Virus record (IMG/VR): IMGVR_UViG_3300044675_005052
DNA length: 64,000 nt
Origin: a virus
Taxonomy: Duplodnaviria; Caudoviricetes
Direction: 5' to 3' (one strand)
Shown: positions 1 through 64,000 of the stretch, in pieces
How positions within the stretch are numbered: position 1 is the first letter of the stretch
How the letters are laid out: each line of letters opens with the position of its first letter
Made by a program: the position numbers and the translations under genes
The notes under the pieces: generated by a model
Told to the model about the DNA's origin: nothing
Databases searched by the model: none
Seen by the model: only the letters and a program-made list of their open reading frames with translations

Positions 1-342
1 AATTTCCTTATTAGTGTTACAAAAGATGATTCGCAAATCATAGATGTACAACCACCGTTCTACCTATATGATAATACATATAATTTCCCTGTAGGGGTCT
101 TAAATCCTATGTATGGTACACATAACGGTATTAACAATGAAACTATATTTATTACGATTCAATCAATTAATGAATCAAATACAAATATTTGTATTTCATT
201 AATCGTTAATGGTTCTGTAGCAGCGTCACAAATAGGGACATTCTCAAGTGGGGTTTTATTTATAGATGTTTCATTTACGGGTGTAACAATTTTACCAACA
301 GATACTTTAGAAATTTTTGTGACTGCAGGTGATTGTCAATAA
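1..342 (+). CDS. 3' part of a putative virion structural protein (5' truncated by window edge)
   Basis: Frame 1 is open from base 1 to TAA at 340-342; beta-rich Thr/Ser/Asn/Ile composition like the neighbouring virion genes; followed by a terminator. Confidence 0.6.
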   Translation, partial: NFLISVTKDDSQIIDVQPPFYLYDNTYNFPVGVLNPMYGTHNGINNETIFITIQSINESNTNICISLIVNGSVAASQIGTFSSGVLFIDVSFTGVTILPTDTLEIFVTAGDCQ

Positions 343-344
343 TA

Positions 345-377
345 AAAAACCCCCTCGTTAAAAGGGGGTTATTTTTT
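345..377. terminator. Bidirectional intrinsic terminator
   Basis: AACCCCCT-cgttaaa-AGGGGGTT stem (348-370) flanked by A and T tracts, between convergent genes. Confidence 0.8.
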
Positions 378-976
378 TACCATATTTTTTCTTGTTTCAT
401 ATGACCTATAACACAACAGTAAGCGTCTGTTTGGTCAAAATTTTCTTTTTTCAGAGTATTGTTTCTTGTGTATAACCAAGTGATTTGAGGTTCTCTTTTG
501 GCAATTAAATCCCATATAATCATTTTCTTGTCAATGTCTTTAGGAAGTCCTCCGAATAGTACGTATTTACCTTTATCGTTTAATTGAGTTAATTCCGGAA
601 AGGCAAACTTACGAGAATTGTATGTTGATATAAAGTTAGGTACAACACCTAATACGTCATATATTTCTTTTGTGACTAAAGTATTGAATCTTAATAAAGT
701 TTGAACAGTGTAAACATTATTTGAGTTTAATAAAGGTTCTTCAATAATCACTTTAGTAATCCCCATATCTTTATATTCTAAAAGTTTAGTTCTAAAGATT
801 TGACCCTTTAAAAGTAATTCTTTTATTTTATTTTCTTCTTTCGGTTTTGGTATGGGTGATATATGAGTTAATTCAAGTAGTTGTTGACTTTGTATATCAA
901 ATAACGCCCAACCAATTGTTTTTGTACTCACATCTAATCCTAAAACTTTAGGACTTTCTTTAAGTGTTTTTTTCAT
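377..976 (-). CDS. RuvC-like Holliday junction resolvase
   Basis: VLGLDVSTKTIGWA (catalytic Asp, beta1), VIIEEP (catalytic Glu) and C-terminal DQTDAY, the RNase H/RuvC pattern. Confidence 0.8.
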   Translation of the reverse strand: MKKTLKESPKVLGLDVSTKTIGWALFDIQSQQLLELTHISPIPKPKEENKIKELLLKGQIFRTKLLEYKDMGITKVIIEEPLLNSNNVYTVQTLLRFNTLVTKEIYDVLGVVPNFISTYNSRKFAFPELTQLNDKGKYVLFGGLPKDIDKKMIIWDLIAKREPQITWLYTRNNTLKKENFDQTDAYCCVIGHMKQEKIW

Positions 977-982
977 AATTTA

Positions 983-3472
983 TTAGAAATCAAATTTAAC
1001 CAAAAACTGTTGAATCCCTTGTCTTAACACAGGAGATTGTAGCTTTGATACAATCATAAGATTCATTTCGTTATCGTAAAGCCCAATTTCAGTAATATAT
1101 GAACTTGTTCCTTTAGTCCATGTAGGATTTGAGGTCGATTGAAACTCCGCTTGACCAAGATTTATCTTATATTTCATTTCATAGATAGTTGCTTCAATAT
1201 CAGTTTCTAATGAACCATAGAAATAATATTCATCACCAAAATTTAATGAAGGTGTGGTTGTATTACCTGACACTAATGGAATATAATCATTTAAATTGTA
1301 ATCATCAGCAGCTGCGTAATTTTCTTCAGTAATGGTAAATGTTGTACCTGTTAAACTATCTACGGTTAAATATCCATTGATAGTAGTTGCACTTATTTGT
1401 GAAGTAAAATCAATGATTTTCCAATCATCCGGGTTAGGTCTACCTGTACCAATTACTTTTTGACAAATAACTTGGAATGTGTCCGCATAAAACCCTGTAA
1501 TTAAGTCACAGGAAGGACACAGAGTCGTTGTTGTTGTTGTTGTGGTAGTTGTGGTTGGAATTAACGTTGGTTGGTTTAAACAAGGGAATTCAGCTCCAAA
1601 TCTAATTGAAACGTTTTGTTCGGTTAAATTACCACAAGAAATGTTTGGCCCTTGAATTTTAGTATAATAATTACAATGTAATGAATTAGTGAAAATATCG
1701 GTATTACTAAATCTATAAGTTACATACATATATTCAGTGTCCGCAGTTAATATACCATTAACTGTTGGTTGATTATTTTCAACAACACAAGTGTTTGGTG
1801 TAGTTAACCCAACTTTAGGTGCCGGTAATGTCCAGTTACGGTTTGACTTGTAAGACATTGCGGCAATAATCTCTTCATCATCAATAATGATAATTTGTGA
1901 ATCAGGGAATACTTTACCAACTCTATTTGGTAGACCAGTACTCTCGTTAACATTAGTGTCCCATAAATTATAATATCTAATACCCGGGTCATTCATACCT
2001 AAATTTTTAGTTGATAGAATATATTGGTCTTTAAATATTTGAGGAAATGTGTCTGAGTCAAATCCTGGAGGGTCAACCCAAAAAGTTTGACCTTTACAAC
2101 ATTCAGGATTTTTATGCCACATTAACCACGGCAAATGTAATCTAAAGTTACGAGCTTCACCTGTAGTATCTGAAGGGTTATTAGAGTCGTAAGGTTCAAA
2201 GGCAAATTTCTCACCATAGAAGAAATCAATTGATTGATTAGTATAGTGAATAATAGCAATAGCTTTTTGCTCACTTGGTTGAACAACAACTTGTTCATCA
2301 AATGAATTATAATAATAAACAACACTTGTATCGGTTTGTCCACTATCTGACATATATCCAAAATATTCTTTACTACCTAAATAAGACGCTGAACCAAAAT
2401 ATTGATAACCTTTATAAAATGAATCATACAATCCAGCAGGATTTTCCGACCAAGGAATATTCATATTCCAAATCTTAACATCTGATTCATCCGTACTACA
2501 TAAAGATTCAAAATTAATAACATTTTGATTCCAATGTGAGTTAGGTGTAATACTATCGTATAATGTTGTCATATTTGGTGGGTATACTAATACTCTAGCG
2601 AAACATCCACTTGAAAAGTTTGAAAAGTCAGGTGTTGGTCTGTCTAATGTATATAAACCATTACAGATATCTATAATTTTATAAGTTAATATTGGGTAAC
2701 AACTACTCATTGACATCTCACAATCAGGTGGTGTCGGAGTTGGAGGTAAAGGTGTAGTACAACAAGTTGAAGAAGGTGTTGGTGTTGGACCTTGGTCACA
2801 TATGTTAGCACTCTTAGTTATTGTTGGTGTAGGTGTTGGAGTTGGATTGGCCTCGTAAGTTGGTGTAGGTGTAGGTGTTGAAGTTGGTGTAGGTGTTGGG
2901 TTAGGGTCACAATAACAATTGTATTCACCTTGACCGTCGTAATATATTGTAACAAAATCACCAATCATTGGTAATCTTACAATATTTGAATTACACCCTG
3001 AATACACTAATTGAATAACACTACCACCTGTTAATGTAGACATATCTACAAGATAGTTAGAGTTAATTGTGTATTGGCTATTTGTTAACGCACTCCAATT
3101 AATTGTAGTTGCTGTTGTATTACCTGTAAAAAATCCTCTCATAGCGGCTCTATTATAAACCGCTTGAGGTACTGATGCCATATAAGGAATTCCGTATGTG
3201 TTACCGGTTATTCCATCAACATAATACGGGTATTTAACATTTTGTTTGTTTGTTTCAGGTGCAGCAGTTGAATTCTGAGCATTAAATGCGGGTTCAAGAA
3301 TATTTGTTGTGAATTGATTATAAGGTGTTCCTGTTAATGTATTGTAAGAAACCTCACTATCACCTACTTGAAAATAAGAGATATTAAAACTACCTTGTGA
3401 TAGTTTTAACCTTGCGGTATCGGTTAACCTTGTGCTAAGTAAACCTTGTGTATTTTTTAATATGTATCCCAT
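983..3472 (-). CDS. Putative baseplate/tail structural protein with Pro-Thr and poly-Thr linkers
   Basis: C-terminal YITEIGLYD...VSKLQSPVLR resembles phage baseplate/tail-collar protein ends; (PT)n tract, poly-T tract and Cys-rich segments; late promoter motif upstream. Confidence 0.6.
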   Translation of the reverse strand: MGYILKNTQGLLSTRLTDTARLKLSQGSFNISYFQVGDSEVSYNTLTGTPYNQFTTNILEPAFNAQNSTAAPETNKQNVKYPYYVDGITGNTYGIPYMASVPQAVYNRAAMRGFFTGNTTATTINWSALTNSQYTINSNYLVDMSTLTGGSVIQLVYSGCNSNIVRLPMIGDFVTIYYDGQGEYNCYCDPNPTPTPTSTPTPTPTYEANPTPTPTPTITKSANICDQGPTPTPSSTCCTTPLPPTPTPPDCEMSMSSCYPILTYKIIDICNGLYTLDRPTPDFSNFSSGCFARVLVYPPNMTTLYDSITPNSHWNQNVINFESLCSTDESDVKIWNMNIPWSENPAGLYDSFYKGYQYFGSASYLGSKEYFGYMSDSGQTDTSVVYYYNSFDEQVVVQPSEQKAIAIIHYTNQSIDFFYGEKFAFEPYDSNNPSDTTGEARNFRLHLPWLMWHKNPECCKGQTFWVDPPGFDSDTFPQIFKDQYILSTKNLGMNDPGIRYYNLWDTNVNESTGLPNRVGKVFPDSQIIIIDDEEIIAAMSYKSNRNWTLPAPKVGLTTPNTCVVENNQPTVNGILTADTEYMYVTYRFSNTDIFTNSLHCNYYTKIQGPNISCGNLTEQNVSIRFGAEFPCLNQPTLIPTTTTTTTTTTTLCPSCDLITGFYADTFQVICQKVIGTGRPNPDDWKIIDFTSQISATTINGYLTVDSLTGTTFTITEENYAAADDYNLNDYIPLVSGNTTTPSLNFGDEYYFYGSLETDIEATIYEMKYKINLGQAEFQSTSNPTWTKGTSSYITEIGLYDNEMNLMIVSKLQSPVLRQGIQQFLVKFDF

Positions 3473-3502
3473 GTGATATAAATATTCTTATTTTTTTTAT
3501 TT

Positions 3503-4528
3503 TTAATTGACACTTATTATTTCTACTCTACAACATCCACAACCACTAATACTTGCGTTACCAATTGAGAATGAATCCTGACTTGATGTGTAAGTACAAG
3601 GGGTTAATGGGTCGTTTTGTGTTATTGTCGTTGTAGTATTTAATATGATACTATCTGAAGATGTAAAACTTAAAGAATTCCAACTTTCAGTATAATAATC
3701 TAAATAATTTGTTAAATTCTGACATCCTTGTAATGGATTATAATCAGTGTTAGTTGTTGTTAAACCACTTGTTGTTAGTGGAATAGAAACATTATTTTTA
3801 GATAACACAGTATTAGTAGTTAAAGTTGCTGTGGTAGCGCTTGGAGAATAGTAAAAAGTATTATAATGTAATATGTTAAAATTAACTATTACTCCACTTG
3901 GTAATTCAGGAATAACACTAAAAGTTGTTGTGTATTGTTTAGTTAGTGTTGTATTTGTATTAACCGGATTTGTTATTGTTGTATTTAATTTTAATTGATA
4001 TAATGTCGGAGGTGCCGGTTCATTTAATTTTACATTATTACTATTTGTGTTACCACTTGAATCAATCACCTTAACACTATACATACCCGAACATAAATTA
4101 TTAAAAATTGGTGAATTAAAATAAGTGACACCATTATCTATTGAATATTGGTATGGAGGATAACCTCCCGAAAGATTAATCATTAAATTACCATCACAAG
4201 TACATATTGGTTGATTAACACTAAAAGTTAATGAGTTAATTCCTAATGGATTACAAACACCTTCGTTAGCATAAACAGTTCCGTTAGCTCCTAATATATA
4301 CCAAGAGTTAAGTGGGGGTACAGAAGATGGTAAGGAAGAAAATACTGAATAAGTTAGATTACCACCATTCAATTTCCATCTACTTAATGAAACGTCCCAA
4401 TTAATTGAATAAGTGTAATCATCAGACACCCATTGATTATATCCATTATCATCTAATCCATTTGGATTAAAATGAATTTGTAAGTTATTAATACTTATAT
4501 TTAGACAAAAATTATATTCTATTTCCAT
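3503..4528 (-). CDS. Virion protein with SprB-type repeat
   Basis: CTCDGNLMINLSGGYPPYQYSIDNG...FNNLCSGMYSVKVIDS is an SprB-like repeat; Thr/Asn/Ser rich. Confidence 0.6.
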   Translation of the reverse strand: MEIEYNFCLNISINNLQIHFNPNGLDDNGYNQWVSDDYTYSINWDVSLSRWKLNGGNLTYSVFSSLPSSVPPLNSWYILGANGTVYANEGVCNPLGINSLTFSVNQPICTCDGNLMINLSGGYPPYQYSIDNGVTYFNSPIFNNLCSGMYSVKVIDSSGNTNSNNVKLNEPAPPTLYQLKLNTTITNPVNTNTTLTKQYTTTFSVIPELPSGVIVNFNILHYNTFYYSPSATTATLTTNTVLSKNNVSIPLTTSGLTTTNTDYNPLQGCQNLTNYLDYYTESWNSLSFTSSDSIILNTTTTITQNDPLTPCTYTSSQDSFSIGNASISGCGCCRVEIISVN

Positions 4529-4529
4529 G

Positions 4530-6782
4530 TTATGATATTGATATTGTTACACCTTTTGTTGTTTGAAGAGTGCTATAGGATGTATAGTTAGTGTATGGTG
4601 GTGATGAAGTTCCATTAAGTGCTAATAGTTTAATACCCGACCAAGTTGATGATGCGTAACTCGTTAATAAATTATTAATGTTAGTACTATTAAGTCCACT
4701 ACCAAGTATTTCAATTTGATTTAAATCAGTAAAAATTCTTGAACTATTTGAGAATGTTGATATTGTGTTATTACCGCTAATGACTAAAAATCTAATATTT
4801 AAATGAACTAATGATAAATCACCAGATATTGTGTTATTACCTAGTATAGTAACATTACGATTGTTAGATGGTAAATCTTGAATATTTCCTGAAATTGTAT
4901 TATTACCATTAATATATAATTGTTGATTAATGTAAGAATTACCTAAACCACTAATATTTCCTGTAACAGTGTTATTACCATCTAATCTTAAACTTGCATT
5001 AGTTTTTAAATTAACACCACTAATATTTCCTGAAATAGTGTTATTCCCCAGAATAATTATTGTAGATAACGTTGTATAATTTAATGTTCCAATATTACCA
5101 TAGAGAGTGTTACTACCTGCAACCTCTAAGAATGTTAGATTTGGTGGTAATGTTGATATATCACCTGTTACAGAATTTTGCCCATATAATTGTATAACAG
5201 TTACAGAATTAGATAAACCTCCTAAATCACCTGAAACAGTATTAAGTCCTCTTAATTGTATTCTAAATAAATTAGGTGTTGACATTAAAGAAATGTCATT
5301 AGTGATAGTGTTTTGACCTGTAATCTGTAAATCCTCCATTAATGGTGGGCAATTACCAATATTACCAGTTATAGTATTATTACCACCAACAAAAAAGTTT
5401 TTTAATGTTGTCGGTAAATTAGATATATTACCTGATATATTATTTGATTGGTTTGGGAGACTCTGGAATAAATCTACACCAAATGTTTCTAAACTGCTTG
5501 GTAAATTTGCAACATTTCCGGAACAACTAGTTAAGTTTGACGCAAAAGAAATTAACGTTGATGGTAATAAACTTATATTACCTGATGTGAAAAAACCAGA
5601 ACCATAATTACCAAATGTTGTTAATCCATCTAAAATATTTATTTGAGAAGTTTCGACTTCTAAATATCTAACACTATTTGAAGTTATTTGAGGAGACACA
5701 CCTCCAGGTGATAATTGGGTTATAGATGTTAAATCTGCTGTCTGAATTAATATGTTTCCTGTGTAAGGTGTTGAATACGTATGTGTAATGTTAATTGACC
5801 CTGCCGGATAATTTGTTGTATTACCATCTCCCCAAACAACTCTAAACGGTAAAGATGTAATTACTATAAATGATTGTAATGAAGGGCTTACTGTGATACT
5901 ATTCAAACTTCTCGCAATCATCGTGAAAGTTTGACCGTATGGTGGTAATATTGGTGTTGATGATGTAGGTGTTAATGTTTGAGTTGGTGTAGGTGTTAAT
6001 GTTTTAGTTGGGGTAGGTGTCTGAGTCAATGTCTGAGTCAGTGTTTGAGTTGGAGTATTAGTAGGGACAGCCCCTGATGTTTGAGTTAAAGTTTGGGTAG
6101 GTGTTTGTGTAGGTGTATTAGTTGGGGTTGTGGTTAATGTTTGTGTAGGTGTTTGTGTAGGTGATGCCGTTTGAGATAAAGTAGGTGTTTGAGTTGGTGT
6201 AGGTGTTAACGTAGGTGTTTGAGTAGGTGTAGGTGTTGGACCTGACAATACGCATACGGTATTTGCCGTAAAATCACCATATGAATCCACAATAGTCGCA
6301 GGATATGACCCCGATTCTAAATCCATAATTGCTGGTGATATACTACCATCGGACCAAGTAATGGTGTAAGGTGGTGTACCTCCTGTAATAGAAATAGAGG
6401 CTCTACCATCACGACCACCAACAGTTGACGGGTTTATTACCTCACATTCAACGGTCATTGGAAATATTGTAATTACATCACATTCATTTGATTGAATATA
6501 AGTAATTGCTGGCTGAGGTGGAGGAGGTGGAAAACAACTATATGCGTTTTCTATACAATCAGAACGATTAGGATATAATACAACACTTCCATTTCCAGCA
6601 TCATAAATTAATGACCCTGATGGTATCGGACCTTGTATTAGTGTCGCACATCCACTAAATGATGGTATTGTGATTGCATAAACATTCCCTAAAATAGGAG
6701 TTGTTAATGTAAGGTCATTTACTCCGAAATAATTATCGGATTCATTTAATTTGACGCAACATGTTTGAAAATAATATATCAT
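4530..6782 (-). CDS. Tail fibre/adhesin-like protein: SprB repeat, long Pro/Thr/Gln linker, PKD-like domain, LRR-like solenoid
   Basis: ASISITGGTPPYTITWSDG (SprB-like); ~95-aa TPTQTPT linker; VVWGDG...THTY (PKD-like); ~22-aa repeats of type ISGNIxxLPxxLxxLxIxGxNT. Confidence 0.65.
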   Translation of the reverse strand: MIYYFQTCCVKLNESDNYFGVNDLTLTTPILGNVYAITIPSFSGCATLIQGPIPSGSLIYDAGNGSVVLYPNRSDCIENAYSCFPPPPPQPAITYIQSNECDVITIFPMTVECEVINPSTVGGRDGRASISITGGTPPYTITWSDGSISPAIMDLESGSYPATIVDSYGDFTANTVCVLSGPTPTPTQTPTLTPTPTQTPTLSQTASPTQTPTQTLTTTPTNTPTQTPTQTLTQTSGAVPTNTPTQTLTQTLTQTPTPTKTLTPTPTQTLTPTSSTPILPPYGQTFTMIARSLNSITVSPSLQSFIVITSLPFRVVWGDGNTTNYPAGSINITHTYSTPYTGNILIQTADLTSITQLSPGGVSPQITSNSVRYLEVETSQINILDGLTTFGNYGSGFFTSGNISLLPSTLISFASNLTSCSGNVANLPSSLETFGVDLFQSLPNQSNNISGNISNLPTTLKNFFVGGNNTITGNIGNCPPLMEDLQITGQNTITNDISLMSTPNLFRIQLRGLNTVSGDLGGLSNSVTVIQLYGQNSVTGDISTLPPNLTFLEVAGSNTLYGNIGTLNYTTLSTIIILGNNTISGNISGVNLKTNASLRLDGNNTVTGNISGLGNSYINQQLYINGNNTISGNIQDLPSNNRNVTILGNNTISGDLSLVHLNIRFLVISGNNTISTFSNSSRIFTDLNQIEILGSGLNSTNINNLLTSYASSTWSGIKLLALNGTSSPPYTNYTSYSTLQTTKGVTISIS

Positions 6783-6802
6783 TATAATTTGTTTCTGTTA
6801 TA

Positions 6803-7783
6803 CTATAAATAATCCTTTATTTGTTTTTTTACCAAAGATTTCATAACTTCTACATATTTTTTTGTTGAACTTTGAGAACTAACATAATCAAAAAAGTTAA
6901 TATCCTCTTTTAATTTATCTAATGGGTTAATATTAATAAAATCTCCTTTATAAAATTTATCTTGTTTTTGATTACCGGTCACACCCGCCATATGAAGAAT
7001 TGGTTTATCTTCATATATTTTTATTGAGTCGGTTGCCCATGAAAATTCAAACTCGGGTGTAATTCTTGTCTCAATTCCGTGTAACCATAAGTTCCATAAT
7101 AATGACCACATTTCTGCGGTCCAAAATTGAATTTCACCGGGACTTATTGGGAATCTTCTTTGATAATCTAACATTTGGTCATATAGTGGAACACAATCTG
7201 CATAAATTTTTTCCCATAATAACCAATCCGTATTTTTAATTAGGTATTGACCACCACCTGAATTTTCTTGATTACATTCGATACATTCGACTGACACACC
7301 AATAACGTCGGCCATTTCGTTAAGTAATTGACCTTTACCGGATGTAGGGTGAGCACTTTCATAACGATTACAACAATCCATAATATAGTTATATCCGATA
7401 TAACCTATGGTATCGGATAAGTAAGTAATATCGTCATTAATTAAACTATCAAAATTTGGTAATTTTCTGAATATAATATCAGAATCGTGTAAGAAGAAAC
7501 ATTTACCATGTTCAGGAAAATCTTTTAACCATTTTGAAATTAAAAAAGGTTTAACTGTCGGTATATAATGTTTTTGAGGTCTATCGTCGATATAATGATG
7601 TACGTTAACTCCGGTATCTTTTAATTTTAAAGATTCTTTAGTTGGTTTACCATCTTTACTTATTATTCCAAGTAATACGTGTATTTGATTAGGGGGAACA
7701 CCATGTTCAATAAAGTTATGTATATACACCATTATTTGCCAATGGAAATAAGGTACATCAGGTTGTGCTGTAACAAAAATCAT
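6803..7783 (-). CDS. Protein O-glycosyltransferase-like (plant HPAT GT95 / serine galactosyltransferase GT96-like, GT-A fold)
   Basis: Ordered motifs PYFHWQ, YIPTVKPFLISKWL, FLHDSDIIF (DxD), WTAEMWS...LHG and ILHMAG parallel HPAT motifs PYSKWQ, YVVLNRPWAFVQWL, EPDHIF, WVLEMYA...LHG and IIHYTYG (recalled, not searched). Confidence 0.65.
   Translation of the reverse strand: MIFVTAQPDVPYFHWQIMVYIHNFIEHGVPPNQIHVLLGIISKDGKPTKESLKLKDTGVNVHHYIDDRPQKHYIPTVKPFLISKWLKDFPEHGKCFFLHDSDIIFRKLPNFDSLINDDITYLSDTIGYIGYNYIMDCCNRYESAHPTSGKGQLLNEMADVIGVSVECIECNQENSGGGQYLIKNTDWLLWEKIYADCVPLYDQMLDYQRRFPISPGEIQFWTAEMWSLLWNLWLHGIETRITPEFEFSWATDSIKIYEDKPILHMAGVTGNQKQDKFYKGDFININPLDKLKEDINFFDYVSSQSSTKKYVEVMKSLVKKQIKDYL
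6805..6811 (-). promoter_or_regulatory. Putative late promoter TATTTAT (for 4530-6782)
   Basis: TATTTAT on minus strand ~22 nt before ATG; same motif precedes many structural or LxE-leader genes. Confidence 0.55.
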
Positions 7784-7849
7784 ATTATATAAAACGTTTT
7801 TAATTAAATATAAATGACAATCAAATGTAATAAATGGTAAAGATGATGA

Positions 7850-7856
7850 TATTTAT
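7850..7856 (+). promoter_or_regulatory. Putative late promoter TATTTAT (for 7862-8041)
   Basis: TATTTAT immediately upstream of ATG 7862. Confidence 0.5.
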
Positions 7857-7861
7857 ATAAT

Positions 7862-8041
7862 ATGAAACTGATTAGAACAATATCGAATTTGGTAACTGAA
7901 TCTAAAAAAATTTACGAAGAAGCCTGTGAAAAAGGTGTCAACGAAAAAGAATTAGATAGATTAGAAAAAAACTACAACGAATCCTTAAAACTTTTAAGGA
8001 TTTATGAGGGTTTGAATAAAACCAAACAAGAAAATATTTAA
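7862..8041 (+). CDS. Small protein (59 aa, not in ORF track) with LVTE leader
   Basis: MKLIRTISNLVTESKKIYEEACEKGVNEKELDRLEKNYNESLKLLRIYEGLNKTKQENI*; late motif upstream; stop overlaps the convergent fibre stop. Confidence 0.6.
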   Translation: MKLIRTISNLVTESKKIYEEACEKGVNEKELDRLEKNYNESLKLLRIYEGLNKTKQENI

Positions 8042-11000
8042 GTCCAAGAATATTTTATTTCAACTCCACTAATATGGACTGTCCATCTCATAGTATCTCC
8101 AACAGCACCGGTTACTTGTATATCTAAAGCATCATTTGTATCATCCGCAGATATTGTAACGTCATACAAAGCGTTATCTTCAACATCTGTCCCTATGGTT
8201 GATACCGGACTCGCACCAATTAATGAAGTTGTTCCACCTACATTTTTAATGGCAACTTTTCTTATATAGTGAGCTGCTGATGTACCACCACTAGTAATTC
8301 CTGCAATATTAATAGTAACAAACATTGCGGTTTCGTTTAAAACTGATATTCTTTGTGATGAACCATCTAAAAAAATGTTAACAGTTGTTACACCTGTTGT
8401 TGTATTTCTACCTAATAAATCTATTTGTTGTGTCTCACCTGTACCGGTAAATGGTGTCCAAGTTCCATTTGCAAACGACCTTTGTCCAAAACGAGGAGCA
8501 CAAGCTCTATTACCGCCAATAATAGATGAATTTTCTCCATACGCTCTATTAAGAAAACCTCCCGTTACTGTTGAAGATGCTCCAGATGCGACATTTAGTT
8601 GACCACCACCAATTGTTGAATTTGCCCCCGATGCGGTATTTTCTCTACCACCCCCAACAGTTGAATAATTATCACTTGCTGAATTACAAAAACCTCCGGC
8701 AATCGTTGCACGATTTCCATTTACAGTATTATCCCATCCACCACCTATTGTTGAAAAAAATCCTGAAACGATATTACTTATACCACCACCAATAACTGAG
8801 GTACACCCTGATGCGGTGTTACAAAACCCACCACCTATTGTTGAATCAACACCTGAGGCGATATTACTTCTACCACCACCAATAAATGAGTTAGTACCTT
8901 GTGTTGTGTTAAAACCACCACCGGCAATTGTTGAACGATAACCGTTAGCACAATTACCTCGTCCACCACCAATAGAAGAATCTCTACATACTGAATTATT
9001 CTCTCGACCTCCACCAATAAATGAATATTCTCCTAATAACGTATTACATCTACCACCACCTATTGTTGAATCTATTCCACCTGATGTATTACATCTACCA
9101 CCGGCAATTGTTGAAGTAGAACCTGATGATGTATTATTTGAACCACCACCAATAAATGAATAAACTCCTGATGCCGTATTACAATTACCACCACCAACAA
9201 CAGTTGAAGTTGATGATGATATGTTACCACCACCACTACCTACAAAAGAACGTAAACCTGATGCCGTATTACCATTACCACCACCTATTGTTGAAAAACA
9301 ACATGATGCCGTGTTTTTAAAACCACCACCAACAGTTGACCAACAACCTGAAGATAAATTACAACTACCACCACCAATAAATGAAGTACATCCTGATGCG
9401 GTGTTACAATATCCACCACCCACAAATGAAAAACAATTACTTGAAGTGTTTCCTGTACCTCCACCTACAAATGAAAAATATTCGGAAGAGGTGTTTTTAC
9501 AACCACCACCAACAAATGATGACTTACATGAGAGATGACAGACACCTGTACCAACAAATGAACCACTTCGTGCACAATTACAAAATCCATTTGATATGAT
9601 TGAATAACTACCACATGCGGTGTTTTTACGGCCTCCTATGATAGCGGAACTAGTACCATAAACTATGTTACAACAACCACCACCAATAAATGACTGATAA
9701 CCGTATCCAACACAATTAGATTGTCCCCCAACTATAGATGAATATTTAGTATAATATGAAGATATATAATTAGATTTACCACCACCAATTGTTGAAAACA
9801 CACTTGATACTGTATTTCCTGAACCACCAACAATTGACGAACAATTACCGATAGCACAATTAGTAGTACCACCACCGACAAATGATAATGCTGATGTCAC
9901 ATTTTTACAACCTCCGGCAATTGTTGAGGTATTACCTGATGCTATATTACAACATCCAGCGCCAATAAATGAATAAGCTCCTGAAGATGTGTTACTTAGT
10001 CCACCGGCAATTGTTGACCTAAAACATGAAGATGTGTTAGATTGTCCACCACCAACTGTTGAATACTGAGACGATGCTATGTTCTTACACCCACCTCCAA
10101 CAAATGAACAATTTCCTGACGCGGTATTATTTCTACCACCGGATATTGTTGAATCTATTCCTCCTGATGTATTATTTCTACCTCCGGCAATTGTTGAAGT
10201 TTGCCCTGTGGCGACATTTAAACTTCCACCACCAATGAATGAAAAATTACCTGAAACTGTGTTTTGATTACCACCACCAATTGTTGATGAGGTACCAGAT
10301 ACTATATTACCAACACCACCACCAATTGTTGTACAATAGTCTAAAGCGTTATTATTTATACCTCCCCCAATAAATGTATAATTACAAGAGACTGTATTAT
10401 TTCTACCACCGGCTATTGTTGAATAATTACCATTAGATTCGTTACTAAAACCCCCACCAATTGTTGAATGAGGACCTGAAGCAATATTACTACTACCACC
10501 ACCAATAAATGAACATGCCCCCGATGCTGTGTTTTTATAACCACCACCAATTGTTGAAGTACTACCAGAAACAGTATTACCACAACCACCACCAATAAAT
10601 GAATGAGTTCCTCCACTAATAATGTTTTGATTTCCCCCAACTACAACTGAAAAATCTGTTGTTCCCGAGTTTGATGACCCACCTAATACTGCACTACAAT
10701 TTCCCGATGCAAGATTACTAACACCACATCTAACAGATGAGTTAACACCTGTTCCGGTTATAATTACGGCTGATGAACCACCACCTCCACCACCGGCAAT
10801 AGGTACTAAAAGTCCATTTGTGCTAACTCCAACATAACAACCACTACAAGTACTCATAGAGTCAATAATCATGTCGTTAACAAATGTTGTACAATTTCTA
10901 TTTGCAGTTATATTACTACCAACAATCATAGCACATGTGCAACCACTAGTATTATTAGACGAACCACCTAATATTGATGAATAATTACCGGATGATATAT

Positions 11001-13212
11001 TACCTCTACCACCACCAATAAATGAATGGGTACTTGTTATAGTATTTTGACTACCACCAACAATACTTGAAGTGGCACCTGATACGGTATTACCAATACC
11101 TCCCCCAATAAATCCTTGACAAAATCCACCTGAACTTGTTGTAAAATTTCGTAAAAGTGGTTGTGACGAAGGGAACGCTCCCATTGCGGCAGTTGCTCCA
11201 GTAACATATAAGTTTGTATATGGTGATGAATATGTTTGACCTGTAATAACTACGTTTCTACTACATCCAAAATTGTCATATGTTAATAAAAGGTCGTTTA
11301 CACTAAATGATGATAATTGATTCCCGTACAATTGTATTGTACAAGTGTTTGCCGAATATGATGATATTACTTGAGAATTACCTATAAAGTTTAATGCTCC
11401 ACCACCAATCATTGAATGACTAGCAAATGTTACATTAACGCTTCCGCCTCCAATAACACCAAAGTCTTCTACGACTCTATTATTATTACCACTTACAATA
11501 CCACCACCATAAGAACATTGACCTAAACAGTTTCCACATCCACCTAAAATTGCTGCTCTAACTCCATATGTTTTATTATTTAATCCTCCACCAATAACAC
11601 CATCTTCACCAACGCCTGTTGTACCCGATATCATATTACTTCTACCACCACCAATAAATCCAAATTCGTTACATATTGTATTACTAATACCACCGGCAAT
11701 TACTGAATTTGATGGGTTCAGTGTATTACTAGTAATACGATTGTTAAACCCACCACCTATTGAAGAAGATGTTCCACAAATAAAATTAAATCTACCACCG
11801 GCAATTGTTGAGTAATTACAACATGAGGTATTAAAACAACCTCCCCCAACTGTTGAACAACCACCTACTGAACAGTTAAGATAACCACCACCAATTGTTG
11901 AACAATTTCCTGATGCGGTATTTCGACGACCACCACCAATAAATGATGTAGCTCCTGATGAGATATTACAACAACCACCACCAATCGTACCATATACTGT
12001 ATACACAATATTTGATTTTCCACCACCAATGAATGAATAAGGACTACAGGTAATATTACATCTACCTCCAGTAATTGTTGATTTATCTCCACAAACAGTA
12101 TTTTGCATTCCACCACCAATGGTTGAACTGTCACAATAAGATTTGTTATTCGCTCCACCACCAACAGTTGAGTTATTCGCTAAGGCATAGTTGCAATAAC
12201 CACCGGCAATAGTTGCATCACCACTATTTGCTCCTGGACCAATAACACATGCTAAATTATATCCACCACCACCAATTGTATTTCTTGGCCCAATAACAAC
12301 ATTACAACAACCACCGATTATTGTTGAAGTATTTCCTGATATTCTGTTATAATCACCCCCACCAATGAATGATGTTGTCCCACCACTAATTATGTTTTTA
12401 GACCCCCCAACTACAACTGAAGAATCTGTTGTTGCTGAGTTTGAAATACCACCACCAATAAATGAATTGTTTCCTGATGCGGTATTTTGTTGACCACCAA
12501 CTATTGTTGAGGTTATATTTGTTGATGAGTTTAATATACCACCACCAATAAATGAATTGTCTCCTAATGCTTGATTTTCTTGACCACCACCTACGGTTGA
12601 ACCACCGCATGAGGTATTACAAAGTCCCCCACCAATAAAAGAATAATTATCTGATAAGGTATTCTTACTACCACCACCAATTGTACTTCCTATTGAATTA
12701 TTGCAAATAATATTACAATAACCTCCAGCAATTGTAGAACTTCGTGTTACATTTTTACCAACACCCACAAAAATACTATTATAAAGACCACCACCAATTG
12801 TTGATGTACCACCTGAAACACTATTACAAAAACCACCACTTATAGTTGAATCATTATTTGATACCGTATTACAACGACCACCTCCAATAAACGAATGTGT
12901 TCCTCCACTAACTACATTTTGTCGTCCACCAACAACCATTGAATAGTTTGTAGTTGCTGAGTTTGAATATCCACCTAAAGCACCGGAATTATCTCCTGAT
13001 GCAAGATTATTAACATCTCTTCTAATTGATGAGTTAACACCTGTACCACTTACAATTACAACAAATGGTGAACCACTAATTGCTTCATCGATTGTTGATT
13101 TATATGATGAACCTGCAGGATTTTGAGTCGGGTTATTAGTATCAACAATGTGAATTAATGTTTGACTTGTTGTAAACCCTGATGGTGAATATGTTCTTTG
13201 AGTTAAAATCAT
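8038..13212 (-). CDS. Giant tail fibre/adhesin with Gly-rich ~14-aa beta-roll repeats (YadA/Hep_Hag-like), Cys-rich
   Basis: 1724 aa; dozens of S(F/T)I(G/A)GGxxNxxxG repeats in two blocks; beta-rich C-terminal domain; late motif at 13231-13237. Confidence 0.75.
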   Translation of the reverse strand: MILTQRTYSPSGFTTSQTLIHIVDTNNPTQNPAGSSYKSTIDEAISGSPFVVIVSGTGVNSSIRRDVNNLASGDNSGALGGYSNSATTNYSMVVGGRQNVVSGGTHSFIGGGRCNTVSNNDSTISGGFCNSVSGGTSTIGGGLYNSIFVGVGKNVTRSSTIAGGYCNIICNNSIGSTIGGGSKNTLSDNYSFIGGGLCNTSCGGSTVGGGQENQALGDNSFIGGGILNSSTNITSTIVGGQQNTASGNNSFIGGGISNSATTDSSVVVGGSKNIISGGTTSFIGGGDYNRISGNTSTIIGGCCNVVIGPRNTIGGGGYNLACVIGPGANSGDATIAGGYCNYALANNSTVGGGANNKSYCDSSTIGGGMQNTVCGDKSTITGGRCNITCSPYSFIGGGKSNIVYTVYGTIGGGCCNISSGATSFIGGGRRNTASGNCSTIGGGYLNCSVGGCSTVGGGCFNTSCCNYSTIAGGRFNFICGTSSSIGGGFNNRITSNTLNPSNSVIAGGISNTICNEFGFIGGGRSNMISGTTGVGEDGVIGGGLNNKTYGVRAAILGGCGNCLGQCSYGGGIVSGNNNRVVEDFGVIGGGSVNVTFASHSMIGGGALNFIGNSQVISSYSANTCTIQLYGNQLSSFSVNDLLLTYDNFGCSRNVVITGQTYSSPYTNLYVTGATAAMGAFPSSQPLLRNFTTSSGGFCQGFIGGGIGNTVSGATSSIVGGSQNTITSTHSFIGGGRGNISSGNYSSILGGSSNNTSGCTCAMIVGSNITANRNCTTFVNDMIIDSMSTCSGCYVGVSTNGLLVPIAGGGGGGSSAVIITGTGVNSSVRCGVSNLASGNCSAVLGGSSNSGTTDFSVVVGGNQNIISGGTHSFIGGGCGNTVSGSTSTIGGGYKNTASGACSFIGGGSSNIASGPHSTIGGGFSNESNGNYSTIAGGRNNTVSCNYTFIGGGINNNALDYCTTIGGGVGNIVSGTSSTIGGGNQNTVSGNFSFIGGGSLNVATGQTSTIAGGRNNTSGGIDSTISGGRNNTASGNCSFVGGGCKNIASSQYSTVGGGQSNTSSCFRSTIAGGLSNTSSGAYSFIGAGCCNIASGNTSTIAGGCKNVTSALSFVGGGTTNCAIGNCSSIVGGSGNTVSSVFSTIGGGKSNYISSYYTKYSSIVGGQSNCVGYGYQSFIGGGCCNIVYGTSSAIIGGRKNTACGSYSIISNGFCNCARSGSFVGTGVCHLSCKSSFVGGGCKNTSSEYFSFVGGGTGNTSSNCFSFVGGGYCNTASGCTSFIGGGSCNLSSGCWSTVGGGFKNTASCCFSTIGGGNGNTASGLRSFVGSGGGNISSSTSTVVGGGNCNTASGVYSFIGGGSNNTSSGSTSTIAGGRCNTSGGIDSTIGGGRCNTLLGEYSFIGGGRENNSVCRDSSIGGGRGNCANGYRSTIAGGGFNTTQGTNSFIGGGRSNIASGVDSTIGGGFCNTASGCTSVIGGGISNIVSGFFSTIGGGWDNTVNGNRATIAGGFCNSASDNYSTVGGGRENTASGANSTIGGGQLNVASGASSTVTGGFLNRAYGENSSIIGGNRACAPRFGQRSFANGTWTPFTGTGETQQIDLLGRNTTTGVTTVNIFLDGSSQRISVLNETAMFVTINIAGITSGGTSAAHYIRKVAIKNVGGTTSLIGASPVSTIGTDVEDNALYDVTISADDTNDALDIQVTGAVGDTMRWTVHISGVEIKYSWT

Positions 13213-13242
13213 TGGTTTTTGTTTTATATTATAAATAGTTCG

Positions 13243-13548
13243 TTATTGGAAATCGAATATCTCAAAGTCCATAAATTCAAAATATTCGTAATCTTGGAAT
13301 TGTTTTGGAACTGGTGGTAATAAGTTACAATATACCACTTCAAATCTTTCACAACCATCCCCATAAATGACTTTAATACCTACTGCGGCAACATTATTAA
13401 ATTGTGAAGGTAACACAATAATATTATCCGGAGGTACTGAAGTAACTATTGTTGCAATTAACGCACAATGATTACCATAAACATCACACGCATAAATTGT
13501 ATACGGGAAGTTTGAACCTGTAATTGCTTGTATGTTAATTGCTGTCAT
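13243..13548 (-). CDS. Small virion protein (beta-sandwich-like module)
   Basis: 101 aa; similar to 16689-16904 (ITG..P..IY.CD...I.TI...P....P......IKVI...CE). Confidence 0.6.
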   Translation of the reverse strand: MTAINIQAITGSNFPYTIYACDVYGNHCALIATIVTSVPPDNIIVLPSQFNNVAAVGIKVIYGDGCERFEVVYCNLLPPVPKQFQDYEYFEFMDFEIFDFQ

Positions 13549-13551
13549 ATA

Positions 13552-15771
13552 TTAAAAAGTATATAATGGGTTTGTTGGTAATTGAAGAACACCATTTATT
13601 ACTGTTGCAACGACATCACTAAATACACTATTAGAAACACCATTAACAATAGGTGATGCTAAAATTCTAAAAGATTTAACATTATTTGGGTCTGTTAATT
13701 CAACTCTATAATGATAGACGGAAACAAATTGTTGAATACCTCCACCGCTCGATGTTCCGATTGATGTAAAATTATTACAAGTTAATGCGGATAACGAAGG
13801 TATTTGTGTATAAGGTGAACTACTACCTGAAAAAGGTACTGTTGAGTTAAGATAATTATTTAGCCAATAAAACCCATGGAGAGTTGATGCACTAACAACG
13901 GTTGGTGGATTTTCTACAAAATATAAAGATGCCCCAAAAGGTCTAACATATTTAGAACCAGTATTGGTTGTGAAATCTTCAATATTTGTTACTCCGGTTG
14001 AACTAACATTAACATTTCTAATTATATCGTTAATGATGGTTTGACAACTAATATCACAAGGGTCAAACGGTGGTAAACCGTCAGATATTGTTGGCATTGT
14101 GATGTTTAAAGTATAAACCCCTCCTGTATCTCCGGTTGTTACTATACTAGAATAATGTATATCATATTTTACAACAGTTGTTCCATCTCCACAAGGATTA
14201 GATTGGGGTTGTTTTGGTATATATAACTCAAAATATCTATAATAATTTGGGTCGGCAGGATTTGATGGTGTTCCATAATAAGGTGACAACAAATCATAAG
14301 ATGATTTATAATGTATTAAATCACTTAAACTACTAAATTCCATTTTAATTACTCCTTGTCCTGATGGACCAGTGTTTTCTTTTTTAAATTTAATTGTATT
14401 TGTGTTAGGGGGTGAACAAGTTGGTGTTGTAGTAAAGTTATAATTTGCAGAACAGGTTGTAGAGTCCCAATCTAATGTGTTAGGGAAGTTCCTATTAAGT
14501 AGTCCTGTACTATTATTGGTGCTTACCTCAGAGAACTGTGTCGTATTGATAGCTGTTATAGTTGTTACTTGATATTTGTAAATATCGTTATCAGTTATAG
14601 CACTTGAGGTACAACCTGATAAATTAAGATTAACTATAATTGATGAACAAGAACCTGTAAAACCAGTAATAGATGATGATTGTATTTTATATGGTGTATT
14701 TAAATAATCGTATAAACATAAATCACAGTCAAAGGTGTCCATACAAGTAAAATAAAAATCCCATTCCGTTTGTGGGTTAATTTGATTTGGAATTACTTCT
14801 AAAATTAAATAATCTCCGGGACTTCTTGTTAATGATGTTAATGATGTTACTTTTGAAAAATAATTTGAAGTATCGGCTGATTTTGGAAAAGTTAATAAAT
14901 TAATAAATGAAGTTCCAAGGTCACCTCCAACTACCCAATACTCTAAAATAATTGGGTCTGTATATGCTGAACCATAAAACGTAATTTTAAGTGAGTCCGG
15001 TATATTAAACCCTCGAAATTTCCAAGAAAAATAATCGGTTGTTAAATCTAATTCAAATGTTGATTGTAAAGTTAATGGAGTTACACCTGCGGCTGCTCCA
15101 GCAAAATTAACCCTATGAGTATAATTGTTCGGTAACGGTACTGTTCCATTGTCACAAGTAAAAGGTTGAACATTAACTGTTGTTGCGTTAAAACATTCTA
15201 ACTCGGCTTGAATATAACCAGTTCCACCTGTTTGAGAATAATTAAGTCCATTTAGTTTAACTTTATCAATTACAGGTATATAAGTTCCTGCTGGCTGCAT
15301 TGGAGAATTAATACCTACTAATGGATGTGTAAAATCTCTTGGTAAAAAATTTATATCTTGACCAAAACCTGATGTGAAGGCAATATTTGTTGAAGAATTT
15401 GGTCCGTACCAAATTATTCTATAATCTGTAATGTCATTTTCACAACTACCGGTTAATTCTCCTGCGACAATTAAACCAATAGTATTAGTTTGATATGAAT
15501 CAAAGGATAACTCACAAGTTGTACATAAATCGTTAGATAATAAATCAAGTGTTGCACAACATTTTGATAATATGTCTATTATTCTAATTGTGGTAGTTAA
15601 ATCGGGTACATTACCCATAACATACGGACATAACGGACCAAATAAACTATCATAACTTACGTTAGTTTGAAAAGGTGATGTATAATTATCAACGTTTGAA
15701 TATATGTTAAATGTTCCACCTAAAAGGGTAGTTCCTAAATCGGTTAAACAAGTTGAAGCTGAAAACGGCAT
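13552..15771 (-). CDS. Cys/Thr/Ser-rich virion (tail) protein
   Basis: 739 aa in the co-oriented structural cluster; beta-rich with paired Cys. Confidence 0.6.
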   Translation of the reverse strand: MPFSASTCLTDLGTTLLGGTFNIYSNVDNYTSPFQTNVSYDSLFGPLCPYVMGNVPDLTTTIRIIDILSKCCATLDLLSNDLCTTCELSFDSYQTNTIGLIVAGELTGSCENDITDYRIIWYGPNSSTNIAFTSGFGQDINFLPRDFTHPLVGINSPMQPAGTYIPVIDKVKLNGLNYSQTGGTGYIQAELECFNATTVNVQPFTCDNGTVPLPNNYTHRVNFAGAAAGVTPLTLQSTFELDLTTDYFSWKFRGFNIPDSLKITFYGSAYTDPIILEYWVVGGDLGTSFINLLTFPKSADTSNYFSKVTSLTSLTRSPGDYLILEVIPNQINPQTEWDFYFTCMDTFDCDLCLYDYLNTPYKIQSSSITGFTGSCSSIIVNLNLSGCTSSAITDNDIYKYQVTTITAINTTQFSEVSTNNSTGLLNRNFPNTLDWDSTTCSANYNFTTTPTCSPPNTNTIKFKKENTGPSGQGVIKMEFSSLSDLIHYKSSYDLLSPYYGTPSNPADPNYYRYFELYIPKQPQSNPCGDGTTVVKYDIHYSSIVTTGDTGGVYTLNITMPTISDGLPPFDPCDISCQTIINDIIRNVNVSSTGVTNIEDFTTNTGSKYVRPFGASLYFVENPPTVVSASTLHGFYWLNNYLNSTVPFSGSSSPYTQIPSLSALTCNNFTSIGTSSGGGIQQFVSVYHYRVELTDPNNVKSFRILASPIVNGVSNSVFSDVVATVINGVLQLPTNPLYTF

Positions 15772-15781
15772 ATTTTAATTT

Positions 15782-16687
15782 TTAAGTTTTATTATATAAG
15801 TAACCCTCTAATCCACAATCAATACACGGAGATGGAATTCCTGAAGATGTTGGTGTAGGAGTTGGAGTTGGTGTAGGTATAATTGATTCTGAACATAAAA
15901 TACAATCCGCACCTATTTGACTTCCATAAGGACCAATTAGTAATGTAATATCATCAATACCGATTGTGTTATTATTAACCCCAATATATCCAACACATAT
16001 TACTGTCCCATTAACGTTAGCTTGATAAACTTGAAAATTTTCAATTGGGATATTTCCTGGTGTAACTAATTGATTTGTGGTATAATACATCGTACCGTCA
16101 TAACAATTTTGGAATTGATAACTATAAGGACATACAATACTATCATCAATTGTATTGAAAGTTACCCCTTGTTCAAAAGTACAAGTACGAGCAATTTGTG
16201 CCGATGGTGTCGGGGTCATTGTAGGTGTTGGTGTTGGAGTGGAAGTAACACTTTGAATTGTTGCACTTATAACTACATTACAAAATTTAGTTGGTGTAGG
16301 TGTTGGTGTAGGTGTTAATGTAGTTGTACTAGTTACAGTTGGTGTTGGAGTTGTTTCAAAATCACAATCAAATATTGCTGAGAAATTTAAATTTGCACAA
16401 TTTAATGTTGGTGTGGGAGTTGGTGTTGGACACGCTCCAATAGAAAAATAAACATCATCTAAATCCGGACACGGGTTGAAACAAGGTGATTGACCCGATA
16501 AAAGACAAGACCCGTCTAAAACTGTTGATAAACACCATTGAGTTGACCCTGTGTTATAATAAATGGATAATCCATTTGTTTGACCGGTCCAATATAGTTG
16601 AGAATTCCATGTCCCTGCACTAAAGTATAGGTCGTTAAATGTTGGGTAACCAGTGTTTGAAAGGCAATATGTAGAACTACACGGCAT
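15782..16687 (-). CDS. Virion protein with four Pro-Thr repeat linkers
   Basis: 301 aa; PTPTPT tracts separate small Cys-rich modules. Confidence 0.6.
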   Translation of the reverse strand: MPCSSTYCLSNTGYPTFNDLYFSAGTWNSQLYWTGQTNGLSIYYNTGSTQWCLSTVLDGSCLLSGQSPCFNPCPDLDDVYFSIGACPTPTPTPTLNCANLNFSAIFDCDFETTPTPTVTSTTTLTPTPTPTPTKFCNVVISATIQSVTSTPTPTPTMTPTPSAQIARTCTFEQGVTFNTIDDSIVCPYSYQFQNCYDGTMYYTTNQLVTPGNIPIENFQVYQANVNGTVICVGYIGVNNNTIGIDDITLLIGPYGSQIGADCILCSESIIPTPTPTPTPTSSGIPSPCIDCGLEGYLYNKT

Positions 16688-16688
16688 A

Positions 16689-16904
16689 TTATAATGTTAG
16701 ATTTAAAATTGATTCACAATTATTATTATCAATAACTTTTATATTAAAAGATGTTAACGAACTCCAAATAGGTGGTATTGTCACATTATATGGGAATGTT
16801 GAAATTGTGTCTATATATATTGATAAAGTAATAGGGTTATCACATAGATACACTTTAAAAGGAGATACTCCGGTAATATTACTTATAGTTATTTGTGTGC
16901 TCAT
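16689..16904 (-). CDS. Small virion protein, paralogue of 13243-13548
   Basis: 71 aa; first gene after the late motif at 16922-16928 (minus strand). Confidence 0.6.
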   Translation of the reverse strand: MSTQITISNITGVSPFKVYLCDNPITLSIYIDTISTFPYNVTIPPIWSSLTSFNIKVIDNNNCESILNLTL

Positions 16905-16955
16905 TTCTTTAGGTTATCTCAATAAATATAATGGGAATGAAAAACTTGTGAAGAT

Positions 16956-16986
16956 TGACAGTTATATTATTTTTTCTTATCTTTGC
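16956..16986 (+). promoter_or_regulatory. Early/middle promoter for the primase operon (TTGACA-N17-TATCTTTG)
   Basis: TTGACA at 16956-16961 and Bacteroidota-type -7 element TAnnTTTG at 16979-16986, just before ATG 16990. Confidence 0.6.
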
Positions 16987-16989
16987 TGT

Positions 16990-17889
16990 ATGTCAGATGA
17001 TGCGGAAATTTTATTAGAAATACTACACGATATTCTTGGAGATGAAAAACTCCACTATGAATCAAAAGGTCAAATATCTTTTGATTGTCCGATATGCGAT
17101 GAAGACCAACATAAAGGAAACCTTGAGGTAAATTACTTTGAACACGTATATAAGTGTTGGAGTTGTGGTGACGAGAATAACACAAAAGGTCCTCTTGGTA
17201 AACTTATTGATAACTTTGGTGATAAGAAACAAAAGAAAATATATAACTTACTTCAACCTGAAAATCATAAACCAAAAGAGAAACGTAAAGATTATTTAAA
17301 GTTACCGACAGGTTTTACATTATTTAAAGATAGTAGTTTGGTTTATCCGGTTCGTCGTCAAGCTTACAATTACCTTAAACAACGTGGGATTACCGATGAG
17401 ATTATTGAGAAGTATGGTATTGGATTCTGTGATACGGGAGCATTCTCGGGGAGAATTATTATACCATCTTATGATAATAAAGGTGTATTAAATTATTTTA
17501 TTGCAAGAAGTTGGGACGCAAACTCAAGGGCAAAATATAAAAACCCCGAAGCGTCCAAAGATGAGATAATATTTTTTGAGAACACAATAAATTGGAATGA
17601 GGACATCCATCTTTGTGAAGGTGCATTTGATGCTATATTCCTACCTAATAGTATTGCTATGTTAGGAAAACATATGTCCGAGTTATTACTTAACACGTTG
17701 TATGAGAAAGCGAATGGTAATATAATTATATGTCTCGACGCCGATGCGTGGTCAGACGCAGTTAAGTTATATCACAACCTAAATGGTGGTAAATTATATG
17801 GTAAAGTTAAAATAATAAAATTAACAGGTGATGCCGATGTTGCCGATTTAAGGGGTAACATCAGTGATTACTATTATAAAATAAAATAG
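16990..17889 (+). CDS. dnaG: DNA primase (Zn-binding + TOPRIM)
   Basis: CPIC...CWSC Zn finger; YFIARS; LCEGAFDA and ICLDAD TOPRIM motifs; start moved from 16807 to ATG 16990 (after promoter, avoids overlap with divergent gene). Confidence 0.9.
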   Translation: MSDDAEILLEILHDILGDEKLHYESKGQISFDCPICDEDQHKGNLEVNYFEHVYKCWSCGDENNTKGPLGKLIDNFGDKKQKKIYNLLQPENHKPKEKRKDYLKLPTGFTLFKDSSLVYPVRRQAYNYLKQRGITDEIIEKYGIGFCDTGAFSGRIIIPSYDNKGVLNYFIARSWDANSRAKYKNPEASKDEIIFFENTINWNEDIHLCEGAFDAIFLPNSIAMLGKHMSELLLNTLYEKANGNIIICLDADAWSDAVKLYHNLNGGKLYGKVKIIKLTGDADVADLRGNISDYYYKIK

Positions 17890-18753
17890 ATGATAGATTT
17901 AAATGAGGTTGCGAAAGAAATAAGAGGGTTATTAGATAAACGAAGAGAGGAACTTGAATTAACATTCGTTGAGGACACCCACACTTATTATATGAAGGAT
18001 GAGACCGGAGTTATCAGAAGTGATTATCCATCTGTTAGTAAGGTAATGAAATATTTCTACGAGGAGTTTGACACAGAAGGGATATCTTTTAAGAAAGCCA
18101 AAGGTGACCCTGAAGTTCAACAACAATTATTAGATGAATGGAAAGCTGCTGGTGACTATTCAACCAATATGGGAAGTAGGGTTCACTATATGTTAGAAAA
18201 GAAAACCATAGAGATGTTTGGTGATTACAAAGAAGTAAGACAACCAATATTTGAATGTGACTTCACCCAAATATTAAAAGGTGATAGTATGATATCAGCC
18301 GGGGCGGCATACCTAAATCTTATGGTTGAGAGAGGTGCGGTGTTATTGGATACGGAGATTGTATTGGGAGACCCTGAATTAAAATATACCGGACAACCCG
18401 ATAAGGTGTGGCTCATAATGAATAAGGAACAAACAGAGTTTGGGCTAGTGATAACCGATTGGAAGTCAAACAAACCAAAGAACTTTGAGGAGAGTCATTT
18501 CACCAAAAAAATGTATTACCCATTTGATAAATTACCAAATAACGCATTGGGTCACTACTTTACCCAATTACCATTTTATGGGAAACTTCTTATTAAGATG
18601 TTACAAGGAACAAAATACGAGAACATTAAATTGTATGGGTGTATTATTGTTCTTGTTAAGGAAATTGGTGAGTATGAAGAATTCCGTGTTCCAAAAGGAG
18701 TTCAAGAAACTATATTGGAAATGGATATGTCAAAGTATTTGACTAAAAAATAA
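17890..18753 (+). CDS. PD-(D/E)XK exonuclease (RecB/Cas4-like)
   Basis: YPSVSKV, GSRVH, TEI, YTGQPD, ITDWKS and QLPFYG motifs. Confidence 0.8.
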   Translation: MIDLNEVAKEIRGLLDKRREELELTFVEDTHTYYMKDETGVIRSDYPSVSKVMKYFYEEFDTEGISFKKAKGDPEVQQQLLDEWKAAGDYSTNMGSRVHYMLEKKTIEMFGDYKEVRQPIFECDFTQILKGDSMISAGAAYLNLMVERGAVLLDTEIVLGDPELKYTGQPDKVWLIMNKEQTEFGLVITDWKSNKPKNFEESHFTKKMYYPFDKLPNNALGHYFTQLPFYGKLLIKMLQGTKYENIKLYGCIIVLVKEIGEYEEFRVPKGVQETILEMDMSKYLTKK

Positions 18754-18781
18754 AAATTAACTAAATTTAAAATAAAAACAT

Positions 18782-18997
18782 ATGGACGATTTATTAAAAC
18801 CAAAAATTGATTTAAAACAACAACCGACATTAGTGTGTGAGGAGTGTGACGGAATCTACTTCAAGGAAGTAACAATGATAAAAAAAGTTAACAAATTGTT
18901 AACAGGAAGTCAGGAAGACACCATAGTTCCTTTCCCAACTTATAGATGTGACGATTGTGGTCATGTAAATGAAGATTTTAAATTATTTGATAAGTAA
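18782..18997 (+). CDS. Small Zn-ribbon protein
   Basis: CEEC ... CDDCGH. Confidence 0.65.
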   Translation: MDDLLKPKIDLKQQPTLVCEECDGIYFKEVTMIKKVNKLLTGSQEDTIVPFPTYRCDDCGHVNEDFKLFDK

Positions 18998-19185
18998 TGA
19001 GATTAATTAAACGACCTGAAGTTTGTGGTATCTGTACCGCATCATTGTGGTGGATACCAACAATGACTTACTTTATGCTGAAGATGAATGATATAATATC
19101 ACCAAGTAAAGAATGGGTGTGGTGGGTAGCAATTCCTGTAATGTTTTTGATTTGGGTACTATTAAATTGGAAAATAAAAAAATAA
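18997..19185 (+). CDS. Small membrane protein
   Basis: 62 aa; two hydrophobic Trp-rich stretches; translationally coupled. Confidence 0.55.
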   Translation: MRLIKRPEVCGICTASLWWIPTMTYFMLKMNDIISPSKEWVWWVAIPVMFLIWVLLNWKIKK

Positions 19186-19186
19186 G

Positions 19187-19984
19187 ATGATAAAGAAATT
19201 AGTTCACTTTAGTGACTTACATATAAGATTATTTAAAGACCACGATTTATATCGAGGAATCTTGAATGATATGTTGGTGCAATTCAAAGAGATTGCTCCG
19301 GACAGAATTGTTTTCACCGGAGATTTAGTTCACTCTAAAAATCAAATGACTCCTGAACTTATTGAGTTTGTTGCTTGGATTCTTACGGAGTGTTCTCAAA
19401 TTGCTAAAACCATAGTTATAATTGGAAACCACGACTTCTTAGAGAGTAACTCTTCAAGGTTGGACGCTCTTACACCAGTGATTGATTCATTGAAAAACGA
19501 CAACATCGTTTATTTGAAGAACAGAGGTGAATACGAGGACGATAATGTTGATTGGGTGGTGTATTCATTACTTGACCATAACATTCCACCTGAGATTGAA
19601 AAAACGGGTAGATTAAAGATAGGTTTATTCCACGGACCGGTTCAGGGATTAACAACCGATATTGGATATAAGTTTGAAACCGGATTTGAAACGGATAAGT
19701 TTAACGGATGTGATTTGGTATTATGTGGTGATATTCACAAAAGACAAATCTTTAACATACCTGGTGGGAAGAAAGCATATATGGTCGGTTCAACAATCCA
19801 ACAGAACTATGGTGAAACAATAACCAAACACGGATTCGGAATCTACAATCTTGAATCAGATGATTATTCATTTGTTGATTTGGATAATCCAAAACCTTTC
19901 TTATCATTTAAAATGAAATCATTTGATGATATAATAAACGGAACTGAAAAACTGGTTAACAGTGGAAGTCAAACTAACAACTAG
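19187..19984 (+). CDS. sbcD: SbcD/Mre11-like metallophosphoesterase (nuclease subunit)
   Basis: SDLH, GDLVH, GNHD, FHG and GDIH motifs. Confidence 0.85.
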   Translation: MIKKLVHFSDLHIRLFKDHDLYRGILNDMLVQFKEIAPDRIVFTGDLVHSKNQMTPELIEFVAWILTECSQIAKTIVIIGNHDFLESNSSRLDALTPVIDSLKNDNIVYLKNRGEYEDDNVDWVVYSLLDHNIPPEIEKTGRLKIGLFHGPVQGLTTDIGYKFETGFETDKFNGCDLVLCGDIHKRQIFNIPGGKKAYMVGSTIQQNYGETITKHGFGIYNLESDDYSFVDLDNPKPFLSFKMKSFDDIINGTEKLVNSGSQTNN

Positions 19985-20585
19985 TCAATTAAAGTCAGTT
20001 CAAGAATATTGTAAGTTAAACAATATTGAGGATGTAGATAATTTCATATCAAAATGTTTTACCGAAGGGTATAACATTAACAAATATGGGTTACTAGGTG
20101 GTGATTCAGAAAAAGTAATGGAGATTGAAGTAATAAAAGAAATACGGGTGGAAGTACCGGTTGAAGTTATTAAAGAAGTTGAGGTGGTTAAAGAAGTTAT
20201 TAAAGAAATAGTCAAGGAAGTTCCCGTTGAAACTATTAAAGAAGTTGAGGTTATCAAATATGTTGATAGAGAAGTTATTAAAGAAGTAAGAGTGGAAGTT
20301 CCTGTCCCAATTATAGATGAAATTGGGGGCAAACCTGAACCAATAATTGTGGAGAAAATAGTTGAGGTTGAGAAGATAGTTGAAGTAGAAAAGATTGTTG
20401 AGATTGAAAAACCAAACGATAAAGTATTACTTCTTCAAGAAACTTTACAGACACTTAAAAAAGAACTATCTTTGAAAAACACAAAGATTGAAGAACTTGA
20501 AAATAAAAATAAACAATTAGAATCTATTGCGGTTAATCAAAAAGCTGTATATTTGAAAGGTTCTAACTTAAATGAAACAATGTAA
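19962..20585 (+). CDS. Protein with VEVIKEV/EKIVEV charged repeats and C-terminal coiled coil
   Basis: Repeats EVPVEVIKEVEVVKEVIKEIVKEVPVE, EKIVEVEKIVEVEKIVE; start uncertain (GTG). Confidence 0.7.
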   Translation: MEVKLTTSQLKSVQEYCKLNNIEDVDNFISKCFTEGYNINKYGLLGGDSEKVMEIEVIKEIRVEVPVEVIKEVEVVKEVIKEIVKEVPVETIKEVEVIKYVDREVIKEVRVEVPVPIIDEIGGKPEPIIVEKIVEVEKIVEVEKIVEIEKPNDKVLLLQETLQTLKKELSLKNTKIEELENKNKQLESIAVNQKAVYLKGSNLNETM

Positions 20586-20586
20586 T

Positions 20587-20931
20587 ATGGTATTATTAAT
20601 TTGGTTACTAGCGGCATACGGAATGTCAAACATATTGGTCTATGGGTCAATATTTCAGGGATTAAGAAATTTTATAAAAGCGTGGGGTGAATCAGTATTA
20701 CCTTTCAATGGGTTGGCTAAATTCATTGGGGATTTACTATCTTGTATGATGTGTACATCAACTTGGGTTGGTTTTTTCTTTGGAATTGCTTATTATTCCC
20801 CATCAACATCTTTGATTGGAACACCGACTTGGATTGGATGGTTCTTTGATGGGTTGATAGCGTCAGGGTTTGTATGGTCATTCAACTCGATGGTAGAATG
20901 GTTTGAAGAAAATAGACCAACAAAAAATTAA
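20587..20931 (+). CDS. Membrane protein, DUF1360-like
   Basis: Three hydrophobic segments and LLSCMMCTSTW (CxxC-S-x-W); start moved to ATG 20587. Confidence 0.55.
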   Translation: MVLLIWLLAAYGMSNILVYGSIFQGLRNFIKAWGESVLPFNGLAKFIGDLLSCMMCTSTWVGFFFGIAYYSPSTSLIGTPTWIGWFFDGLIASGFVWSFNSMVEWFEENRPTKN

Positions 20932-20934
20932 GTT

Positions 20935-21462
20935 ATGGAAACTAAATTAGGTGATTTTGTAATTAAGTTTTTACAAGATAAAACAGAAACAAGAAAGATT
21001 ATCAAGTGTGATGACTTTTTTCAGTTAATAAATGATATGGGTATTACTGATGATAGTGATGAAATTATAAGTATTATTAATTATTTAGAAGAAAACAATA
21101 CAGATATTAACTTTCACGAAGCAAAAACTCAAAATTTTTACAATAGATTTAGAAATATTGAAAAAAAAGTTCAGATGTCTAAAATGTTAATAGGTTCTAA
21201 AACTGAAGTTCAAAAAATGATTGAGAAGGTTGAGAGTGTTAAAGTTCAAGAAAGACCGGATTGGTTAGATTATTATAAAAATGAGGACGATGAAGATGAA
21301 ACAAATGTTAATGGTATGCCAACATCAGATAGAGATAAAAATTTAGGTCAAGACATTATTGATAGACTGACTAGTGAGGTTAAGGAACGAATTGATAATG
21401 AACCGGGAATAACGTTAGAAGAAATACGAGAACAAATGAATAACGAAATAAATAACAATTAA
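20935..21462 (+). CDS. Hypothetical protein
   Basis: 175-aa ORF in operon. Confidence 0.65.
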   Translation: METKLGDFVIKFLQDKTETRKIIKCDDFFQLINDMGITDDSDEIISIINYLEENNTDINFHEAKTQNFYNRFRNIEKKVQMSKMLIGSKTEVQKMIEKVESVKVQERPDWLDYYKNEDDEDETNVNGMPTSDRDKNLGQDIIDRLTSEVKERIDNEPGITLEEIREQMNNEINNN

Positions 21463-21474
21463 ATAAATACAATT

Positions 21475-21747
21475 ATGCCAAAGTCAAAATTACGTGGTGG
21501 TGCAAAGGCACACAAATTAAGAGTTGCAACAAGAAACAATGCGCTTAGAGGATTAAGAAAAAGAGCTCAAGCCGAGTATCAAGAAATGTTTGAAAAACAA
21601 ATGGAAGAAATGAAAGCTCAATACCAAAATGAAAATGGTGAAATGGTGGATTTAAATACTGAAGTTGTTAGTGGTGATGTAATTGTTGGTGAAACAACTG
21701 ACATTAACGTAACAGATGCTGAAGTTGTAACACCTGAAACTGTTTAG
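21475..21747 (+). CDS. Hypothetical protein (basic N-terminus, acidic C-terminus)
   Basis: 90 aa; MPKSKLRGGAKAHKLR start. Confidence 0.65.
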   Translation: MPKSKLRGGAKAHKLRVATRNNALRGLRKRAQAEYQEMFEKQMEEMKAQYQNENGEMVDLNTEVVSGDVIVGETTDINVTDAEVVTPETV

Positions 21748-21774
21748 ACATTCGTTAGACATTTTTTAGACATT
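21744..21774 (+). repeat. Three direct repeats of TTAGACATT at 11-bp period
   Basis: Copies at 21744-21752, 21755-21763 and 21766-21774, filling the gap before sbcC. Confidence 0.85.
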
Positions 21775-21780
21775 CAACCA

Positions 21781-24150
21781 ATGGATTTATTCAATCCCCC
21801 CATAGAATTTAATTACACAATAATGATAAAAGATTTAGATATCACAAGTTTTGATAATCCTTACCTACAGATTGTATGGGAGGACTATGCTGAAAACTTT
21901 ACACAAGAAAAAATAAAAAGTGTTCGTCATTACTTTCAAAAGAAGTACAACACAACCAATGTTAATGTTATTACAAAGACAAAGGTTGCTGACGACACCA
22001 CACATACCGTAGACATATCCTTTAACATCTTGGATGAGAACTATCAATTAGAATTAGTTCGTTCATTCTTGGAGTCAAAAGGGAATATGGAACACTACGA
22101 TGATATCTACCAACTTAATAGTATTGTGGATAATAAATTGTTACAAACTCAAACTGATGCGGCTCCATTTAAGAGATGGTATATTAAGAACATTGAGTTC
22201 TCAAACTTTTTATCCTATGGTGAGAATCAGAAGATAGATTTTGAGAAGTGTGATGGGATTACGGTTGTGGAATCAAACCCGCCTAACTTTGGGGGTAAGA
22301 CAGTTTTGACTGTGGATTTATTGATGTTCTTATTCTTTAATGAGACAACCAAGACATCCAAAGCGGAGGAAATATTTAACAGGTTTACAGAAAGAAACAA
22401 AGTTGCCGTAAAAGGTGAGATAACAATCGATGGTGAGGAGTACATCATATTGAGAAATATTGAGAGAAAGTTATCAAAGAAAAATGAATGGAACGTTAAA
22501 ACCGAGTTGGACTTTTATAAAAGATTGTCTGATGGTAGTTTACAAAACTTCACCGGAGAACAACGAAGAGAGACCGAGGCGTTTATCAAAACGTCTATCG
22601 GAACCAAAGAGGACTTCTTAATGACCATTCTAACAACTGCCACCAACTTGGAGGAACTAATTGATGCCAAACCTACGGCGAGGGGTCAAGTTCTTTCAAG
22701 GTTTATGGGGTTAGATTTTCTTAAACGTAAGGAAGAAGCCGCCAAAGAAATTTATAGTGACTTCTCAAAAGGGATGTTATCGAACATCTATAACTCGGAA
22801 CAACTTAAAACTGACAACCAAACTAATCAAGAAACCATTGATACCCTAACGGAAACTAATCTTACGTTAGATACTCAATTGGAAGACGTTAAAGGTAGAA
22901 TTGTTAAGGGTCAGGAGTATCGTGATGGATTATTAAAATCCAAACACAACATTGATAAGGAACTAACACTAGTGTCTCCGGACAAAGTTCAAGAGGAGAT
23001 TAATGGATTGGATTTACAAAAGGGTAAAGCCATTTCCGATAGAGATGGGGTTAAGGTTATTGAACCATCTGAATTTTACCACGAGGACAAACACGATGAG
23101 GTAAAACAAGAGATTAAGGACTTGATTACCAAACAAGCGGAGAACAATGCAAAGATTAAAAGCATCGAAGAACTTAAGAGTTCTGTTGATGGTGGAATCA
23201 AATGTGAACATTGTGGTATTGAACTGATGAACGCGGCTATAACCAACGCAAAAATTGGTGAACTTGCCGGATTTATCACTCATAAAGACGAATTAGAGGG
23301 GTTAATGAGTGAATTAACCAACAAAGAAGAAGGTTTTGTTAATCTTAAAAAAGAGTTTGATGAGTATGAAAAAAACAAACTTATCAAAGAGAAATATGAA
23401 TTAAGTGTTGAACGTTTCCAATTGATGATTGATTCATTGAAAACCAAATTGGAAAGATATTCTGAAGTTCAGGATAAGATTGTGGAAAACAATAAGACTG
23501 ACGGGTTATTAATTAAAGCGGGAATCAGAATTGATGAACTTGAGGGTGAGAAGAAAACTATTGAAACTAGTATCTCAAACAATAAGTTCACCATTAAAAC
23601 TCTAACCGATAAAATTAGTTCTAATTTGGAAACAATTAGAAAAATAGCGGAAGAGGCTGAAAGAGAAAGAATATACAAAATCTATTTGGAGATATTCGGT
23701 AAGAATGGGGTGACTAAACTTATAATGAAAACAATGATGCCACTTATTAATAGTGAACTTCAACGATTGTTAGAAGATAGTTGTCACTTCAGATTAGAGG
23801 TTAAAATTAATGACAAGAATGAGGTTGACTTCCTTATGATTGATAACAATACCCAAGTTGAGAAACCAATGTCTTCCGGTTCAGGATATGAAAGAACAAT
23901 TGCATCACTAGCGTTAAGAGCGGTATTAAGTAAGATATGTTCATTACCAAGAGCAAATGTTGTTGTCTTTGATGAGGTTTTTGGAAAGATATCAAACGAT
24001 AATTTGGAGATGGTATCAGAGTTCTTCACCAAGATTAAAGAATACTTTGAGAAGATATTTGTAATTACACATAATCCACTAGTGACGAATTGGTCGGATA
24101 ATGTAGTAAGAATTAGAAAAGAAGAGAATATAAGTTATGTTTCTCAATAA
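21781..24150 (+). CDS. sbcC: SbcC/Rad50-like SMC ATPase with extra N-terminal domain
   Basis: IKNIEFSNFLSYG, variant Walker A SNPPNFGGKT, CEHC zinc hook within coiled coil, SSGSGYE signature, VVFDEVF Walker B, ITHN H-loop. Confidence 0.9.
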   Translation: MDLFNPPIEFNYTIMIKDLDITSFDNPYLQIVWEDYAENFTQEKIKSVRHYFQKKYNTTNVNVITKTKVADDTTHTVDISFNILDENYQLELVRSFLESKGNMEHYDDIYQLNSIVDNKLLQTQTDAAPFKRWYIKNIEFSNFLSYGENQKIDFEKCDGITVVESNPPNFGGKTVLTVDLLMFLFFNETTKTSKAEEIFNRFTERNKVAVKGEITIDGEEYIILRNIERKLSKKNEWNVKTELDFYKRLSDGSLQNFTGEQRRETEAFIKTSIGTKEDFLMTILTTATNLEELIDAKPTARGQVLSRFMGLDFLKRKEEAAKEIYSDFSKGMLSNIYNSEQLKTDNQTNQETIDTLTETNLTLDTQLEDVKGRIVKGQEYRDGLLKSKHNIDKELTLVSPDKVQEEINGLDLQKGKAISDRDGVKVIEPSEFYHEDKHDEVKQEIKDLITKQAENNAKIKSIEELKSSVDGGIKCEHCGIELMNAAITNAKIGELAGFITHKDELEGLMSELTNKEEGFVNLKKEFDEYEKNKLIKEKYELSVERFQLMIDSLKTKLERYSEVQDKIVENNKTDGLLIKAGIRIDELEGEKKTIETSISNNKFTIKTLTDKISSNLETIRKIAEEAERERIYKIYLEIFGKNGVTKLIMKTMMPLINSELQRLLEDSCHFRLEVKINDKNEVDFLMIDNNTQVEKPMSSGSGYERTIASLALRAVLSKICSLPRANVVVFDEVFGKISNDNLEMVSEFFTKIKEYFEKIFVITHNPLVTNWSDNVVRIRKEENISYVSQ

Positions 24151-24187
24151 AAATAATACCTATCAACAGTTGATAGGTATTATTTTT
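24149..24187. terminator. Perfect 19-bp inverted repeat (terminator-like) at the left edge of the R-M insert
   Basis: AAAAATAATACCTATCAAC-a-GTTGATAGGTATTATTTTT followed by T tract. Confidence 0.8.
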
Positions 24188-24215
24188 TTGTCTATTTTTT
24201 TAAAAAAATAATAAT

Positions 24216-24806
24216 ATGAATTATAAAGAAGTTGAAAATATTTTAAATCAATATAATGATTGGGATATTTTGATAGTTAGTGATGATGGTAGGAGGAATT
24301 CTCAAGATAGTGAAGAAGAGATTTGTAAAAAAATTAATGAAAGATTAAAACTTACTAAAATAAAAACACGCAATAGGGAAGAAAATGATTTATATATTTC
24401 AAATGGTGAAGATTTAAAATGTGTAGAGCCGGGTAATTTCACGAATACAATTTGTTTTACTAAATTAGCTAAGATGTTAAATTTAGACGGTACAACTAAT
24501 AAATTGATATCTAAATCGTATAAGGATAAAAAAAATAAAAATGAGATTAAATTAGTTAGTGATTATCAAATTGTTTTTTTTAATAAACAAACAAAAAAAT
24601 TTTTAATTTGTTCTTTAACTCAATTACCTTTAGATTGTATAATAGTTAATCCGTCTAATGGAATACAAACTAAAATACCAACAATTTCATTAATTGAAAG
24701 AACTAACGAAGAAAAATTTAATTTAGTTCATAATCTATTTATTGAATATATAAATAAACGAATTTTAAATCCTGCTAAAGAGTGGGAAAATTTAATTAAT
24801 GGTTAA
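24216..24806 (+). CDS. Putative type II restriction endonuclease
   Basis: DGRRNSQDSEEEI, D...EDLK (PD-D/ExK-like) and NPSNGIQ motifs; overlaps the MTase by 8 nt; very AT-rich. Confidence 0.5.
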   Translation: MNYKEVENILNQYNDWDILIVSDDGRRNSQDSEEEICKKINERLKLTKIKTRNREENDLYISNGEDLKCVEPGNFTNTICFTKLAKMLNLDGTTNKLISKSYKDKKNKNEIKLVSDYQIVFFNKQTKKFLICSLTQLPLDCIIVNPSNGIQTKIPTISLIERTNEEKFNLVHNLFIEYINKRILNPAKEWENLING

Positions 24807-26067
24807 TAATTTAAAAAAAAGTAGGGGACAATTTTTCACAACAAAAAATAGAGTTTTAAATGTGTTAATTAGTTTAATAAAAAATGATGGTAGTGTATTG
24901 GAACCATCTGCGGGTGAGGGTCATATTGTTTTAGAGATTGAAAAAAAATTAAATAGAAATGTCTTATCAGTGGAGTTAGATGTTGATAAGGTTAATTCTA
25001 AAGTATGTAAATCTGAAATAAGTGTTGATAATTTTTTTAATTTTATAAAAACTTGTGGAACATTTGATTCAATCGTTGGTAACCCACCTTTTGTTAAACT
25101 AAAAAATGTTGAACAAGACACTATTGATTTGTTACCGGAAAAAATTCCTGGTAATGGAAATTTATATTATTTTTTTATTAAGTATTGTGTTAATTTATTA
25201 TCTGATGGAGGGGAGTTAATATTTATTGTTCCGAAAGAATGGTTATATAATGTGAGTTCTAAATTTGTGAGAGAATTTTTAAAAGACAATGGTAATTTTT
25301 CACATTTCATTGATTGCGGTGAAGAAAAATTATTTGATGATGCTGATGTACCTGCCTTATGTATTTTTAGGTATGTTAAAAATTATAGTGGTGATTTTAA
25401 ATATTATGAAACATTGGATGATTATAGTTTAGATAAATTTGTAAATAAAAAAGTAGTATATAATAATACTATTTCTTTTTGTAATGAAATCCGAACAGGA
25501 AATACAATTTCTGATTTTTTTGATGTTAAAGTTGGTTTAGTTACCGGAGCGGAAAAAATATTTAAACTAAATAATAATATTGATTTACCGGATAATTCAA
25601 TAATTCAAATCATTGGTACAAATAAGGAAGTTTCTAATTATCTTTTTGTGGATAATTATGATGTTTTTGGTGAATTATCTGAAGAAGTAAAAAATTATCT
25701 TACACCTCATAAAGAAAAATTAATTAAAAGAAAAATTAGTAATTTTACTGAAAAAAATTGGTGGAAATATGGTGCTCTCCGTAATTTTAATTTAATGAAA
25801 TCGAATAAAAAAAGAATTTATGGTATTATGAAAACTAGAGATACTCATATTTTTTGGGTAGGAAATGTTAATGAATTTTTTGGTGGTGGTATTATAGGTT
25901 TATTTTTAAAAGATAATATTGATATAAATTTAGATAACGCGGTGAATTTTTTAAACTCAAATGAGTTTAGAAATATTATGAAAGAAAATAATATGTGTTC
26001 AAATAATAAAGTTTCAATTACTCCTTCAGTTTTATCTAGTTTACCATTTACAAATTTAGATAATTAA
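24799..26067 (+). CDS. N6-adenine DNA methyltransferase (gamma class, Eco57I/TaqI-like)
   Basis: GQFFT, VLEPSAGEG (motif I), IVGNPPF (motif IV), NLYYFF, LIFIVP. Confidence 0.9.
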   Translation: MVNNLKKSRGQFFTTKNRVLNVLISLIKNDGSVLEPSAGEGHIVLEIEKKLNRNVLSVELDVDKVNSKVCKSEISVDNFFNFIKTCGTFDSIVGNPPFVKLKNVEQDTIDLLPEKIPGNGNLYYFFIKYCVNLLSDGGELIFIVPKEWLYNVSSKFVREFLKDNGNFSHFIDCGEEKLFDDADVPALCIFRYVKNYSGDFKYYETLDDYSLDKFVNKKVVYNNTISFCNEIRTGNTISDFFDVKVGLVTGAEKIFKLNNNIDLPDNSIIQIIGTNKEVSNYLFVDNYDVFGELSEEVKNYLTPHKEKLIKRKISNFTEKNWWKYGALRNFNLMKSNKKRIYGIMKTRDTHIFWVGNVNEFFGGGIIGLFLKDNIDINLDNAVNFLNSNEFRNIMKENNMCSNNKVSITPSVLSSLPFTNLDN

Positions 26068-26069
26068 AA

Positions 26070-26597
26070 ATGAAACAATTAAACTATAAAAGAAAGGGGG
26101 AGGTTCATTCTCCTCTCCTTTATTGGACTACTGACGATAGAACCTCCATAGCTATCTATCAGGGTGTAAGGGGTGAGAATCCGGAACTTGACTTTATTGT
26201 GAAATATAAGGAAGAGGGTAAAAGATTGAGAACTCCATCACATACACATTGGATTGTTGATTTATTGGTTAAGGCTGAACACAATAAAGAATTATTATTA
26301 TCTTATGTTAATAATTTGATTTTGATTTATGAAAACTCTGAACCATTTAATTGTGTTGAAGAAAGAGATACTTATGAATTAAGACATAATTATGTTATGG
26401 ATTTAAGGTATAATGAGTTAAATGGTTGTGGGTACTACAGTATTTCTACTTTGACGGCATTTATTGAGTTATTTTCAATTTGTGAAAAACAAACAACCGG
26501 GGCGTTTATGTTCAAAGGGTTACTTGAAATGGTTAAAGAATATTGTGAAGGGAAAAAAGATTTTTACCAAATAGTTGGTTATTCCAAAAGAGTTTAG
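26070..26597 (+). CDS. Hypothetical protein downstream of the MTase (possibly R-M associated)
   Basis: 175 aa; TPSHTHWIVDL motif; 2 nt after the MTase stop. Confidence 0.65.
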   Translation: MKQLNYKRKGEVHSPLLYWTTDDRTSIAIYQGVRGENPELDFIVKYKEEGKRLRTPSHTHWIVDLLVKAEHNKELLLSYVNNLILIYENSEPFNCVEERDTYELRHNYVMDLRYNELNGCGYYSISTLTAFIELFSICEKQTTGAFMFKGLLEMVKEYCEGKKDFYQIVGYSKRV

Positions 26598-26635
26598 TAC
26601 TTTTGTAACATAATTTAAATTTAAACGTATAACGT

Positions 26636-27211
26636 ATGGATGGTTTAACCAAATACATTTTATTTGTCTTTGCAAAAAATGACAACCCAAAAGAATTTAC
26701 AGAACAAATCGCGGAAGAATTATGTGTTATTTCCGACACACCCAATCTTAACTTTTATTTCGGACCGGAGTCATCTGTGTTCACAATCTCAACATTAGAT
26801 TCCTATGAGGATGTAAAAGATTATGTTGATATGGTTTTAGGTGTTGGCGATATTATGTATGTTTTATTACCTTACACATCTGACAAATTGTCATATGGAT
26901 TACCTGAAAAAATATCTAAACATCTTTTTAATGATGGTATTAGTGACTTTATGTCAGGAAAATCTAACAATTCAGAACCAAATGAATTTGAGGTGCGAAA
27001 AATGATACAAGACAAAATCCGAGATACTTTTAATTTAAACATTGAAAATTTTGATTTTGAATATGATGAAGATGAATGGTCTGACATTGATGAAATTAAA
27101 AACAAACAACGTAGTCCATCTTTAGATGAATTATTAGAAAAGATTAAAGAAAAAGGATTAAATTCACTAACTGAAAAAGAATTAATATATTTAAACAAAT
27201 ACTCAAATTAA
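26636..27211 (+). CDS. Hypothetical protein with C-terminal DUF6576-like motif
   Basis: Ends SLDELLEKIKEKGLNSLTEKELIYL. Confidence 0.6.
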   Translation: MDGLTKYILFVFAKNDNPKEFTEQIAEELCVISDTPNLNFYFGPESSVFTISTLDSYEDVKDYVDMVLGVGDIMYVLLPYTSDKLSYGLPEKISKHLFNDGISDFMSGKSNNSEPNEFEVRKMIQDKIRDTFNLNIENFDFEYDEDEWSDIDEIKNKQRSPSLDELLEKIKEKGLNSLTEKELIYLNKYSN

Positions 27212-27212
27212 T

Positions 27213-28013
27213 ATGAAAGAAAAAAATTCCGGTATTCCAATTAATCAAGAAGAGATTCAATTATATCTAAAAGATATTCGTAAGATTAAAGTGATGACCC
27301 CTGAAAGAGAACGTGAGTTATCTAAATTGATTACCTCGGGTACTCTAACAGAGAATGAGATTAAGGCGATTAATAAAGAATTATTAGAAGGTAATTTACG
27401 TTTTGTTATTACGGTGGCAAAACAATATCAAAATCAAGGATTGGATTTCCCTGATTTAATTGCCGAAGGTAATTTAGGTTTAATGAAAGCCATCAACAAT
27501 TTTGATTGGTCCAAGAATTTACGTTTTATTTCCTATGCGGTGTGGTGGGTTAAACAATCAATCCTCCAATCGTTGAATGACAACGCCCGTACAATCCGAC
27601 TACCAGTTAATGTGGTACAGGATTTACATAGAGCTAAAAAAGAAATTGAATCTAATGGTGGTAAGTTAGATGATAAGTTCCAAAATCTACCTTCAATGAT
27701 TGATTTAGATATGAATATCAATGAAGATGGTGATACTCTTGTTGATATTATTAAAAATGAAGGTGCTGATATGCCTGATGAAGCATTTAATGGTAAAGAT
27801 TTATTAAAAGCAAAATTAATCTCTTTATTAAATGTTTTAGATGAACGTGAAAAAGTTATTGTTGAGGACTATTTCGGGTTAACCGGAACACAGAGAACCC
27901 TCGAAGATATTGGTGGTGATTTTAATCTGACTAAAGAACGGGTTAGACAAATAAAGGAAAAGGCCTTAAGAAAATTAAGGAATGACTGCTCGGTATTGTT
28001 TGATTATATGTAA
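27213..28013 (+). CDS. rpoD: Sigma-70 family RNA polymerase sigma factor, close to the Bacteroidota primary sigma
   Basis: YLKDI, NLRFVITVAKQYQNQGL..DLIAEGNLGLMKA, FISYAVWWVKQSI, RTIRLP, region 4 TLEDIG..FNLTKERVRQIKEKALRKLR. Confidence 0.92.
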   Translation: MKEKNSGIPINQEEIQLYLKDIRKIKVMTPERERELSKLITSGTLTENEIKAINKELLEGNLRFVITVAKQYQNQGLDFPDLIAEGNLGLMKAINNFDWSKNLRFISYAVWWVKQSILQSLNDNARTIRLPVNVVQDLHRAKKEIESNGGKLDDKFQNLPSMIDLDMNINEDGDTLVDIIKNEGADMPDEAFNGKDLLKAKLISLLNVLDEREKVIVEDYFGLTGTQRTLEDIGGDFNLTKERVRQIKEKALRKLRNDCSVLFDYM

Positions 28014-28022
28014 AAATGTTAG

Positions 28023-28054
28023 AACCTTCTATTTATTATAATAGAAGGTTTTTT
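28023..28054 (+). terminator. Terminator hairpin overlapping a late TATTTAT motif
   Basis: AACCTTCTAT-ttattata-ATAGAAGGTT plus T tract; TATTTAT at 28030-28036 precedes the lysis-like operon. Confidence 0.7.
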
Positions 28055-28083
28055 ACTTTTATGATAAAACTAATACAAAAATT

Positions 28084-28356
28084 ATGAAAGCAATATTAAA
28101 TTTTATTGATGTATGGGGAAACAGAATTATGTTTTTCTTAATTATTATCGTGTTCTTTAAAACTTGTACCACTAATGGTAGAGTAGATAAAGTGACAAAA
28201 AAAGTTGATACTTTAGAAGTTAAAATAACTAAAGAAATCAAAATTGAAGGATTAAAATCTGAAAAAAGAATGATTCAAGCGACGGATAGAAAAATTATGG
28301 ATGTTAACAGACAATCAGAGATTGATAAAGAGATAACTAAAATCACAAATGATTAA
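28084..28356 (+). CDS. Membrane-anchored small protein (holin/antiholin-like candidate)
   Basis: N-terminal TM (IMFFLIIIVFF) plus charged tail; first gene of lysis-like cluster. Confidence 0.55.
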   Translation: MKAILNFIDVWGNRIMFFLIIIVFFKTCTTNGRVDKVTKKVDTLEVKITKEIKIEGLKSEKRMIQATDRKIMDVNRQSEIDKEITKITND

Positions 28357-29137
28357 GTCAATAATAAGTTGGGTTAAAGAACATCCGGTAAGAGCAATGT
28401 TCTTAATCCCGATACTTTTAGTTGCGGGTATCTCAATATCTCACGTTGTGTCTTGGTATGATTTAACAAATCCAATTAGTTGGGCTATATACTTATCAAT
28501 AGCTATTGAAGTTGGTGCTATGACCGCATTGGTTGCTGCAACAAACAGAATTAAAGGTGGTGTATGGTTTATGTTCGGATTAGTAACCTTTATACAAATG
28601 ATTGGTAATATCTTCTTTTCATTTAAAGAAATTGATGTTAACGGGGATTTATTTAAATCTTGGGTTGAACTAACTTCACCTGTTTGGGAAATGTTAGGTT
28701 CTGATATCAATGACGTTGTATCTCAAAAAAGATGGTTAGCGTTTTTAGGTGGAGGGTTACTTCCAATCATTTCATTGACATCATTACACTTTTTTGTAAA
28801 ATATGACGAATTAACCAAAGAAAGTGACGACGAAATTAAAACCATTGAGGTTGAAGTCATTAAGGAAGTTGAAAAAATTGTTGAAGTCCCGGTAGAAGTT
28901 ATAAAGGAAGTTGAAAAAATAGTTGAGGTAATCAAAGAAATTGAAGTTCCGGTAGAAGTAATTAAGGAAGTTGAAAAAATAGTTGAGGTTGAGAAGATTG
29001 TTGAAGTACCCGTTGAGGTTGTTAAAGAAATTATAGTAACCAATCAACAACCAATGAATGTTAATTACGCGGATTCGACAACTACAACAACAACTAATGA
29101 TGGTCTTGTTAGATTAAGTTATGTAAAAAATACCTAA
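28349..29137 (+). CDS. Multi-TM membrane protein with EKIVEVP/VEVIKEV repeats
   Basis: About four hydrophobic helices followed by tandem VEVIKEVEKIVEVP repeats and poly-Thr. Confidence 0.7.
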   Translation: MIKSIISWVKEHPVRAMFLIPILLVAGISISHVVSWYDLTNPISWAIYLSIAIEVGAMTALVAATNRIKGGVWFMFGLVTFIQMIGNIFFSFKEIDVNGDLFKSWVELTSPVWEMLGSDINDVVSQKRWLAFLGGGLLPIISLTSLHFFVKYDELTKESDDEIKTIEVEVIKEVEKIVEVPVEVIKEVEKIVEVIKEIEVPVEVIKEVEKIVEVEKIVEVPVEVVKEIIVTNQQPMNVNYADSTTTTTTNDGLVRLSYVKNT

Positions 29138-29168
29138 CATAATTAAATAAACTTGAAAGTTATGGGTT

Positions 29169-29768
29169 ATGATAGACATAATAGATGGTTTTAAACCATG
29201 TGGGAAACAAAAGAAAAAAAATCAAATAATCCTCACACACTCTTCAAGAAGTGTTGGGGATTATTTACAATCATTAAAACTCAGATTTAATGGTAAATTT
29301 AAACGAATACCTAATTACATCGTTACTCGAGATGGACAAATACTTCAATTATTAGGTAATAATGAGCATTCAAATTATTTTACTTCAGCAAACATAAATA
29401 GAAATTCTATCATCGTTTGTTTGGAAAATTTAGGGTGGTTAGAAAAAGAACCGCTAAGTAATCATTACGTTAACTGGATTGGTGATATTTATAAAGGTAA
29501 TGTGTTTGAAAAAAAATGGAGAGATTATTATTTTTGGCAACCTTACACATCCATTCAAGTTGAAAACACTTCTATTTTGTGTAGTAAGTTACTAAAAGAA
29601 ATAAAAATTAAAAACCAAGTAATTGGGCATAATACAAAAATAAATGGTATAGAAAAATATGACGGGATAGTTAGTAAAAGTAACTTTGACACTGATTATA
29701 CAGATGTTAGCCCGGCATTTAATTTTGAAGAATTTTTAAAAAAAATAGAGCATGAGCAATTCACATGA
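29169..29768 (+). CDS. N-acetylmuramoyl-L-alanine amidase (Amidase_2-like endolysin)
   Basis: IILTHS, NYIVTRDG.I, NRNSIIVCLE, VIGHN and DVSPAF motifs. Confidence 0.75.
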   Translation: MIDIIDGFKPCGKQKKKNQIILTHSSRSVGDYLQSLKLRFNGKFKRIPNYIVTRDGQILQLLGNNEHSNYFTSANINRNSIIVCLENLGWLEKEPLSNHYVNWIGDIYKGNVFEKKWRDYYFWQPYTSIQVENTSILCSKLLKEIKIKNQVIGHNTKINGIEKYDGIVSKSNFDTDYTDVSPAFNFEEFLKKIEHEQFT

Positions 29769-30354
29769 TGAAATAAAAAGATTAGTTGAGGCATCTAGAA
29801 AGATGTTATCAAATAGTACAATTAATGAGGATATTAATCGTATTCGACAAAAACACGGTATTATTAACGAACAAGTAGGTTTGTCTGATAATGATGTTAT
29901 TTCAAAACTAAACGTTGCAAAAGACGTTGAGGATAAGATTGAAGACGACACAAATAATCAAGAAGATAAATCACAAGGATATCGAGTTGTTGGAGGTATT
30001 ATTGTATTACACGGTAAAGATAATAATGATTTAGATTTAACTACAGATGAAAAAATCGCTTTCCAAGAAACAATGAATGAATTTGTTGAACAAGTTTCAG
30101 ATTTAGTAGATTTCAATAAATTAAACGTATATCCAAATAATGTGGAGTGGTCAGGTAGAATTATTGATTTTGATTTAGATTTCTTTTTTACAATTGGTGA
30201 AGAAAATGGTGTTTACATAAACGGTGAGATGTTAAAAACTGATGATGAGTTTTTAGAAATGATTAATAAATTAAAAGTTTTCTATGAAAAATTTAAATCA
30301 AAATGGGCAAAAGTTTTAGCGTCAAGAAAACAAACAAGTAATACTGAAGAGTAA
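29752..30354 (+). CDS. Hypothetical protein with LxE leader
   Basis: 200 aa; EIKRLVE...INE...IINE N-terminus. Confidence 0.65.
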   Translation: MSNSHDEIKRLVEASRKMLSNSTINEDINRIRQKHGIINEQVGLSDNDVISKLNVAKDVEDKIEDDTNNQEDKSQGYRVVGGIIVLHGKDNNDLDLTTDEKIAFQETMNEFVEQVSDLVDFNKLNVYPNNVEWSGRIIDFDLDFFFTIGEENGVYINGEMLKTDDEFLEMINKLKVFYEKFKSKWAKVLASRKQTSNTEE

Positions 30355-30713
30355 TGAAAGATATTGTAACAAACAACAAACAAAATATATTATTAATCAT
30401 CGTTATTGTATTGGCGGCTTGGAACATATTTACAACCAATGGAATCAAAACAGATGTTAAATCATATAAAGAAAAGATAGAATCAATTCAAACTGAGATT
30501 GATTCGGCTAAAGCGGTTAATGAGGGAATTGATATTAAGATTGATTCAGTAAAAGGTAATGTGGTTAAAATTACAAAAGAAATTCATCACATAGATAATA
30601 ACATAACAATAATTAAAAAACAAACAGATGAGAAAGTTAATAGTGTTGACACTCTTACTGCTAACGAGCTTGAGCAGTTTTTCACAAACAGATACAACAA
30701 AACCAACAATTAG
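30354..30713 (+). CDS. Inner-membrane coiled-coil protein (i-spanin-like)
   Basis: N-terminal TM (ILLIIVIVLAAW) plus coiled coil; near amidase; overlaps next gene. Confidence 0.5.
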   Translation: MKDIVTNNKQNILLIIVIVLAAWNIFTTNGIKTDVKSYKEKIESIQTEIDSAKAVNEGIDIKIDSVKGNVVKITKEIHHIDNNITIIKKQTDEKVNSVDTLTANELEQFFTNRYNKTNN

Positions 30714-31059
30714 TAGTGACACTACAAAAGTTAGATTAAAAGTTCCGGTTGCTAAATTAGCGATAAAGGATATTCTAAAAGGTGATGGGTGTGAGGTTGA
30801 GTTAAAATTAACTAAAGAAAAACTTATTAAAACTGAAGAAAGGGAAAAAGAAAAAGATTCTCACATAATTCTTCTTGAAGAAAAAGATAAGAACAATAAC
30901 TTTATGTTAGGTAAAAAGGACGAACAATTAAAAGTTTCTGAAGAATTAACTAATAGTTTACATAAAGAATTAAAAGGACAAAGAACAAAAACTTTCTTAT
31001 GGAAAGTTGGTACTTTCGCAGGAATTCTTGCATCAACTTATCTTATTATAACAAAATAG
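30628..31059 (+). CDS. Secreted coiled-coil protein with C-terminal TM (spanin-partner candidate)
   Basis: MRKLIVLTLLLLTSLSSFSQ signal peptide; coiled coil; C-terminal FLWKVGTFAGILASTYLII; 86-nt overlap with 30354-30713. Confidence 0.55.
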   Translation: MRKLIVLTLLLLTSLSSFSQTDTTKPTISSDTTKVRLKVPVAKLAIKDILKGDGCEVELKLTKEKLIKTEEREKEKDSHIILLEEKDKNNNFMLGKKDEQLKVSEELTNSLHKELKGQRTKTFLWKVGTFAGILASTYLIITK

Positions 31060-31066
31060 AATAATT

Positions 31067-31900
31067 ATGAAAACTAAAGAAAGTATGGCAGCCGACTTAT
31101 TAAATAAAGTTGATGATGAAATGAGTAAAGCCGGAGTATATAGTAAAGGTATTGAAGGAATGATGGCGGTTAACGATTTTAAAAATTCATTAGGTGAAGA
31201 AAATGAAATTGATGAGAAATGGTCAAAAAAATATAAAGACAGTATAGATTGTAAAAATCCTAAAGGTTTCTCACAAAAAGCTCATTGTCAAGGAAAAAAT
31301 AAAAAAACTGAAACTGATGAATCAACGGGTTCAGGTTCTGCTGGCGGATTTTCCGCTCCATTATTCTCAACAACTAAAAAAGAGATGGAAGAGGCTTGTT
31401 GGAAAGGATATAAAGAAGTCGGTGGGAAAAAGAAAAATGGTAAGATGGTACCTAATTGTGTAAAAGAGGGTGAAGAAAAAGAAAAGGATAATAAAAAGAA
31501 ATATCTTGATATTGAAGACATGATTCCTGAATTAAGAAAAAAACTTAACAAAGGTACTAGATTAGATAAAGACACAAAAAAAGTTGAAGCAACTGAAGCT
31601 ACAGGTTCAGGGTCATCAGGACAATATTCAACGACGGCAGCTTGGGCTAAATCAACAAATAAAAAAGATTGGATGGGAAAATCTAAACCTCAAATACCTG
31701 GAGGTAAATTTGTTCAAGTTAAGAAAAAATGTAAAAAATTCCCATATTGTAATCAAGGTGATATTAAAGCCCTTAAGATATATGAGAATGAGACGGTTAA
31801 GAAAGCTATTAAAAATATTAGTGAAAAACACAATATTAGTGAGAATGTAATCAAATCAATTATTTCATATGAGTACGAAAAATTAAAATCAAATAAATAA
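31067..31900 (+). CDS. Modular basic protein (putative internal head protein)
   Basis: Short modules each starting after xxE: KWSKKYKDSIDCKNPKGFSQKAHC, ACWKGYKEVGGKKKNGKMVPNCVKE, two (S/A)TGSGS(A/S)G motifs. Confidence 0.6.
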   Translation: MKTKESMAADLLNKVDDEMSKAGVYSKGIEGMMAVNDFKNSLGEENEIDEKWSKKYKDSIDCKNPKGFSQKAHCQGKNKKTETDESTGSGSAGGFSAPLFSTTKKEMEEACWKGYKEVGGKKKNGKMVPNCVKEGEEKEKDNKKKYLDIEDMIPELRKKLNKGTRLDKDTKKVEATEATGSGSSGQYSTTAAWAKSTNKKDWMGKSKPQIPGGKFVQVKKKCKKFPYCNQGDIKALKIYENETVKKAIKNISEKHNISENVIKSIISYEYEKLKSNK

Positions 31901-31915
31901 AGTAAAAAACTAATA

Positions 31916-31922
31916 TATTTAT
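31916..31922 (+). promoter_or_regulatory. Putative late promoter TATTTAT
   Basis: 15 nt before ATG 31938. Confidence 0.55.
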
Positions 31923-31937
31923 AATAAAAAAACAACA

Positions 31938-33248
31938 ATGAGAAAATTAACTATAACTTATTTAGAAAAAATGATTTCTAAAGTATTGAAAGAAAATTTA
32001 GGTGAAAAGGCAGAAACTTTAGTATCTAAAATTAAATCATCTATTAAAGAAAACTCTGAAGTTTGTGAACAGTGTGGTAGTAATATGAATGAAGGTGAAT
32101 GTATGGAATGTGGGTATAATATGATGGAAGAAGGTATTTATGATGTTGAAGACATTAATAACAAAGATGAGTTTGATTACGTTCAAGAAGAAGAAGATAT
32201 TGAAACAGAGACAAATATAGAAAATGAAGAATCTTGTAAATATCATATGGATAAATTTGGTCCGGAAGATGATAGAACAAAACAATTTTGTGGTGACTCA
32301 ATGAATGAGGGATTGAAAGGTCGTCAAAGAAAATTAGATAAAAACAAAAACAATAAAATTGATTCGGAGGACTTTAAACTTTTACGTAAAGAGAAAAAAG
32401 GAAATAGCATGAAATTTAAAGATAGACATGGTATGGAGGAACAAGAAACTGAAGAAGGTAATGCGTTTTCAGGAGCTTTATCAGATGCTAAAAAAAGTGG
32501 TAAAGATTCTTTTGAAGTTGATGGTAAAAAATACCCGGTTAAAGAATCAGTTAGAATGAATGAAAGAGAGTTAGTTAATTTAATTGAAAGAATTGTTTTA
32601 GAACAAAAAACCACAAATGTTAAAGACCCGGCTGAAAAAAATAACTTAAAAACTATTGGAAGTGCTCCGGGATTAGAAAAATACAAACAAGTTCATAAAA
32701 AAGACGGTAAAGAAAATGAAGATAACCTTAAAGCTGTTGCTCAAAAAATGAAAGATTATTTGAAAGATGGTTCTAAAGCTGAATATGATACAAATCCAAA
32801 AATTTTTCCTAAAGGAAATGGGGAATTAGCTAAAATGAGTAAAAAGGCATATGTTCCGTCAGGAGCGGTGGAAGATTATATTGATAACTTTACTGCAGCG
32901 GCTTTAGAGAATTTAGATTATGATGGTATTGAACCTAACGAAGAGTGGGTAACTAATAACATAGAAGGTTCTTCAAAAACAGGTAACAACCCTGATTGGG
33001 CAAATACTGGTGAATCTGATGTTAATAAAAAACGTAATAAAATTAGAAAAGATAATTTATTAGGTAAACTTAAAAGAAAAGCGTATAACAAAGCACCTCA
33101 ACCGGTTATCAATGATAAATCAGGTGAAGATAAAGGAAGTGATATTATGGCTAAATTAGAATCGGTTAACGATAAAAAAACAAAACAAATTAATGAGGAG
33201 TTTGATAGAATGAAATCTTTAATCGGTTACAATCAAAAAACTCAATAA
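31938..33248 (+). CDS. Modular charged protein (putative prohead core/internal head protein)
   Basis: 436 aa; many (I/L/M)xE junctions; CEQC/CMEC knuckle; EF-hand-like LDKNKNNKIDSEDF. Confidence 0.6.
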   Translation: MRKLTITYLEKMISKVLKENLGEKAETLVSKIKSSIKENSEVCEQCGSNMNEGECMECGYNMMEEGIYDVEDINNKDEFDYVQEEEDIETETNIENEESCKYHMDKFGPEDDRTKQFCGDSMNEGLKGRQRKLDKNKNNKIDSEDFKLLRKEKKGNSMKFKDRHGMEEQETEEGNAFSGALSDAKKSGKDSFEVDGKKYPVKESVRMNERELVNLIERIVLEQKTTNVKDPAEKNNLKTIGSAPGLEKYKQVHKKDGKENEDNLKAVAQKMKDYLKDGSKAEYDTNPKIFPKGNGELAKMSKKAYVPSGAVEDYIDNFTAAALENLDYDGIEPNEEWVTNNIEGSSKTGNNPDWANTGESDVNKKRNKIRKDNLLGKLKRKAYNKAPQPVINDKSGEDKGSDIMAKLESVNDKKTKQINEEFDRMKSLIGYNQKTQ

Positions 33249-33296
33249 TTTACAAACAAATTATATCAATTATATTTTCTCCATAGACAAACATCT

Positions 33297-33764
33297 ATGG
33301 AGAATTTTTTTAACTACATAACGAAACCCTTAAAACCTGAAGATATTGATATTTGGTTTAAGATGAATAATATAATTTCTGAAAAAATGGAATTATATTC
33401 TGATTTCTGCCATACATTATATATTTTAATCTACGATACTTATTTAGGTCAAGATGATGTGTCTACCGAAACTAAAATTAAATTAACGGATGATGATAAT
33501 TTAAAACACTTTGAATGGTGTTGGATGAAGGTTATAGATAATTTTGGTAAAGAAAATATTAACTTCAATAAGAGAGGTGACCATTTCGATTATTTTTATT
33601 CATTCTTTAGTGAAATATTTTATCTTCAAGTTGAAGATAAAGTTAAAAACTCTATTAATAGTTTTTTTACAGACCTATTTAACACCAAAAAAACTTTTAC
33701 AAAATCAGATTTAGATATGGTTTTAACCATTTATAAAATATTAGACAAAAATCTTAAAAAATAA
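33297..33764 (+). CDS. Hypothetical protein
   Basis: 155-aa ORF. Confidence 0.65.
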   Translation: MENFFNYITKPLKPEDIDIWFKMNNIISEKMELYSDFCHTLYILIYDTYLGQDDVSTETKIKLTDDDNLKHFEWCWMKVIDNFGKENINFNKRGDHFDYFYSFFSEIFYLQVEDKVKNSINSFFTDLFNTKKTFTKSDLDMVLTIYKILDKNLKK

Positions 33765-33846
33765 AAAAATCCTTTATAGTGTTTACTATAGGATAAAAAA
33801 AATTATTTTATAAGTATTAAAAATAAATTAATTAACACAATTTGAA

Positions 33847-34023
33847 ATGGAAACATTAGAACAAATTAAATCTTTAACCGAAGAGTTATCTGTTGATACT
33901 TCAAAATTTTTTGGAGGTAATAAAAGTGCTGGAACAAGAGCAAGAAAATCTGCACAAGATTTGAAAAAATTATTAGATAGTTTAAGAAAAGAGATTTTAT
34001 CTGAAAGAAAAAAAGAAGAGTAA
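33847..34023 (+). CDS. Histone H1-like/Hc1-like small DNA-binding protein (58 aa, not in ORF track)
   Basis: METLEQIKSLTEELSVDTSKFFGGNKSAGTRARKSAQDLKKLLDSLRKEILSERKKEE*; GNKSAGTRARK motif; stop overlaps next ATG. Confidence 0.75.
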   Translation: METLEQIKSLTEELSVDTSKFFGGNKSAGTRARKSAQDLKKLLDSLRKEILSERKKEE

Positions 34024-34211
34024 TGGATAGTACTGATACAATTTTTTTATTTGTATTTATCTTTTCAGTTCTAACCGTGTTTAGAACGGTTACTAGATTG
34101 GTAAGTTCCCTGTTCTCAAACCCACCAAAGAGATTCCAATGGAATAGAGGGGAACTTATTTATCTTGGATTAGCAATATCATATTGTTTAACCTACATTA
34201 TTAAAAATTAA
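34023..34211 (+). CDS. Small two-TM membrane protein
   Basis: 62 aa, hydrophobic. Confidence 0.6.
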   Translation: MDSTDTIFLFVFIFSVLTVFRTVTRLVSSLFSNPPKRFQWNRGELIYLGLAISYCLTYIIKN

Positions 34212-34213
34212 TT

Positions 34214-34660
34214 ATGAGTTTGTATAAAGAATTTTCGGAATTATTACCGTATATTCAATCAGTAAGAAAGATTGAAAAATATTTATCGTTTGATATTAGT
34301 TTCCCAACATCATGGAAACTACCTAAAAAATATGTCCAAGAAGATAAAGTAATGGAACAGGAAAATAAAATAGCTGGTAACCGTACATTTTCTTTTGTTG
34401 CGGAAATTAATGAAAGTGATGTAGAACAAGTAACTGAAAATTTACAAAACATTATAAAATATAATCTTGAGAGAGAAGAAAAAGATAGATTATTTCAAAA
34501 TAAAGTTGATGAGTTAAAATCTATTTTTGAAAAACAAAATTTAGAAAGTTTACAGAATTTAAAATTTGATTTAAAATCTAAAACATTAAGTAAATTAAAA
34601 CTTGACGATAATGAAGAAGAGCTTACAACAACTAGAGTGGTTGCAGAACGAGATAATTAA
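34214..34660 (+). CDS. Hypothetical protein
   Basis: 148-aa ORF in operon. Confidence 0.65.
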   Translation: MSLYKEFSELLPYIQSVRKIEKYLSFDISFPTSWKLPKKYVQEDKVMEQENKIAGNRTFSFVAEINESDVEQVTENLQNIIKYNLEREEKDRLFQNKVDELKSIFEKQNLESLQNLKFDLKSKTLSKLKLDDNEEELTTTRVVAERDN

Positions 34661-34796
34661 AGATAAAATTATTCTTGACCAAGAAAAGTCAAAATTAATT
34701 GATAATATTAAAAAATTAAAAAAGGAAGATATTCTTCCAAAACCTCCGGAAAAATTGACATTATGGCAGAGAATCAAAAAAGTATTGATGGGATAA
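34611..34796 (+). CDS. Small coiled-coil protein
   Basis: MKKSLQQLEWLQNEIIKDK...LTLWQRIKKVLMG; ATG at 34611. Confidence 0.55.
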   Translation: MKKSLQQLEWLQNEIIKDKIILDQEKSKLIDNIKKLKKEDILPKPPEKLTLWQRIKKVLMG

Positions 34797-34999
34797 TTGA
34801 AAAGTTGGCAATGATTGTTGACGCTGCAGATGAATTATTTCCTGATGGAAAAATGTTATTAGCATTTGAATTAAAAGAAACTGAATTTAAAAAAGTTCAA
34901 GGAAACTTTAGAGAAATCGACAAATCTTTTAAACAATTTAAAATAGAAATGTCGGGTAATGATATTATGTTTTTGTTGGATGAGTCGTCGAATGTCTAA
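34763..34999 (+). CDS. Hypothetical protein
   Basis: 78-aa ORF. Confidence 0.55.
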   Translation: MAENQKSIDGIIEKLAMIVDAADELFPDGKMLLAFELKETEFKKVQGNFREIDKSFKQFKIEMSGNDIMFLLDESSNV

Positions 35000-35606
35000 T
35001 TAAATAATGTTTAGGAAACCCGTTTTCTTCTAATAGATTATATAGGTATTTTCTTTGTGAAGTGCTATAATCTTTAACAAACATACAATCGTATCGTTTT
35101 TCATTTATAAAGTGTTCCGATACATTATCAATAAATCTTAAACTATCATCATCATTTTTAAATGTTAATAAATTAAATTTATCATCATTTTGAATGATGA
35201 TTTTATTGTTTAATTTAGATATTAATTTAAGTCCGTCTTCTTTTAAATAAGTTTTTAATAATTCACCTAACCCTATTTTTTGATTTTTTGAATAATCTAA
35301 AAACGACTCTTCAATCTTAAATTTCATTATTTTTAAGATTGTAAAGTTATCGTCATCTAAATTTACTTTAACTTTTCTCCCGTATTCGTCTTTTAAAAAT
35401 ATAGGTAAAAAAGTCCCCGAAGTTTTTTCTAATAACGCTAATTCATAACTACACTCCACACCATTTTCATATTTTTTATCAAATATAACTAAATCACTTT
35501 CATCCATAAGTGAATCAAAATAATTATTTGCCCTTTTATGGGTCATAAATTTCTTGATTATTTTCTTTTTTGTTTTATTTTTAAACAATACTATCTGATA
35601 GTTCAT
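34965..35606 (-). CDS. Hypothetical protein
   Basis: 213-aa ORF, divergent from dnaJ. Confidence 0.65.
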   Translation of the reverse strand: MNYQIVLFKNKTKKKIIKKFMTHKRANNYFDSLMDESDLVIFDKKYENGVECSYELALLEKTSGTFLPIFLKDEYGRKVKVNLDDDNFTILKIMKFKIEESFLDYSKNQKIGLGELLKTYLKEDGLKLISKLNNKIIIQNDDKFNLLTFKNDDDSLRFIDNVSEHFINEKRYDCMFVKDYSTSQRKYLYNLLEENGFPKHYLIRHSTTHPTKT

Positions 35607-35661
35607 ATTTGGTGTGTATTAATAAATAAGTTAGTTTTATATTAAATATAAGTAAATAAGT

Positions 35662-36579
35662 ATGGAGAATTTTTATCAAACACTAGGTGTGAATGAAAAC
35701 GCAACTCAAGATGAGATTAAGAAAGCATATCGTAAATTAGCGGTAGAACATCATCCGGACAAAGGTGGTAATGAAGATACTTTTAAAAAAATATCACAAG
35801 CTTATGATACGGTAGGTGACGAAAGTAAACGAAAACAATACGATAACCAAAGAAGTAACCCATTTTCTAATATGGGTGGTGGAGGGTTTAATCCTTTTGA
35901 GGATATGTTTCAAAATGGTTTTTACCAACAAAGAAGAAGGGCGGCTCCTGATAAAATTATTGAAGTTACCGTTGGTGCAATACAATCTTATAATGGTTCA
36001 GAAAAAAGTTTTACGTATAATAGAAAACATAAATGTGAACCGTGTAATGGTAATGGTGGTGAAAGAATAAATTGTAACTCTTGTGGTGGGGAAGGGTTTA
36101 TTACACAAAGAGTTGGTTCAGGGTTATTTGTCCAACTTGTGAGACAAACTTGTAATTCATGTGGTGGTAAAGGATTTTCATATAAAACGGTTTGTGGTTC
36201 GTGTAATGGAGAAACAACCACTACTAAACCTGAGACAATAACAATTAAACTTCCTCACGGAATAGATGAGGGTCAATTTTTGAAATTGCAAGGTAAAGGT
36301 GACTATGTGAATGGTGTTTATGGAAATCTAGTAATTAAAGTTAAAGTAACTCCTGAAGATAATTTTGAAAAATCAGGTGATGATTTGATATATAATGCGT
36401 ATTTTAATTTAGATACTATTAGAAATGAAAAGTTAGATATTAAACACCCAAAAGGTACAATGTCTATAAAATTACCTGAAGAATTTGATACAGAAAAACC
36501 CCTTCGAGTAAAATCAAAAGGGTTTCATAATACGGGTGATTTATTCGTTAAGCTACACGTTAAATTTAAACGTAATTAG
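35662..36579 (+). CDS. dnaJ: DnaJ (Hsp40) co-chaperone
   Basis: J-domain with HPD, G/F-rich linker, four CxxCxGxG motifs, C-terminal LPHGI...GKG...GNLVI. Confidence 0.92.
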
Positions 36580-36779
36580 AAAAGATTAATTAGTTCTTTT
36601 ACTAATTTGATTGTGCCATAAATTGATGAGAATAAAACATATGTTGATATAATCACCATAACCCAATGTGATTTAGATAATGACTTACGTTTACATGTTT
36701 TACATTCTTTTTTAGGTTGTTCAGTGATGTCGTAAATAATATCCTTTTCTTCGATAATTTGTCCTTCAAGTTGTTCCAT
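36576..36779 (-). CDS. Small membrane protein
   Basis: CKTC then TM ([21 protein letters not shown]). Confidence 0.55.
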
Positions 36780-36872
36780 AGTAATATATTTTAAATAAAT
36801 ATAATAAAAAATTTTTGAAAGAGAAACTTGCTTTTTAACTTTTTATTTCTTATACTTAAAAAAAAGAAAATT

Positions 36873-37721
36873 ATGGCATTATCGTACATCGGAGGTAAAT
36901 CTAAAATAGGTAAATGGATTGTTCCATTTATACCTAACGACATTGAAACATACATTGAACCATTTTCAGGTATGTTTTGGGTATTTTTTAATATGGACTT
37001 AACAAAGTACCCAAACTTAAAGAACGTTGTTTACAACGACTTTAATCCACTAAACTACAATTTATTTCAATGTCTTCATAATCCGGAAAGATTATTAGAA
37101 GAAGTGAATAATATTCCTTGTCAACAAAGGAATGAGTTTCCGACACCGGACATCTATAAAGAACAATTTATCAACTTCCAAGCTGAAATTTTTGACGAGA
37201 ATTTAAACTTACAGGCTTACGATTATGTTATCGCTGCGAAATACGCTTATGTATTATCACAGGTATTCTCGGGGTCTAAACCTGAAACAAGTAATTTTAT
37301 TGACTTAAAAGGTAAGTATAAATCAAAATACCTTACATTCAGAGATAAGTTATCTAAAAAAGATTGGGTTGAACACTTCTTAAAGATTACTCACGTAGAA
37401 AATATGGACTTCCAAGACGTTATCCAAAAATATGATGGGCCATCAACATATGTTTATGCTGACCCCCCATATTGGAAGACAGAGAACTATTACAACAACC
37501 ACGACTTTGATAGTAAAGACCACGAGAGATTGGCTGATTGTCTAAAAGGTATTCAAGGTAAGTTCTCATTATCGTATTACGATTTCCCACAATTACATAC
37601 TTGGTTTCCACCTCTTCAATTTGTTTGGGAGAAGAAAGAGTTCGCTAAGGCGGCCGCTGCGAAGAAAGGTAAGGCACAAAATATGGGGGAAGAACTCCTT
37701 ATTATGAATTACCAAAAATAA
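36873..37721 (+). CDS. D12-class (Dam-family) N6-adenine DNA methyltransferase; specificity probably not GATC
   Basis: YIGGKS, YIEPFSG, VYNDFN, ENMDF and YADPPY motifs; start moved to ATG 36873. Confidence 0.88.
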   Translation: MALSYIGGKSKIGKWIVPFIPNDIETYIEPFSGMFWVFFNMDLTKYPNLKNVVYNDFNPLNYNLFQCLHNPERLLEEVNNIPCQQRNEFPTPDIYKEQFINFQAEIFDENLNLQAYDYVIAAKYAYVLSQVFSGSKPETSNFIDLKGKYKSKYLTFRDKLSKKDWVEHFLKITHVENMDFQDVIQKYDGPSTYVYADPPYWKTENYYNNHDFDSKDHERLADCLKGIQGKFSLSYYDFPQLHTWFPPLQFVWEKKEFAKAAAAKKGKAQNMGEELLIMNYQK

Positions 37722-37722
37722 T

Positions 37723-37812
37723 TTGTGTTTTAAGAAATAAGTGTTATCTTTGTCCCCGTTGAACAAAAGTAAATGATGTTTAGCGAATTATTTAGAAAAA
37801 ACAAATATTTAT
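37723..37812 (+). promoter_or_regulatory. Tandem early (TTTG...TATCTTTG) and late (TATTTAT, 37806-37812) promoter motifs
   Basis: TTTG at ~37722 and TATCTTTG at 37745-37752; TATTTAT 16 nt before ATG 37829. Confidence 0.5.
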
Positions 37813-37828
37813 AATAAAAACGATTAAA

Positions 37829-39205
37829 ATGAGACTAACTAACACATTATCAACTTTAATTACAGAACAATCGCGTTTCCAAGTGTTATATGACAAATTG
37901 GTAAAACCTTCTGACAAGCCAACAAGACCGGGTGAGAAACCTAAAGGGGCGATGGATTTTGAAACATTAAAGGCTATTATACTTGCTGACCCAACCACAA
38001 TCGTTCCTGAAGGAATGGATATTGACACTATTTCTTTAAAGGATATGGAAAAAGTTAAAGTTGGGAAATACTCTCAATGGCTACTTAAAAACTTCATAAA
38101 ACCGGTATTTACCGATGAGAATGCTGGTTTAGAACCGGGAACACCTGAATATAAAAAGGCCGCTCAAGAGTATAGAAGATTATTCTTGGAGGATTTATAT
38201 AAAGTAACTTCTGACTTAAGAAAATACGAAAAAGTTAAACAATACTTACCTCAAGAGGCGAGAGATATTAACAAAATAACTGCTGCTGAGTTATTCAAAT
38301 TATTGGATGAGTTCGTAATGCCGGAGAAAAAACAAAAAGAATTAGAGAAGAAGGTAGCTAAGAAGACCCGAGAAGGATTTAATCACGCAGGTGGTGAGAT
38401 TGTATGGGAAGGTCCAAATTGGACTATGATTAGAATCTCTGATAAAGGTGAAGTAGGAAAAGACGCTGCGGTTTATTACGGTGGATTCCACGAATATGAC
38501 CAAGGAGAATCAAGATGGTGTACATCATCACCTGGTTTAACTTACTTCAACGGATATATTAAAGATGGTCCATTATATGTTGTATTCCCTAATGACGATA
38601 AAGGTGAGGTTGGTTTAAAAACCGGTTTACCAAAAGAAAGATACCAATTCCACTTCCCATCTAATCAATATATGGATAGAACGGACAGACAAATTAACTT
38701 GGTTGAATACTTGAATGGTCCTATGTCGGAACTTAAAGATTTCTTCAAACCTGAATTTGCTAAAGGATTAGTTAAAGCTGGTACAAGTGATGTTGTGGAT
38801 ATTTCTTATCCTGATAATGCGGCAGGTAAATTTGTTGCGTTATATGGTTTTGATGAATTGTTTGAAAGTTTACCTGATACGATTGTTAGATTATTAATCA
38901 GTAATAAATCAAATGAGAATATTGCTTTAGATGTTCCGGAATCAATCGGTAGATTTAAAAACCTACAAGCATTAAAATTAGAGAAAATTTGTAGAACTAT
39001 TCCAAGTTCAGTTTGTGAATTAAAAGAATTGAATTTCTTGGCTCTACCAAATAACAAAGATTTAAAATCTTTACCTGAATGTTTAATCAACTTAACTGAT
39101 TTAGCGTTTATCAATTTAAAAGATAGTAACCCAAATGTTGAAATCCCACCAAAATTAAAGGAGAGATTGACAGACGAAGGAATGGGATTCTATTATTTTG
39201 ACTAG
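37829..39205 (+). CDS. Protein with LITE leader, central WCT domain and C-terminal leucine-rich repeats
   Basis: RWCTSSPG...GPLYV...YQFHF core; LRRs VPESIGRFKNLQALKL, IPSSVCELKELNFLAL, LPECLINLTDLAFINL. Confidence 0.75.
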   Translation: MRLTNTLSTLITEQSRFQVLYDKLVKPSDKPTRPGEKPKGAMDFETLKAIILADPTTIVPEGMDIDTISLKDMEKVKVGKYSQWLLKNFIKPVFTDENAGLEPGTPEYKKAAQEYRRLFLEDLYKVTSDLRKYEKVKQYLPQEARDINKITAAELFKLLDEFVMPEKKQKELEKKVAKKTREGFNHAGGEIVWEGPNWTMIRISDKGEVGKDAAVYYGGFHEYDQGESRWCTSSPGLTYFNGYIKDGPLYVVFPNDDKGEVGLKTGLPKERYQFHFPSNQYMDRTDRQINLVEYLNGPMSELKDFFKPEFAKGLVKAGTSDVVDISYPDNAAGKFVALYGFDELFESLPDTIVRLLISNKSNENIALDVPESIGRFKNLQALKLEKICRTIPSSVCELKELNFLALPNNKDLKSLPECLINLTDLAFINLKDSNPNVEIPPKLKERLTDEGMGFYYFD

Positions 39206-39230
39206 TATTAATATTTAAACACCATACAAA

Positions 39231-39521
39231 ATGAAAAATGTTGACGTTGAAATCTACATTAATCAATTTAAAACTTTCTTTAACAACAACCCCAACGACT
39301 TAATTCAGTTGATTGGGGATGTTTTAAAGGATGACTTCTACGATAGAGTAAAACAACAATCATTAGATAACGTTGAGAACGGAGAGGACGTTTCTTTAAC
39401 TCAAAAACAAATCATATCTATTGTTGTATCACTTAAACAATCTCAAAACGATGAGGTTGATATGGATAAGATTAAGTCCATAATTTATCACACAGAATTT
39501 GCACACTTTTCTCTTAACTAA
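39231..39521 (+). CDS. Hypothetical protein
   Basis: 96-aa ORF. Confidence 0.65.
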   Translation: MKNVDVEIYINQFKTFFNNNPNDLIQLIGDVLKDDFYDRVKQQSLDNVENGEDVSLTQKQIISIVVSLKQSQNDEVDMDKIKSIIYHTEFAHFSLN

Positions 39522-39523
39522 TT

Positions 39524-39555
39524 TGTATAACTAAGATTATTGTATTATCTTTGTA
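39524..39555 (+). promoter_or_regulatory. Bacteroidota-type promoter (TTTG...TATCTTTG)
   Basis: TTTG upstream and GTATTATCTTTGTA at 39542-39555, before ATG 39572. Confidence 0.6.
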
Positions 39556-39571
39556 TTCTTAATTGTGTTGT

Positions 39572-41308
39572 ATGAGAGAAGAATTATTTAACCTTACTAG
39601 AAAAGAATATCGGGTATATGAATACTCCGACACCAATCGTATTATAACTAAACAGGAAGAAGAGATTGACGTATTTGGTGGTATGATAACACCATTTCGT
39701 AGTAGTGCGCCTTGGGGTCATTTTGATATGAAGGGTGATTACAATACTGAAGAAAAATTTAACGAGCACTATGGTAACCCGATGGCTTCTGTTGATATGA
39801 CACGAAGAATTATGTGTGTTACAACCGAGGGTGATAAGATTACCTTCAAGTTGTTTTGGTACAACAGACGAAGAAGGGTAACCTCAAAATGGTTTAAAAC
39901 TAGCACTCAATGTAAGTTTATCACATTCAACCATAAGACCAACGCGTTATATACTGGTACGTTGGATAACTACCACTTAAAAAGAAAGTGCCGTAAAAGA
40001 ATTAGAAGAACATTATTTAATTCTGACCCTATCAATACGTTAAGAAGATGGATACGAGACACGTTTAGTTCTGAAGAACAAAAAACTATTGATGTCCCAA
40101 CCATTGTTAACCAAGTGGTCTCTGTGTATGTAAATTCAATTCCGGGAACAGAAAAATATCCTACATTATTACCGGAACAAAAAATTTATAGACGATACTT
40201 AGATGCTCAAGGAATCAAATACCCTGACAATTGGTTTGAACTTGCCGACGCTTATCCTCAACCAAAGAAGAAAGATTTGGTTAAGTGTGAGTATAAGTAT
40301 ATTGATGCCTTAATGAGGGTTCATAATTTGAAGGGGGATAAAGTTAAGAAGATGTTACATCAGGTTGATAGATTTTTAGATGGTAGTCATTTTGATTTGT
40401 CTTGTGAATTTTTTGGAGAGAAATTCATTCTAAATCAATCTGAAGAATTTATTAAAAAATTGTTGGAAACAACAACATTAACTAAAATTTCTTTGGGGGT
40501 TTTGAATGGTAGTGGATTATCTAAATCGGAGCGTTCAAACTTTTTTGAGATTTATAAATTATACTATAATAAGTTAATTGATTATCATACAATCAGTGAC
40601 CACTTTAGATTTTATATATTTTTAAAAGATTTAGAACCAATTAAATGGAAGTCAAATACTCACGATGAATTTACTCAAGAACACTACGATTGGTCTGAGA
40701 AGTTTAATCATTATACCAATGGTGACTTCAGAAGAATTTACAACCCAACTTTTGTTGAGAAGGTTAACGAGGCGATATTAACCAAAGATGGTCCGTATTT
40801 CCCGGAGGTATTATTAACATCCAAACGATATAATAATGAGTCGTTCTTCCAAAACAATTGTGTTAAAACGTACATCAAACGAGTTGATTCTTTACTAATC
40901 TCTATGAGACGAGGTCAGGGTGATACTGAAGAGAGAGCGTCAATAGAATATCGTATTACTTTACCTTCTCAACATAATACGTTTGATTTAGAGAGAGTTC
41001 AAACTTTGGGGAAATTTAATCAAAGATTGGATGAAAGTTGGGATGACGCATTAATTAAATTGGATAATAAAATTTACCAATATGAGGATTTGTTTGATAT
41101 CTTACAGATTGATGGCGAATTTGGGGGTAGAAAAGTGTTTTCTGATTGGGTTGCTAAAGAAGTTGAAATATATTCGGTTACAAAAACAGGAAAAAATGGT
41201 ACTGAAATGAGATTATCTTGGAAAAACGATTCAATAATGAAATTAAATTCATATAATTACAATGTTGCACCGGCTCAAATGTGGGGTGACGACGAATTAG
41301 GATTTTAA
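39572..41308 (+). CDS. PcfJ-like domain protein
   Basis: C-terminal ESFFQNNCVKTY...ERASIEY...VQTLGKFN fits the PcfJ pattern. Confidence 0.6.
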   Translation: MREELFNLTRKEYRVYEYSDTNRIITKQEEEIDVFGGMITPFRSSAPWGHFDMKGDYNTEEKFNEHYGNPMASVDMTRRIMCVTTEGDKITFKLFWYNRRRRVTSKWFKTSTQCKFITFNHKTNALYTGTLDNYHLKRKCRKRIRRTLFNSDPINTLRRWIRDTFSSEEQKTIDVPTIVNQVVSVYVNSIPGTEKYPTLLPEQKIYRRYLDAQGIKYPDNWFELADAYPQPKKKDLVKCEYKYIDALMRVHNLKGDKVKKMLHQVDRFLDGSHFDLSCEFFGEKFILNQSEEFIKKLLETTTLTKISLGVLNGSGLSKSERSNFFEIYKLYYNKLIDYHTISDHFRFYIFLKDLEPIKWKSNTHDEFTQEHYDWSEKFNHYTNGDFRRIYNPTFVEKVNEAILTKDGPYFPEVLLTSKRYNNESFFQNNCVKTYIKRVDSLLISMRRGQGDTEERASIEYRITLPSQHNTFDLERVQTLGKFNQRLDESWDDALIKLDNKIYQYEDLFDILQIDGEFGGRKVFSDWVAKEVEIYSVTKTGKNGTEMRLSWKNDSIMKLNSYNYNVAPAQMWGDDELGF

Positions 41309-41309
41309 T

Positions 41310-41630
41310 ATGAAAGAAATACCACAACATTGTATTGATACCTTCAAGGAAAGGTTTGGAGCACATCCTAGTATTGTAGAATTATACCCTACAATGTCTA
41401 GTGAAGATACCGATAAGTTTTTAAGTAAAGCTCATTTGTTATGGTTTGAAAATTTTGTGAATGACGAATATAAGATTGTTCCTATGGACAGATTATATGA
41501 ATATGACTCTAGTGGTATTTTAATACTCCGAAAGTCCCATACCAAGATATTTATTTTAACAAAGGTGGATAAACAAAACGTGGTAGATTTTATATTACTA
41601 CAATTAAAAAGATTAACAAAAAAAGATTAA
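41310..41630 (+). CDS. Hypothetical protein
   Basis: 106-aa ORF. Confidence 0.6.
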   Translation: MKEIPQHCIDTFKERFGAHPSIVELYPTMSSEDTDKFLSKAHLLWFENFVNDEYKIVPMDRLYEYDSSGILILRKSHTKIFILTKVDKQNVVDFILLQLKRLTKKD

Positions 41631-41633
41631 AAA

Positions 41634-41957
41634 ATGGAAATTACACAAGAATTATTACAAGAAAAAATTAACAATGGTGAAAAATTAGTGGTTGACTTTT
41701 GGGCTCCATGGTGTGGACCTTGTAAAGTTATGAAACCGGCTTTTGAAAAAGTTTCTGAAGAATTTAGAAACGAAAACTCTGAAGTTCAATTGTTCACCTT
41801 AAATGTTGAAGAAAATAAAGAGTTTGCTGCTTCATTAGGTATTAGAGCAATTCCTACGGTTAAATCATTTTCAGATGGTAAAGAAGTTTATTCTCAACCG
41901 GGAATGCAAATGGAAAGTCAAATTAAACAATTAGTGACTAACCTAATCAATGGATAA
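41634..41957 (+). CDS. trxA: Thioredoxin
   Basis: VVDFWAPWCGPC and IRAIPT motifs. Confidence 0.92.
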   Translation: MEITQELLQEKINNGEKLVVDFWAPWCGPCKVMKPAFEKVSEEFRNENSEVQLFTLNVEENKEFAASLGIRAIPTVKSFSDGKEVYSQPGMQMESQIKQLVTNLING

Positions 41958-42234
41958 GTTATTAATTCTTTTCACTATGAAAGGTTGTCCTTATTGTGAT
42001 ATGATGAAGGAACAACTTATTAAAAATGATATTGGATTTGTTATAAGAGATATTGATGAACATAAAGATGAATATGATATGTTTGTCGAAGTAACTGAAA
42101 ACGAATTTGTCCCAGCTTTTATGATTGTGGAATCTCCGGATGAATCACCTAAAAGTTATTTATACGCACCTGAAAGAGATTTTGATGAAATTGATGAAGG
42201 TGTTGAAATAATTAAAGAACATTTTAAAAAATAA
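41950..42234 (+). CDS. Glutaredoxin-like protein
   Basis: FTMKGCPYC and FVPAF (cis-Pro) motifs. Confidence 0.8.
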   Translation: MDKLLILFTMKGCPYCDMMKEQLIKNDIGFVIRDIDEHKDEYDMFVEVTENEFVPAFMIVESPDESPKSYLYAPERDFDEIDEGVEIIKEHFKK

Positions 42235-42264
42235 AAAAAATCCCCTTAATTGGGGATTTTCTTT
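42234..42264. terminator. Bidirectional terminator
   Basis: AAAATCCCC-ttaatt-GGGGATTTT between convergent genes. Confidence 0.75.
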
Positions 42265-43086
42265 TTAAAATAGTATAAGGTCTTTAATTTTATCTCTGGT
42301 TAGCCAAGGTTTTTTATCGAATGGCAAAGTAGTGTCTTCAATAATATCATAATTCTTAATCTTATCGTTAAACATCAACATATCAAAATCAAACACGTCT
42401 AACACCATTGATATTATATCTTTTTTTGGATGTATTGAATTACTAACAATGTCAATTTGATTATCCTCATCCACTTTAACAGAAGAATATTTAAAAGTTA
42501 ACTTGTCTGTTAGTAGTACATTAAATAATTGATTACAGATGTATTCTGAATAGTATAACTCTTGTCTACCCATACTTAAACTATATCCGTGTGGAAACTC
42601 CGATGAAATATTTAATGGTGAGTATGTGTAATAATTTAAATTAGAGGTATCATCTTCAGAATAATCTAATTCGTATTCTAATCTATTGTTATTATACGAT
42701 ATTGAATTGAATTTAGGTTGGGGATTATCAATTAAATCGTTCATTATAGATGAATGATATATTGGTCGTGAAGAATTATGGAAATCAAAAATATATTCGG
42801 GTTTTTTGGATAATTCAGTGTCATATATAATAACATCGATAATATTTAAAATTTTATATCCAAATTGTTCCATTAAAGGTTGATATTCTTTATAGAATTC
42901 CTCTTTAACAATTACCATATCCAATATTTTATCTGAATTGGTTAATCCATTGACTATGAAAAATTTACCACAATCGGTAACTTCAATAACAACATCGTAT
43001 TGATTGGTTTTGTTTATCTCTTTTACTAAAAAGTCCGCGAACAGGTTTACAATCCCTTTGTTTGAATTTTCATTTACGTATTTCAT
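42265..43086 (-). CDS. Degenerate S-adenosylmethionine synthetase (MetK)-like protein
   Basis: N-terminal NSNKGIVNLFADFL...IEVTDCGKFFIVNGLTNS and FPHGYSLSMGRQELYYSEYI loosely follow the MetK layout; HPDK and other catalytic motifs missing. Confidence 0.45.
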   Translation of the reverse strand: MKYVNENSNKGIVNLFADFLVKEINKTNQYDVVIEVTDCGKFFIVNGLTNSDKILDMVIVKEEFYKEYQPLMEQFGYKILNIIDVIIYDTELSKKPEYIFDFHNSSRPIYHSSIMNDLIDNPQPKFNSISYNNNRLEYELDYSEDDTSNLNYYTYSPLNISSEFPHGYSLSMGRQELYYSEYICNQLFNVLLTDKLTFKYSSVKVDEDNQIDIVSNSIHPKKDIISMVLDVFDFDMLMFNDKIKNYDIIEDTTLPFDKKPWLTRDKIKDLILF

Positions 43087-43134
43087 ATTTTTAAATTATA
43101 TGAAAGGATATACAAATTAAATTTAATTATAAAT

Positions 43135-43165
43135 AAAAAAGGGACAAAAAGTCCCTTTATTTTTT
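43135..43165. terminator. Terminator hairpin
   Basis: AAAGGGAC-aaaaa-GTCCCTTT with flanking A/T tracts. Confidence 0.7.
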
Positions 43166-43178
43166 TAAACACAAAATA

Positions 43179-43337
43179 TTATTTTTTAGTGTAATATCTC
43201 TCAACAACTTTACGAATAGATTCTTGTATTGGCTGAGTTTTTGGAGCTTGAGCCTGAACCTGCTGTAGAGTTTGAGATTGACTTGATTGTTGTGTCGTTT
43301 GTGTTTGTTGTGCTTTGTTTTTACATCCGCAACCCAT
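43179..43337 (-). CDS. Small Gln/Thr-rich protein with MGCGCK start (52 aa, not in ORF track)
   Basis: MGCGCKNKAQQTQTTQQSSQSQTLQQVQAQAPKTQPIQESIRKVVERYYTKK*; late motif at 43366-43372. Confidence 0.65.
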   Translation of the reverse strand: MGCGCKNKAQQTQTTQQSSQSQTLQQVQAQAPKTQPIQESIRKVVERYYTKK

Positions 43338-43428
43338 GATTATTTTTATTTAAACGTTTATAACCATAAATATCATATATAATGATAATATGTAAATATA
43401 TTTTATATCTTTGTGTATATTTATTAAT

Positions 43429-44793
43429 ATGGGTAATAAAATAGTTTTAACGAATAAAGATTTACATCAGATTGTAAAACAAATCAAGGAACAAGTTGAG
43501 GGTGATTATTATAAGATATCACCTGAAGAATATATACAATTAATGTCTTTAGGTAGTTATCACGGGAAAGCGATAACTAAAATGAAAAAGTTTCAAGGTA
43601 AACCATTATGGATAACCGGAGATTTAAATCTATCTAGTACCCCAACAGATAGTTTAGGGAATGTTGGATATGTTGATGGAAGTTTAAATATCTCATATAC
43701 TAATGTTTCTAATATAACAGGCACTAAAGTTAAAAGTTGGGTTTCTGATTCTAATAGTCCTCGTGAACGATTTAGAGATAAAGAGGAATTAAATGCTAAA
43801 CTTACTATACAAGAATCTCTTCGTGAGAATGATGAATGGGCTTTAGAAAAAGGTGATGAAACCGGAGAAAAGGCTCGTGCATTATTTGATAATTTAATTA
43901 ATAATGGGGAGATTGAACCATTATCAGATGAAGACAAAGAAAAATTAACAATCTTGCAACGTAAACTCCAAGATTTGGAAGAAGAATATAATGACCTTGA
44001 TGATAATGATGAGAGAGCCTATGAGTTGCAAGATGCTATTGATGAAACACAATCAGAAATTGATGAATTAGAAGAGAATAATGTGGATGTCTATATGATG
44101 TATCCACAACCAAGATATACTCATTATGGTTTACAACAATTTGAGGTTTTAATACCTGGTTTCAAAAATAATGAATATACTGTTGGAACTGAAGAAGAGA
44201 TGGATGATGCGGCGTTACAATATGCTAAAAATTACGTTGATGATGTGGGTGCTGATGGATTTAGTGAATCATTTATTGAAGATTATTTGGATGTTGATGC
44301 AATTGTAAGTATGGCTGAAGATGATTATGAATATCAAGTTAGAGATTATCCTGATAGTTATTTTAGTGATGACGATTATGAATTGACTTCGGAACAAGAA
44401 GAAAGAATAGAACAGATTGAGTCACAAATAGAAGATTTAGAACAACAAAAACTTGAATTAGACTCAGATGATGAGAATTATTATGACTACGAAGAAGATT
44501 TAGATAATCAAATTCAGGTTCTCCAAGAAGAATTAGATGATATTGAACCTGACACTGAACCAAGTGAAGATATGATTGATAATATGGTTCAGAGTTTAGT
44601 TAGAGACGTAAGAAGAGACCCATTAGATTATCTTAAAAACTATGGTTTAGACTTTAAGGAATATGTAGATGAAGACGCTTTAGCTCAAGGGTTAGTTGAC
44701 TCTGATGGTTGGGGTGTTATGAATAGTTATGACGGTCAATATGATAGTGAAGAAGTTAATGGGGTAACCTATTATATTATGAGAACTAACTAA
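43429..44793 (+). CDS. Very acidic protein with IKE leader
   Basis: Asp/Glu-dominated; two acidic coiled coils; short ITGDLNLS/VDGSLNIS repeat; TATTTAT at 43418-43424; start moved to ATG 43429. Confidence 0.75.
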   Translation: MGNKIVLTNKDLHQIVKQIKEQVEGDYYKISPEEYIQLMSLGSYHGKAITKMKKFQGKPLWITGDLNLSSTPTDSLGNVGYVDGSLNISYTNVSNITGTKVKSWVSDSNSPRERFRDKEELNAKLTIQESLRENDEWALEKGDETGEKARALFDNLINNGEIEPLSDEDKEKLTILQRKLQDLEEEYNDLDDNDERAYELQDAIDETQSEIDELEENNVDVYMMYPQPRYTHYGLQQFEVLIPGFKNNEYTVGTEEEMDDAALQYAKNYVDDVGADGFSESFIEDYLDVDAIVSMAEDDYEYQVRDYPDSYFSDDDYELTSEQEERIEQIESQIEDLEQQKLELDSDDENYYDYEEDLDNQIQVLQEELDDIEPDTEPSEDMIDNMVQSLVRDVRRDPLDYLKNYGLDFKEYVDEDALAQGLVDSDGWGVMNSYDGQYDSEEVNGVTYYIMRTN

Positions 44794-44841
44794 AACTATT
44801 CCTTTTTCCAATCTTTTCCTGTATATTTTAAATAATTGAAT

Positions 44842-45609
44842 ATGGAAATGAAACAGAAAAATAAAAATAGATTTATAATGGATACCGATTGGTTATTTGA
44901 CGGTATTCTCGACGCCGAACAAAAACAGTATGTTTTATTGGACTACTTTCAAAAGATGAATAAACATCTTGAGAGAATGGAGGTCTACCCGATGTTTATT
45001 GAACTTTCACTACATTTGGGTAATATACAGACCTTACTCACACAAAACAAAATCTTATACGTAGATAGAAAATTAACATCCAATGACGATGAACTAGTGT
45101 TATCCGATTTGAAGGTTAAAGACATCCCCATTTTAGATGATGAGGAAGTAATTGAATATCATAAAATATTAAAAAATAGTCAACCACAACTACACGACTA
45201 TTTCAATTTTGCAAAATCAATATGGAGTATTGTTTATGACTCTATAGAGGTTGTTGTGAAAAAAAACAAAAACAATCTACAAAGTAAATCCGGATTTTTT
45301 TATTACAAGCAACCCGATAATTTATACATTTGGCAATACACTACAAGAAAAGTGTATAAGACCAAAGGACAAACAAAAACCTCTCTAAAATTAATTTTCA
45401 AAGGACAACAGGATAGTTTGACAATCCCAGAAATTATCTCTACATTTTCTAAAACCTATGAAAAAAACAATGAAGTTGATTATCCAATTTTTGAAGTATT
45501 TTGTAGTGATGTGTTTCCATTAGAACAAACACTTGTACCAATCTTTAAAAGAAAAGTATTATCATATATTAATCAAAGCGTTAAAATTACAAGAAAATTA
45601 TTATCATAA
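44842..45609 (+). CDS. Hypothetical protein
   Basis: ~255-aa ORF; ATG at 44842. Confidence 0.7.
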   Translation: MEMKQKNKNRFIMDTDWLFDGILDAEQKQYVLLDYFQKMNKHLERMEVYPMFIELSLHLGNIQTLLTQNKILYVDRKLTSNDDELVLSDLKVKDIPILDDEEVIEYHKILKNSQPQLHDYFNFAKSIWSIVYDSIEVVVKKNKNNLQSKSGFFYYKQPDNLYIWQYTTRKVYKTKGQTKTSLKLIFKGQQDSLTIPEIISTFSKTYEKNNEVDYPIFEVFCSDVFPLEQTLVPIFKRKVLSYINQSVKITRKLLS

Positions 45610-45791
45610 TGGACAAAAGACAGATTAAATCGTTAATGGATAAGTTAAGACAACCAATCCACATTAGTTATATTTCAAGGTATATTATTAAAAAAGATAT
45701 TGATGAAACAAAAAAACAATTAGATATTTTAATATCTGAAGGTTATATTAAGGAAAGTAAATTAAGTCAAGGATATTATGTGGCTGTCTAA
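45609..45791 (+). CDS. Small putative winged-helix protein
   Basis: 60 aa; HISYIS...LDILISEGYIKES pattern; coupled start. Confidence 0.5.
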   Translation: MDKRQIKSLMDKLRQPIHISYISRYIIKKDIDETKKQLDILISEGYIKESKLSQGYYVAV

Positions 45792-45999
45792 AAAAACATA
45801 TAACATTGGTTATCGTTGTAGTCAGACCGTGATTAAGTTTTTTAAGTACTCAATTTTATATAGTACGTCACCATCCGGATGGTCTATTAGGTTTAATAAT
45901 GGGATTGGAGTTAATGTTACAACAAAACCTTTATTCTCAGTTAGAAATGGGTATGTAAAAAGTATTAAGTTAGGAAAATATTATATAGTAAAATTATGA
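45778..45999 (+). CDS. Hypothetical protein
   Basis: 73-aa ORF overlapping neighbours. Confidence 0.5.
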   Translation: MWLSKKTYNIGYRCSQTVIKFFKYSILYSTSPSGWSIRFNNGIGVNVTTKPLFSVRNGYVKSIKLGKYYIVKL

Positions 46000-46226
46000 G
46001 TAAAGAAATGGTAAACCACCCGGAACATTACGGGGGTCAAGACAATCCGTATGAGGTTGTAAAAGTGTGTGAGGCTTGGGGTCTTGATAAAGATGCTTAC
46101 ATATTCAATGTTGTAAAATATGTTGCAAGAGCAGGTAAGAAAGATACAGATAAAGAACTTCAGGATATGAAAAAAGCATTATGGTATTTGAATCGTAAAA
46201 TTGAACGTCTTGAGAGTAACGGTTGA
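45996..46226 (+). CDS. DUF3310 family protein
   Basis: VNHPEHYG...NVVKYVARAGKK...DMKKALWYL. Confidence 0.85.
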   Translation: MSKEMVNHPEHYGGQDNPYEVVKVCEAWGLDKDAYIFNVVKYVARAGKKDTDKELQDMKKALWYLNRKIERLESNG

Positions 46227-46512
46227 TATTGATGAATACGCGGAAGGTGCGGTTCTATTGGATGGATTAGAAGGTGCTATCGTTGGGATAGTTGAGGACT
46301 TCGGTTCTCCGGGAAGAAAGATGTTATATTCCAAACAAGGAATATTAAATATACTACAAGAGAGAGACCTAATGACTTATGGTGAGGCAGAAGAGTTTTA
46401 CGATTATAATATATTAGGATTACACGCGGGTGAACAAAACGCAGTATTTTTAGATTTAGAAATAAAACCAATAAAAAAAGAAGATGGTTGGGAATACCAA
46501 CTGAAAGAGTAA
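46201..46512 (+). CDS. Conserved phage hypothetical protein
   Basis: LLDGLEGAIVG...EAEEFYDYNILG; start uncertain (TTG). Confidence 0.65.
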   Translation: MNVLRVTVDIDEYAEGAVLLDGLEGAIVGIVEDFGSPGRKMLYSKQGILNILQERDLMTYGEAEEFYDYNILGLHAGEQNAVFLDLEIKPIKKEDGWEYQLKE

Positions 46513-46513
46513 T

Positions 46514-47086
46514 ATGGCAAATGTAATGACAACATATGTTAAGATTGTTAATCTTAACGAAGAAACGTTTTTAAAATTTAGTGATTTATTTAAAACTGAA
46601 AATGACAATAGTTCTTATGTAGAATTAGTAAATCATTTTAATAAATTATTTGATGAGAAATTTAGTGAACCGGATAATGTTATGGACCGAGAATGGATGG
46701 AACAAAACATTGGTTCAAAGTGGATTACCGTTGAATTTGGTGATGATGGATACACACCTGAAGTTGATGTGATAATCGAAAGTGCTTGGAGTGTTCCTAC
46801 GGAATATATTCAAAAAGTGGTTGAGGTTTTAAATCGGATGGATAAAGATATTGTAGCTTATGGTACATACGAAGATGAAGGATTTTCACCTATCGGTGCG
46901 TTTGTTTACGGATATGATTATGATGATATTGAAGATTACGATGAAGAAGTTGATTTTGATGAAATGATGAATGACGACGAGTATCATGAAAAAACGTATG
47001 ATGAACTATATTCATTAAGAGATAGTTTATATAATTCATATCTTGAAGCAAAAAAAGAAAGAGAAGAAGATGATAGAAACGGGTAA
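46514..47086 (+). CDS. Acidic hypothetical protein
   Basis: 190 aa; WMEQNIGSKW...ESAWSVP. Confidence 0.65.
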   Translation: MANVMTTYVKIVNLNEETFLKFSDLFKTENDNSSYVELVNHFNKLFDEKFSEPDNVMDREWMEQNIGSKWITVEFGDDGYTPEVDVIIESAWSVPTEYIQKVVEVLNRMDKDIVAYGTYEDEGFSPIGAFVYGYDYDDIEDYDEEVDFDEMMNDDEYHEKTYDELYSLRDSLYNSYLEAKKEREEDDRNG

Positions 47087-47933
47087 GATTATAAATGGAG
47101 ATTGTGTTGAGGTAATGAAATCACTTCCGGATGGATGTATTGATTTACTAGTAACCTCACCACCATACAATGTCAACGTGTCGTATGATGTTTACGATGA
47201 TGGGCGTTCAATGGACGAGTATTGGGATTTTACCCGACAATGGTTATCTGAATCATTAAGAATATTGAAAGACGATGGTAGAGTTGCAATCAATGTTCCT
47301 ATAGAATTAAACGTTCAAGAAAGAGGGGGAAGAATATTATTCAACGCTGAATTTTGGATAATGATGAAAGAAGTTGGATTCAAATTCTTTGGGATGGTAG
47401 ATTTAACTGAAGATTCCCCGCATAGAGTTAGACAAACTGCTTGGGGTAGTTGGATGAGTGCTAGTTGTCCTTATATTTACAACCCAAAGGAGTGTATAAT
47501 ATTGGCTTACAAAAAAACTAATAAGAAACTGACCAAAGGTGAATCACAATGGAAAGGTGTTCCAACGGATGTTGAGCAACCGGACGGAACAACTAAAAAT
47601 AAAGTGGTTTATCAGGATGAGGATAAGAAAGAGTTTATGAATTTAGTATTTGGAAGATGGGAATACTTCGCTGATACCAAATCATTAACAAAGGCGACAT
47701 TCTCAATGGATATTCCATCAAAGGCGATTAAGATATTAACTTACAAGAATGATATTGTACTCGACCCTTTTATGGGTAGTGGAACTTCAGCGTTCGCGGC
47801 GGAACTATTGGACCGAAGATGGTTGGGAATCGAGTTATCACCGGATTATACGGAGATTGCTAGAAAAAGAGTTCAAGCATTAATTGATGAGAGAAGACAA
47901 ACAAAATTAGAGTTAAAAGAAGAGGAGGTTTAA
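47070..47933 (+). CDS. Beta-class (N4-cytosine/N6-adenine) DNA methyltransferase
   Basis: INGDC, VTSPPYN (motif IV) before VLDPFMGSGTS (motif I), GIEL; ATG at 47070. Confidence 0.9.
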   Translation: MIETGKIINGDCVEVMKSLPDGCIDLLVTSPPYNVNVSYDVYDDGRSMDEYWDFTRQWLSESLRILKDDGRVAINVPIELNVQERGGRILFNAEFWIMMKEVGFKFFGMVDLTEDSPHRVRQTAWGSWMSASCPYIYNPKECIILAYKKTNKKLTKGESQWKGVPTDVEQPDGTTKNKVVYQDEDKKEFMNLVFGRWEYFADTKSLTKATFSMDIPSKAIKILTYKNDIVLDPFMGSGTSAFAAELLDRRWLGIELSPDYTEIARKRVQALIDERRQTKLELKEEEV

Positions 47934-48553
47934 TCCTCTTTTTTTATGTCGTAATAGAATGAATTAGTATCTTCACTAACCCATCGGTCTGATTGATTTT
48001 CAACTGATGGAAGGTCAGTATCAACTTTAAATTGTTTTAAATTGTCAGGTAATTTTTTTGTTACCCAATTACTATCTTTCCAAAAGATTCTATTGTTTGG
48101 TTGACATAAAAGATATCCATCATCACCACTAAATATGTGACCACATTTATAATCGGATGGTTCATCACTATATGGGTTATTAAACCAATCTACAGTAAAC
48201 ATATATGTTCCCCACACTTTAGTTCCGTCTCTTAACACTATTTCGGCTCTATGATATGCTAAAAAGTCGTATTCAATTATCGATACGTTTTCTGAAAAAC
48301 AATCCCAAAGTTGTTTATAATTAAACGGAATATCATTGGTAGGTTCTTTTACGTATATTTCGGATATTGGTACTCTACTTCTAACCATACCATCATCGGT
48401 CATTACGTGAAAAGTTAATATTACTCCTGATACTGATTGAATTCCAAAACAATATATGTTAATGAAAACATTTTTATCTTCTTCATTTTTGGTAAAATGA
48501 TATTTTCTTACTAACGCTTTAAAGCTAGGAATGTTTGAATTTAATGTACTCAT
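47930..48553 (-). CDS. Conserved phage hypothetical protein
   Basis: 207 aa; LNSNIP, QLWDCFS, YMFTVDW, KCGH and QPNNRIFW motifs. Confidence 0.7.
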   Translation of the reverse strand: MSTLNSNIPSFKALVRKYHFTKNEEDKNVFINIYCFGIQSVSGVILTFHVMTDDGMVRSRVPISEIYVKEPTNDIPFNYKQLWDCFSENVSIIEYDFLAYHRAEIVLRDGTKVWGTYMFTVDWFNNPYSDEPSDYKCGHIFSGDDGYLLCQPNNRIFWKDSNWVTKKLPDNLKQFKVDTDLPSVENQSDRWVSEDTNSFYYDIKKED

Positions 48554-48630
48554 ATTACAAAAATAATTGAAGTTAATATAAAGAGAAGTGTTTAAATATT
48601 TTGTGTTATATTTATATATAAATATTTATT

Positions 48631-48984
48631 ATGACAAAAAGATTTATTATTACTGAAGAAGAAAAAGATGATATCCTTTCTAAATATGGTTTAGTTAGTG
48701 AGCAAATGAACCAACAAAAGGCGGTTGATACTCAAATGGAAAAAATTAAACCTGAAACAGGTGGTAAATATTGTTTTGGTGACCCAAAACGACTTCAATC
48801 GGCTTATGGTTATAATGTTAAATTATATAAAGTTAAATCAGGTGATACGTTAAGTGATATCGCTTCAAAACATCCTGGTGTTACTGATGTTGATGACCTT
48901 ATTAGAATCAATAAAGGTTGCTCGGTAAGTAAAGGGTTGAAAAGTGGTGATGTAATTGCGATTGTGATGATGCCTTCAATGTAA
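48631..48984 (+). CDS. LysM-domain protein with IITE leader
   Basis: YKVKSGDTLSDIA...DLIRIN...LKSGDVI; TATTTAT at 48609 and 48623. Confidence 0.8.
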   Translation: MTKRFIITEEEKDDILSKYGLVSEQMNQQKAVDTQMEKIKPETGGKYCFGDPKRLQSAYGYNVKLYKVKSGDTLSDIASKHPGVTDVDDLIRINKGCSVSKGLKSGDVIAIVMMPSM

Positions 48985-48985
48985 T

Positions 48986-50389
48986 ATGAAAAAACTTATA
49001 AAAGAAAGTGGGATAAGAGATATTAATGCTCTTGCAAAACGATATCCCAAAGCGGAAATATATTTTCACCAAGATTTAGATGGTGTAACTACGGCTATTG
49101 CTATGAGAGAATATCTTGAAAACAATGGTATTAAAGTTGTGGGTGCTCACGTCATTCAATATGGTGATAAAGAATTTGCTGTAAAGAAGAATGATGCTAA
49201 AGGTGATGTGATGCCGGTCTTGGTTGATTTTGCTCACGGAAAACCAATGTTTGTTATCCATACTGACCACCATGATAGACAAGCTGGTGCTGAAGATACA
49301 AAATCAACTTCTTTTAGACAATCTCGTTCCAATGTTGAAACCATCTCACAGGTTGTTTCACCAAAGGAATTATTTCCATCTTCAGATATTTTATTGATAT
49401 CAACAGTAGATTCTGCAAATTATGCGGTAAACAATATTACGGTTGACCAAGTTATTTCTTATTTATTTAAATTAGATAAGGACAAATCATTGGAGAAAAA
49501 TAAAATGTTAATGGGGTTAGTTGTTAACAAATTATTATTAGCATTTAAAAACAAGCCAGGGTTTTTAGAAACATTGGTTATGGAATGTTCACCATCATTG
49601 TTGAATATCCTTAACACCATTAAAAGAATAATGGTTGAAAAAGGTTATGCAAAACCGGAGGAACTTGAAAAGAACAAAGAGGATTACGTTAAGTCAATGC
49701 AGACCAACCCAAATGTTAAAGTAATGGATAACGTTATTGTTCAATATGGTGGTGGGTCAATGTTTAAACCGGGTTCTTATGATAGATATACGCCATTTAA
49801 AAACAACCCTGAAGCTGATTTTATTGTTATTGCTTGGCCGTTAGGGTTAGTTCAAGCATCTTGTAATCCATTCAAAGGTGAAAGACAATTGAAAGGTGTG
49901 AATTTAGGTGAGATTGCTCAAGAAGTATTATCTAAATGGGAGGACCAATTAAAACAAAGAGAGATACCATTGTCAACTATTAAATGGGTTTCGGAATCTT
50001 CAAAAGATTTTAATCAAGAATCGACAGGGTTTACATTTAAAGATTTTGTTGCTTTATATGGTAAAGAATATAAGACAATGGAAGATGGTAGAGAAAAATT
50101 ATATCACATTGGTGAAATGATGGAAATGCCTTTTTCTGAATTACCTGAAGAACATAGAAAAATGTTGGATGACATTAAAGTTAACGCATGGGATTTCATT
50201 CAATCAAATAGTGGTGGACACAAATGTATTACAAACATATCCGGGTTAAACTTTATGGGTAGAAGTACTAGACCACCAAAAGGTAGTACTAGATATAATG
50301 AATCTGAAGATTCACCTTCAGTTAAGTTTACCAAAATGATTCAGAATGAGTTTGTGAAAGTATTACAGGAGAAGATAAATCAATCGTAG
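48986..50389 (+). CDS. DHH-family phosphoesterase-like protein
   Basis: YFHQDLDGVTTA (DxDG), VDFAH, TDHH and C-terminal SGGH (DHHA1-like). Confidence 0.7.
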   Translation: MKKLIKESGIRDINALAKRYPKAEIYFHQDLDGVTTAIAMREYLENNGIKVVGAHVIQYGDKEFAVKKNDAKGDVMPVLVDFAHGKPMFVIHTDHHDRQAGAEDTKSTSFRQSRSNVETISQVVSPKELFPSSDILLISTVDSANYAVNNITVDQVISYLFKLDKDKSLEKNKMLMGLVVNKLLLAFKNKPGFLETLVMECSPSLLNILNTIKRIMVEKGYAKPEELEKNKEDYVKSMQTNPNVKVMDNVIVQYGGGSMFKPGSYDRYTPFKNNPEADFIVIAWPLGLVQASCNPFKGERQLKGVNLGEIAQEVLSKWEDQLKQREIPLSTIKWVSESSKDFNQESTGFTFKDFVALYGKEYKTMEDGREKLYHIGEMMEMPFSELPEEHRKMLDDIKVNAWDFIQSNSGGHKCITNISGLNFMGRSTRPPKGSTRYNESEDSPSVKFTKMIQNEFVKVLQEKINQS

Positions 50390-50727
50390 TGAAGGATTGT
50401 ATCACCGGATTTAATACTTAACTTTTTACAAGTTCCACCTTGGACTTCAAGTATCATATCGCCTTCACCACAATAATTTTCACAATCCTTTGTTTTACAA
50501 GGTTGGCAGTTGTGGTGAATTTTTGTTATAACATCATCTTCAATGAAGATTATATCAAGATTAGTTATACAATTTTTCATCCAAAAGCAGTGTTGACCTT
50601 CGGACATAATAAATAACATACCGTTAAAGGTATTGTCAAATTTTTTGTTCATCATCCCTTCACTAGTGTCTTTGGATGACATAACAGTTTTGACTTTAAA
50701 TTTATTTTTGTTTATAGTTAAATTCAT
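50380..50727 (-). CDS. DUF192 family protein
   Basis: GMM...GMLF...FWMKN...LDIIFI...ILEV..G...IKSGD; ATG at 50727. Confidence 0.8.
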   Translation of the reverse strand: MNLTINKNKFKVKTVMSSKDTSEGMMNKKFDNTFNGMLFIMSEGQHCFWMKNCITNLDIIFIEDDVITKIHHNCQPCKTKDCENYCGEGDMILEVQGGTCKKLSIKSGDTILHYD

Positions 50728-50756
50728 ATACTTATAAATACGCAAAAAAATATAAA

Positions 50757-51182
50757 ATGAAAGAAGTAAAAAGATATTCCGGTGTAATTGTTAAATGTGG
50801 TGACGAAGTGTTACTATGTAAAAGAAATGCTACTGATTCTTTACCGGGTCAATGGAGCATACCTTGTGGACACTTGGAAAAAGGTGAGCATCCAATGGAT
50901 GGTGTTAAGAGAGAATTTGAAGAGGAAACAAATTATACTTTAGATAACAAATTAAAATTAGTTGGGTTTGTTAAGAGATACAATCGTGACGGCTCAGAGG
51001 TGAAAGGGTTGATGTATGTGTTTATGATGGAAACCGATGAAAAGATAAATCCAGATTTAGAGAACGCTAAAGATGGTGAAGAACACACAGAATGTGGGTA
51101 TTTTGACCTTGAAAATCTACCATTTGATAAAAAAGATGACCAATTATGTAAATTAATTACGAGAATCTTAAAAAAAGATTGA
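50757..51182 (+). CDS. NUDIX hydrolase
   Basis: WSIPCGHLEKGEHPMDGVKREFEEET Nudix box. Confidence 0.9.
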   Translation: MKEVKRYSGVIVKCGDEVLLCKRNATDSLPGQWSIPCGHLEKGEHPMDGVKREFEEETNYTLDNKLKLVGFVKRYNRDGSEVKGLMYVFMMETDEKINPDLENAKDGEEHTECGYFDLENLPFDKKDDQLCKLITRILKKD

Positions 51183-51211
51183 TTTTTGTAATTTTATAAT
51201 GTATTTATTAA

Positions 51212-51292
51212 TTCATTACGCCAACAACCCCCTTTCTTATGGTTGGACACATTGAAACCTCAACAGAGTAAAATTTGTTGAGGTTTTTTTTG
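51212..51292 (+). ncRNA. Candidate small RNA (late motif, hairpin with C-rich loop, terminator)
   Basis: TATTTAT 51202-51208; CCAAC/GTTGG stem; AAACCTCAACA/TGTTGAGGTTT terminator; only a 10-codon ORF inside. Confidence 0.35.
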
Positions 51293-51320
51293 TTTATAAC
51301 AAAAATAGTATTATCTTTGT
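51290..51320 (+). promoter_or_regulatory. Bacteroidota-type early promoter
   Basis: TTTG...AGTATTATCTTTGT (51307-51320) before ATG 51342. Confidence 0.6.
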
Positions 51321-51341
51321 CGGGAATTTAATTATTAAGAT

Positions 51342-51842
51342 ATGATAGTATTAGGAATTATTTTAGGTATCATCTTATTGTTGGTTGCGATGATAGGTGT
51401 GGGCGGTTCTATTCAAGACAAAAATAGACGAGCAAAATGTAAAAATTGGAAAGTTGGTGATAAATTAGCTTTGTGTAGAGGTAAATATAATGATATTTTA
51501 GAACACAGAAAGAAAGAATATGCTATTCTTAAAGGGTGGGATTTAGAGAATCTTTATATTGATTGTGGTGATGATATGGTTTATCAAGTTAATTGGTCTA
51601 TAATGAACTTTAACAAATCTTATATTTGGAGAAAAAACTACGAAGATGCTAAAAAAGTAATGGGATGTGACCCGGCTTTTAGTGGTGGTGTTGGTGAGAG
51701 TTCTATTGGTAGAATTTATAATGGAAAACCAATTGACGTTATGAGTGAGATTGAGTGTGAGGTGTATTTGAAAAAAGCGTTGGAAGAAGAAGATTACGAC
51801 ACAGCTGAGTTGATAAGAAAAAGAATGGAAAAATTTAGATAA
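51342..51842 (+). CDS. Membrane-anchored protein with C-terminal UVR-like motif
   Basis: N-terminal TM; ends LKKALEEEDYDTAELIRKRM. Confidence 0.65.
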   Translation: MIVLGIILGIILLLVAMIGVGGSIQDKNRRAKCKNWKVGDKLALCRGKYNDILEHRKKEYAILKGWDLENLYIDCGDDMVYQVNWSIMNFNKSYIWRKNYEDAKKVMGCDPAFSGGVGESSIGRIYNGKPIDVMSEIECEVYLKKALEEEDYDTAELIRKRMEKFR

Positions 51843-51843
51843 G

Positions 51844-52026
51844 ATGAAAAATATTTTAAGAGGAATGGCTTTGGCGGTACTAGTTTATTGTGTAATTATT
51901 GGAATCACTTTGGTATGTGTTAAGTTATGTGGTGGAAGAATAAGTGATGTTTCAACCGATGTTTATGTTGGTATCGGTGTGGTTTGTGGTTTTATGGGAA
52001 TAATGATTAACGAAAAATTAGATTAA
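51844..52026 (+). CDS. Small two-TM membrane protein
   Basis: 60 aa, hydrophobic. Confidence 0.55.
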   Translation: MKNILRGMALAVLVYCVIIGITLVCVKLCGGRISDVSTDVYVGIGVVCGFMGIMINEKLD

Positions 52027-52027
52027 G

Positions 52028-52234
52028 ATGGGAGAAAAATTTGAAGCATTCGCAATAGCAATATTATCTTTGATAGTATTAGGAATTTTTATGGCTTGGC
52101 CGGTCCAAATATTATGGAACGGATGTTTAATCCAAGCGGTAGACGGGTTAAATCCAATTACGTTTTGGCAAGCGTTAGGGATTAATATTTTATGTGGTGT
52201 CTTATTTAAAAATTCATCAAGTTCTAAAGATTAA
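52028..52234 (+). CDS. Small membrane protein
   Basis: 68 aa; PITFWQALG..IL..VLF. Confidence 0.65.
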   Translation: MGEKFEAFAIAILSLIVLGIFMAWPVQILWNGCLIQAVDGLNPITFWQALGINILCGVLFKNSSSSKD

Positions 52235-52235
52235 T

Positions 52236-52277
52236 TTTGTATATTAAAAAAATAGTATTATCTTTGTACTCACAAAA
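52236..52277 (+). promoter_or_regulatory. Bacteroidota-type early promoter; 24-nt core identical to 56895-56918
   Basis: TTTG-N19-TATCTTTG; AGTATTATCTTTGTACTCACAAAA at 52254-52277. Confidence 0.7.
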
Positions 52278-52286
52278 CATATAGAT

Positions 52287-52562
52287 ATGACTACATCAAA
52301 TTACACAATCAGAATTGAGAACGAGAAGTTCGGGAAACTATTAAACGAAACATTCGTGGATGCAATCCAATTCAAGTTATTCTTGAAGATGGTTCAGGGC
52401 TGTCTTGAGTTGAAAAACGATTTGACATTCTTCAACGGAAGTGATTTTTTAATTCACGTTCCATTCAAATATTTGGTAGAATCAGTTATTGTTACATCAA
52501 CATTTGATATGACATTGGCTGACCATATGAGAAGTAAAGTAGAGGCGTTAGTAACTAAATAA
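52287..52562 (+). CDS. Hypothetical early protein
   Basis: 91-aa ORF. Confidence 0.65.
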   Translation: MTTSNYTIRIENEKFGKLLNETFVDAIQFKLFLKMVQGCLELKNDLTFFNGSDFLIHVPFKYLVESVIVTSTFDMTLADHMRSKVEALVTK

Positions 52563-52572
52563 TTAGAAAAAT

Positions 52573-52863
52573 ATGGATAATTTAGGATTATTATTTTTAG
52601 CTGTTGTGATATGTTATTTTTTTTACAAATTTTGGAAAAAAATTATAGCACTGATTGTTCTTGGGATTGTGTTTGGGTTTATGTTTATGGCATCAAGTGT
52701 TAATGATTTTATCACTGATGTAAAAAAGATAGGTTCTAAACAAGAAACATCTCAAACCGATATGGTTTATGAAGATACTATAACACAACAATATGTTCAC
52801 ACAAATATTGAGGTGGATTCAACTAATTTAGATTATAAAACAGACGATTCAAAAAAAGAATAA
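52573..52863 (+). CDS. Membrane protein
   Basis: Two N-terminal TM segments. Confidence 0.6.
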   Translation: MDNLGLLFLAVVICYFFYKFWKKIIALIVLGIVFGFMFMASSVNDFITDVKKIGSKQETSQTDMVYEDTITQQYVHTNIEVDSTNLDYKTDDSKKE

Positions 52864-52867
52864 AAAT

Positions 52868-53371
52868 ATGAGCACAAATTACTACAGAATACCGAAACAA
52901 AAAGTTGTTAGAGAAAAATACCTTGAATTGGCAGAACAAATTAGTTATATGGATATATTCTCACCGGAACAAATTTACAATGAATTTAGAACCATTGAAA
53001 AAGGTTTTGAACGTTGGAGTCCGTGGGACAATTTTATAGATGGATTAAAGATTCATATTGGAAAGAGAAGTTCAGGGTGGAAATTCCTATGGAACTTTCA
53101 AGAGGGTAAATTCTATACTAATAAGGAAGAACTATTTAAGTTCATCCGTTCAGGTAGAATTGTTGATGAGTATGGTGAATTACAAGACACCGAAGAGTTC
53201 ATTAAGATGGCTTTGGAGTGGGGTCAACCGGATGGTTATGTGTTGGATGAAAATTATATCGCCGAACAACGTAAGCAACCTAATTACCGACCAAGTTTTA
53301 TTAATATGTCAAATTATTATGATAAAGAAGTTGATGGTCTTCGAGTATCATCATCTGTAGAGTTTTCCTAG
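52868..53371 (+). CDS. Conserved phage hypothetical protein
   Basis: MSTNYY...IHIGKRSSGWKFLW...IVDEYG. Confidence 0.7.
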   Translation: MSTNYYRIPKQKVVREKYLELAEQISYMDIFSPEQIYNEFRTIEKGFERWSPWDNFIDGLKIHIGKRSSGWKFLWNFQEGKFYTNKEELFKFIRSGRIVDEYGELQDTEEFIKMALEWGQPDGYVLDENYIAEQRKQPNYRPSFINMSNYYDKEVDGLRVSSSVEFS

Positions 53372-53424
53372 TTCTCTTTAAAGATAGGATGGTGGAGTCG
53401 CCGACATCTCAGTCGGCCCTAAAA

Positions 53425-53455
53425 TTAACCCTCACATAAAGTGGGGGTTTTTTGT
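53425..53455 (+). terminator. Intrinsic terminator
   Basis: AACCCTCAC-ataaa-GTGGGGGTT plus T tract. Confidence 0.75.
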
Positions 53456-53484
53456 TTAGTTAGATATTTATAAATAAAAGAATT

Positions 53485-53802
53485 ATGGGTAACGTTATAT
53501 TGACAGAAAAACAACTTGAAAAGTTGATTAACAAAATGAAGACCGTTAATGAGAATCATAGTGAAGGTTCTTATATGGCTAAACAACAATTATTTACAAT
53601 TGCAACATTGGCTCACGCTATGTGGGAGAAAATGGAAGATGGTGAACAACTTGAAGATTGGATGGAATCTAAGATATCTCAAGCGGAACAAAGTATTGTA
53701 GGAGTTGTTAAAACTTTTATGTATGATGAGTTTAAAGACGAATCTAAATCCAATGATGGCATGGGAAAACTTAATTATGATGAAATTATAATAGGTAAAT
53801 AA
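53485..53802 (+). CDS. Small protein with ILTE leader
   Basis: MGNVILTEKQLEKLI...EGSYMAKQQL...LEDWMESKI; TATTTAT at 53465-53471. Confidence 0.7.
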   Translation: MGNVILTEKQLEKLINKMKTVNENHSEGSYMAKQQLFTIATLAHAMWEKMEDGEQLEDWMESKISQAEQSIVGVVKTFMYDEFKDESKSNDGMGKLNYDEIIIGK

Positions 53803-53812
53803 TAAAATAACT

Positions 53813-53859
53813 TTTACATTTTACAAACCTTTGTTTATTATTAGACAAAGGTTTTTTTT
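53813..53859 (+). promoter_or_regulatory. Overlapping terminator hairpin and sigma70-like promoter for rmlBC
   Basis: AAACCTTTGT/ACAAAGGTTT stem plus T tract ending at ATG 53860; TTTACA(53813)-N17-TATTAT(53836). Confidence 0.5.
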
Positions 53860-54774
53860 ATGAGTAGAATTATTGTAACAGGTGGGCTCGGATTTATCGG
53901 GTCTGAATTTGTAAATTATGTGATGAACAACACAGACCATGAGGTTGTTGTTTTAGATAAAATGACTTACGCGGCTAATATTGATAATATTAAGCAACCA
54001 TTTCATTTAATAAAAAAAGATATTTGTAAAGTAACCCAAGATGATTTAGGTGATTACGATTATATTGTAAATTTCGCAGCTGAAACTCACGTGGATAATT
54101 CAATTTTGAATGGGAGACCATTTGTTGAAACTAATGTGATGGGAACTTTTAATTTATTAGAATTGGCAAGAAAGAATAATAAGTTAAAAAAGTTTTTACA
54201 AATTTCAACAGATGAAGTTTATGGTGATATGGAAGACAATGATGAGAATAATAGAATCTCTACTGAAGAGTTTCCAATGAAAGCGAGTTCATATTATTCA
54301 GCAACTAAAGTATCTTCGGATATGTTAGTAATATCGGCAAACAGAACTTACGGTTTACCATACTTAATTACCAGAACTTGTAATAATTTTGGTGAACATC
54401 AAAACAACGAAAAGTTTATTCCAAAAATTATTTCATCAATTAAGAATGGTGTTGAAGTTCCGGTTTATGGAGATGGTAGTCAGGTTAGAGAGTGGATTCA
54501 CGCTTCAGACAATGTTAAACAAATCTACAAGTTATTAGTTTCGGATGTGGTTAATGAAGTTTATAACATTGGTTCAGGTGAACGTTATCAGAATATTGAT
54601 ATTATTAATATGATTGGTAATATTCTTGGGACTGATGTAAAATATAAATTTGTTGAAGATAGATTGGGCCATGACAAACGATATTCTTTAAGTTCAAATA
54701 AGTTTAGAAATACATTTGGTGAATATGAGTGTATTAAATTACATAAATGGTTAGAAGAAATAATTGTTAAGTAA
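53860..54774 (+). CDS. rmlB: dTDP-glucose 4,6-dehydratase
   Basis: VTGGLGFIGS, DKMTYAAN, NFAAETHVDNSI, STDEVYG, YSATK, TCNNFG and RLGHDKRY motifs. Confidence 0.93.
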   Translation: MSRIIVTGGLGFIGSEFVNYVMNNTDHEVVVLDKMTYAANIDNIKQPFHLIKKDICKVTQDDLGDYDYIVNFAAETHVDNSILNGRPFVETNVMGTFNLLELARKNNKLKKFLQISTDEVYGDMEDNDENNRISTEEFPMKASSYYSATKVSSDMLVISANRTYGLPYLITRTCNNFGEHQNNEKFIPKIISSIKNGVEVPVYGDGSQVREWIHASDNVKQIYKLLVSDVVNEVYNIGSGERYQNIDIINMIGNILGTDVKYKFVEDRLGHDKRYSLSSNKFRNTFGEYECIKLHKWLEEIIVK

Positions 54775-54775
54775 T

Positions 54776-55285
54776 ATGTCAGGAGGTCTATTTACAAGAA
54801 AAAAAGTGTTTCCGGATAATAGAGGTGTGTTTGCGCCATTATCTTTGAAGGTTGGTGGGTTAGATTGGATTCAGAGTAATATTAGTTTTAATCCAAATAA
54901 ATTCACTTTAAGAGGTTTACACTTCCAAGTTGGAGAGTTTGCTCAAACAAAATTAATCAAAGTTATTAATGGTGAGATTTTAGATTTCATTGTTGATATC
55001 CGTGAAGGGTCTGAAAACTATATGATGTTGTATATGTATCATATGGAAAGTGGTGACGAATTATTAGTACCAAAAGGTTTTGCTCATGGGTTTATCACTT
55101 TGAGAGATAATACGATAGTTCAATATTTGGTTGATAATGATTACTCACCGGAAAGTGAAGGGTCAATTGTTTGGACCAACTTTGAACAAATTAAAGTTAA
55201 GATTGAAAATTTGGTGGGTAATTTTGATGAGAATGATATAACAATATCGGATAAAGATTTAATTACTAAAAATTTTAAATTATGA
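54776..55285 (+). CDS. rmlC: dTDP-4-dehydrorhamnose 3,5-epimerase
   Basis: FPDNRG, QSNIS, TLRGLHFQ, DIREGS, VPKGFAHGF, ISDKD; ATG at 54776. Confidence 0.92.
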   Translation: MSGGLFTRKKVFPDNRGVFAPLSLKVGGLDWIQSNISFNPNKFTLRGLHFQVGEFAQTKLIKVINGEILDFIVDIREGSENYMMLYMYHMESGDELLVPKGFAHGFITLRDNTIVQYLVDNDYSPESEGSIVWTNFEQIKVKIENLVGNFDENDITISDKDLITKNFKL

Positions 55286-55419
55286 GTGAAGAAACAAACG
55301 AATATGAATTAGATTTGATTGATTTGATTAAAAATACTCCAAATGATATGGAGTTAGGTCATAAATTACGTTTATATTATATTAGATACGGAAAAGGTCT
55401 TAAGGTTTTAGTAAAGTAG
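55282..55419 (+). CDS. Small hypothetical protein (45 aa, not in ORF track)
   Basis: MSEETNEYELDLIDLIKNTPNDMELGHKLRLYYIRYGKGLKVLVK*; PNDMELG motif; ATG overlaps the rmlC stop. Confidence 0.55.
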   Translation: MSEETNEYELDLIDLIKNTPNDMELGHKLRLYYIRYGKGLKVLVK

Positions 55420-55443
55420 TATATTTATATATAAAACTTTATT

Positions 55444-55905
55444 ATGGGTGCAAACAATGTATTATTAGAAGTTAAGAAAAAAAACTTAATGAGAGAGCAA
55501 AAAGAAGATAACGAAACAGAAGTGAAAGAAACTAAAACCGGTTCAGGGTTTAAAGATATGGTTTCAATCTTACTACACTCACAAACTCAAGTACATATCT
55601 TTCATTTACAAACTAAATCTTATGCTGAACACAAAGCTTTACAAAAATATTATGAAGGTATTGATGCTCTTGTAGATGGGCTTATTGAAAGTTATCAAGG
55701 TAAATATGATGTAATCACTCAATATAATTCTGTTAAAAACGAGGATTATAAAAGTAATGAACAAGTTATTAAATATTTTAAAGCGTTGGACAGTATGATT
55801 GAAAAAAATAGAAAAGAAGTTAAAGAATCTTTCATTCAAAATCAAATTGATACTGTTCAAGAATTGATTAATTCTACAGTATATAAATTAAGATTCTTAA
55901 AATAA
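55444..55905 (+). CDS. Ferritin/Dps-like four-helix protein (DUF5856-like) with leader
   Basis: HIFHLQTKSYAEHKALQKYYE...DGLIESYQGKY...NQIDTVQELI..TVYKL; TATTTAT at 55422-55428. Confidence 0.7.
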   Translation: MGANNVLLEVKKKNLMREQKEDNETEVKETKTGSGFKDMVSILLHSQTQVHIFHLQTKSYAEHKALQKYYEGIDALVDGLIESYQGKYDVITQYNSVKNEDYKSNEQVIKYFKALDSMIEKNRKEVKESFIQNQIDTVQELINSTVYKLRFLK

Positions 55906-55909
55906 TATT

Positions 55910-56851
55910 GTGAAAGAATTAATTAAGAAATTTTTAAAAGAACAACTTGAAGGTGGTGAGGGAGGTAATCCTTTATCACGTAAAGAGATTATTCTATTTA
56001 AGTATCTTAACAAAAACCGAAAAGACGCTGGTACCCAAAAAGAATTATTGAACTTGGTAAGAGGTATGATGTCTTTCATTGGTCGTCCTGAATCTGATGC
56101 TAAATTTTACTATGAAGTATACACGGCAAATTTTAGACCGGATGGTGATTATGAGAATTTAGACCAACAAAGTTTCAGAGATTTTAGGCAATTCAAACAA
56201 AGAAAAACACCTAACAACGGGGCGTATGAATATACTGCTGCTAAGATACCGTTTAAAGGTTCAAACCTTGAAGGTTATTGGGATGTTAATGGTAAAAACG
56301 AATGGTATTATGTTGTAGTTTCTTACGGATGGTATCCATTATTTTTATTTATTAATAATATGTGGTACAGAGTTATGGATAGTTATTCTTCTTCAACATC
56401 TAAACAAATATCACATTCTAATCCGGTAAGATATAATTCAGGTTTAAAGGCGGATGTTATGTCTGTTACACCAAGTGAAATGAAAAGTTTGATTGCTGGT
56501 AAAGAAGTAACTGATATCAAAACAAGTAGAGTTTCTAATTTTACTGCAAATAACGAAGTGAAACGTAAGATAATTGGTCTTAAAAAATTAGTTAGTGGTG
56601 GTTATGGTGAAAATGCTCACAAAGTTAGTTTTACCATAGATGATATTAATGAAGAAGGTGGTAAAGTTAAGATAAAAGTTAAAGTAAATAAGGCGGGGAA
56701 AATGGTTGATAGAAAAATGGTTGCTGACCCCAACTTTAAAGACAACCCTGAATTATTAAGTGATATTGGAAAAACAATTAAACAAGAAATGTTGATGACT
56801 TATCCGAATTACTTAACGGATGACAATACAGAAATAGAATTAGTATATTAA
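55910..56851 (+). CDS. Hypothetical protein with FLKE leader
   Basis: 313 aa; aromatic-rich core YVVVSYGWYPLF. Confidence 0.7.
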   Translation: MKELIKKFLKEQLEGGEGGNPLSRKEIILFKYLNKNRKDAGTQKELLNLVRGMMSFIGRPESDAKFYYEVYTANFRPDGDYENLDQQSFRDFRQFKQRKTPNNGAYEYTAAKIPFKGSNLEGYWDVNGKNEWYYVVVSYGWYPLFLFINNMWYRVMDSYSSSTSKQISHSNPVRYNSGLKADVMSVTPSEMKSLIAGKEVTDIKTSRVSNFTANNEVKRKIIGLKKLVSGGYGENAHKVSFTIDDINEEGGKVKIKVKVNKAGKMVDRKMVADPNFKDNPELLSDIGKTIKQEMLMTYPNYLTDDNTEIELVY

Positions 56852-56876
56852 AAAGAGGAACATTTTGTTCCTTTTT

Positions 56877-56918
56877 TTTGTTTATATAAAATAAAGTATT
56901 ATCTTTGTACTCACAAAA
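56877..56918 (+). promoter_or_regulatory. Bacteroidota-type early promoter; 24-nt core identical to 52254-52277
   Basis: TTTG...AGTATTATCTTTGTACTCACAAAA. Confidence 0.7.
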
Positions 56919-56929
56919 ACAGAGATACT

Positions 56930-57673
56930 ATGACAACTACCACTACTACAACCATTTCAAGAGTTAGAAATTACGAAGGTTCTAATCAATTTTTATTAAA
57001 TCTTAAATCATCTTTACAAAAATGGGGAGCTTTAACTCCAAAACAGATGGAATTCGCTGAGAAAGCACTAAAAAGTGTTCAGACCGTTAACGTTGAGACT
57101 ATGTCTGAAGATTTACAAAAAATTGCTAAGTATGATGGGCCTAACGCATTTGTTAATGAAATCAAAGATAAATTAATGAAGTACGGAACTTTGTCTGATA
57201 AACAAGTTACTGCAACTCTTAATCAAATCCAAAAAGATATTGATAAGGCAAACACTCACAAAATGAGAATTCCTACTCCGGGTGAGACTATTACTGTTGG
57301 ACGTAAGATTGGACAACAAATGAAGGAAACTTATGGTTTAGAGTTTAACCCAATGATTATTGATATCACTAAGTTGTTAGCGGTTTCACCAAAGGCGGTT
57401 AAGTTCTCAGGGAAGATGACAACAGGAAGAAGTAAAGTTTGTAGATGTTGTGCTAAAACATTGACTGATGAGTTCTCAATGTTAACCGGAGTTGGAAAAA
57501 CTTGTGCAACACATATGAGAATCCCTTACATCACTGATGTAACTCAAGCTGACAGATTCCGTGAGGATTACTTGAGAAGAGTAGATGAGATTGGTGAAAT
57601 GGAGTTTTGGGTGCCAAAAGCACAATTGAAAAAATGGGAAGGTAAAACAGAAGTAGTATTACAAATGATATAA
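56930..57673 (+). CDS. Early protein with DUF6011-like Zn motif
   Basis: CRCCAKTLTDEFSMLTGVGKTCA; two N-terminal F/L..LK..L.K(W/Y)G.L(T/S).KQ repeats. Confidence 0.7.
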   Translation: MTTTTTTTISRVRNYEGSNQFLLNLKSSLQKWGALTPKQMEFAEKALKSVQTVNVETMSEDLQKIAKYDGPNAFVNEIKDKLMKYGTLSDKQVTATLNQIQKDIDKANTHKMRIPTPGETITVGRKIGQQMKETYGLEFNPMIIDITKLLAVSPKAVKFSGKMTTGRSKVCRCCAKTLTDEFSMLTGVGKTCATHMRIPYITDVTQADRFREDYLRRVDEIGEMEFWVPKAQLKKWEGKTEVVLQMI

Positions 57674-57675
57674 AG

Positions 57676-58011
57676 ATGAATCCGTATCCAAAACCTTTAC
57701 AGTTATTATTAACAGAGATATATAAGGAGTTTCCTCACATGAGGAGACATCCTGAATATCGTTTTTATTATCTTCATTATGGTTATCCTAAAAATAGGGA
57801 GTATTTTATTGTTTTAACAAATTCAATACCGGAATCTGAAGATGATGAATTCGTATCTTATGTAAGTCAAATGGGTTCTGTTTTTGGTTTTATTGAAGGG
57901 GTGCTTATGAAACCTGATGATTTTGAAAAACATATTATGAAACCAATCAATGAAAGTATAAATGAATTACGTGGTAGTGAGTTCAAAACTTTCGGATATG
58001 AGGTGTGGTAA
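57676..58011 (+). CDS. Hypothetical protein
   Basis: 111-aa ORF. Confidence 0.6.
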   Translation: MNPYPKPLQLLLTEIYKEFPHMRRHPEYRFYYLHYGYPKNREYFIVLTNSIPESEDDEFVSYVSQMGSVFGFIEGVLMKPDDFEKHIMKPINESINELRGSEFKTFGYEVW

Positions 58012-58012
58012 T

Positions 58013-58040
58013 TTGACTTTTGAAAAAAAATGACTATAAT
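58013..58040 (+). promoter_or_regulatory. Sigma70-like promoter TTGACT-N16-TATAAT
   Basis: TTGACT at 58013-58018 and TATAAT at 58035-58040, before ATG 58067. Confidence 0.55.
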
Positions 58041-58066
58041 ATACAAACAAACAATAAAACAAATTT

Positions 58067-58504
58067 ATGAACGTTAAAAAAGCTCTTAAAGAAAAAAACC
58101 GATTGGTTAAAGAAATCCAAGAACTTTATGCTAGATTGTCTCAGTACAATTCAGTTGAGGTTGGAAATGTGAGACCATATTCTCCTAAAGATATGCTTGA
58201 GCAAATCAATGAGAAAAGTAATGAGTTAGTGGAACTTAAAACCAAAATCCATAAAGCTAACACTCCGGTGTATGATAAAATATTCAGATTGTCTGAATTA
58301 AAATCTACAATTGCAAGATTAAAATCTTTGGATTGTACAGAAGGTGTGAGTACTGATTACTACTCACGAAATAGAGAGAATCCACCGGTAAAAACTGCTG
58401 AGGTATCAGTGGTTGATAGAGATGAAATGGTTAAATTTATGGAGGAACAGATTGAGGACATTCAGGATATTTTGGATAACCATAATCAGAATACCGAGAT
58501 ATAA
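58067..58504 (+). CDS. DIP1984-like coiled-coil protein
   Basis: MNVKKALKEKNRL...LKTKIHKAN...LSELK..I..LKSL...QDILDNHNQNTEI fits the family pattern as recalled. Confidence 0.6.
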   Translation: MNVKKALKEKNRLVKEIQELYARLSQYNSVEVGNVRPYSPKDMLEQINEKSNELVELKTKIHKANTPVYDKIFRLSELKSTIARLKSLDCTEGVSTDYYSRNRENPPVKTAEVSVVDRDEMVKFMEEQIEDIQDILDNHNQNTEI

Positions 58505-58696
58505 TAGTTCAGAGTTCGGGAGGGATTTAATAAGACAAGATGGTAACTACCATTTCCTTACAAATTATTCAGAGAGCATTGATAAATGATTGTGATAAAG
58601 ACGGACATTAAAACCTCAAGATTCAAATTTTCAAACCTAAACGGTCAAAACTTAAAACTCTTTTAGAATTTTATTATTGAACTTCCAACCTGACTA
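58505..58696 (+). ncRNA. Candidate structured RNA (~190 nt) in the 3' region of the DIP1984-like gene
   Basis: 5' end 58505-58533 pairs with 3' end 58674-58696 (~23 bp with bulges and G-U); internal hairpin ATGGT-aact-ACCAT; seven T/C-AAA-type units at 58608-58657. Confidence 0.6.
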
Positions 58697-58697
58697 T

Positions 58698-58730
58698 AAA
58701 AAAACCCTCACTTCGGTGAGGGTTTTGTAT
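58698..58730. terminator. Bidirectional terminator with C(UUCG)G tetraloop
   Basis: AAAACCCTCAC-TTCG-GTGAGGGTTTT. Confidence 0.85.
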
Positions 58731-58732
58731 TT

Positions 58733-59434
58733 TTAGAATTTTATTTCGTAATCTTCTAAGTCAACACTTTCTTCTTCTTCGGTGTTGTAGTTAAAATCAA
58801 AGAATATTGTTTTATCACCTGAGTTAAATTCCCAACTACCTTGACCACCTTCGTTATTTTCCCATCCAGCATAATTACTATTTAACATTGAATATAATAA
58901 TTCTTCAATAGGTTTTGGTACATCCTCTTGTTCACCATCAACTGTCATATCATCTTCAATATAACCATCGTCACCACCTCCACTAAACTCAACTCTAGCG
59001 TCTCTTCCATCTAAATAAGTGAATAATTCTTCAACAGCTTTTGCATATTCTTCACCGTATTCAGATTTAATATCTGGTAAAGTGTAATCACTACCGTGTG
59101 GTTCAGTTCCATACACAGTTTGATAAGCGTAGATGATTAAACTTTTTTCTTTACAATCAATCTCAACTTCAATTCTTTGTGAACCATCACATTCTGTAAA
59201 TCTATCAATAATTGATTGGTCATCAACTAATTTTTCAATAAGTTCATCTATTCTATCATAACCTTCTACACCTCCATTTACATCACGGGAATACCATCTA
59301 TCATCTTCCCAATCTTTGCTACAAGCTGATAAATAATATGTTCTATAAACATTATCGGCTCCGTATGAGCGACAATAGTATGCGAATAGTTGTAAGGTTT
59401 TTAATTCTTCCGGTGTTAATTGGGGAATATTCAT
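58733..59434 (-). CDS. Acidic protein with DUF6878-like C-terminal domain
   Basis: VEFSGGGDDGYIE...GWENNEGGQG motifs. Confidence 0.6.
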   Translation of the reverse strand: MNIPQLTPEELKTLQLFAYYCRSYGADNVYRTYYLSACSKDWEDDRWYSRDVNGGVEGYDRIDELIEKLVDDQSIIDRFTECDGSQRIEVEIDCKEKSLIIYAYQTVYGTEPHGSDYTLPDIKSEYGEEYAKAVEELFTYLDGRDARVEFSGGGDDGYIEDDMTVDGEQEDVPKPIEELLYSMLNSNYAGWENNEGGQGSWEFNSGDKTIFFDFNYNTEEEESVDLEDYEIKF

Positions 59435-59458
59435 AAATCTTTTTTTATTATAAATATA

Positions 59459-59809
59459 TTAATCTACGTTAATTTCCATAGTTCGGGTCATCCAAACAGG
59501 TTTTTCTTTTGCATCCATTGCTAATATCCATTCTTTTGCTGATGGTACGTAATTAAAACAATCCTCTTTTACGTGTTGTTCACCCACATAACGTGTATAA
59601 ACGACTTTTCCGTCACTATTTGTGAACATTGGACCAAACTTCTGTTCCATCTCAAATATCCCTTCAGAATGGTGTCTGAACATCCTATGTAATGAATGAC
59701 CATACCATCCTTTGGTGGAATCCAACCAGTTATGTAAGTGGATATAATCTTCCCATATTCCACCAAACTTTTTGGCGGATGATTTTGCGTGAATAATTGG
59801 GTGTGCCAT
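59459..59809 (-). CDS. DUF6915-like His-rich protein
   Basis: MAHPIIHAKSSAKKFGG...HRMFRHHSEGIFE...VGEQHVKED. Confidence 0.7.
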   Translation of the reverse strand: MAHPIIHAKSSAKKFGGIWEDYIHLHNWLDSTKGWYGHSLHRMFRHHSEGIFEMEQKFGPMFTNSDGKVVYTRYVGEQHVKEDCFNYVPSAKEWILAMDAKEKPVWMTRTMEINVD

Positions 59810-59859
59810 TTCTGTAGTTTTAACTATTTATAATTATAATTTAACAAACGAAATAATAA

Positions 59860-60393
59860 ATGAAACTTATATTAACAGAATCTAAATACAAAAACATATT
59901 ATTCAAATACTGGGACAAAATGGGTGGTAAAGTTGATGATAATTTTATTTCTATGTTTGGATTAGATGATGTTAATAATTACTTTACCTATAACCAAGCC
60001 TACAAGTACCTTATTGAATGGAGAGGTGAAAAAGAATCCAAAGAACTCGCCAAAAGTTTATTACTTCAGAATCCACACCATGTAGATAACTTTGGTACAT
60101 ATGATTTTTTCTTTGAGGTTACAGATATTAAAAATTGGGGATTAAATGAGGATGAACCAAATGTTGTTGTTAAAGTAAAGGTTGATGATTTAGGTGGTCA
60201 TCTTGATATAGACGGTGACCATAAAACATTAGAAGACGCTTTGGATAATGATGACTACGGATGGGAAGTTGATGATGAGGTTAATTGGGGTATTAATGAT
60301 TATTTCAAGGATAACATAACATCACAGACAGGAATACAAATCATATTTGATAGACCTAAATATAGCAGTAGAATTTTTAATCTTAATATATAA
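59860..60393 (+). CDS. Hypothetical protein with ILTE leader
   Basis: MKLILTESKYKNILFKY; TATTTAT at 59825-59831. Confidence 0.7.
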   Translation: MKLILTESKYKNILFKYWDKMGGKVDDNFISMFGLDDVNNYFTYNQAYKYLIEWRGEKESKELAKSLLLQNPHHVDNFGTYDFFFEVTDIKNWGLNEDEPNVVVKVKVDDLGGHLDIDGDHKTLEDALDNDDYGWEVDDEVNWGINDYFKDNITSQTGIQIIFDRPKYSSRIFNLNI

Positions 60394-61433
60394 TGAACGA
60401 AAAATATTTAAAATACGTAAACGACTTTAACACTGGTGATATGGATTACCTTATTGACATGTTTGAAAGTGTGGAAAACATACTAAAATTTTTTCATAAA
60501 AAAGATTTATTACAATTTATTGACCCATTTGATACTGACGTGGAAGATTATCAGATAGAGATATTAAATTACTTATTGAATGTTGTAAATGATAAAAAAA
60601 CATTAGAGTATTGTGTTGCTCAACTATCTGATGTAATACCTACAGGTGATGGTTATTACATGAGAGTCCAAGATAGAGAGGATTTAGCGGATTTATTTTA
60701 TGATGGTGGTCGTGATACTACAGCTAGAGATGTTGCCAAAGCGGTGTTAGGTGAAGATGATGATATATTTGATAGATGGGGTAACACAACCGATGATATC
60801 TATAGAGATGTTGTTGAAGAACTAAATCCTGCAAACATAGAACTATTAAAAAAATATATGTTGGACGTATTAACCAATTGGAAAATTGAGGTTGATGATG
60901 AGACACCTGATTTATTTCATAATTACGCTGATGATGAAGGTATTTTTTATCTAACACCTGAAAATGTTGGTGATGTGATTGGTGATGAGGAATCGTTTAT
61001 GTATTTAATTGATAATGATTATTTAGGCGATTTATCGGGTGACTTATATGGTATTCACTCAAATGCTTATAATAGTGCGTATGAGACGGAAGTATACAAT
61101 TATGTTACTAGTGAGTTAGAAACATTCTTTGATATGAAAAGTGCTAAATGGGAAGCTTCACCTCCATTTGAAGGTTCTCAAAAATTAATAGAATTTTACA
61201 AAATTAAATTTAATCCGGGTGAGGTTGTTAATTCTATTCACAAATATGTTGCTGAAAAAAATAATTGGGGGTATTATGTATATAATCTTAATAATGTTAG
61301 TACTTGGTTAAATATGATGAATACTTTTATGGAAAATGGTGATGAATCTTATCTTGATTTTAGAATACCGGATTATCCTGATAGTCGTTTAGTGGATAAA
61401 TATATCAATGAGTTTTTCCCTGATTATATATAA
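60393..61433 (+). CDS. Acidic hypothetical protein
   Basis: 346 aa, Asp/Glu/Tyr rich; coupled start. Confidence 0.7.
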   Translation: MNEKYLKYVNDFNTGDMDYLIDMFESVENILKFFHKKDLLQFIDPFDTDVEDYQIEILNYLLNVVNDKKTLEYCVAQLSDVIPTGDGYYMRVQDREDLADLFYDGGRDTTARDVAKAVLGEDDDIFDRWGNTTDDIYRDVVEELNPANIELLKKYMLDVLTNWKIEVDDETPDLFHNYADDEGIFYLTPENVGDVIGDEESFMYLIDNDYLGDLSGDLYGIHSNAYNSAYETEVYNYVTSELETFFDMKSAKWEASPPFEGSQKLIEFYKIKFNPGEVVNSIHKYVAEKNNWGYYVYNLNNVSTWLNMMNTFMENGDESYLDFRIPDYPDSRLVDKYINEFFPDYI

Positions 61434-61798
61434 TGGATACTGAAGATAAAATAAATAAGTTAGGTGAGTTAATCCGTAAAATTGTTGATAAAGACAACAA
61501 AATGCAAGGTCAATACAGTATGCCTTATTCAACAGCTGAAGATGATTATGCTGATTGGAAAGTGACGTTCAAAGTAATCCGTGTAAGTTTATGGGAAAGT
61601 AAAAAATACAATCAATGTAAGTATGGAGCATCTGTTTATCTTAAAGCAGATGTTATGATTGGGTTTGAAGGTGATTGGGAAGGTAAATTTAACATATGGG
61701 ATTTACCAAGTTGGGTTAAAGATGATGTTGAAGATAAAATATTAGATAATATTGACCAATTTTTACCTATGGTCTGTTCTGATTTAACTTTTGTTTAA
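61433..61798 (+). CDS. Hypothetical protein
   Basis: 121 aa; coupled start. Confidence 0.65.
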   Translation: MDTEDKINKLGELIRKIVDKDNKMQGQYSMPYSTAEDDYADWKVTFKVIRVSLWESKKYNQCKYGASVYLKADVMIGFEGDWEGKFNIWDLPSWVKDDVEDKILDNIDQFLPMVCSDLTFV

Positions 61799-62466
61799 GT
61801 TAATCCATTCCCAAATGAATCATAGTAACCAATTATTGGCATTATAAACATATACTCGGTATCAATGAGATTTTTTTCATTATATAGAATGCTCATTTGT
61901 TCTGAAATAATGTCTTGTTCTTGTTCAGAGGAATCAGTGTCATATATAAAACTTTGAATAAATTCTTGTAATGTATCATCATCAACATCTTCATTATCTA
62001 TATTTGGATTAAATAACTCTAAATCTAAATGAAAATATAAGGATTCGGTATCAGGGTATTCTATTGACCAATTTTTTACAAAACATTCAGCGTTTAATAT
62101 TGAACCTGAATCGTTTAATTGTATTTCATTAAAATTCTCTAACGATTTGTTTATTTTATCACGGGTTTCTTTACTAATGTATACATCTTGTTTACTTAAT
62201 CTACAATATTTTGGGCCTATTACAGACCAATCAAGACCACCTGAAACTTTTTCACGATTTACAACACCCGCTAGTTCAAGAAATTCGTATAACATTTCCT
62301 CAAGATGACCTTCAACCACTGTTGACGAATAGGACACGTCATTTGGATTTTCAACTTCCCAAATTATTCTATCGTCAATTATAAATGGGTGTAATACCAA
62401 TCCGTGTATAATGGTTGGTTTTTTAAGTTTGTTGTAATATAATTTTATTAGTTTTTCTGATACCAT
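61795..62466 (-). CDS. Acidic hypothetical protein
   Basis: 223 aa; late motif at 62471-62477. Confidence 0.65.
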   Translation of the reverse strand: MVSEKLIKLYYNKLKKPTIIHGLVLHPFIIDDRIIWEVENPNDVSYSSTVVEGHLEEMLYEFLELAGVVNREKVSGGLDWSVIGPKYCRLSKQDVYISKETRDKINKSLENFNEIQLNDSGSILNAECFVKNWSIEYPDTESLYFHLDLELFNPNIDNEDVDDDTLQEFIQSFIYDTDSSEQEQDIISEQMSILYNEKNLIDTEYMFIMPIIGYYDSFGNGLT

Positions 62467-62506
62467 AATAATAAATATACATATTTATCAAATATATAAC
62501 AAGAAT

Positions 62507-62995
62507 ATGAAGGACAGAAAAAAAATATTAAACGATTTAATAACTAAAGGTGGTTTATCTTCCGCGGCTAATTTGACCGGATTATCTAACCTTGATTTAA
62601 TTAAACGAAGTGATTGTTATATTGATACAAAAATGGCAAACGATATTATTCCTGATTTAATTAGAGAGAAAATATTTCCAAAAAAATACAAAAATTGTGA
62701 AATAACTTTTGATAGAATGAGTGGTGTGGTTGAGTGGATTTGTGTTTGGGATAAAGAAACTACATATACATATGCAACTCCTTTTTGGGATGTTGAGTTA
62801 GGAATACCTGTTGATACCACTTCATATATGGATGGATTAGGTAATGAATTTACTGATAATCAATTTACTAATATAAAATGGGGTGAGGGTTTTGATAATC
62901 TTGCTTTATATGATAGATGGATAAGAAGATTTTATTTACCGCAGGTTCACAATGTAATTCAAAAACATTTGGAAGAATATCGTATTAATTTATAG
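62507..62995 (+). CDS. Hypothetical protein
   Basis: 162 aa; YATPFWD motif. Confidence 0.65.
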   Translation: MKDRKKILNDLITKGGLSSAANLTGLSNLDLIKRSDCYIDTKMANDIIPDLIREKIFPKKYKNCEITFDRMSGVVEWICVWDKETTYTYATPFWDVELGIPVDTTSYMDGLGNEFTDNQFTNIKWGEGFDNLALYDRWIRRFYLPQVHNVIQKHLEEYRINL

Positions 62996-62996
62996 T

Positions 62997-63815
62997 TTAG
63001 ATTCTAACAACTCCGTTACTATCTCTATTAATTAATTCAGGGTTTTCATTCATATGAAATAAAAATGTATCACCATTTTCATAACCTTCATACTCTTCAG
63101 ATATTTCATAATATTCTCTCATGATTAATGTTTGGTTGTTGTTATAAAAATTATTTGAATCTTCAGTATCAATTTGTTCGTGGTGTTTTATATTGGCAAA
63201 ATACATTTTCCAACGACCACTCCAAGAAACAAAATCAGTATATATAACTTCAGAAGAATCGGATGATTCAACTTTACCTGTTGAATCACAAGTATAACAA
63301 CCCGTCTCACCATCGCCACCACAATAATTACAAGATTCGGAAGTGTGACCATTACAATGTTCACAAGTTTGTTTCCCATCACCTTCACACATATCACATT
63401 CTTCACCAGCATCTTCATCCATACCTGAACCACCACAATATCTACAATCCTCTTCACCGGAGCCATCACAAATACCACATTCTACTTCACCTGTACCATC
63501 ACAATTATCACAATTTTCATTACCATGACCACCACATTCAGGACATTCAACTTCAGGTTCTGAATTGTATATTTCAACTAATTCAATAGTGAACATATTA
63601 TTTTCAATTCTATCATAGTCCTCATCAATATCTGAACCCATATTAAAACGAGGAACTAATAATGAAAACATAACTAAATCTTTTGCTTTTAGTATAAAAG
63701 ATAACGATTCAAAATTGTTATCGTTAAGAATGTCTCGATATACTCCTGTAGGGTTTTTATTGATAAATGATTTTCCGGTTTTTCTAACTAACGAAAGTAA
63801 TTTGTGTTTTTCCAT
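62997..63815 (-). CDS. Protein with expanded DnaJ-type CxxCxGxG zinc-finger array (no J domain)
   Basis: Eight CxxC motifs: CPECGGHG, CDNCDGTG, CGICDGSG, CRYCGGSG, CDMCEGDG, CEHCNGHT, CNYCGGDG, CYTCDSTG. Confidence 0.75.
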   Translation of the reverse strand: MEKHKLLSLVRKTGKSFINKNPTGVYRDILNDNNFESLSFILKAKDLVMFSLLVPRFNMGSDIDEDYDRIENNMFTIELVEIYNSEPEVECPECGGHGNENCDNCDGTGEVECGICDGSGEEDCRYCGGSGMDEDAGEECDMCEGDGKQTCEHCNGHTSESCNYCGGDGETGCYTCDSTGKVESSDSSEVIYTDFVSWSGRWKMYFANIKHHEQIDTEDSNNFYNNNQTLIMREYYEISEEYEGYENGDTFLFHMNENPELINRDSNGVVRI

Positions 63816-63846
63816 AATATTTTAGATTGCAAATATATTTATAAAT

Positions 63847-64000: not shown

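What the first reader, a model, noticed from the sequence alone, without database searches (positions are those of the whole stretch)
58013..58730. DIP1984-like coiled-coil gene plus ~190-nt structured RNA with periodic YAAA motifs: candidate ribonucleoprotein system
Seen: a self-contained unit of promoter (58013-58040), a 145-aa coiled-coil ORF, a non-coding 192 nt and a UUCG terminator. The non-coding 5' end TAGT(t)CAG(a)GTT(c)GGGAG(gga)TTTAATAA (58505-58533) pairs with its 3' end TTATTGAACTTCCAACCTGACTA (58674-58696) over ~23 bp including G-U pairs. Inside are a hairpin (ATGGT-aact-ACCAT) and seven T/C-AAA-type units at 6-8 nt period (58608-58657: ttaaaa, ctcaag, ttcaaa, ttcaaa, cctaaa, gtcaaa, ttaaaa). 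Inference: a processed ncRNA presenting a single-stranded repeat track for multimeric binding by the adjacent protein, for example an RNP filament, a type III toxin-antitoxin-like pair or an RNA decoy/sponge against host defences. I know of no named system matching this.
Basis: partly seen in the sequence, partly recalled or inferred. Interest (0 to 1): 0.78.

Follow-up and report, generated by a model that had tools for sequence, protein, structure and literature searches.

The report
Phage protein gene with partner RNA
A freshwater jumbo phage carries a small gene of unknown function followed by a conserved, abundantly made, roughly 190-base folded RNA with a row of 7-base units; this gene-plus-RNA pair matches no catalogued RNA family and is probably an undescribed protein-RNA particle.

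Summary
58067-58504 encodes a 145-aa helical protein with the DIP1984 fold (PDB 3KDQ, function unknown). 58505-58696 is a real structured RNA on the + strand.

- Closing stem: it covaries across 21 protein clades. Own-arm duplexes average -24.3 kcal/mol against -14.0 for cross-clade pairs, with 0 of 20000 permutations as good.
- Internal parts: a small hairpin, UACAA and GAUGA-like boxes, a row of UCAA units with a ~7.3-nt period, and a UUAAAACUC box.
- Databases: no Rfam family matches.
- Linkage: the RNA follows the gene in every clade while other neighbours change. A search starting from the RNA motif found full-length RNAs only behind this gene.
- Expression: contigs in eight freshwater, river and estuary metatranscriptome runs cover only this module; 20 RNA runs hold its words. 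Several contigs end at 58689/58694, three with adapter read-through. In four runs the RNA part stands alone or deeper than the ORF. One run gives a closed 230-nt cycle.

Function is unknown. My best reading is a processed ncRNA that forms a particle with the dimeric protein. Rivals are a sponge for a host factor, a toxin-antitoxin-like pair, and a cis-acting 3' UTR.

Other agents of this scan have already reported DUF6847-plus-RNA pairs on other DNA. I found no paper describing them.

The parts
58013..58040 (+). Promoter, TTGACT-16-TATAAT
   Evidence: Matches 11 of 12 positions. The same -35/-10 pair is seen upstream of the gene in about half of the clade representatives. Metatranscriptome contigs start at 58061 and 58072.
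58067..58504 (+). 145-aa helical protein, phage-type branch of DUF6847/DIP1984
   Evidence: Pfam PF20935 scores 27.7 bits against a cut-off of 27. AF2 gives pLDDT 91.7. Best PDB match is 3KDQ, TM 0.77. Homodimer prediction scores 0.62 against a best control of 0.02. 3188 related 90% clusters were found.
58505..58696 (+). Structured ncRNA, about 192 nt
   Evidence: Covariance-model hit at 58503-58698, 170.7 bits. No Rfam family matches. Transcribed in metatranscriptomes.
58505..58533 (+). P1, 5' arm of the closing stem; starts one base after the stop codon
   Evidence: In relatives, a 62-aa ORF is inserted exactly between the stop codon and this arm.
58540..58553 (+). P2 hairpin, ATGGT/ACCAT
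   Evidence: A 4-8 bp hairpin of different sequence is predicted at the same place in many of the 21 clade representatives.
58559..58563 (+). UACAA box
   Evidence: Conserved columns in the weighted consensus of alignment A8.
58580..58602 (+). GAUAA/GAUGA-like box region
   Evidence: The consensus tGATganGa is conserved across clades.
58608..58660 (+). Single-stranded track of about seven (U)CAA(A) units, ending in the UUAAAACUC box (58652-58660)
   Evidence: Period of about 7.3 nt over 21 clades. TRF period 22. These are the most conserved columns of the RNA. The track is unpaired in the fold.
58674..58696 (+). P1, 3' arm of the closing stem
58689..58694 (+). Recurrent RNA 3' ends
   Evidence: Contigs stop at 58689 or 58694 in runs X15, X16, X17, X20 and X27. 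In X15, X16 and X20 the Illumina read-2 adapter follows directly.
58701..58733 (.). Bidirectional intrinsic terminator: 11-bp stem, UUCG loop, T-run
   Evidence: Contigs in X25, X28 and X29 reach 58728-58751.

Best explanation
This is a self-contained two-part module of freshwater Bacteroidota phages, also found in a few Bacteroidota chromosomes. One strong promoter drives a transcript that carries a small dimeric helical protein (DIP1984 fold) and, directly behind its stop codon, a structured RNA of about 190 nt.

The RNA is cut or trimmed out at the base of its long closing stem and tends to outlast the coding part. Inside the stem it holds a hairpin, two sequence boxes and an unpaired row of six to eight UCAA units spaced about 7 nt apart.

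I infer that this row and the boxes are the platform on which copies of the adjacent protein (or protein dimers) sit, so the two gene products work as one ribonucleoprotein. The RNA would scaffold, sequester or guide the protein.

Shown: the RNA is real, has a covarying structure and conserved periodic motifs, is strictly linked to the gene, is co-transcribed with it, is abundant and has defined ends.

Inferred: protein-RNA binding, the stoichiometry, and the cellular target. The changeable accessory-gene context in phages, and the neighbours in bacterial chromosomes (a type I restriction-modification system in one, an AAA ATPase and a SLOG gene in another), hint at a role in phage-host conflict.
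For: - Closing stem, alignment-free test: over 21 clades (70% or less protein identity), own 5'/3' arms give -24.3 kcal/mol against -14.0 for cross-clade pairs. The own partner is best in 15 of 21, and 0 of 20000 permutations do as well.
- Closing stem, on the covariance-model alignment: 90.7% of cells are paired against 61.8% in shuffles and 38-50% with slid partners. 19 of 21 pairs have compensatory changes.
- Strand: about a tenth of the paired cells are G-U or U-G pairs, which form only on the + strand. The adapter orientation agrees.
- Conserved boxes and heptad period.
- Linkage: all 21 clades have the RNA 0-8 nt behind the stop codon. No other neighbouring gene is shared by more than 4 clades.
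- Reverse test: of 80 loci fetched by a 16-nt RNA motif alone, 18 have the gene upstream. Of the 21 full-length model hits, 18 have the gene in the locus; the other three lie in loci cut off upstream of the RNA, on contigs that carry the gene.
- Copy number: one full-length copy in each of four relatives, always behind the gene.
- Insertion: a 62-aa ORF inserted between gene and RNA in relatives leaves the RNA intact.
- Expression: metatranscriptome contigs cover 58061-58694 while both flanks are empty. 20 RNA runs from about 20 studies hold the RNA.
- Abundance: RNA-part contigs are deeper than ORF contigs in X20 (22-36 against 3.5-7) and X25 (11.4 against 2.1), and stand alone in X27 and X28.
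- Protein: homodimer prediction scores 0.62 against a best control of 0.02. That mark was reached by 20 of 30 known homodimers and 1 of 23 single chains; the runs agree in at least 98% of contacts and the partner's pLDDT is at least 88. The basic N-terminal helix (net +4) lies outside the interface.
- Wider family: canonical DUF6847 genes in three unrelated contigs are also followed by a conserved non-coding block.
Against: - No binding data exist, and the tools offer no protein-RNA modelling.
- The protein is near neutral (median pI 6.6), has a strongly acidic C-terminal helix (net -8), and has no known RNA-binding motif.
- Most invariant residues lie in the predicted dimer interface, so they need not contact RNA.
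- Linkage and co-transcription would also fit a cis-acting 3' UTR or an RNA that acts on its own.
- One canonical family member (L112) has only a terminator behind it.
- Contig depths are a weak measure of abundance, and all runs were contigs rather than raw reads.
Confidence: 0.5

Rival explanations
1. The RNA works without the neighbouring protein. It would be a stable, 3'-UTR-derived phage sRNA whose unpaired, A/C-rich, G-poor UCAA row soaks up a host factor that binds such sequence. Candidates are ribosomal protein S1 or 30S subunits (which select A-rich, Shine-Dalgarno-less leaders in Bacteroidota), an RNA chaperone, Rho, or a defence ribonuclease.
For: - The RNA part is more abundant than the ORF part in four runs.
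- The track resembles the CAAA-rich 5' leader of the gene itself and of relatives.
- Several short single-stranded motifs in a row is the design of known sponge RNAs (from my own knowledge of CsrB and CrcZ).
Against: - The RNA was never found full-length without the gene.
- Canonical DUF6847 genes carry a partner RNA of quite different sequence. That fits co-evolution with the protein better than a fixed host target.
Confidence: 0.2
2. It is a toxin-antitoxin-like or abortive-infection pair of a new type. The protein would be harmful or active when free, and the excess, stable RNA would hold it in check until infection or stress changes the ratio.
For: - It is a compact, self-contained two-part module in changing contexts in phages.
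- In bacterial chromosomes it sits beside a type I R-M system, and beside an AAA ATPase and a cpYpsA SLOG gene.
- The RNA is in excess over the mRNA in some runs.
Against: - The protein has no nuclease or other toxin fold and no hit to defence models.
- Gene order and RNA design differ from every type III system.
- There are no toxicity data.
Confidence: 0.13
3. It is a cis-acting 3' UTR. The long stem would be a processing or stabilising element, or in some clades the terminator itself, that sets the life-time and translation of the DUF6847 mRNA. Ribosomes terminating at the adjacent stop codon would melt the 5' arm.
For: - The stop codon abuts P1 in all clades, including the inserted 62-aa ORF.
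- In several clades P1 is followed directly by a U-run with no separate terminator.
- Single contigs span ORF plus RNA in X15, X16, X17 and X29.
Against: - A stabiliser needs no conserved boxes and no periodic unpaired track kept over proteins only 37-50% identical.
- RNA-only contigs and ends at the base of P1 point to a separate species.
Confidence: 0.12
4. It is a DNA-level element rather than an RNA. The 7-bp units would be iterons for a DNA-binding protein and the inverted repeat a recombination or replication site.
For: Periodic short repeats flanked by an inverted repeat.
Against: - About a tenth of the paired cells are G-U pairs, which work on one strand only.
- The strand is fixed relative to the gene.
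- Transcription is strong and local, with defined RNA ends.
Confidence: 0.03

Closest known systems
DIP1984 family / Pfam DUF6847 (crystal structure 3KDQ, Corynebacterium diphtheriae; often mislabelled 'septicolysin')
   Same: Same fold: TM 0.77 to 3KDQ and TM 0.92 to an AlphaFold DB cluster of uncharacterised proteins. Same size. Marginal Pfam hit.
   Different: This is a divergent, mostly viral branch. It falls below the NCBIfam cut-off, and the Pfam model misses the Arcicella copy. The family has no known function, so membership explains nothing. Its partner RNA differs in sequence from the one behind canonical members.
Ro60 (Rsr) with bacterial Y RNAs (YrlA, Yrn1)
   Same: A non-coding RNA whose 5' and 3' ends form a long stem, encoded next to the gene of its protein partner and also carried by some phages (from my own knowledge).
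   Different: No TROVE protein in five related phage records. No Rfam Y-RNA hit. No tRNA-like module in this RNA. The partner is a small helical dimer, not a ring.
Type III toxin-antitoxin systems (ToxIN, CptIN, TenpIN)
   Same: A protein with an adjacent, co-transcribed, processed repeat RNA; compact, mobile and found in phages (from my own knowledge of ToxIN).
   Different: The protein is helical, not a ToxN-type endoribonuclease. The units are 7 nt inside one folded RNA, not 34-36-nt tandem repeats. The RNA lies downstream of the gene, not upstream.
Protein-sponging sRNAs (CsrB/RsmZ for CsrA; CrcZ for Hfq/Crc) and the TRAP-binding trp leader
   Same: Many short single-stranded motifs at regular spacing that bind several copies or subunits of one protein.
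   Different: Different motifs (GGA, AAnAAnAA, GAG/UAG). Those partners are encoded elsewhere. None of these Rfam models hits here. The ~7.3-nt period matches none of them.
Large orphan phage-associated RNAs (ROOL, GOLLD) and the unnamed candidates in the 2023 catalogue of viral structured RNAs (PMC10690425)
   Same: Conserved structured RNAs of unknown function, carried by phages and found by comparative analysis.
   Different: This one is much smaller (about 190 nt against 500-800 nt), is tied to one protein gene and has no Rfam hit. I could not check whether the catalogue lists it under a number.

Membership tests
Pfam DUF6847 / NCBIfam DIP1984 family | Score above the curated cut-off of the family model | tested here: inconclusive
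   PF20935 scores 27.7 bits against a cut-off of 27. NF038048 scores 36.3 bits against a cut-off of 70.
Pfam DUF6847 / NCBIfam DIP1984 family | Fold of the founding structure 3KDQ | tested here: met
   AF2 model pLDDT 91.7. Foldseek finds 3KDQ chains C and A as the only clear PDB matches, TM 0.77/0.74, probability 1.00.
Type III toxin-antitoxin | Toxin is a ToxN/CptN/TenpN-type endoribonuclease | tested here: not met
   No such Pfam, NCBIfam or PADLOC hit. The model is four helices plus a beta hairpin.
Type III toxin-antitoxin | Antitoxin is an array of tandem repeats of about 34-36 nt upstream of the toxin gene | tested here: not met
   There is one RNA downstream of the gene. Its units are about 7 nt, and TRF sees only a 22-nt period with 2.3 copies.
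Type III toxin-antitoxin | Protein is toxic and is neutralised by the RNA | not testable with these tools
   Needs expression experiments.
Ro60-Y RNA particle | TROVE-domain partner protein | tested here: not met
   PF05731 is absent from five related phage records, two of them complete; the controls ring.
Ro60-Y RNA particle | RNA matches Y-RNA models or has a tRNA-like module | tested here: not met
   No Rfam hit even at E up to 10. ARAGORN finds nothing.
Any Rfam 15 family (including 6S, CsrB/RsmZ, CrcZ, ROOL, GOLLD, HEARO, tmRNA) | Covariance-model score at or above the gathering threshold | tested here: not met
   0 hits in the whole window. The relaxed search gives only terminator-type chance matches.
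RtcB-linked RNA-repair operons (lead from earlier notes) | RtcB ligase encoded with the module | tested here: not met
   PF01139 is absent from five related phage records. T4 Rnl1-like or Rnl2-like ligases are present elsewhere in three of them.

The most novel reading that the evidence does not exclude
The DUF6847 protein and its partner RNA form a previously unrecognised, widespread ribonucleoprotein class spanning phages and bacteria. In this phage the RNA is closed into a 230-nt circle (58499-58728), perhaps by the phage's own Rnl1-type ligase, and displays a heptad track that positions several protein dimers.
Probability: 0.15. Interest if true: 0.92.

Novelty: categorically new. Interest (0 to 1): 0.82.

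Why it matters
Small conserved RNAs with a dedicated protein partner have repeatedly turned out to be machines or switches of general importance, such as tmRNA-SmpB, Ro-Y RNA, CsrA-CsrB, ToxIN and guide-RNA nucleases.

- This protein family counts thousands of sequence clusters (3188 at 90% identity for the phage branch, 1417 at 50% for the canonical branch). It has had a crystal structure since 2009 and still has no function.
- A dedicated, abundantly made RNA partner gives the first concrete handle on that function.
- The RNA's design, a closed loop presenting a ~7-nt periodic single-stranded row, is not that of any catalogued family.
- The module is among the few parts of these jumbo phages that show up strongly in lake, river and estuary metatranscriptomes, so it is probably important during infection in nature.
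- A cultured strain, Arcicella aurantiaca DSM 22214, carries a chromosomal copy, which makes experiments possible.

Tried and rejected
- Rfam at gathering and relaxed thresholds: nothing but terminator-like chance hits.
- tRNA/tmRNA scan: none.
- INPHARED phage blastn: no match.
- PDB sequence searches with the protein and with a profile: only weak coiled-coil or L29-type noise. The L29 and GatC names given by some sources are spurious.
- PADLOC: only insignificant LmuB coiled-coil matches.
- MAFFT plus RNAalifold on distant sequences predicted no pairs, because the arms were misaligned. I replaced this with an alignment-free duplex test and covariance-model alignments.
- My automatic outer-helix finder on 300-nt folds was too noisy. 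A first duplex test with poorly dereplicated sequences and terminators included was uninformative. I redid it by clade.
- I first concluded that canonical DUF6847 genes lack an RNA. After the earlier notes I re-inspected and withdrew this: L111, L234 and L235 share conserved downstream blocks, and only L112 does not.
- Coding potential inside the RNA: only non-conserved short frames (read from the sequences).
- Conserved third gene: none.
- RtcB and Ro60 in related phages: absent.
- Contig look-up for P0036: a plain DNA contig, no transcript ends.
- Literature: no paper on DUF6847 or DIP1984 function. 'Septicolysin' appears only as an annotation label.
- The weak Foldseek rows for TasH-tigRNA (probability 0.1) are not meaningful.

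Full report
**What is there.** The window is an AT-rich phage. Its nearest held record is a 143-kb IMG/VR fragment, and close relatives reach 309 kb with terminal repeats. At 58013-58040 lies a TTGACT-16-TATAAT promoter, matching 11 of 12 positions. At 58067-58504 is a 145-aa ORF. 58505-58696 has no conserved reading frame. At 58701-58726 is an 11-bp hairpin with a UUCG loop, flanked by an A-run and a T-run. It is a bidirectional terminator shared with the convergent gene at 58733-59434. The non-coding stretch folds with a long stem between its two ends (58505-58533 with 58674-58696), a small hairpin (58540-58553) and a long unpaired interior (z = -3.0).

**The protein.** Pfam DUF6847 is hit just above threshold (27.7 against 27 bits). 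The NCBIfam DIP1984 model is hit below threshold (36.3 against 70). AlphaFold2 on a 37-sequence alignment gives a confident model (pLDDT 91.7) of four helices and a beta hairpin. The only clear PDB matches are chains of 3KDQ, the Corynebacterium diphtheriae protein of unknown function (TM 0.77). A homodimer prediction passes its controls: score 0.62 against a best control of 0.02, a mark reached by 20 of 30 known homodimers and 1 of 23 single chains, with the runs agreeing in at least 98% of contacts and a partner pLDDT of at least 88. Most invariant residues (N28, R36, K58, T59, H62, F73, E77) lie in that interface. The basic N-terminal helix (net +4) is free, and the C-terminal helix is strongly acidic (net -8). 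The median pI of the family is 6.6. The phage-type branch has 3188 clusters at 90% identity, mostly viral. No defence model, nuclease or known RNA-binding domain is hit.

**The RNA is real and conserved.**
- Protein-guided searches gave about 100 loci in IMG/VR and seven in Bacteroidota genomes, including Sediminibacterium and Arcicella.
- Grouped at 70% protein identity they form 21 clades. In every clade the gene is followed by 170-250 nt of the same layout. Where the model aligns full length, the RNA begins 0-8 nt after the stop codon.
- That layout is a G-rich 5' arm; usually a small hairpin of varying sequence; an (U)ACAA box; a GAUGA-like box; a row of (U)CAA units; a UUAAAACUC-like box; and a 3' arm complementary to the 5' arm.
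- The arms differ between clades but stay complementary. In an alignment-free test, each clade's own arms give -24.3 kcal/mol on average against -14.0 for arms of other clades. The own partner is the best of 21 in 15 cases, and no permutation out of 20000 reaches the observed mean.
- On a covariance-model alignment of 41 sequences, 90.7% of cells pair (shuffles 61.8%, slid partners 38-50%), and 19 of 21 pairs show changes on both sides. This alignment is fitted to the model, which is why I rely on it together.
- About a tenth of the paired cells are G-U or U-G pairs, which would be mismatches on the other strand. The RNA is therefore read from the + strand.
- CAA spacing over the 21 clades peaks at 7, 14-15, 22 and 29 nt, with troughs between. 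TRF sees the 22-nt super-period in the window. The track and the terminal box are the most conserved columns.
- No Rfam family matches.

**Linkage to the gene.**
- Flanking genes change even among close relatives, and no neighbour is shared by more than 4 of 21 clades.
- I searched IMG/VR with a 16-nt RNA motif alone and fetched 80 loci. Of these, 18 had the DUF6847-like ORF ending 122-144 nt (or about 331 nt) upstream. The model's 21 full-length hits lay in loci with that ORF or, for three, in loci cut off upstream of the RNA, on contigs already known to carry the gene. The other loci gave only the motif itself.
- Whole related phage records hold one full-length copy each, behind the gene.
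- In several relatives a 62-aa Cys-rich ORF is inserted exactly between the stop codon and the 5' arm. Its own stop codon overlaps the first bases of the arm, and the RNA is unchanged.

**Expression.**
- Twenty metatranscriptome runs from about twenty studies (lake, river, estuary) hold the RNA's words.
- Their contigs, laid on 57700-59400, cover only the module: 58061-58694 (X15, depth 261), 58072-58689 (X17), 57960-58689 (X16) and 58101-58746 (X29). The neighbouring genes have no contigs at all, which argues against contaminating DNA.
- Contigs stop at 58689 or 58694 in five runs. In three of them the Illumina read-2 adapter follows directly. This means many inserts end there, two to seven bases inside the 3' arm and before the terminator hairpin.
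- Other contigs run on to 58728-58751, so both a terminated form and a shortened form exist.
- RNA-only contigs start at 58483-58486 or 58499-58504. They are deeper than the ORF contigs in X20 (22-36 against 3.5-7) and X25 (11.4 against 2.1), and stand alone in X27 and X28. Contig depth is a weak measure, so I call this suggestive.
- In X28 the RNA is a 260-nt contig in which 58728 is followed by 58499. That is a closed 230-nt cycle printed with a 30-nt overlap. It could be a circular RNA, a head-to-tail template switch on an abundant small RNA, or a tandem copy in a relative. I could not resolve it.
- Close relatives encode T4 Rnl1-like or Rnl2-like RNA ligases but no RtcB and no Ro60.

**Wider family.** Earlier notes of this scan report DUF6847-plus-RNA pairs in other genomes, some with 7-nt periodic arrays and one possibly circular. 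They made me re-inspect canonical family members. Three unrelated contigs (L111, L234, L235) share conserved non-coding blocks in the roughly 270 nt behind the gene. None of these blocks is in Rfam. One member, L112, has only a terminator behind it. Intergenic gaps of about 300-330 nt follow the gene in two further contigs for which no DNA was available. The pairing therefore seems to be a property of the family, with partner RNAs that differ in sequence between branches. I tested this only on a handful of loci.

**Context.** In Arcicella aurantiaca the module lies in the chromosome directly upstream of a type I R-M operon. In a Bacteroidetes MAG it lies next to an AAA ATPase and near a cpYpsA SLOG gene. 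In phages it sits among accessory genes. This is the kind of neighbourhood in which conflict systems are found, but it proves nothing.

**Reading.** The best-supported explanation is a two-component protein-RNA module. A strong promoter makes one transcript. The RNA is released or trimmed at the base of P1 and tends to accumulate. The dimeric protein binds it, with the periodic track and the boxes as platform. Binding is inferred, not shown. The rivals are an RNA sponge for a host factor that acts without the protein, a toxin-antitoxin-like pair of a new type, and a cis-acting 3' UTR. A DNA-level element is very unlikely. The defining features of type III toxin-antitoxin systems, Ro-Y RNA particles and every Rfam family were tested and are not met. 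The only membership that holds is the DIP1984 fold, which carries no functional knowledge. I found no paper on the family's function. A 2023 catalogue of viral structured RNAs (PMC10690425) may list the motif anonymously, and I could not check that.

Noticed in passing
L022:1940-2128 (also L005, L009/G001, L011, L032, L035-L037): A 62-aa ORF with CxxC...CxxC (zinc-ribbon-like, no Pfam hit) is inserted exactly between the DUF6847 stop codon and the RNA's 5' arm in several close relatives but not in the window. Its stop codon overlaps the first bases of the arm.
   Followed up: partly
L023:3084-3119 = L172:7103-7138 = G406:157397-157432; also L022:3274-3309: A 36-nt copy of the RNA's 3' part (last UCAA units plus the UUAAAACUC box, resembling the 74%-identity clade) lies about 1.1 kb downstream of the full RNA in close relatives. 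The window has no second copy. It may be a recombination scar.
   Followed up: partly
window 58661-58675 and 58731-58745: An exact 15-nt direct repeat, TTTTAGAATTTTATT. One copy is inside the RNA; the other overlaps the stop codon of the convergent gene. Together they bracket the 3' arm and the terminator. This could be microhomology from a past rearrangement, or chance in AT-rich DNA.
   Followed up: no
window 58013-58040 and the upstream regions of relatives' loci such as L023, L047, L056, L061 and L093: Sigma-70-type TTGAC(T/A)-N16-19-TAtAaT promoters precede the gene in about half of the 21 clade representatives, although the hosts appear to be Bacteroidota, whose own promoters differ.
   Followed up: no
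L232:9536-16939 (Arcicella aurantiaca chromosome): The chromosomal copy of the module lies between a cluster of five large unknown proteins (one of 1143 aa, one with TPR) and a complete type I R-M operon (HsdR, HsdS, HsdM). Further on lies a small protein with a MAD1-like excisionase-type helix-turn-helix (below the model's cut-off).
   Followed up: partly
L111:1927-2200, L234:484-760, L235:2957-3200: Canonical G+C-rich DUF6847 genes are followed by a different conserved non-coding block (AGTYGGTARC, GCGAGCAC, GCCCAGTA, GTGCTG, GTGAGGGYGGG..AGGGG). L111 and L234 contain a T-arm-like hairpin, and L111 seems to have a short run of CAC-starting units about 7 nt apart. No Rfam hit.
   Followed up: partly
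G405:303951-304448 and G407:77634-78200: Close and distant jumbo-phage relatives encode a T4 Rnl1-like RNA ligase; G408 has an Rnl2-like one. None has RtcB or Ro60.
   Followed up: no
window 53860-55285: A dTDP-glucose 4,6-dehydratase-like ORF and a cupin/epimerase-like ORF (judged from the translations only) lie 3 kb upstream. In relatives L010 and L011 the dehydratase-like gene lies directly downstream of the RNA, so the module or its neighbours have moved.
   Followed up: no
window 58499-58728, run X28: A 260-nt metatranscriptome contig closes on itself as a 230-nt cycle with a 30-nt overlap, joining the terminator's U-tract to a point three bases before the stop codon.
   Followed up: partly
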